Shown: positions 1-13,126 of the stretch, piece after piece
Layout of the letters: the number at the start of each line of letters is the position of its first letter
Position numbering within the stretch: position 1 is the stretch's first letter
Source: Candidatus Iainarchaeum sp.
Lineage (GTDB): Archaea > Iainarchaeota > Iainarchaeia > Iainarchaeales > GCA-2688035
Direction of reading: 5' to 3'
NCBI GenBank assembly: GCA_028713935.1
Contig: JAQTNI010000038.1
Span: 1-13,126 of the forward strand
DNA length: 13,126 bases
Translations under genes and position numbers: made by a program
The notes under the pieces: model-generated
Databases searched by the model: none
What the model was told of the DNA's origin: nothing
What the model saw: only the letters and a program-made list of their open reading frames with translations

Positions 1-535
1 CAATGTCAATTGTCCTTATTCCTGCCTGGACACAATCAAATTTTTCCCAGGCTCTTCTCATTACATCGGCATGGTTTAATTTGCGGTCAAGATAGGAATC
101 CCGCAGGTCTGCGTGCGCATCAAGCTGCAGCACTGTCAGGTTTTTTCTTGAAAATTTTTTTGCCAGTGCCTCAAAGGCGCCAATGCTCACTGAATGGTCT
201 CCGCCGAGCATCAGGACAAATTTTTTTCTTTCAAGCAATGCCTGAAAAGCCTCTGAAATTGCCCTGATTGCTGAATCGGGCTCTTTGCCAAGTTTCAAAT
301 CAGCCAATGTAAAACAGGAAATTTTTTTGTATGCCTCGCAGCCAAGCTCCAAATCAAAGCCTTCAATGAACCTTGAAGCCTCAATGATTGCGGAAGCGCC
401 ATTTGCAGCCCCTTCTTCATAGGAAGCAGTGTTTTCAAAGGGAACAGGCAAAACAATTGCTTCTGCTTTTTCAAAAGAGTCTTTTTCCAATTCAAAAAAA
501 GAAAAATCCCTCTGCTTAAAATCCATTCCAATCAT
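1..535 (-). CDS. speB: Agmatinase / ureohydrolase (arginase family), N-terminal ~178 aa; the C-terminus lies beyond the left edge
   Basis: Absent from the ORF track because it is edge-truncated. My reverse-strand translation from ATG (535..533) reads MIGMDFKQRDFSFFELEKDSFEKAEAIVLPVPFENTASYEEGAANGASAIIEASRF...KFVLMLGGDHSVSIGAFEAL...LTVLQLDAHADLRDSYLDRKLNHADVMRR. It stays open to position 1. GGDHS and DAHxD are the metal-binding signatures of the arginase/agmatinase family. Confidence 0.8.
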   Translation of the reverse strand, partial: MIGMDFKQRDFSFFELEKDSFEKAEAIVLPVPFENTASYEEGAANGASAIIEASRFIEGFDLELGCEAYKKISCFTLADLKLGKEPDSAIRAISEAFQALLERKKFVLMLGGDHSVSIGAFEALAKKFSRKNLTVLQLDAHADLRDSYLDRKLNHADVMRRAWEKFDCVQAGIRTIDI

Positions 536-660
536 TAAAAATTTGTTTAAAATGGGTTAAAAAATGGATTGGCATTGGTTTCCAAAAGTATAGTTTGTAT
601 TTAATAGTATTTTAACCCCCAATATTTATAACATTTTTAATTTCTGATTGGATTTTTTTT
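536..660. promoter_or_regulatory. Divergent intergenic promoter region between speB-like (-) and the ABC operon (+)
   Basis: 125-bp AT-rich spacer between divergent starts. A TATA-like tatttataa sits at 623..631, 30-38 nt upstream of ATG 661. There is no Shine-Dalgarno before 661, which fits a leaderless or short-leader archaeal mRNA. An ttaaaaaa stretch at 557..564 sits 22-30 nt upstream of the minus-strand ATG. Confidence 0.3.
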
Positions 661-1653
661 ATGAATGCGATTGAAACAAAAGGCCTTGTAAAAAAGTTCG
701 GGGATTTTGCTGCAGTGGCGGGAATAAACCTTGAAATAAAAGAGGGGGAACTGTTCGGCCTGCTTGGGCCTAATGGCGCGGGCAAGACAACTACAATTTC
801 AATGCTTTCCACTATTCTCAAGCCAAGCTCAGGCTCTGCTTCTGTCTGGGGAAAGGATTTGCTGCATGACAAGGATTCAGTGAGAAAATCAATCGGAATT
901 GTTTTTCAGGACCCAAGCCTTGATGATGAGCTTACTGGCAGGGAAAACCTTGATTTTCACGGCAGAATGTATGCAATGGAACCAGGCCTTATACATGAGC
1001 GCATTGCAGAAGTTTTGAAGCTTGTTGAGCTTGAGAGCAAGGCAGATGCGCTGGTTAAAACTTATTCTGGCGGAATGAAGCGCAGGCTTGAAATTGCACG
1101 CGGATTGATGCACAAGCCAAAGATTTTGTTTTTGGACGAGCCGACAATCGGCCTTGACCCGCAGACAAGGAGAAATCTCTGGGAATACATCAGGAATTTC
1201 AATAAAAAAGACGGGATTACAATTATTCTTACAACCCATTACATGGAAGAAGCGGATTTTTTGTGCGACAGGATTGCAATCATTGACCACGGAAAAATAA
1301 TTGCCTTGGACACTCCTGAAAAATTAAAAGAGGTTCTTGGCGGGGATATAATTACTGTTGAATCAACTGATTCAAATGCACTGAAAAAATTGCTTGAAGG
1401 CCAGGTTTTTGTAAAGGAAACAAAATTGTTTGACGAGCATCTTAATGTTTCTGTGGATAACGGGGGAAAAGCACTGCCAAAACTGATTGAGCTTGCACAA
1501 AAAAACAAAATAACTGTTGATTCAGCTGTTTTGAAGAGGCCCTCGTTAGAGGATGTTTTTATCCATTACACTGGCAGGACAATCCGCGAAGAAGAAGCCA
1601 GTGACAAGGACAAGGCGCGCATGCAAGTGAAAGTCGGGGGATTCAGGCGGTAA
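661..1653 (+). CDS. ABC transporter ATP-binding protein (ABC-2 / DrrA-like exporter subfamily)
   Basis: 330-aa ORF. Walker A GPNGAGKTT (766..792), ABC signature YSGGMKRRLEIA, Walker B ILFLDEPTIGLD and H-loop TTHYMEEA are all present. A C-terminal extension follows, as is typical of DrrA-type ATPases. Confidence 0.92.
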   Translation: MNAIETKGLVKKFGDFAAVAGINLEIKEGELFGLLGPNGAGKTTTISMLSTILKPSSGSASVWGKDLLHDKDSVRKSIGIVFQDPSLDDELTGRENLDFHGRMYAMEPGLIHERIAEVLKLVELESKADALVKTYSGGMKRRLEIARGLMHKPKILFLDEPTIGLDPQTRRNLWEYIRNFNKKDGITIILTTHYMEEADFLCDRIAIIDHGKIIALDTPEKLKEVLGGDIITVESTDSNALKKLLEGQVFVKETKLFDEHLNVSVDNGGKALPKLIELAQKNKITVDSAVLKRPSLEDVFIHYTGRTIREEEASDKDKARMQVKVGGFRR

Positions 1654-1655
1654 TT

Positions 1656-2420
1656 ATGGAATTCAATGCGATTTACATAATGTGGCTGCGCGAAATGAAG
1701 CGTTTTTTCAGGGCAAAATCAAGGATAATCGGAAACCTTTCAATGCCCTTTATCTGGCTAGTGATAATGGGAATTGGCCTGAGTTCAAGCTTTTCAATTC
1801 CGGGGGTAAAATTTGATTATCTGGCTTTTATTGCTCCCGGAGTAATCGGGATGACTCTGCTTTTTTCATCTATTTTTTCAGGAATCTCTGTTATCTGGGA
1901 AAAGCAATTCGGCTTTCTAAAGGAAATTCTTGTGGCTCCTGTTTCAAGGACCAGCATCGTACTTGGAAAAATTTTTGGCAGTGCAACAATTTCTTTTATC
2001 AACGGAGTTTTGATAATGATTATTGCGATTCTTATCGGGAGCATCAGCATTGCTTCGCTTTCAGTGTTTTCAATTTTGCTGGCAATTATTTTCATGATTC
2101 TCATATGCCTGGCTTTTGTTTCTGTTGGGATTGCAATTGCTTCAAGGCTGAACAATATGGAAGGATTTCAGATGATAATGAGCTTTTTGGTAATGCCGAC
2201 CTTTTTTCTTTCCGGGGCATTTATTCCGCTGCAAAATGCACCGCTCTGGATGGGCACAATTGCAATGTTTGACCCGCTTCTTTACGGAGTAGACGGCTTA
2301 AGGGGAGTTTTCCTTGGAGTTTCACAATTTCCAATTGCAATTGACCTTGGAGTCCTTGCTGGATTCTGCGTTGCAATGATTCTGCTTTCAAGCTACCTGT
2401 TCAGGAGAATGGGCGAGTGA
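1656..2420 (+). CDS. ABC-2 type transporter permease
   Basis: 254-aa ORF starting 2 nt after the ATPase stop. About six hydrophobic segments follow a basic N-terminus (MWLREMKRFFRAKSR), the usual ABC-2/DrrB-like layout. Confidence 0.85.
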   Translation: MEFNAIYIMWLREMKRFFRAKSRIIGNLSMPFIWLVIMGIGLSSSFSIPGVKFDYLAFIAPGVIGMTLLFSSIFSGISVIWEKQFGFLKEILVAPVSRTSIVLGKIFGSATISFINGVLIMIIAILIGSISIASLSVFSILLAIIFMILICLAFVSVGIAIASRLNNMEGFQMIMSFLVMPTFFLSGAFIPLQNAPLWMGTIAMFDPLLYGVDGLRGVFLGVSQFPIAIDLGVLAGFCVAMILLSSYLFRRMGE

Positions 2421-2457
2421 AAACAGGTCAGAAAATTATTTTTGAGGATGTGAGTAT

Positions 2458-3126
2458 ATGGAACAAATGAATTTGAGTGCCGAAGCATTGGCCGGAGAGG
2501 CAAAAGTGAATTTAAAAAAATGGAACAGGGCTCCAACTGAAAAGGCATTGAATCAGGCAATTGAAGCGCTTGAAAGCCATAATATAAAAGTGATTCTTGT
2601 TGAAAGCAAAAAACAAGCCCTGGAAAAGCTTGTTGAATTGATTCCAACTGGTTCTGAAATAATGAACGGCTCTTCAACAACGCTTATTGAAATCGGTTTT
2701 GTTGATTTTCTGCAAAAGGAAAAGCAGAAATGGAAAAACCTGCATGAACAGATTTTTGCAGAGGCGAATCCCTCAAAACAGGCTGATTTGCGGAGAAAAG
2801 CAATTACTGCTGATTTTTTTGTTTCAGGCGTGAATGCGATTACAAAAAAAGGCGAGCTTGTTGCCTGCGATGCAAGCGGAAGCAGGGTAGGGGCTTTTCA
2901 CTTCGGGGCAAAAAACCTTGTGGTTGTGAGCGGAACAAACAAAATAGTGGAAAACCTTTCGGAAGCAATGAAAAGAATAGAAGAATTTGTTTTTCCCCTT
3001 GAAAATGCGCGCGCAAAAAAAGTTTACGGGGCTGGCAGCAGTATGAATAAATTTGTTGTTCTTGCAAAAGAAGGCGCAAAAGGCAGGGTAACTTTGATTC
3101 TTGTGAAAGAAAGTCTTGGCTATTAA
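2458..3126 (+). CDS. LUD-domain (LutC/YkgG-like, lactate-utilisation family) protein
   Basis: 222-aa ORF with GAGG at 2444..2447, 10 nt before the ATG. The core GVNAITKKGELVACDASGSRVGAFHFGAKNLVVVSGTNKIVENLSEAMKRIE resembles the LUD/DUF162 fold as I recall it. This is a family-level call only. Confidence 0.55.
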   Translation: MEQMNLSAEALAGEAKVNLKKWNRAPTEKALNQAIEALESHNIKVILVESKKQALEKLVELIPTGSEIMNGSSTTLIEIGFVDFLQKEKQKWKNLHEQIFAEANPSKQADLRRKAITADFFVSGVNAITKKGELVACDASGSRVGAFHFGAKNLVVVSGTNKIVENLSEAMKRIEEFVFPLENARAKKVYGAGSSMNKFVVLAKEGAKGRVTLILVKESLGY

Positions 3127-3167
3127 CACAAAAGAAAATTATTCATTCTTTGCACTGCAACAAAAAG

Positions 3168-3386
3168 TTATATGCTTGCAAGTGCGCACCTTGCGCAGAT
3201 TCCTTTCTTTTTTTCTTCTTCCATTTTTAAAGGCTGCTTGCAGTACTTGCATTTTTGCTCGAAAACTTTTCCAACTGCGCCTGCGGTTTCCTTTGCGCTT
3301 TTTGCAGCATCCATTCCTGAGCGCACAGTGCCAGTTGTTTTGTTTACAGTGCCGATTGTCTTGTTCAAATCGTCAAGTATTCCCAT
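3168..3386 (-). CDS. Small (72 aa) hypothetical protein with a C-terminal CxxC...CxxC zinc-ribbon-like motif
   Basis: MGILDDLNKTIGTVNKTTGTVRSG...EQKCKYCKQPLKMEEEKKKGICARCALASI. Its composition is more protein-like than the two overlapping plus-strand ORFs (3116..3388, 3172..3399), which are Phe/Leu/Cys-rich shadows. Confidence 0.45.
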   Translation of the reverse strand: MGILDDLNKTIGTVNKTTGTVRSGMDAAKSAKETAGAVGKVFEQKCKYCKQPLKMEEEKKKGICARCALASI

Positions 3387-3421
3387 AAAAGAACAGTAAG
3401 AAGCAACAAGAATAAAAAGTT

Positions 3422-3757
3422 TTATCTTCCAGCAATTTTCAGGGCTTCGGAATGGGTTTTTCCCATGCTGCGCTCATAAAGGTAAATCCATCTTTTTTCT
3501 TTTGGCAAATTCTGGAAAACCCATTGCCCAATCCTGTCTCCAATTTTATAAGACCAGCCTGCTTCTAACAAGCCTCCGCTTCTTTCACTGCCAATGGCTC
3601 CGCCTTTTTTCTTTGGATTGGTTCTTGCTTTTCTGTCAAATTCTTCAGCAGTTGGAGGCCTTATGTGAGTGTCAGGCTTTAATCCGTTTTCAAGTGCATA
3701 AAGCCTCTGCCCCGATAAGAAAACCAGCAAAGCAGATAAGGCGCAGGTAAATCGCAA
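3422..3757 (-). CDS. Small secreted/membrane-anchored hypothetical protein (111 aa from TTG; start uncertain)
   Basis: Hydrophobic N-terminus (RFTCALSALLVFLSG) followed by a charged, Gly/Lys-rich body. The track start is TTG at 3757. An ATG at 3773 in another frame also encodes a signal-peptide-like 27-mer (see findings). Confidence 0.5.
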   Translation of the reverse strand: MRFTCALSALLVFLSGQRLYALENGLKPDTHIRPPTAEEFDRKARTNPKKKGGAIGSERSGGLLEAGWSYKIGDRIGQWVFQNLPKEKRWIYLYERSMGKTHSEALKIAGR

Positions 3758-3760
3758 TTC

Positions 3761-3770
3761 TTTTAAATAA
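3761..3770 (+). promoter_or_regulatory. TATA-like box for the PfkB kinase operon (leaderless geometry)
   Basis: ttttaaataa lies 26-35 nt upstream of ATG 3796, and no SD lies between them. Confidence 0.3.
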
Positions 3771-3795
3771 CATTTTCCTTTCTATTCTGGTTTTA

Positions 3796-4701
3796 ATGAA
3801 GCTATTTGTAGTTGGGGATATCTGTCTTGATGTTTTGTGCAGCATCAGGGAACGCGCTGCCCTTGGAGAGGAAAAGCACATTGACAACCTGACATTTTCT
3901 TTGGGAGGGAATGCAGCAAATTTTGCTTTTGCAGCAGCAAAGCTCGGCCTGAAGCCGGAATTGTTCAGTGCTATTGGAAAAGATTTTGCAAGCGGTTTTT
4001 TGAAGCAGCAGGCAAAATCCGCAGGAATAAAAACGCATTTTATTGAATCAGGCTTGCAGAATTCTTATTCAATTCTTCTTGTTGAAAAAAACGGCCAGCG
4101 TTTTGCCTATTCTTCCAAAGGCGCCTTGGAAAAAGTGACTGCAAAAGAACTTGAAAAAAATCTTTTGCCAAAGCTGAAATCAGGAGACCTTGTTTTTTTT
4201 GGGGGTTATTTTCATATCCTTTCCCTGCACCCCGGCTTTCCGCAATTGCTGAAAAAAATCCGCAAAAAAAATTGTTTGATTGGCTTTGACCTGTGCTTTG
4301 ACGAATTCGGGAAATGGAAAATTTTTCACTTTCTGCATTTGATTGATTTTTTGTTTTTGAATGAATTGGAATTGACGCATCTGGCAAAAAAGAAAAGCGA
4401 GAAAGCCGCAATTGCCTTTTTGCTTGGCAAAGGCGCTTCAAATATTATCCTGAAAAAAGGCCCGAAGGGAAGCGCTTTTTTTTCAAAAGAATTTTTTTGC
4501 AGGGAAAAAGCCTTGCCTGTAAAAGCAATTGACACTACTGGCGCAGGTGACATTTTCAATGCGGCCTTTTTGAAAGCCTTTTTTTCGGGGGCTGATGCAA
4601 AGAAATGCCTTGAATTTTCAAATTTTGTTGCCGCCAAAAAAGTTGAAAAGCACGGCTTGTTTGTGCCTCCGCAAAGCATTTTAAAAAGAAAATTGCAATA
4701 A
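3796..4701 (+). CDS. PfkB-family carbohydrate kinase (ribokinase-like)
   Basis: 301 aa. It has the N-terminal GG motif (SLGGNAANFAFAAAKLG) and PfkB signature 2 (AIDTTGAGDIFNAAF). The substrate cannot be assigned from sequence by eye. Confidence 0.85.
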   Translation: MKLFVVGDICLDVLCSIRERAALGEEKHIDNLTFSLGGNAANFAFAAAKLGLKPELFSAIGKDFASGFLKQQAKSAGIKTHFIESGLQNSYSILLVEKNGQRFAYSSKGALEKVTAKELEKNLLPKLKSGDLVFFGGYFHILSLHPGFPQLLKKIRKKNCLIGFDLCFDEFGKWKIFHFLHLIDFLFLNELELTHLAKKKSEKAAIAFLLGKGASNIILKKGPKGSAFFSKEFFCREKALPVKAIDTTGAGDIFNAAFLKAFFSGADAKKCLEFSNFVAAKKVEKHGLFVPPQSILKRKLQ

Positions 4702-4720
4702 TAATGCAACTGGTGATAAT

Positions 4721-5860
4721 TTGGAACTTATTGAAAAAGCAAGGCTTGAAGCAGTAAAAACAGTCAAGCGCTGCATTAACCCCCATGGCTTGTTTGCTTC
4801 AGGCACTTCAAAAGGCTACACTTCTGTCTGGGCAAGGGACAGCATGATTACTTTGATTGGTGCGTGCAATGAAAAAGACACTGCAATAAAAAAAGTTTTT
4901 GCAACCACGCTTGAAACTCTTGCAAAACACCAGAGCAAAGACGGCCAGATTCCGAATTGCGTTGATTTGTTTGACAAAAAAAGAAAGCCACAGGTGACTT
5001 TTGCAACTCTTGATTCCAGCAACTGGTTTTTGCTTGGAGAAATTGCTTTTTCAAAAGCCTACAATGACAAAAGCCTGTTGAAAAAACACAGGCAGCAGAT
5101 TTCAAGGGCTTTCAAGTGGCTTGAATACCAGGATTCAGGGGAAGACGGCTTGCCTGAACAACAGCCGACTTCTGACTGGCAGGATGCGTTTCCGCACAAT
5201 TATGGCCATGTCCTGAATACTCAGGCGCTTTATTTTGCGGCATTAAAAAATTTTGAAAAAAACAAAAAAGCAAAAATAGTGAAAAACCTTGTGAACAATG
5301 GCATAAGAATCCCGAATTTTTTTGACCATCACACTGGCTTTTTTGCGCCTTATGTCTGGAAAGACCATGCAGGCATAATTGAAAAGGGAAACTGGTTTGA
5401 TTCTCTTGCAAACTGCCTTGCAATTGCCTTCGGGTTGGCAGAAACACAGCATTCTGAAAGGGTGCTTGAACACATTGAAAAATTAAAAATCAACAGGCCT
5501 TTTCCCATAAAAACAATTTTTCCGCCGATTGCAAAAAAATCAGAATTCTGGCACAAATATTTTTCAAAATGCGACGCAAGAAAAGCCTTCATGTATCTCA
5601 ATGGCGGGATATGGCCAATGATTGGCGGCTTTTATGTTGCGGCGCTTGTAAAGCAAAAAAAATTTGAAAAAGCGGGAAAAGAGCTTGAAATGCTTGCGCT
5701 TGCAGACAAGCAGGGAAAAGAAAAAGAATGGGAATTCAACGAATGGCTTGACGGAAAAACAGGCAAGCCAAAAGGCGGAATTTACCAGGCATGGAGCGCA
5801 GGCTCTTATCTCTTCGCCTACCACTGCGTGAAAAAAAAGAAAATACTTTTTTTTGAATAA
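4721..5860 (+). CDS. (alpha/alpha)6-barrel glycoside hydrolase, amylo-alpha-1,6-glucosidase (GDE_C) / neutral-invertase-like
   Basis: 379 aa from TTG 4721, preceded by GGTGA at 4712..4716. Motifs are SVWARDSMITLIG, PTSDWQDAF (compare TWMD in GDE_C), YLNGGIWPMIGGFYVAAL and QAWSAGSYL, which are typical of six-hairpin glycosidases of the GDE/GH100 type. Confidence 0.65.
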   Translation: MELIEKARLEAVKTVKRCINPHGLFASGTSKGYTSVWARDSMITLIGACNEKDTAIKKVFATTLETLAKHQSKDGQIPNCVDLFDKKRKPQVTFATLDSSNWFLLGEIAFSKAYNDKSLLKKHRQQISRAFKWLEYQDSGEDGLPEQQPTSDWQDAFPHNYGHVLNTQALYFAALKNFEKNKKAKIVKNLVNNGIRIPNFFDHHTGFFAPYVWKDHAGIIEKGNWFDSLANCLAIAFGLAETQHSERVLEHIEKLKINRPFPIKTIFPPIAKKSEFWHKYFSKCDARKAFMYLNGGIWPMIGGFYVAALVKQKKFEKAGKELEMLALADKQGKEKEWEFNEWLDGKTGKPKGGIYQAWSAGSYLFAYHCVKKKKILFFE

Positions 5861-5918
5861 AACAAAAGTGCATTGCAATTTGATGGAAAAAAATTGAAGT
5901 TGCAAACCAGACTTTGTT

Positions 5919-7064
5919 TTATTCCAATCCGAGTTTTTTTTGTATCAGTTCATGCATATTTTTTGCGACTGTCTTGTATGCAAATTTTTCTATTGCCCAT
6001 TTTCTTCCGTTTGACCCTGTTTTTTCGCACAAGTTTTCATCATTAAAAAGCTTTAGCAAAAATTCCGCAATTTCCTCGTGATTTGCCCTGTAAGCAAAAG
6101 TTTTCGGCTCTGGAAAGGCAACTTTCATTTTTTTTGGAAAACCCATCCAGGAATAAGCCCATTCTTCAGACAGCTTCACTTCAGAAGCAACGCTTGCCAG
6201 AAACCCGGTTTTGTTGTGGACAATCGTGTCCTTGAAAGCCATTGCGTTCATTGCAATTACTGGCTTTCCGCAGGCCTGTGCCTCAACCTGAATCATTCCA
6301 AATCCTTCAAGCCTGCTTGGTGCAGCATAAACATCACAGCAATTAATCAGGTAGGGCATGAAATCGTTTGAACAGCCATGGTCCAAAAAAATTATTTTTT
6401 CTGGGGGCAGGCCAAGCTCTTCAATCAGGCCAAGCTCGAATCTCCTGTGGTCGGAAGCGCTTGGGCTTGGCCAGGTTTTTCCGACATATTTCCAGTTTTT
6501 GAATTCCTTGTCAACAATTGCAAGCGCCCTTAAAACTTCCTGAAAACCCTTGCTTGTAGTGTCTCCGCCTGCAGTCAAAATCATTTTTTCTTCAGGATTC
6601 ACTCCAATCATTTCACGCAGGCCTGAAACAAGCGGATTTGTTTTTGGAATAGGCTTGAACAATTCAGTGTCAATTCCAATCGGCACAACTTCAATGTTTT
6701 TTCCGCTAAGGCCGTCCCGCATATAAGTTTCTTTTACCCAATTGCTTGTTGCAAGTACCAATGGCAGGCTTTCCAGTTCCTTGTGGTAATTCGCAACCCA
6801 GCCGTCAGCCACAAACCAGGGAATCGGGGTAACCCCAAATTTTTTTGGGTGATTGACTAACTGCGGAACGCTTCCCCAGAAACCAGCCCCAATTGCAACA
6901 TCAGGCTTGAATGCCTTGTAAGCCCATTCTTTCTGGAATTCAGACCTGCTATTGCAGGGCATTGCTTCAAAGCCATTTTCAAGCAGCCCCAAGTACAAGT
7001 AATGCCCCTGAAGGCTTAATCCGTCTGGCTGCGGAGGATACTCGTAAAGAACAAGGCTTTTCAT
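5919..7064 (-). CDS. Family 4 glycosyltransferase (GT-B, Glycos_transf_1)
   Basis: 381 aa. The C-terminal domain carries the GT4 hallmark APSRLEGFGMIQVEAQACGKPVIA (E-x7-E region). Confidence 0.85.
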   Translation of the reverse strand: MKSLVLYEYPPQPDGLSLQGHYLYLGLLENGFEAMPCNSRSEFQKEWAYKAFKPDVAIGAGFWGSVPQLVNHPKKFGVTPIPWFVADGWVANYHKELESLPLVLATSNWVKETYMRDGLSGKNIEVVPIGIDTELFKPIPKTNPLVSGLREMIGVNPEEKMILTAGGDTTSKGFQEVLRALAIVDKEFKNWKYVGKTWPSPSASDHRRFELGLIEELGLPPEKIIFLDHGCSNDFMPYLINCCDVYAAPSRLEGFGMIQVEAQACGKPVIAMNAMAFKDTIVHNKTGFLASVASEVKLSEEWAYSWMGFPKKMKVAFPEPKTFAYRANHEEIAEFLLKLFNDENLCEKTGSNGRKWAIEKFAYKTVAKNMHELIQKKLGLE

Positions 7065-7133
7065 CTTTAACCACGCACCTGATTGTTTATCAAAAATAAA
7101 GGCTTTCTTTCTTTTGGCAACTTACATTTCCTT

Positions 7134-7204
7134 ACAAAAGCTTCGCTTTTGTGAGGCATCACAAAACCATTGGTTTTGTAATGTCTTTCTTTGTAAAAGA
7201 AAGA
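7134..7204. repeat. Three consecutive perfect palindromes in the PIG-L/GT4 intergenic spacer
   Basis: H1 7134..7152 is acaaaagc-ttc-gcttttgt (8 bp arms). H2 7161..7179 is acaaaacca-t-tggttttgt (9 bp arms). H3 7184..7204 is tctttcttt-gta-aaagaaaga (9 bp arms). The H1 and H2 half-sites are 7/8 identical. Confidence 0.7.
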
Positions 7205-7224
7205 AAAGGCAGTAACAAGGCTTT

Positions 7225-7800
7225 TCATTTGAAAACCACTTCCCTAAAAGCCTCTGTTGCAGTGCAGTACTGGACATCGGGAGAATCAAAAGCATAGCCA
7301 TAAATTTCCGCAACAATTTTTTTTTTGGAATCCAATTCTTTTTTTGAAAGAACAATTTTTTTTGTTTCCTTTCCATCGGGAACAAGCTCAAATTGCTTTC
7401 CCTTTTTATAGGAAAAAACAAACAATTTTTTGGAATTCAATTTTTTTTCTTTTGCAAGCGCAAGCACAGCCCTGTGCGCATCCTTATGCCTTATATGGCC
7501 ATACTCGCCGTTTTCCCCGTGAGTAAAAATAAAATCAAAATCGCGCTTTTCAAAAGGCAAAAGCAATTTTTGGACAATTTCATTTTTGATTTCATCCAGA
7601 AGAGTGTCTTCCAAATCAAAAATCACGCTTTCCGCATTGTAAAGCCCGCAAACTTTTTCAAATTTCGGCTTCCTGTCAGAATCAGATGACCTGCAAAGCG
7701 AGGCAATTGTCCAGTTCCAGTTTTTTTTCCTCTGCAAAAGCCCGCCTGCCCAGATTGTTTCATCGTCTGGATGCGCTACAACCATCAAAGCCCTTACCAT
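7225..7800 (-). CDS. PIG-L / LmbE-family N-acetylglucosaminyl de-N-acetylase
   Basis: 191 aa. The N-terminal VVAHPDDETIWAGG (AHPDDE at 7759..7776) and a downstream HxxH-type motif (GEYGHIRHKDAH) are characteristic of the zinc-dependent PIG-L/LmbE family. Confidence 0.85.
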   Translation of the reverse strand: MVRALMVVAHPDDETIWAGGLLQRKKNWNWTIASLCRSSDSDRKPKFEKVCGLYNAESVIFDLEDTLLDEIKNEIVQKLLLPFEKRDFDFIFTHGENGEYGHIRHKDAHRAVLALAKEKKLNSKKLFVFSYKKGKQFELVPDGKETKKIVLSKKELDSKKKIVAEIYGYAFDSPDVQYCTATEAFREVVFK

Positions 7801-7811
7801 TCAATCAACCC

Positions 7812-7872
7812 GCGCACGCGCGCATAAAATTTTAGGAATGCAAAAAAGATTTAAAGCCAGCGCAAGCGCGCA
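7812..7872 (-). promoter_or_regulatory. Promoter region of the PIG-L gene: palindromic TATA-like box flanked by a 13-nt GC-rich direct repeat
   Basis: gcgcacgcgcgca (7812..7824) and gcgcaagcgcgca (7860..7872) match at 12/13 positions. They bracket taaaatttta (7825..7834), which lies 25-34 nt upstream of ATG 7800. Confidence 0.35.
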
Positions 7873-7873
7873 A

Positions 7874-9271
7874 CTAAACTGCAGGTGCGCGATAAACCTG
7901 GACAAATGCGCCTCGGCTTGGATTGGAAGGATCTTTAAGGGGCCAGATTTTATATTCCTCCAATTTTACAAATCCAAATTCTAAAAATTGTTTGTCAGCA
8001 AATTCCTTTGAAACTTTGAATTCAAAATCATTGCTCTTTGCAGTTTGTTCTAAAAACTTCTTTAATCCCGGAACAACCTTGTTTTTTGGCACCGAGTTGA
8101 AAAGGGCATTGTAATAGGAAATTTCTTCCAGCTTATTTTGCAAATAAATTTCAGCCAAAATCAAAAGGCCCTTGGGCTTCAGGCAGCTTTTGATTTTTTC
8201 AATATATTTTCCTTTCTTTTCAGTGGGAATATGATGGTAAGCAAAAATTGAAAACACCAAATCGCATTCTTTGTCCAAACCTGCTTCAAGAACGTCTGTT
8301 TGCTTGATTGCCAGTTCTTTTGCCTTGATTTTTGATTCTTTCGCTTTGTTGAGGAAACCGGCATTAATATCCACTAAAGTCGCTTTGCGAATTCCTCCCA
8401 CAGAATCCGCAAATTTTTTAGTGTTGCTTCCAATGCCACAGCAAAAATCCGCAAGCACAAGATTGGAATGGTTTTTTGTATGCTTTCCAGCCAATTCAAC
8501 TGACTTTGCAATTGCCTTTGCATAATCCGGCCTCAGGTTTTGGAATTTTTTATAACTTTCGGGGCTTGAATAAGCATCAACATCCGGCATAATGCCTATT
8601 GTTTCCCTGAATAATTCGGCAACTTCCTTGTTTTTGAATTTAATTTTTTGGACAATTTTTTTTGCCTTTTCAGGCAGGCGGTTGAACATGAATCTTATTT
8701 TTTGTTTTGTATTATCGGCGCCGTTTCTTTTGAGGTAAAAAGGAACATTGTATTCAAAATAAGCAATGCTGTCAGCCGCCATAAGAAGGCCTGATTCTTT
8801 ATCCCCGCCAACTTCGTGATTTTCAACAAGGCGCTTCACTTTCTCAATTTCTTTTTTTCCATAGCCCTGTTTATCCAGGATTTTGCAAATAAATTTTGCA
8901 GACCTTGCGGCATGCTCTTTTTTGAACTCATTAATCCTGGAATAATCCTTCAAATCCTTTTCAGTAATCCCAGTAAATGCGCGGTCAATATCATGGGCAA
9001 GAGCTGCTATTTGCAGCAATTCGCCCGCATTCGGATTAAGCTTAAGCAGCCATTTCAAAACAAGTCGTGCATGAACAAGCTCTTCAGCAAGCGGGGAATT
9101 TGGCAGAATTTTTTCAATTTCCTTTTTAACCAAATCAAATTTTTTCATATGGGAAAAAAGAAGCGCAGTTTTTTTAAATGCCTGCGAAGAGCCTACCGGC
9201 AAATTCGTAACAGCATCCCACAAACCCAACTCAAAACACCTTTTCAAAAGAATTATTAACTCCAAAAACAC
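7874..9271 (-). CDS. Fusion protein: N-terminal HD-domain phosphohydrolase-like module + C-terminal class I SAM-dependent methyltransferase
   Basis: 465 aa from GTG 9271. An ATG at 9148 (M42) is an alternative and probably better start. HD pattern: H67...H93-D94 (AALAHDIDRA; HD codons at 8990..8995), then ENHEVGGD and AADSIAYFE. MTase (about 7874..8590): motif I VLADFCCGIGSNT, acidic LVDIN, DLVFSIFAYHHI, LKPKGLLILAE. Confidence 0.7.
   Translation of the reverse strand: MFLELIILLKRCFELGLWDAVTNLPVGSSQAFKKTALLFSHMKKFDLVKKEIEKILPNSPLAEELVHARLVLKWLLKLNPNAGELLQIAALAHDIDRAFTGITEKDLKDYSRINEFKKEHAARSAKFICKILDKQGYGKKEIEKVKRLVENHEVGGDKESGLLMAADSIAYFEYNVPFYLKRNGADNTKQKIRFMFNRLPEKAKKIVQKIKFKNKEVAELFRETIGIMPDVDAYSSPESYKKFQNLRPDYAKAIAKSVELAGKHTKNHSNLVLADFCCGIGSNTKKFADSVGGIRKATLVDINAGFLNKAKESKIKAKELAIKQTDVLEAGLDKECDLVFSIFAYHHIPTEKKGKYIEKIKSCLKPKGLLILAEIYLQNKLEEISYYNALFNSVPKNKVVPGLKKFLEQTAKSNDFEFKVSKEFADKQFLEFGFVKLEEYKIWPLKDPSNPSRGAFVQVYRAPAV
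9169..9179 (-). promoter_or_regulatory. TATA-like box supporting ATG 9148 as a leaderless start of the HD-MTase gene
   Basis: On the minus strand, tttaaaaaaa lies about 21-31 nt upstream of ATG 9148. Confidence 0.25.
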
Positions 9272-9296
9272 TGTTTTATAGTAGATTGGTGGAAAA

Positions 9297-9665
9297 ATGC
9301 CAAAACCAAGAAAAAGACTTGCCTCCCTTCAGTATTTGGGGCCTGAAAGAAGAAAAGAACAAGTTGGGCACCAAATTATGAGAAATGTTTTTATTCTTCA
9401 ACCACATGATTTTCCCAGAATAAATTTTGCAAAGCGACCCGGCACGTATATTATAACACTTAAAAACGGCAAAATGAGAGTCCTTGAAGTATACAAAAAG
9501 GGAAATGCTCGCATTAGTGAACCAGCTGACAATTTGCAGAAACCCAAAATAAAAATTTCTGTTGAAAAGTTTTTTTCCGACCCAGACGAAACAGCCCAAA
9601 TTTTAGACCTCGCCTATCGCACTAAAAGAATCCCAACCAGACTGTCTCGCCCATCTGAAAACTAA
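9297..9665 (+). CDS. Hypothetical basic protein (122 aa)
   Basis: ATG preceded by GGTGG (9288..9292) and a ttttata at 9274..9280. Its composition is protein-like (MPKPRKRLASLQYLGPERRK...GTYIITLKNGKMRVLEVYKKG...), unlike the antisense ORF 9276..9599. I recognise no family. Confidence 0.4.
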   Translation: MPKPRKRLASLQYLGPERRKEQVGHQIMRNVFILQPHDFPRINFAKRPGTYIITLKNGKMRVLEVYKKGNARISEPADNLQKPKIKISVEKFFSDPDETAQILDLAYRTKRIPTRLSRPSEN

Positions 9666-9700
9666 TTTTTTCCTCTGCAACCCCCATCACAAATTTTTTT
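9666..9700 (+). terminator. Oligo-T tracts after the 122-aa ORF (archaeal-type termination signal)
   Basis: A T6 run (9666..9671) immediately follows the TAA stop, and a T7 run sits at 9694..9700. Confidence 0.3.
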
Positions 9701-9812
9701 GCAATAAAAAAATGAAGTAGTAAGCGCCAAAGAAGCCTGCGACTTGTTCTGTAGTGCCTAAAGCCCACGATAAAACTATTTTTTGCCTGTGGAGCGCCAA
9801 TTCTTTTCAAAT

Positions 9813-9964
9813 CTTATCGCCTCCACTTTGGAATTTTTTTCTTACGACTTGTGCGTTGTTCGGCTTAAACCTTTGCCTTCGCTTTGCTCAGGTTAAAGGA
9901 TTTAATGCCTCCAACGCACTGCCAGTCTCCAGAAAAAAATTCTTTAATTTTTGGAGGCGATAAG
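9813..9964 (+). promoter_or_regulatory. ~152-nt imperfect long hairpin (candidate structured 5' leader / ncRNA) whose basal stem sequesters the GGAGG RBS of the downstream micro-ORF
   Basis: Nested complementary blocks checked base by base: 9813-9825/9952-9964 (13 bp), 9831-9842/9931-9942 (12 bp), 9846-9849/9924-9927 (4 bp), 9851-9858/9912-9919 (8 bp), 9862-9864/9907-9909, 9865-9869/9901-9905 and 9870-9874/9895-9899. The apical loop is 9875-9894. GGAGG at 9953..9957 pairs with cctcc at 9820..9824, and the ATG is at 9966. Confidence 0.55.
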
Positions 9965-9965
9965 C

Positions 9966-10109
9966 ATGATTTCAGAAAAACTTTTTGATTTCCCTCTGCC
10001 AAACAGGGAAGAAATAAGATTTGCAATAAAAACCGCAAAAACAAATCCAGATGACCTTGATTCAAGGCAAGCGTGGATTCTCAAAGAATTTACAAAAGGT
10101 GTTTTTTAA
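9966..10109 (+). CDS. Micro-ORF A (47 aa), hypothetical
   Basis: Below the ORF-track length cut-off. My translation is MISEKLFDFPLPNREEIRFAIKTAKTNPDDLDSRQAWILKEFTKGVF*. A perfect GGAGG lies 8 nt upstream of the ATG (9953..9957). Its stop overlaps the next ATG (taATG). Confidence 0.4.
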   Translation: MISEKLFDFPLPNREEIRFAIKTAKTNPDDLDSRQAWILKEFTKGVF

Positions 10110-10231
10110 TGAACTGGGGAATAGAGGAAAGGCGCGGTTACGGAAACTGCTTAATTGGAAAGAGACCGCATTATATACTTGCAATGAAACTTGACACAAT
10201 TGCTATTGAATTATGGGGTTGGTCTTTGTGA
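10109..10231 (+). CDS. Micro-ORF B (40 aa), hypothetical
   Basis: My translation is MNWGIEERRGYGNCLIGKRPHYILAMKLDTIAIELWGWSL*. AAGGTG at 10096..10101 lies 7 nt upstream of the ATG. Its TGA (10229..10231) overlaps an in-frame GTG (10228) of the 388-aa ORF. Confidence 0.35.
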   Translation: MNWGIEERRGYGNCLIGKRPHYILAMKLDTIAIELWGWSL

Positions 10232-11379
10232 ATAGTCTGTGTTTCAACGGCGGCTTAATTGCTAAGCACAAAGGAAGTATAGCATTAACATTGTATTCAA
10301 CCCCTTTTGCCAGATTTCTTTTAGAAAAAGGCATAAATAAGATTAACTTGAAATTTTGTAATGGGAAATTTATAGTTGGGCTTGGAGAGGATAGAAACGT
10401 TACTGTTCAAAGACAGAGTCACAATCACCCGTTATGCATTTTTTCTGTGACAAAACTGATCCCTTCTGAGTTGAAGAAAAACTTATTTTTTTCTAATAAA
10501 CAATTGAAAGTGGATGTAATTGTTGAAGACATTGTTTCTGGCGAAGATTTGAGGAAGTATAATCACAGTCTTACTTCTATTTTGCCAGATCCAAGCATAA
10601 AATCCATTCCAGAAAACGAAAAAGTGGATGTCGGTTGTCTTATTTCTTGTTCTAGGACAAAAAACAGTTTTGGGTACACTTTTAAGGTTCGCCACAAGAT
10701 ACTTGAAGAGATTGCGCTCAAGCACAAAAAAGTAATCTTAGGAAGAAACACCAATGGAAATTTTATTATTAGAAAAAACGATCAAGGAAAGGAGTTTCAT
10801 TTGTATAAATATGCAAGCGGCACTCCAGTGGCTTATATGCAAATATCGTCTCAATTTATAACTGATTCGGAAAAAAAATTATTTAAGAGCGGGAAGCGCT
10901 GCATCTCCTATAGGGCATTTCTTTCTGAAAAAGATTTTAATTTGGATATTTCCCGATTTTTCACTTACCGGGAAGAGCGCGAACTGGCTTATGCATTGCT
11001 AAAAAAAGGTGCCCCTATTAAAATACCGCGAATGAGATTGCGAGAAGCAGACATTATTTTGAGGGAGAACAATGCCCAAATTGAAGTAACAAATGTTCTG
11101 CCGAGAGAAGGCGAAAACAAAAACAACCCGCATGGAGAAGGAATGCACATTAATGGAAGGCTTTGCGAGGGTTTTCTCAGGGCAGTAAAGAAAGAAGTTC
11201 CAATATATTTTGTTGTTTTCAACAAAAAATGGCTTTCATTAAATTGGGTTAGGCAGCTTGTTGAACAAGTAAAGCCAAATGTTGTAGCAATTGGCACTGA
11301 CTTTGAAAAAGGCTGGGAAGACGAGGTTTCTGATAAAATAATAAAAACTCAAAAGAGTGCTCTTAATGATCGAATTTGA
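10213..11379 (+). CDS. Uncharacterised 388-aa protein: internally duplicated N-terminal region + C-terminal Hjc/PD-(D/E)xK-like motif
   Basis: Long ORF with normal composition. The alternative start GTG 10228 gives a GTGA overlap with micro-ORF B. Repeat units cover about aa 8-100 and 138-232 (GGLIAKHKGSIALTL / GCLISCSRTKNSFGYTF; NGKFIV / NGNFII; IPSELKKNLF / ITDSEKKLF). The C-terminus reads YREERELAYALLKKGAPIKIP...EADIILRENNAQIEVTN (10960..11097). Its stop overlaps the helicase start by 14 nt. Confidence 0.7.
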   Translation: MGLVFVNSLCFNGGLIAKHKGSIALTLYSTPFARFLLEKGINKINLKFCNGKFIVGLGEDRNVTVQRQSHNHPLCIFSVTKLIPSELKKNLFFSNKQLKVDVIVEDIVSGEDLRKYNHSLTSILPDPSIKSIPENEKVDVGCLISCSRTKNSFGYTFKVRHKILEEIALKHKKVILGRNTNGNFIIRKNDQGKEFHLYKYASGTPVAYMQISSQFITDSEKKLFKSGKRCISYRAFLSEKDFNLDISRFFTYREERELAYALLKKGAPIKIPRMRLREADIILRENNAQIEVTNVLPREGENKNNPHGEGMHINGRLCEGFLRAVKKEVPIYFVVFNKKWLSLNWVRQLVEQVKPNVVAIGTDFEKGWEDEVSDKIIKTQKSALNDRI

Positions 11380-13126
11380 AACAAAAAAAGCAACTGACGA
11401 AGAAATATTCCGCCAGCTTCACCCGCTCTTGGCAGACTGGTTTAGGAGTACATTTGGCTCTTTTACTGAGCCGCAAAAATATGCAATTCTAAATATACAC
11501 AACCATCAGAATATTTTGGTTACTGCCCCGACAGGCACCGGAAAAACTCTTTCCGCATTTACCTCGATTCTTAATGAACTGATTGCTCTCGCAGAAAATA
11601 ACCAATTAGAAGACAAAGTGTACTGTATCTACTGTTCACCCCTTCGCGCCTTATCCAATGATCTCGAAAAAAATCTGAAAGAGCCTTTGGATGCAATAAA
11701 AAAGAAAGCTTTGCAAAAAGGAAAAGAGCTGAATATCAGAGTAGCTGTTAGAACAGGGGACACAACAACTTCTGAAAGGGCAAAAATGTTGAGAAAGCCT
11801 CCACACATCTTAATTTTGACGCCAGAAACAATGGCAATAATTCTCAATAGCCCCAAATTTATTGAACACCTGAAAGAAGTGCAATGGGTAATAATTGATG
11901 AAATCCACAGCATTGCAGGCAGCAAGCGCGGAGTCCATTTGTCTCTTTCCCTTGAAAGAATGCAGATTCTTAATCCTGGTTTTTGCAGGGTTGGCCTGAG
12001 CGCTACAATTGCACCTCTTGAAGAAGTAGCAAAATTTCTTGTTGGAATGAAAAATGAAAAAGAGCCAAGAGACTGTAAAATTGTTGATGTGCAGTTCCTG
12101 AAAAAACTTGATTTGAAAGTATTAAGCCCATTGCCAGACCTGATTAACACTTCACAGGAAGAAGCCCATTCAAAGCTTTATGCGCTGCTTCACGAGCTGA
12201 TACAAGCGCACAAAACAACACTGATTTTTACAAATACAAGGTCTGCAACAGAAAGAGTAGTGCATAACCTCAAGGATTTATATGCAGAGCAATACAGCCA
12301 GGCAAATCTTGAAACACACCACAGTTCTGTTTCGAGAGAACAGCGCCTGAATGTAGAGGAAAGGCTGAAACAGGGCAAATTGAAGTGCGTTGTAAGCAGC
12401 ACTTCCCTGGAATTGGGAATAGACATTGGATTTATTGATTTGGTTGTTTTACTGGGAAGCCCAAAGAGCGTTGCAAGGGCACTGCAAAGGTGCTTTCCTT
12501 ATGATGCGCAGGTGCTAACATCCACAGGGCAATATTTTTCTATTGGCAAAATTGTAGAAAAGAGACTGCCTGTCGAAGTAATTTCTTTTGATTCTAAACT
12601 CGGTTTTGTAAAAAACAAGATAAAAGAGTATCACAAAAATGTTGCAGTGGAATTATTTAGTATCCAATTAAGATGCGGAGAGAAATTAACTTGCACTCCA
12701 AATCACCCTCTCTTAACTGATAATGGCTGGAAAATTGCATCAAAACTAAAAAATGAAGATAAAGTGGCTGAAATAAACACAGAAATTAATTTTGACTCAA
12801 AAAATCCTTTTATTTTTGAGTTGCTGCCACAAAAGCAGGTTTATGTTAAGAATGATGGCGTCTTTTTTAGAAAAGTTTTGGATAAATTTTTGGACGAAAA
12901 AAACATTAGTTTACACTATTTTTCAAAAATAAATTCGCTTAATTATAAGACGCTTATAAATTATCGCAGGAAAATAGGCAGGGGTAAAAATATTCGTCTT
13001 GACTATTTTTTGGCGATTTGCAGGATAACTGGCGCGAGCCAAAGCTTGTTTTTGCCTTTATTGCGCAACTTAAAAACACAGTGTGGTGATTTAACAAACC
13101 TGCCATTAAGGCTAACAAAAGAACTG
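11366..13126 (+). CDS. lhr: Lhr-type (DEAD/DExH, superfamily 2) ATP-dependent helicase, N-terminal part, interrupted by an intein; continues past the right edge
   Basis: Absent from the ORF track because it is edge-truncated. I translated it by hand and it is open for 587 codons. It starts with the Lhr-like N-terminus LHPLLADWFRSTFGSFTEPQKYAI. Motif I is TAPTGTGKT (11525..11548), followed by YCSPLRALSND. Motif II is DEIH (11897..11908) and motif III is SAT. Further motifs are LIFTNTRSATE, HHSSVSREQR and SSTSLELGIDIG. GSPKSVARALQR is followed by the Cys of an intein instead of xGRxGH. Confidence 0.9.
   Translation, partial: MIEFETKKATDEEIFRQLHPLLADWFRSTFGSFTEPQKYAILNIHNHQNILVTAPTGTGKTLSAFTSILNELIALAENNQLEDKVYCIYCSPLRALSNDLEKNLKEPLDAIKKKALQKGKELNIRVAVRTGDTTTSERAKMLRKPPHILILTPETMAIILNSPKFIEHLKEVQWVIIDEIHSIAGSKRGVHLSLSLERMQILNPGFCRVGLSATIAPLEEVAKFLVGMKNEKEPRDCKIVDVQFLKKLDLKVLSPLPDLINTSQEEAHSKLYALLHELIQAHKTTLIFTNTRSATERVVHNLKDLYAEQYSQANLETHHSSVSREQRLNVEERLKQGKLKCVVSSTSLELGIDIGFIDLVVLLGSPKSVARALQRCFPYDAQVLTSTGQYFSIGKIVEKRLPVEVISFDSKLGFVKNKIKEYHKNVAVELFSIQLRCGEKLTCTPNHPLLTDNGWKIASKLKNEDKVAEINTEINFDSKNPFIFELLPQKQVYVKNDGVFFRKVLDKFLDEKNISLHYFSKINSLNYKTLINYRRKIGRGKNIRLDYFLAICRITGASQSLFLPLLRNLKTQCGDLTNLPLRLTKEL
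12491..13126 (+). mobile_element. Intein (N-terminal Hint lobe plus an inserted HTH-like region), partial, inserted in helicase motif VI
   Basis: Cys1 is at 12491..12493, directly after ALQR. Block A is CFPYDAQVLTSTGQYFSIGKIVE. Block B is GEKLTCTPNHPLLTDNGWKIASKLKNEDKV, with the T-x-x-H at 12695..12706. No helicase motif VI (GRxGH) appears before the window ends. Confidence 0.85.

Follow-up and report, generated by a model that had tools for sequence, protein, structure and literature searches.

Bacterial leaders that sequester the SD include the ROSE and fourU thermometers, the type I toxin mRNAs hok, tisB and aapA1, and the RNase III-processed leaders of lambda N and adhE. In archaea, post-transcriptional control in general is poorly mapped, and to our knowledge structured cis-regulatory RNAs are almost unknown in the DPANN archaea.

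Here we describe a long hairpin in a 13,126-nt stretch of Candidatus Iainarchaeum sp. DNA, which is called the window below. It resembles the bacterial SD-sequestering leaders in that an anti-SD pairs with the SD just before a start codon, an arrangement which in those leaders keeps translation off until the structure is melted, cleaved or bypassed. In the window and in a related contig, this anti-SD/SD pairing is conserved together with the small ORF that follows it.

The hairpin and the ribosome site within it

Using RNAfold, positions 9813–9964 of the + strand (152 nt) fold into one unbranched rod of 57 pairs, with a minimum free energy (MFE) of -65.1 kcal/mol. Dinucleotide shuffles of the same segment reach -28.8 ± 3.4 (z = -10.8; 0 of 200 as stable), and the hairpin ranks first in stability among the 160-nt windows across the 13 kb. 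Its helices are 13, 13 (with one G-U pair), 4, 8, 3, 5 and 5–6 bp long, followed by 3 + 2 bp at the apex, and the outer helix is cttatcgcctcca/tggaggcgataag. A preliminary description, made from the letters alone, had proposed a 152-nt hairpin with helices of 13, 12, 4, 8, 3, 5 and 5 bp and a self-complementarity beyond that of the surrounding DNA. Both points hold, and the helices are close to those claimed; within the 20-nt apical loop that it gave, the 3 + 2 bp form.

The minus strand folds equally well (-67.4 kcal/mol, z = -10.6), and only 2 of the 57 pairs are G-U. This makes the hairpin a Watson-Crick palindrome, without a signature of either strand.

The left arm (9816–9880; ATCGCCTCCA...GCCTTC) carries a distal anti-SD CCTCC at 9820–9824 and a T7 tract at 9834–9840. 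The apex, which is free to vary, lies at 9881–9893. In the right arm (9890–9961) there follow a TATA-like TTTAAT (9901–9906), a proximal anti-SD CCTCC (9908–9912), a third anti-SD CTCC inside GTCTCCAG (9925–9932), an A7 tract (9933–9939) and the SD itself, GGAGG (9953–9957), all on the + strand. This is the sole GGAGG within 9501–10400, and the ATG of a 47-codon ORF is at 9966, with a single nucleotide between the hairpin and the start codon. The claim that the only strong SD of the region is buried in the outer 13-bp stem was therefore correct.

According to the partition function, the SD has an unpaired probability of 0.00 at 37 C in any transcript begun at or before 9813. In a transcript from 9900 it is still masked by a local hairpin, GUCUCCAGAAAAA/UUUUUGGAGGC, and it becomes partly free (0.22) only with an RNA start at about 9931. 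With anti-SD segments starting at 9820, 9908 and 9925, each of the three is able to mask the single GGAGG.

Searching the whole window and the related contig with Rfam 15 (cmscan, E <= 1), no match was found at the hairpin, ROSE, fourU, SRP RNA, 6S RNA and riboswitches included, in agreement with the earlier statement that no known RNA family could be recognised. There are no tRNA genes in the window. Two structural motifs were also considered. A BHB (two 3-nt bulges around a 4-bp helix) was rejected because the candidate GACU/AGUC is flanked by a 3x3 and a 1x4 internal loop and its helix is 3 bp in the related contig, and a k-turn was rejected on the anatomy of the hairpin.

Conservation of the arms and of the small gene

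A closer relative with the hairpin and the small ORF at the same place is a contig of Ca. ainarchaeum sp. STB_123 (L020). L020 is syntenic with the window, with the PfkB, GH, GT and PIG-L genes upstream and the Lhr gene downstream. Its hairpin (6738–6885) stands directly before the ATG of the small ORF and has the same fold (MFE -62.9 kcal/mol). A covariance model of the hairpin (R1; 0 branch points) detected just these two copies among the 123 kb of loci scanned, one in the 13-kb window, where no second copy exists elsewhere, and one in the 17-kb L020.

The conserved block comprises the hairpin, the 47-aa ORF and about 40 nt of 3' sequence (9801–10146, + strand; 86.7% identical to L020 6725–7067 by blastn). 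Homology sets in abruptly, about 12–17 nt upstream of the hairpin, and stops about 40 nt past the small ORF, while both flanks of the block are non-homologous or rearranged. To the left of the left arm, neither a conserved gene nor homology was found between the window and L020.

Within the block, the left arm is 98% identical (64 of 65 nt) and the right arm 90% (65 of 72 alignment columns). As a neutral background, four flanking genes have a dS of 0.9–1.3 and a third-position identity of 0.53–0.64, and intergenic DNA elsewhere is identical at about 50% of positions. The differences follow the structure: there are 2 in the core stems of about 100 nt (~2%) and 4 in the internal loops (~11%), while the apex (13–19 nt) differs by about 50% and has been rebuilt, with GCTTTGCTCAGGT in the window vs TGTTGAAGGC in L020. 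The L020 apex, GCCTTC-TGTT-GAAGGC, is a perfect GCCTTC/GAAGGC stem with a tetraloop, and the stem is closed in both genomes. The outermost three pairs of the window cannot form in L020, which leaves a conserved SD helix of 10 bp. Because the apex has diverged almost neutrally while the arms are intact, a recent transfer cannot explain the identity of the arms, which are under purifying selection.

With two sequences only, 55 of the 59 consensus pairs are invariant, 4 have one-sided G-U changes and none a double change. The preliminary description had proposed compensatory changes at orthologous loci as a check on the element. The element is indeed present and under purifying selection in L020, but compensatory changes are not seen; since the stems are almost invariant, covariation is uninformative here rather than negative. 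Over the whole conserved block, RNAalifold gave no convincing long-range pairing outside the hairpin. Conservation of this kind strongly implies that the hairpin, which belongs to no Rfam family, is a functional element and not chance or junk DNA.

An ORF of 69 aa runs across the hairpin. It has no homologue, a search for spurious gene calls of this ORF at other copies found none, and its frame is broken by a 1-nt and a 3-nt indel in L020, so that coding does not explain the hairpin, as had been stated from the sequence of the window. With the frame lost, coupling of ribosomes from its stop codon (9961–9963) to the ATG at 9966 was also rejected.

The 47-aa ORF (9966–10109, + strand; MISEKLFDFPLPNREEIRFAIKTAKTNPDDLDSRQAWILKEFTKGVF) belongs to an unannotated small-protein family. 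It is 85% identical to P0014 of STB_123, with a dN of 0.085, a dS of 0.41 and a dN/dS of about 0.2, and judged from these substitutions it is a genuine gene under purifying selection. A profile search against 1.84 billion representatives found 13 further proteins of 43–69 aa (E < 1e-3), with the signature F-x-F-P-x-P-S-x-E-E-I ... N-P-x-D-L-D-x-R-E-x-W-I-L-x-x-F; E16, P28, L31 and W37 of the ORF are conserved. Structure prediction gave a hairpin of two helices (pLDDT 78). No match to the family was found in Pfam, in NCBIfam or in viral scans, and a PDB fold search gave no significant match. Some genomes have more than one copy of the family: P0014 and P0029 both occur in MAG PHH08/STB_123, and in MAG PHD95 the identical P0028 stands under two accessions.

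Some family members (P0017, P0023, P0027 and P0019) were called with N-terminal extensions (MPPKAAEPSTKKFFNLEVV..., ...EKEFNASKSFISLQKKFYEGDK). When back-translated, the extensions are colinear with the right arm of the window for about 62 nt, from TTTAATGCCTCCAA through AAAAAATTCTTTAAT to the SD and the ATG, and they score 5–8 sd above shuffled peptides, although the CAACGCAC segment of the right arm differs in P0023 and P0027. These distant members are only about 45% identical in protein. Since the extensions read the right arm in two frames, the conservation is at the nucleotide level and not at the protein level.

The stop codon of the small ORF is overlapped by a T6 tract (10102–10107, + strand; T7 in L020), a possible archaeal oligo-T terminator. 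The next ~45 nt (10110–10155 in the window, 7034–7076 in L020) are 74% conserved. An overlapping 40-aa ORF there is not conserved as a protein, the changes being mostly non-synonymous, and these ~45 nt may serve the small gene as a 3' UTR or a terminator element. As to T runs in general, sense runs of 6 or more T are about 3-fold rarer in the genes of the window than runs of 6 or more A (22 vs 65), while the A:T ratio is only 1.2:1. This scarcity fits a role of oligo-T as a transcription termination signal in this archaeon; T7 nonetheless occurs 10 times within genes.

Another contig, L001 (Logan SRR22315509), corresponds to 9852–12118 of the window and is an independent assembly of the same sequence. 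The break, at 9852, falls within the hairpin and lies 30 nt (exactly k-1) before the point where the apices of the window and L020 diverge. A branch of the de Bruijn graph at this point is what one would expect if the sample contains a second variant or copy of the hairpin with the same left arm.

Gene neighbourhood and searches for further copies

The window is cellular and not viral, as it codes for an ABC transporter, a LUD-domain protein, a PfkB kinase, a glycoside hydrolase, a GT4 glycosyltransferase, a PIG-L deacetylase and an HD-methyltransferase. The hairpin is followed by the 47-aa ORF, a 388-aa ORF without Pfam domain (10213–11379) and an Lhr-type helicase (11366–13126) that overlaps the stop codon of the 388-aa ORF. 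The homologues of the 388-aa protein carry the annotation Candidatus Diapherotrites, which places the source among the DPANN archaea, and the 388-aa + Lhr pair recurs in six other loci (L002, L004, L006, L009, L015 and L016) with 46–59% protein identity. None of the six has the long hairpin upstream, L002 having just a 50-nt SD hairpin, and a six-frame hmmsearch found no relative of the 47-aa ORF in them. With six loci lacking both the hairpin and the small ORF, the hairpin is not part of the helicase operon as such. The preliminary description had seen in it the buried ribosome site of the first ORF of an operon. Occlusion of the SD of the adjoining ORF stands, while the tie to the operon is lost: L020 keeps the hairpin and the small ORF without a 388-aa gene, and the T6 tract lies on the stop codon of the small ORF.

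Several side observations were made in the neighbouring genes. The 388-aa ORF, which has no PHROG domain either, lies directly upstream of Lhr and often overlaps it in at least 7 Diapherotrites loci, and its product is an uncharacterised helicase-associated family. The Lhr-type helicases of the window and of L020 (7173–11477) contain inteins at different sites. In the window the intein follows motif VI (LQR|C, from ~12491; Pfam Intein_splicing at aa 392–528), and in L020 it comes right after the P-loop, GTGK|C (Intein_splicing at aa 130–629 of a 1434-aa protein). The Lhr inteins of L006 and L015 carry LAGLIDADG domains. In L004, a short ORF at ~3850–3935, upstream of the 387-aa gene (MIKFAKQPYTQEQVRGILNPIVEKWFF), is like the N-terminus of Lhr and may be a relic helicase-gene fragment. 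Three perfect palindromes, all of them short (fold z = -4.4), stand in the intergenic region between GT4 and PIG-L (7065–7224): CAAAAGCTTCGCTTTTG and CACAAAACCATTGGTTTTGT, both within a 54-nt segment that L020 lacks, and CTTTCTTTGTAAAAGAAAG.

Further copies of the hairpin were searched for by its termini. In the genome collection, a pattern of 13 + 13 nt gave no match, this pattern being one base too long per side for the L020 variant. A scan of metagenomes with 11 + 11 nt, again one base too long for the L020 variant, gave L011–L013 only, which are unrelated SD-like coincidences, and a viral scan with 10 + 10 nt gave one high-GC coincidence. Neither blastn nor tblastn found a match among plasmids and phages. 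L011 (VYMD01005300.1) contains at 1494–1654 a 161-nt almost perfect palindrome of its own (-117 kcal/mol), at the end of a 1.6-kb contig of 55% GC. Outward from either end it reads GGAGGCGAT-ATG. This palindrome has no relation to the element of the window; it is either an inverted duplication of the 5' region of a gene or an assembly artefact.

Possible functions and comparison with known systems

Because both strands fold equally and compensatory changes are lacking, the sequence does not tell action at the RNA level from action at the DNA level. Tentatively, and with slightly less than even confidence, we favour a new lineage-specific archaeal (Iainarchaeia, Diapherotrites, DPANN) leader hairpin, which would hold the ribosome site of the small gene closed through occlusion of the SD at the RNA level. 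In a transcript with both arms, about 150 nt would fold into a single rod, and the extended SD, UGGAGGCGAU, would pair with the upstream anti-SD, AUCGCCUCCA, so that translation of the 47-aa ORF would be off by default. Two more CCUCC-like segments of the right arm would stand in as anti-SD in shorter RNAs. The site could be opened by an RNA start inside the right arm (from TTTAAT at 9901–9906, with a start near 9931), by endonucleolytic removal of the left arm or by active unwinding. We infer the action as + strand RNA, the translational repression and the mode of opening.

The AUCGCCUCCA/UGGAGGCGAU pairing is invariant in the window and L020 and lies 1–4 nt before the ATG of the orthologous ORFs. 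Both non-Watson-Crick pairs are G-U on the + strand, and one G-C to G-U change (pair 84–102) retains pairing on the + strand only; these count for the leader reading. As nothing is conserved beyond the left arm, the conservation of this arm is most simply explained by its pairing with the right one. Against a leader, the U7 of the left arm and the U5–6 of the right arm would be archaeal termination signals within it, and the internal TATA-like box could mean that the mRNA never includes the left arm. Just upstream of the left arm there is no convincing promoter and the DNA is not conserved. Moreover, double changes are zero, the stems are invariant with only two full copies, and both strands fold equally.

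The preliminary description had listed a thermosensor, a riboswitch and a MITE-like element among the candidate roles, and a thermosensor, a riboswitch or a classic MITE is unlikely. RNA thermometers have a weak, mismatched SD helix. Here the SD lies in a perfect, GC-rich 13-bp helix (10 bp conserved) with 7–8 G-C pairs, in a rod of -65 kcal/mol that will not melt, which makes this role implausible. A riboswitch, with several helices and a conserved junction or loops, is implausible as well: the hairpin is unbranched, it has no junction, and its loops and apex vary more than its stems, the reverse of an aptamer. For a MITE no support was found. There is one copy per locus, at the same site in both genomes. 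The flanks (...ttttcaaat | cttatcg and cgataag | catgattt) contain no direct repeat that could be a target-site duplication and differ in L020, and the conserved unit holds the 47-aa gene under purifying selection and thus fails to be non-coding.

The most serious rival, which we nevertheless regard as unlikely, is a palindrome that acts as DNA and contains the small gene's own promoter. In the right arm, a BRE/TATA (AAAGGATTTAAT) would direct transcription from near 9931 and so give an SD leader of 35 nt, the left arm would be a mirrored copy with a DNA function (symmetric regulator binding, a bidirectional promoter, an oligo-T terminator or insulator, or a cruciform), and the long hairpin would never exist as RNA. 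TTTAAT at 9901–9906 resembles the TTTAAAT/TTTATAA boxes that precede other starts in the window and in L020 by 34–55 nt, and stands at a typical distance for the 35-nt leader. The stretch conserved in the distant family members is the right arm, exactly from this box to the ATG. Oligo-T is present on both strands through the T7 and A7 tracts, the two strands fold alike and contain hardly any G-U, an RNA from 9931 has a partly open SD, and no promoter is recognisable left of the hairpin. However, some 140 bp of near-invariant DNA far exceed what a promoter or operator needs, and the region from TATA to start is not normally conserved. The minus-strand mirror leads to nothing conserved, with a 62-aa ORF in the window vs an unrelated 116-aa antisense ORF in L020. 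Finally, the gradient of differences, lowest in stems, higher in loops and highest in the apex, is as a base-paired element predicts.

Less probable, and in our view quite improbable, is a recombination or mobility site of a 'hairpin + ORF' cassette within Iainarchaeia, foldback/MITE-like or attC-like, which would be folded as single-stranded DNA. The sharp bounds of the 9801–10146 block, with flanking genes that differ on both sides between the genomes, would fit such a cassette. So would the multi-copy family (P0014 with P0029, P0028 under two accessions), the break of L001 at 9852, expected if a second variant shares the left arm, and a palindrome that is Watson-Crick and strand-symmetric. 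Yet in both genomes the block lies at one and the same syntenic position, between PIG-L and Lhr, and it has no target-site duplication. With an apex near saturation and an ORF dS of 0.41, the copies must be old. No further copy was found in the genome, metagenome, viral, plasmid and phage searches, whose patterns were too strict even for the L020 variant. As for attC, the core sites RYYYAAC ... GTTRRRY (the R boxes) are absent from the ends, which are ATCGCCTCCA and TGGAGGCGAT, with no GTT in 9940–9975; there is a single hairpin instead of an array, and neither an IntI integrase nor a transposase is among the window ORFs. More doubtful again is the specific form in which the hairpin and the 47-aa gene would make up a self-contained multi-copy cassette, the palindrome serving as a single-stranded DNA recombination site with an attC- or IS200/IS605-like function and an unrelated sequence, and the promoter and ribosome site lying inside the hairpin. 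If this form were true, the element would represent a new type of small gene cassette in archaea, mobile or duplicative.

Least probable of all is a free-standing stable ncRNA of either strand, or a processing substrate acting in trans, which merely abuts the ORF: its very stable structure, conserved stems and following oligo-T on both strands would suit this, but it matches no Rfam family at E <= 1 and has no BHB or k-turn motif, the exact SD/ATG juxtaposition is kept in both genomes, and distant homologues keep the right arm together with the ORF.

If the leader reading is true, a conserved rod of ~150 nt would gate an uncharacterised multi-copy small-protein family beside an Lhr helicase. 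The locus would be a concrete and testable example of archaeal translational gating or, alternatively, a palindromic promoter or cassette site, and in addition a new small-protein family is flagged for annotation. No principle is overturned; the value lies in the motif, which is new, and in an entry point to the regulation of small genes in uncultivated archaea.

Among the known elements, attC sites, archaeal integrons included (Ghaly et al. 2022, PMC9668308), share with the hairpin an imperfect palindrome that folds as a single strand directly upstream of a short ORF, with a variable centre and conserved ends. The window element differs from them in lacking the RYYYAAC/GTTRRRY cores, an array and an integrase, in its length (152 nt vs the usual 57–141 nt) and in having an SD within the stem. 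ERIC, Correia/NEMIS and the Sulfolobus SM elements are likewise imperfect intergenic palindromes of 100–150 bp, AT-rich and foldable on both strands, which can sit in a leader and carry promoter-like boxes. Unlike these, the window element occurs once per locus at an orthologous position, has no target-site duplication and is conserved with a coding gene.

Compared with the bacterial leaders, the element is archaeal, a rod of ~150 nt and -65 kcal/mol vs hairpins of 20–60 nt, has three alternative anti-SDs and matches none of these families in Rfam. With hok, tisB and aapA1 it shares a very small ORF and a structure too stable to open spontaneously, while the 47-aa peptide is hydrophilic and helical and not a membrane toxin. 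By analogy, its function would most resemble that of such small-ORF mRNA leaders, which need processing. We therefore class the element with these leaders, as an archaeal and unusually long leader palindrome with redundant anti-SD segments that is tied to a new small-protein family.

Follow-up and report, generated by a model that had tools for sequence, protein, structure and literature searches.

What Lhr helicases do in archaeal cells is still unclear, and gene neighborhood is one of the few clues. Lhr genes commonly adjoin a nuclease gene (PMC7437997). The locus studied here raises the question of which genes belong with Lhr in a DPANN archaeon, and what they encode. The window, a stretch of 13,126 nt from Candidatus Iainarchaeum (contig JAQTNI010000038.1, assembly GCA_028713935.1), ends in four overlapping open reading frames (ORFs): micro-ORFs A and B, a protein that we call the partner, and an Lhr helicase (Table 1). 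The coordinates and overlaps given for this chain by a sequence-only reading, from position 9966 to the helicase ATG, are all correct on recheck: base 10109 is common to the TAA of A and the ATG of B, the TGA of B and the GTG at 10228 overlap as GTGA, and the partner stop (TGA 11377-11379) lies beyond the helicase ATG at 11366, so that the two genes share 14 nt. In Rfam and tRNA scans, the window gave nothing relevant. Among all junctions in the chain, the one between partner and Lhr is the sole conserved one. We hold, with moderate confidence, that the conserved feature is a two-gene DPANN operon encoding the partner and an aLhr2-type Lhr as a helicase-nuclease or nuclease-like complex, with the micro-ORFs outside it.

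Table 1. Features at the right-hand end of the window (positions are those of the window; domain residues follow the 388-aa numbering).
Feature	Position	Strand	Details
Micro-ORF A	9966..10109	+	47 aa; NCBI PHD95_05925; ATG 9966, TAA 10107-10109
Micro-ORF B	10109..10231	+	40 aa; NCBI PHD95_05930; TGA 10229-10231
TATA-box-like element ATTATATA	10170..10177	+	51-58 nt ahead of GTG 10228; putative promoter of the partner-Lhr operon
Ribosome-binding-site-like element GGGGTTGG	10215..10222	+	6-13 nt ahead of GTG 10228
Partner gene	10228..11379	+	383 aa from GTG 10228; 388 aa if ATG 10213
Predicted tandem beta-rich domains (two)	10234..10926	+	residues 8-105 and 137-238; AlphaFold2
Predicted C-terminal restriction-endonuclease-like (PD-(D/E)xK-like) domain	10945..11376	+	residues 245-388; domain model and Foldseek
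Lhr (aLhr2-type) helicase, N-terminal part to motif VI	11366..12490	+	residues 1-375
Intein in helicase motif VI	12491..13126	+	TIGR01445; follows ALQR, begins at Cys376; contig ends 212 residues in

That homologues of the partner might lie consistently beside Lhr had been proposed as a check, and they do. The partner has homologues at 45-59% identity, and in all of the distinct loci (11 of 11) its gene comes immediately before that of an aLhr2-type Lhr helicase. These loci represent two or more DPANN groups and come from Iainarchaeum, 'Woesearchaeota', and 'Nanoarchaeota' genomes as well as from marine metagenomes. In all 11, the partner stop abuts or overlaps the Lhr start by 0-29 nt; seven of these junctions are 4-nt ATGA or GTGA overlaps. 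The partner/helicase junction is beyond chance. The remaining neighbor genes all vary from locus to locus; the sugar-metabolism genes described beside the module are present in the window, without conserved linkage to the pair. The Lhr proteins of the other loci are 56-76% identical to that of the window, and partner and Lhr identities to the window proteins co-vary (Spearman 0.71, p = 0.02). No partner-helicase fusion was found among the 61 cluster representatives of the partner family. A distant clade of the superfamily (approximately 22% identity) is not beside Lhr and instead lies convergent with gatD, so the Lhr link is limited to one partner subfamily. Hajj and colleagues (2021, PMC8301817) report no conserved unknown gene upstream of Lhr, because neighbors in that study were annotated by TIGR profiles only.

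The micro-ORFs do not share in this conservation. The sequence-only reading joined A, B, partner, and Lhr as four translationally coupled genes that form one stoichiometric complex with two small peptides. In its favor are the TAATG and GTGA overlaps and two ribosome-binding-site-like elements: GGAGG at 9953-9957, 8 nt ahead of the ATG of A, and AAGGTG at 10096-10101, 7 nt ahead of that of B. NCBI calls both micro-ORFs as genes and their codon usage is gene-like (scores of 0.18 for A and 0.196 for B against a real-gene mean of 0.198; both above all 61 out-of-frame ORFs; probability 0.03-0.04 under the strictest null). However, chance alone would yield ORFs of this size: in first-order Markov sequences modeled on the 562-nt spacer, each strand has on average 1.4 ORFs that reach 40 codons, and two or more occur with a probability of 0.44. 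Several further ORFs, 37-69 aa long, also run through this stretch. As ORFs, A and B do not clearly exceed chance. Both are also absent near the partner-Lhr pair in 10 of 10 other loci, where a spacer of just 114-225 nt precedes the partner and has a TATA-like element and a ribosome-binding site of its own.

Homology separates the two micro-ORFs. A is conserved in one sister genome: its single homologue, MDD5147961.1, comes from another Iainarchaeum genome and is 85% identical, with mostly conservative changes; a protein search gave no partner homologue from that genome. For B, a search of 5.8 billion proteins gave no homologue. Neither matches a PADLOC model, and the back-translation pattern of A has no match in viral contigs. 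We conclude that A is possibly a real, independent, lineage-specific small gene outside the conserved module. B spans the putative promoter with its TATA-like element, the 5' leader, and the ribosome-binding site of the partner gene, and probably represents either an annotation error or an ORF that is not conserved and sits on top of promoter and leader; with its gene-like codon score, it may still be coding. As a unit, the four-gene chain is not conserved, and a four-part complex is very unlikely.

The upstream region is better described as that of the partner. Translation of the partner most likely starts at the GTG rather than at the upstream ATG, since homologue starts sit 5-8 residues ahead of a conserved NGG motif in the alignment and NCBI annotates the 383-aa form. 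In at least six other loci (L001, L003, L005, L008, L011, and L018), GGGG or GAGG runs are found equally far ahead of the start, and in L003 and L018, as in the window, an ATG beside the G-run is followed by a better-supported start. By eye, a TATA-like element can be read 42-75 nt upstream of the start in seven partner upstream regions; comparable A+T-rich elements are present in further printed upstream sequences, including three added loci. Going by these elements, transcription of the partner-Lhr operon most likely begins at a putative promoter of its own just 5' of the GTG. Micro-ORF B was also considered as a frameshifted N-terminal extension of the partner, a candidate rejected on homologues without such an extension.

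The second gene of the pair encodes a helicase of the aLhr2 type, which is the Lhr type reported from DPANN genomes (PMC8301817). Its core matches DEAD (3e-32) and Helicase_C (2e-16), and residues 2-375 score 606.6 bits against NCBIfam PRK13767 (archaeal Lhr), under the whole-protein cutoff of 849 because the gene is interrupted and then cut off by the contig end. The helicase carries an intein: residues 376-451 match the TIGR01445 intein N-terminal region (45.5 bits, cutoff 24.5), and intein-free Lhr orthologues read ALQRIGRSGH at the insertion point. Orthologues in seven loci (L001, L003, L005, L008, L010, L011, and L013) carry WHD_Lhr and DEAD_assoc, and the C-termini of L001 and L003 have no cysteines, the lack of a C-terminal Cys motif being a mark of aLhr2 rather than aLhr1. 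These features agree with the aLhr2 proteins with RecA2 inteins described by Hajj and colleagues (2021, PMC8301817): the window helicase matches the same archaeal Lhr type, its intein also lies in RecA2, and its orthologues are without the C-terminal cysteine motif.

Could such a pair serve anti-virus defense, as the sequence-only reading suggested? In PADLOC, the helicase core hits DpdJ, SngC, and BrxH, and a helicase with a nuclease is a frequent layout among defense systems. Yet PRK13767, the model of the housekeeping archaeal Lhr, gives a far better match than any other, and the partner matches no PADLOC model. Flanking genes elsewhere belong to core metabolism and replication (enolase, PGK, RNase HII, ribonucleotide reductase, dUTPase, and thymidylate kinase), and in the contexts fetched with gene tables no companion gene of Dpd, BREX, Sng, Hachiman, or Druantia was recognised. 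The divergence of the pair across loci is consistent with joint inheritance, and no relative of the partner was found in viral contigs. The case for a defense-type system comes down to the core matches, and we consider it extremely improbable. We read partner and Lhr as a nucleic-acid repair or processing module: a helicase with a nuclease or nuclease-like protein.

What, then, is the partner? It has no match in Pfam, NCBIfam, PADLOC, or PHROG, and PDB sequence-profile searches with the full-length protein and with each domain gave nothing meaningful. The earlier claim that it fits no family stands, as HMM libraries give no placement; judged by its sequence, the partner is a new, uncharacterised family covered by no domain library. 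AlphaFold2 predicts two tandem beta-rich domains followed by a C-terminal domain (mean pLDDT 87.6), and a full-length Foldseek search against PDB gave scattered weak matches only (GyrA, GFP, TBP, and BstEII). In the model, both N-terminal domains have an identical order of strands and helices; they may descend from a duplication, to which an in-register but weak profile match points (E = 0.0065, probability 6%). Some distant relatives have MarR/ArsR-type winged-helix domains where the first beta-rich domain would be, and the pair of domains is presumed to be a nucleic-acid-binding module. AbrB and the N-terminal domains of the partner are alike in strand and helix order only; a relation to the AbrB/SpoVT swapped hairpin is not supported, with an hhalign probability below 1% against an AbrB N-domain sequence. 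The matches listed include a weak one to MazE_antitoxin (E = 0.021), in one relative.

The AlphaFold2 model of the C-terminal domain (pLDDT 89, pTM 0.85) has an order of elements that fits the alpha-beta-beta-beta-alpha-beta core of the PD-(D/E)xK superfamily. The top Foldseek matches are proteins of restriction-endonuclease fold, but they are weak, with TM-scores of 0.4-0.58 only and E-values of 0.008-0.5, none below 0.008. In PDB they are BstEII, a CdiA-CT toxin, MUS81-EME1, FANCM-FAAP24, and XPF-ERCC1, the best over the full domain being MUS81-EME1, FANCM-FAAP24, and XPF (TM 0.45-0.53); in a viral library they are 'Restriction endonuclease' and 'PD-(D/E)XK nuclease' (Foldseek probability 0.90-0.98). 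No sequence profile was found that ties the partner to any nuclease family (for the relatives, among the first 25 of 42 matched families). Across 22 relatives with 15-56% identity, Asp280, Glu291, and a basic residue at 316 (Arg or Lys; Arg316 in the window) are present in 22 of 22 (100%), and residue 255 (Glu255 in the window) is acidic in 20 (91%). In the model, residue 255 lies in the first helix, Asp280 at the start of a strand, Glu291 in the next strand, and 316 in the following helix. The canonical (D/E)xK lysine is absent, with Thr or His two positions after Glu291; relocated lysines are known in the PD-(D/E)xK superfamily. Model, structural matches, and conserved residues together make a nuclease-type partner of Lhr plausible, as had been supposed, and the C-terminus is probably a nuclease-type domain.

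A domain of this kind need not cut. The partner could be a catalytically dead adaptor that recognizes DNA structure or assembles with Lhr, like the degenerate ERCC4 domains of FAAP24, EME1, and ERCC1, leaving cleavage to another enzyme such as the TIGR00024 phosphoesterase. The missing lysine fits such a role, as does the highest-probability PDB match, the FANCM-FAAP24 pseudo-nuclease pair. In the two closest relatives (L001 and L010), a TIGR00024 gene follows Lhr at a distance of 1-3 genes (bit scores of 165 and 174, with a cutoff of 115). Against this, the phosphoesterase is nearby in only 2 of 10 fetched loci, the window itself ending inside Lhr, and residues 280, 291, and 316 are invariant down to 15% identity, a pattern more like an active site than a scaffold. 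The adaptor is a serious possibility, albeit a doubtful one.

The same phosphoesterase genes bear on the comparison with the Lhr-Core/metallophosphoesterase (MPE) pair of bacteria and archaea (Ejaz and Shuman; PMC7437997, PMC8301817). In both systems, an Lhr-Core-type helicase shares an operon with a small protein presumed to be a nuclease. In contrast with MPE, the DPANN partner is encoded upstream, overlaps the helicase start, has a different predicted fold, and adds two beta-rich domains; no Metallophos or TIGR00024 signature, which would mark an Lhr-MPE operon, was found in it. The suggestion that it occupies the slot of MPE, as a replacement, is not supported: both of the closest relatives have an MPE-type TIGR00024 gene downstream of Lhr.

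Hef, XPF, MUS81, and FANCM offer a second comparison: they combine an SF2 helicase with a structure-specific nuclease domain of restriction-endonuclease fold, a layout like the one predicted for the DPANN pair. Here, however, two polypeptides are involved, with a helicase of Lhr rather than Hef/FANCM type, and the partner reads D...QIEVT (D280-x10-E291-V-T) without the ERCC4 signature GDxnERKx3D. No ERCC4 Pfam match was among the matches listed (E <= 1 for the window protein; E <= 10 for the 22 relatives, first 25 of 42 families). A bolder proposal, which we rate as unlikely, is that the partner represents an unrecognised family of structure-specific nucleases and forms with aLhr2 a two-subunit counterpart of Hef/XPF in genome-reduced DPANN archaea, the tandem beta-rich domains, novel ones, reading forks, flaps, or R-loops and a variant active site having its catalytic lysine moved to the following helix.

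The substrate could also be RNA, such as an RNA:DNA hybrid, or the pair could take part in RNA processing. One of the top structural matches, the CdiA-CT toxin, is presumably a tRNA nuclease, and the distant clade sits among tRNA amidotransferase genes. Lhr enzymes unwind RNA:DNA duplexes, and aLhr2 is active on both DNA and RNA (PMC5758891, PMC8301817). On the other hand, the gatD neighbor is convergent and the distant-clade loci look syntenic, so this linkage may reflect relatedness only, and the MarR/ArsR-type winged-helix swaps point to DNA. We regard action on RNA in place of DNA as unlikely.

For the repair or processing module, we propose that partner and Lhr would be translationally coupled, and in this way made together, and would work as a complex. 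The two beta-rich domains would bind DNA or RNA, while the restriction-endonuclease-like domain would cut, or at least grip, the strand or branched structure unwound by the 3'-to-5' helicase. Similar roles have been proposed for two Lhr partners of other organisms, the metallophosphoesterase and RNase T.

A helicase with a nuclease partner is a known theme; the partner-Lhr pair adds to it and is no new kind of system. To our knowledge, the metallophosphoesterase and RNase T are the only Lhr partners described so far. With at least 61 cluster representatives (50% identity), the family of the partner lies outside all domain libraries. A second, strictly coupled Lhr partner of different predicted fold in DPANN archaea provides a concrete pair for biochemistry.

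The ORF directly upstream of the aLhr2-type helicase (Lhr) encodes a protein, here the partner, that a sequence-only reading of this DNA could not place in any family. Database searches bear this out: Pfam, NCBIfam, PADLOC, PHROGs, and the sequences of the PDB all gave nothing for it. Among 5.8 billion proteins, only 12 matches were found, one being the window's own protein, an NCBI entry from Candidatus Iainarchaeum (DPANN archaea) to which the 388-aa ORF is 100% identical; the rest are 46-59% identical. The window, seven homologue contexts, and three further genomes found by scanning species representatives provide 11 distinct loci. In all 11, the window counted, the partner is directly followed by Lhr, so the consistent adjacency on which the earlier proposal of coupling had been staked is present. 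The two genes overlap by 0, 4 (seven loci), 11 (two loci), 14, or 29 nt across the 11 loci, and the Lhr proteins of the other loci share 56-76% identity with that of the window. Across loci, partner identity and Lhr identity, each relative to the window, rise and fall together (Spearman 0.71, p = 0.02). The remaining neighbors differ at every locus; enolase, PRPP synthase, PGK, RNase HII, ribonucleotide reductase, dUTPase, ABCE1, and thymidylate kinase are among them. The source genomes are labeled Iainarchaeum, Woesearchaeota, and Nanoarchaeota, and some originate from marine metagenomes. Judged from these comparisons of sequence, the conserved, overlapping partner-Lhr operon is real, and its partner constitutes a new family.

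Individual loci carry features of their own. At L010, an Iainarchaeum locus, the partner homologue is annotated at 262 aa (P0012); an intact 380-aa ORF from ATG 5647 (5647-6789) aligns over its full length, and the start in the public record is probably mis-called. Single-locus mobile-element or defence-related genes lie shortly downstream of Lhr at three loci: an NgoPII restriction enzyme (L011, 6856-7716), a HicA toxin (L010, 11226-11441), and a Fic protein (L008, 9799-10686). None is conserved between loci.

Coordinates and features of the partner-Lhr region in the window and of phosphoesterase genes in related loci
Feature	Position	Strand	Remarks
Micro-ORF A	9966-10109	+	NCBI PHD95_05925; preceded by GGAGG 9953-9957
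Micro-ORF B	ATG 10109, one base shared with TAA of A	+	NCBI PHD95_05930; preceded by AAGGTG 10096-10101
TATA-like ATTATATA	10170-10177	+	Same layout as other loci; inside B
G-rich, ribosome-binding-site-like GGGGTTGG	10215-10222	+	Same layout as other loci; inside B
B/partner junction	GTGA: TGA of B overlapping GTG 10228	+	Read from sequence
Partner/Lhr junction	Partner TGA 11377-11379, helicase ATG 11366	+	14-nt overlap; read from sequence
Lhr intein	12491-13126	+	In motif VI, ALQR/Cys
TIGR00024 (MPE-type) phosphoesterase	L001 10530-11282; L010 11475-12215		Iainarchaeum relatives

The coordinates, overlaps, and SD-like elements first read from the window all hold on re-reading. Homologues of the partner begin 5-8 residues ahead of a conserved NGG motif, which fits GTG 10228, the start of the 383-aa NCBI form, and does not fit ATG 10213; at loci L003 and L018, an ATG beside a G-run likewise lies ahead of a better-supported start. 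Read by eye, the other loci, whose upstream spacers span 114-225 nt, show a TATA-like element 42-75 nt before the start and, in at least six of them, a stretch of GGGG or GAGG at a distance of 6-14 nt from it. These promoter-like elements and their counterparts in the window are pattern evidence only, TATA-like strings being common at 62% A+T. The spacer in the window measures 562 nt if the micro-ORFs are non-genic, versus the shorter range elsewhere.

The sequence-only reading had treated micro-ORFs A and B, the partner, and Lhr as a coupled chain of four. As a conserved unit this chain does not stand: A and B are absent from the 10 other partner-Lhr loci (tblastn, best E about 0.6). NCBI gene calls cover both, together with a 122-aa ORF (9297-9665); when 15 billion proteins are clustered, each of the three stays a singleton. 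Conservation at the amino-acid level, also in question, was seen for A, which has one homologue, a 48-aa protein (MDD5147961.1, PHH08_00680) encoded by a second Iainarchaeum genome, with 85% identity and similarity at 45 of 47 positions, and not for B, for which a search of 5.8 billion proteins returned no homologue. No partner homologue from the genome with the A homologue is among the 12 matches in 5.8 billion proteins. By chance, a mean of 1.4 ORFs as long as A or B is expected per strand, and two or more occur with P = 0.44. The codon scores of A (0.18) and B (0.196), against a mean of 0.198 for the window's real genes, exceed those of all 61 out-of-frame ORFs; the corresponding probabilities are 0.03-0.04 when the null shares their composition and 0.002-0.005 for broader nulls. 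A is possibly a genuine small gene restricted to this lineage; B is doubtful as a gene; and in our reading neither is part of the conserved module.

Elsewhere in the window, the 122-aa ORF has no family match and a low codon score (0.066); a second orphan ORF of 111 aa (3422-3757, minus strand), also without a family match, scores an intermediate 0.112. The 300 nt at 9666-9965 are pyrimidine-rich on the plus strand; none of the ORFs there is convincing, and neither Rfam nor tRNA scans gave a match. An unusual fusion of DUF4202, HD regions, and a class I methyltransferase domain makes up a 465-aa protein (7874-9271, minus strand), whose gene lies between a PIG-L deacetylase gene and an orphan ORF.

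The AlphaFold2 model of the partner (12-sequence alignment; mean pLDDT 87.6; residues numbered on the 388-aa form) has two tandem N-terminal domains, residues 8-105 and 137-238, with a common order of two strands, helix, four strands, helix, strand; their alignment to each other is weak but in register. Searches of the PDB by structure and by sequence profile assigned these domains no fold, and for an AbrB-like reading of them, sequence support was sought and none was found. The C-terminal alpha/beta domain (residues 245-388), modelled alone, reaches pLDDT 89 and pTM 0.85. Its best PDB matches are BstEII, CdiA-CT toxin, MUS81-EME1, FANCM-FAAP24, and XPF-ERCC1, all weak (E = 0.05-0.9, TM up to 0.53); the best matches in a viral structure library, named 'Restriction endonuclease' and 'PD-(D/E)XK nuclease domain', are also weak (E = 0.008-0.05, probability 0.90-0.98). 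Weak as they are, the two sets of model-based matches converge on a single fold.

An exhaustive profile search extends the family to 61 cluster representatives, including full-length relatives at about 15-23% identity. Among 22 diverse members, Asp280 and Glu291 are conserved in 100%, position 316 is basic in 100%, and position 255 is acidic in 91%; the usual lysine two residues after the Glu is replaced by Thr or His. In the model, these positions fall on the first helix (255), two successive strands (280, 291), and the next helix (316), which is where the predicted fold places catalytic residues. The family is probably of nuclease type. Four distant relatives (P0040, P0044, P0055, and P0059) carry a MarR/ArsR-type winged helix instead of the first beta-rich domain, a substitution which suggests that this region binds DNA. 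A distant clade (about 22% identity; L019-L026, e.g., L020 4977-6038), traced in seven metagenome loci, is convergent with gatD, lies near gatE and gatB, and never adjoins Lhr; coupling to Lhr is thus limited to the close subfamily. For that subfamily, we infer a function for the partner, formation of a complex with Lhr, and a promoter.

A helicase-nuclease pair could also be a defence system, as had been suggested. This is unlikely, since PADLOC matches are restricted to the helicase core, the housekeeping Lhr model scores far above the PADLOC models on the helicase, the pair sits among housekeeping genes, and no partner relative was found in viral contigs.

The helicase frame stays open up to the contig end. 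Motif VI breaks off after ALQR, where Cys376 opens the N-terminal splicing block of an intein; intein-free orthologues read ALQRIGRSGH there. The L005 Lhr (7148-11149) has an intein at the identical site; that of L010 (6786-10961) lies elsewhere, at about residue 343, and this difference in site suggests independent insertions in these closely related helicases. Inteins of aLhr2 have been found in the RecA2 domain (Hajj et al., PMC8301817).

Some gene neighbors of Lhr are known: Lhr-Core genes adjoin that of a metallophosphoesterase, and the full-length Lhr of bacteria lies beside RNase T (PMC7437997). aLhr2 is reported to occur in DPANN genomes, with the TIGR00024 phosphoesterase as the neighbor there; neighbors were annotated with TIGR profiles only (Hajj et al., PMC8301817), so that an unknown protein would have gone unseen. 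We found no published description of this Lhr partner in the literature searched. The partner had been thought to occupy the metallophosphoesterase slot. This does not hold: the two closest relatives, L001 and L010, have a TIGR00024 gene (scores of 165 and 174 bits against a cutoff of 115) at a distance of 1-3 genes on the downstream side of Lhr, so the new partner is added alongside the classical metallophosphoesterase-Lhr pair, not substituted. None of the other eight fetched loci has this gene, and the window ends too early to show it. The partner-Lhr operon extends the known helicase-plus-nuclease theme.

Follow-up and report, generated by a model that had tools for sequence, protein, structure and literature searches.

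What is the protein encoded directly in front of an archaeal Lhr helicase gene, when its sequence resembles no described family? The question is raised by a 388-codon gene in a contig of Candidatus Iainarchaeum sp. (GenBank assembly GCA_028713935.1, contig JAQTNI010000038.1), of which we analyzed positions 1 to 13,126 (hereafter, the window). The open reading frame pointed out in an earlier note on this DNA is real, and the peptides quoted there are all present in its translation (Table 1); a GTG at 10228 is an alternative start and matches a 383-residue database call. Searches with the 388-residue protein against Pfam (nothing at E ≤ 0.1), NCBIfam, PADLOC, PHROGs, and the PDB sequences gave no usable match, and a 36-sequence family profile found none among PDB sequences. 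When 36 family members were each compared with Pfam, no nuclease family was matched, only winged helix-turn-helix models in a distant subfamily. The protein had been described as an orphan, a label that has to be dropped: We found 11 close homologues at 45-59% identity and, in the wider family, 61 cluster representatives at E ≤ 1e-3. Members with named hosts all come from DPANN archaea, to which the family is confined as far as sampled. We suggest that the gene product processes nucleic acids and has three domains, two tandem beta-rich modules of ~105 residues and, behind them, a divergent PD-(D/E)xK domain; taken jointly with its proposed partnership with Lhr, this is a reading that we hold to be somewhat better than even. 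The AlphaFold2 model of the whole protein has a mean pLDDT of 87.6.

Table 1. Features of the 388-residue protein gene and of the adjoining Lhr gene, in window coordinates
Feature	Position	Strand	Basis
Gene for the 388-aa protein	10213..11379	+	ATG 10213 to TGA 11379; ORF list and translation
Repeat 1, alpha/beta module rich in beta strands, residues 7-111	10231..10545	+	HHalign against repeat 2; DSSP of model
Repeat 2, second copy of this module, residues 136-246	10618..10950	+	HHalign; model; distant members
Restriction-endonuclease-fold (PD-(D/E)xK, Hjc-like) domain, residues 251-388	10963..11376	+	Domain model; Foldseek; HHalign to Hjc
E255 in the first core helix, counterpart of Hjc E9 (putative site)	10975..10977	+	HHalign register; 38-sequence alignment
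D280, opening the second core strand, counterpart of Hjc D33 (putative site)	11050..11052	+	HHalign register; 38-sequence alignment
E291-V-T293 in the third core strand, counterpart of Hjc E46-V-K48 (putative site)	11083..11091	+	HHalign register; 38-sequence alignment
R316, second core helix, candidate Lys substitute	11158..11160	+	38-sequence alignment; helix 311-325 in model
5' part of Lhr-core-type SF2 helicase gene, running off the window	11366..13126	+	Open frame; Pfam DEAD 3e-32, Helicase_C 2e-16
N-terminal part of an intein interrupting motif VI of the Lhr helicase	12491..13126	+	Intein_splicing match 1e-7

The predicted structure places the C-terminal domain in the PD-(D/E)xK fold class. 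Its model (pLDDT 95.2, pTM 0.90) has, by DSSP, an a-b-b-b-a-b core made of a helix at 253-264, a short strand at about 268-269, strands at 281-283 and 288-293, a second helix at 311-325, and a last strand at 332-337. The Foldseek list for this domain is dominated by PD-(D/E)xK nucleases and ERCC4 domains (probability up to 0.87), with BstEII, MUS81/EME1, FANCM/FAAP24, CdiA-CT, Cdn1, LmuA, XPF, and I-Bth0305I as top neighbors, none of them at E ≤ 1e-3 (best E 0.042, TM ≤ 0.53). Aligned by HHalign with Hjc/Hje sequences, the domain scored 28.2 (P = 3.1e-4) in the catalytic register, with shuffled controls at 16 or less and a reversed control at 17.7; the Hjc model PF01870 itself matched none of the 36 family members, even at E ≤ 1. 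Together, the in-register alignment, the confident model, and the Foldseek neighbors bear out the earlier proposal of a divergent Hjc-like, restriction-endonuclease domain at the C terminus.

The domain shares with Hjc and Hje (PF01870; PDB 1gef, 2wcw, 1ob8, 1hh1) the core order of helix, three strands, helix, and strand, as well as an "ERELxxxLxxxG ... D-hydrophobic ... IEV" pattern. Whereas Hjc is a stand-alone homodimer of ~120-140 residues that cleaves four-way junctions, here the domain lies behind the two repeats, fused to ~245 N-terminal residues, and the Lys of the E-x-K motif is Thr or His. A conserved "NxxHG" loop, the basic residue on the second helix, and the linkage to Lhr further set this domain and its gene apart.

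In the putative active site, the E...D...E signature with Thr in place of Lys, recognized in the earlier note, aligns with the catalytic residues of Hjc. The numbering given for D280, E291, and T293 was right, but the acids of the helix are E254, E255, and E257, position 256 being Arg. Conservation of the acids among homologues had been proposed as a check. In an alignment of 38 sequences, D280 and E291 are invariant (38/38) down to ~18% identity, and they make up two of only six invariant columns (mean column identity 37%). Position 255 is acidic in 34 of the 38, with Glu in 31 and Asp in 3; the remaining four have Asn (three) or Ala (one). The protein thus appears to keep a metal-binding triad, E255/D280/E291, as judged by conservation. 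The Hjc tetrad E-D-E-K is incomplete, however, since the Lys expected two residues after the strand-3 acid is absent: Position 293 is T in 32 sequences, H in 6, and Lys in none. The PD-(D/E)xK superfamily tolerates the absence of the canonical Lys (PMC3424549), so that its loss does not exclude membership. Indeed, Pa4535 (PDB 1y0k) and the BamHI and BglII/BstYI variants likewise keep the acids without a Lys after the Glu, and in Pa4535 the Lys has moved to the second core helix (PMC3424549), the helix that in our family carries a candidate Arg, R316, in a likeness drawn from the published description. Position 316 is basic in all 38 sequences (R in 34, K in 3, H in 1), and by analogy R316 may have taken over the role of the canonical Lys. 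These residues suggest that the C-terminal domain may be catalytically active, which would add an E-D-E-(T/H) active-site variant with a helix-2 Arg to the superfamily.

The same missing Lys, absent from 38/38 sequences, could instead indicate a pseudo-nuclease, in which the domain keeps its fold without cutting and serves Lhr as a subunit for DNA-structure recognition, loading, or dimerization. ERCC4-like domains of FANCM/FAAP24, EME1, and ERCC1 serve such roles for their partners. The pseudo-nucleases EME1, FANCM, and FAAP24 are among the best structural neighbors of the domain, and the neighbors with top TM, EME1 (9f9l_D, TM 0.53) and FANCM (4m6w_A, TM 0.51), are both noncatalytic; the operon link to a helicase would suit an accessory subunit equally well. 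Known pseudo-nucleases, however, have lost their acidic residues, whereas the present family, over a range of ~18-100% identity, keeps D280 and E291 without exception and E255 almost always. Moreover, the conserved basic R316 stands where the Lys is known to relocate (PMC3424549). Unless there is a metal site, such conservation of the acids and of R316 would be difficult to account for, and we regard a noncutting adaptor as unlikely, if still the alternative deserving most attention.

The N-terminal part of the protein is an internal duplication. Compared by HHalign with a diverse family profile, repeat 1 and repeat 2 align over 101 columns with a probability of 96.1% and E = 3.2e-9 (the score is 52.6, whereas 40 column-shuffled profiles reached 13.3 at most), in the register previously seen by eye (GGLI/GCLI, NGKFIV/NGNFII, LIPSELKK/FITDSEKK). 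The self-alignment of the two halves, which had been set as a check, is therefore significant when the diverse profile is used; it is marginal from the single sequence (Smith-Waterman z = 2.5, reached by 12 of 500 shuffles) and from 12 close homologues (HHalign P = 0.0098). In the AlphaFold2 model, both repeats follow the common element order b-b-a-b-b-b-b-a-b(-a), each with ~105 residues, seven strands, and two to three helices. Profile comparison detected no symmetry inside either repeat (R1a-R1b, P = 0.6; R2a-R2b, P = 0.46).

The earlier note had likened these repeats to AbrB/SpoVT motifs and read the whole as an orphan protein that joins a pseudo-dimeric swapped-hairpin DNA binder to a domain like Hjc. 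Two elements of this reading, the duplication and the Hjc-like register, are confirmed, but the AbrB component finds no counterpart in our comparisons. Profile-profile matches to AbrB/Abh/SpoVT gave P values of 0.07-0.48 for every repeat or half-repeat, the level of an unrelated control (the C-terminal domain, 0.31); no close-family member matched the AbrB or MazE models of Pfam, and whole-chain Foldseek returned no AbrB-like match. A repeat of the size and strand content described above is also far from the ~50-residue AbrB half-barrel, symmetry within the repeats was not detected, and a protein with homologues is no orphan. We consider this first reading very improbable.

What, then, would the repeats do? 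Since the module has no significant structural neighbor in whole-chain Foldseek searches of the PDB and BFVD, a DNA-binding role can only be inferred, and we do so by analogy with a distant subfamily in which a winged-helix domain (MarR/Rrf2/ArsR-like) stands in place of repeat 1. This exchange speaks for a module that binds nucleic acids at the N-terminal position; repeat 2 and the C-terminal domain are kept in all distant family members. Among the whole-chain matches in the PDB, we discarded as noise the GyrA N-terminal domain (E 0.011, TM 0.11, rmsd ~20 Å) as well as GFP, TBP, and ribosomal proteins. In BFVD, a phage "Endonuclease" was the one match with E below 1e-3, but with TM 0.11 and an rmsd of 18 Å it was too poor to accept, as were weak matches to LAGLIDADG, I-SceI, and TBP, although these may hint at a two-repeat beta-saddle. 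A duplicated N-terminal module with no significant structural neighbor in the PDB is itself part of what this locus adds, along with a family that has neither a Pfam nor an NCBIfam model and that would extend the PD-(D/E)xK superfamily.

The genomic context is constant on one side only. In the window, the Lhr reading frame starts at an ATG within the 388-aa gene and shares its final 14 nt, and an Lhr helicase gene lies immediately downstream in 15/15 distinct loci with downstream sequence (the window and 14 others, from MAGs of Iainarchaeum, Woesearchaeota, and Nanoarchaeota and from metagenomes), with an overlap of 0-29 nt in the nine loci measured. The gene is thus operon-linked to Lhr. Full-length orthologues of the helicase carry WHD_Lhr and DEAD_assoc; in the window its frame is interrupted by an intein, whose junction reads ALQR/CFPYD..., compared with ALQR/IGRSGH in the intein-free orthologue of locus L001. 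A 173-aa open reading frame at 11629-12150 on the minus strand was treated as spurious because it lies antisense within the Lhr gene and has no family match. Neighbors other than Lhr differ from locus to locus and include enolase, PGK, RNase HII, RNR, dUTPase, Tag glycosylase, and metallophosphoesterase genes, that is, housekeeping or repair functions and no defense islands. The Lhr partners are 56-82% identical across phyla and single-copy in every locus seen; this identity is consistent with mostly vertical inheritance. A distant relative (P0052) does not adjoin Lhr, which implies that the core module can work without it.

A survey of archaeal Lhr synteny annotated neighbors by TIGRFAM profiles only and did not report the 388-aa family; metallophosphoesterase is the only recurrent Lhr neighbor reported so far (PMC8301817). 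The earlier note had not remarked on the Lhr gene either. The constant adjacency to the start of the Lhr gene suggests a previously unnoticed helicase-nuclease repair pair. Such a gene pair could also be an anti-virus or anti-plasmid module, combining a restriction-like nuclease and its DNA-reader domains with a helicase or translocase: Reader domains and PD-(D/E)xK folds beside an SF2 helicase occur in many defense systems, BstEII, LmuA, Cdn1, and Avs4 are among the structural neighbors, and HicA and Fic genes are found near two of the loci. PADLOC gives no match, however, the flanking housekeeping genes vary between loci, and the helicase is a bona fide Lhr-core whose domains, conservation across phyla, and single copy speak against a defense module; we find this explanation improbable.

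The best reading of the C-terminal domain is that of a PD-(D/E)xK variant serving as nuclease or DNA-recognition partner of Lhr, and overall we lean, by a modest degree, toward a duplicated-module PD-(D/E)xK protein that acts with the helicase. The gene is, on this reading, cotranscribed and translationally coupled with the Lhr-core gene overlapping its stop codon, and the two proteins would be made in a fixed ratio and act together. The repeat module would bind a DNA or RNA:DNA structure, which Lhr, a 3'-5' translocase in characterized homologues, would unwind, and the PD-(D/E)xK domain would cut the exposed or branched strand. Physical contact with Lhr and the nature of the substrate are presumed in this scheme. 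The pair would then amount to a helicase-nuclease divided between two proteins, comparable to the processing of forks and branches by Hef, FANCM, or MUS81-type systems. That DPANN archaea have such an unrecognized system, with an Lhr-core and a dedicated partner combining a new duplicated nucleic-acid-binding fold with a PD-(D/E)xK active site that has a helix-2 Arg in place of Lys, is possible, though we rate it at somewhat less than even.

Alternatively, Lhr might unwind RNA:DNA hybrids, of which its partner would then cleave either the RNA or the displaced strand. According to PMC8301817, RNA:DNA hybrids are the preferred substrates of characterized Lhr proteins, and aLhr2 acts as a DNA/RNA helicase; RNases are found among PD-(D/E)xK folds, and hit number 5 in the Foldseek list of the C-terminal domain is the CdiA-CT E479 toxin (5j4a). 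Nothing specific separates RNA from DNA substrates in these data, and the profile alignment points to resolvases of DNA junctions; a nuclease directed at RNA or R-loops thus seems to us a minor prospect.

By TM (0.47-0.53), the best neighbors of the C-terminal domain are those of the ERCC4 type (Hef, XPF, MUS81-EME1, FANCM-FAAP24), with Foldseek E values that are not significant. They share a functional logic with our pair, in which branched DNA would be processed by a domain of the restriction-endonuclease fold together with an SF2 helicase. Here, however, the helicase is Lhr rather than one of the Hef/FANCM type, and it is on a separate polypeptide; the ERCC4 signature, GDxnERKx3D, is not present in the domain. 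The cellular role of Lhr helicases, archaeal Lhr-core above all, is still unclear in the field, and an operon-linked partner with a nuclease fold offers a testable hypothesis, namely that the two proteins unwind and incise a DNA or hybrid structure in a coupled reaction. If true, the partner would determine whether archaeal Lhr acts in vivo on stalled forks, junctions, or R-loops, and in reduced genomes it may replace activities of the Hef, Hjc, or MUS81 type, with a bearing on DNA upkeep in DPANN archaea. Lhr is paired with a nuclease-type partner also in the bacterial and archaeal clusters of Lhr-core with MPE and of aLhr2 with MPP (PMC7826289, PMC8301817), but there the partner is a binuclear metallophosphoesterase, whereas here it has a PD-(D/E)xK fold and its gene is strictly adjacent, overlapping or abutting that of Lhr. 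Metallophos genes do occur a few genes away from Lhr in three of our loci (L001, L003, and L009).

The 388-aa protein represents a new PD-(D/E)xK family that carries no annotation, combines a non-canonical active site with a new arrangement of domains, and in DPANN archaea is a strict operon partner of the helicase Lhr. Its open reading frame runs on the forward strand from an ATG to a TGA codon, and its translation contains every peptide quoted in an earlier note made from the sequence alone. The residue numbers given there hold for D280, E291 and T293, but "E256" is R256; the acidic residues of the helix are E254, E255 and E257. The protein had been taken for an orphan. However, a search of 5.8 billion proteins returned 11 homologues of near full length with 45-59% identity (two labeled Candidatus Diapherotrites archaeon), and when 1.84 billion cluster representatives were searched exhaustively with a profile, 61 proteins passed E<=1e-3, 15 of them with E<=1e-30. 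By their GTDB genomes, the close members belong to DPANN archaea: MAGs of Iainarchaeum (Diapherotrites), Woesearchaeota and Nanoarchaeota. In the conserved part of the family, searches of Pfam, NCBIfam, PADLOC and PDB sequences matched no member; the family is therefore real, conserved and unannotated. One homologue (P0012, 262 aa in the database) is a truncated gene call: at the locus the gene is full length, with query residues 1-377 matched in one frame by tblastn.

As the earlier note had proposed, the protein ends in a divergent PD-(D/E)xK, Hjc-like domain. We built an Hjc/Hje profile from PDB sequences (1gef, 2wcw, 1ob8, 4tkd) as an independent test; it aligned with the domain family over 64 columns (score 28.2, P=3.1e-4), against scores of at most 16.0 for 30 column shuffles, 17.7 for a reversed profile and 11-13 for the two repeat profiles. 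The alignment pairs Hjc E9, D33, E46 and K48, the catalytic tetrad, with E255, D280, E291 and T293. Modeled on its own from a 38-sequence alignment (residues 243-388; pLDDT 95.2, pTM 0.90), the domain has the element order of the restriction-endonuclease fold core: helix, short strand, strand, strand, helix, strand. Foldseek against the PDB found nothing at E<=1e-3 for this domain; the head of the list is almost purely of restriction-endonuclease fold, with BstEII (E 0.042), MUS81/EME1 (TM 0.47-0.53, probability up to 0.87), FANCM/FAAP24 (TM 0.51), CdiA-CT E479 nuclease toxin, Cdn1, LmuA, XPF and I-Bth0305I.

Across 38 C-domain sequences, with a mean column identity of 37%, invariance is confined to six columns: L258, D280, E291, W340, F364 and W368. 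The acidic residues are conserved, E255 nearly so (E in 31, D in 3, N in 3, A in 1). The canonical Lys is absent throughout, position 293 being Thr in 32 sequences and His in six. R316, in the second core helix (residues 311-325), is Arg in 34, Lys in three and His in one, and H307, in the loop following strand 3, is His in 30. Migration of Glu or Lys is documented in the superfamily survey of Steczkiewicz et al. (PMC3424549); in Pa4535 (1y0k) the Lys has relocated onto the neighboring helix, the second of the core, and the motif reads "PD-EXX-K" (PMC3424549). By this analogy, R316 is a reasonable candidate substitute for the missing Lys. That the acidic triad is kept speaks for an active metal site and against a pseudo-nuclease, and we consider it improbable that the protein is a non-catalytic adaptor.

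The internal duplication noted by eye is real and was recovered in exactly the same register. With the repeats taken as profiles from a 36-sequence alignment whose identity goes down to ~18%, HHalign matched residues 7-111 to 136-246 over 101 columns (probability 96.1%, E=3.2e-9, score 52.6), against a maximum of 13.3 in 40 column-shuffled controls. Profiles of the 12 close homologues gave P=0.0098 over 92 columns (controls 0.17 and 0.07), and single-sequence self-alignment was marginal (z=2.5, reached by 12 of 500 shuffles). Both repeats have the element order b-b-a-b-b-b-b-a-b-a in an AlphaFold2 model (mean pLDDT 87.6), and half-repeats align in register (P 0.02, 0.05) but not off register (0.08-0.6). 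The suggested resemblance to AbrB/SpoVT did not survive: compared with a profile of PDB-derived AbrB, Abh and SpoVT sequences, repeats and half-repeats gave P 0.07-0.48, on a par with the unrelated C-domain control (0.31), and a repeat of ~105 residues with seven strands does not fit a half-barrel of ~50. Whole-chain Foldseek found no significant neighbor of the repeats in the PDB (best E 0.011, TM ~0.1) or in BFVD, where one match was formally below 1e-3 but with TM 0.11 and rmsd 18 Å; further weak BFVD matches, to LAGLIDADG and TBP, only hint at a possible two-repeat beta-saddle. In a distant subfamily (P0052, P0037, P0041, P0054, P0056, P0062, P0068) a winged-helix domain (MarR/Rrf2/ArsR-like) takes the place of repeat 1, and repeat 2 and the C-domain are retained. 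This substitution indirectly supports a candidate nucleic-acid-binding role for the repeat module. Repeat 2 carries two cysteines in its first strand, C142 and C146 ("GCxISC"), which never vary among the 12 close homologues but do vary in the distant family.

The finding is more interesting in its genomic context than as first described. From an ATG within the end of the 388-aa gene (14-nt overlap), a frame stays open to the window end (587 codons); it has DEAD (3e-32), Helicase_C (2e-16) and Intein_splicing matches. Complete counterparts in homologue loci carry DEAD, Helicase_C, WHD_Lhr and DEAD_assoc, the Lhr-core architecture. Junction overlaps at nine distinct loci, the window included, are 14, 0, 4, 11, 4, 11, 29, 4 and 4 nt. 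A metagenome scan added six distinct loci in which sequence continues past the gene, and in each of them Lhr lay directly 3' of it; two more contigs stop at the gene and were left out of the count. In total, the pair is present in 15/15 loci that have downstream sequence, and all remaining neighbors vary, which is the pattern of an obligate, translationally coupled gene pair. P0052, in the one locus examined, does not adjoin Lhr and has an HxlR-type regulator gene upstream, which makes the linkage a feature of the two-repeat clade. At one locus (L026) a 52-aa ORF just 5' of the partner gene resembles Lhr residues 6-50 (40% identity, E 2e-6); it looks like an Lhr N-terminus remnant and hints that the pair was once rearranged or duplicated.

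We have high confidence in the anatomy, that is, the duplication, the PD-(D/E)xK fold and the Lhr operon. The reading with the best support is a split helicase-nuclease, in which Lhr would unwind and translocate and its partner would bind and cut; our confidence that the partner is a working enzyme and functions in a complex with Lhr is moderate, somewhat better than evenly balanced overall. A defense module is quite unlikely given the housekeeping contexts of the loci and the lack of a PADLOC match, and an activity directed at RNA or R-loops has a similarly small chance. The finding as a whole falls within a known kind of system. In bacteria, Lhr-core clusters with an MPE nuclease (PMC7826289), so a nuclease partner of Lhr has precedent, although not with this fold. 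Passages of an archaeal Lhr phylogenomic study, which sought microsynteny via TIGRFAM annotation, report that aLhr2 in archaea, DPANN among them, has a phosphoesterase of the metallophosphatase superfamily (COG1407) nearby, as well as a second conserved neighbor (PMC8301817). Three of our loci have Metallophos genes at a distance of a few genes 3' of Lhr, which match both this MPP neighbor and the bacterial Lhr-MPE cluster. The same passages make no mention of the 388-aa family; a family for which no profile exists would have escaped a TIGRFAM-based survey.

The intein lies within helicase motif VI (window "ALQR|CFPYDAQV..." versus "ALQR|IGRSGH" in the intein-free L001 orthologue), and its occurrence among Lhr orthologues is patchy: products have 861-874 aa without it (L001, L003, L010, L015) and 1036-1391 aa with it. 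The window as a whole has a G+C content of ~40%, a search for tRNA or Rfam elements found none in it, and its remaining genes are ordinary metabolic ones. The antisense 173-aa ORF is most likely spurious.

Coordinates of the features discussed (L, homologue loci; P, homologue proteins)
Sequence	Positions	Strand	Feature
Window	7874-9271	-	465-aa ORF; DUF4202, HD-domain and class I SAM-methyltransferase matches; unusual fusion
Window	9297-9665		122-aa ORF, no Pfam match; same place as Tag gene of L006
Window	10213-11379	+	388-aa protein
Window	10636-10650	+	C142, C146
Window	11366-13126	+	Lhr, 5' part
Window	11629-12150	-	173-aa ORF within Lhr coding region, no family matches
Window	12491-13126	+	Intein, continuing past window end
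L001	12530-13282		Metallophos (calcineurin-like phosphoesterase)
L003	15862-16596		Metallophos
L009	11475-12215		Metallophos
L006	5438-5806	+	Tag (Adenine_glyco, 3-methyladenine DNA glycosylase), directly 5' of partner-Lhr pair; marine lineage
L006	7148-11149		Lhr, 1333 aa; Intein_splicing, LAGLIDADG_3
L009	6786-10961		Lhr, 1391 aa; Intein_splicing, LAGLIDADG_3
L014	1531-4641		Lhr, ~1036 aa
L016	1404-5411		Lhr, ~1335 aa
L009 / L013	5647-6789 / 6001-7113		P0012 gene
L017	4514-5557		P0052 gene
L026	1206-1364	+	52-aa ORF
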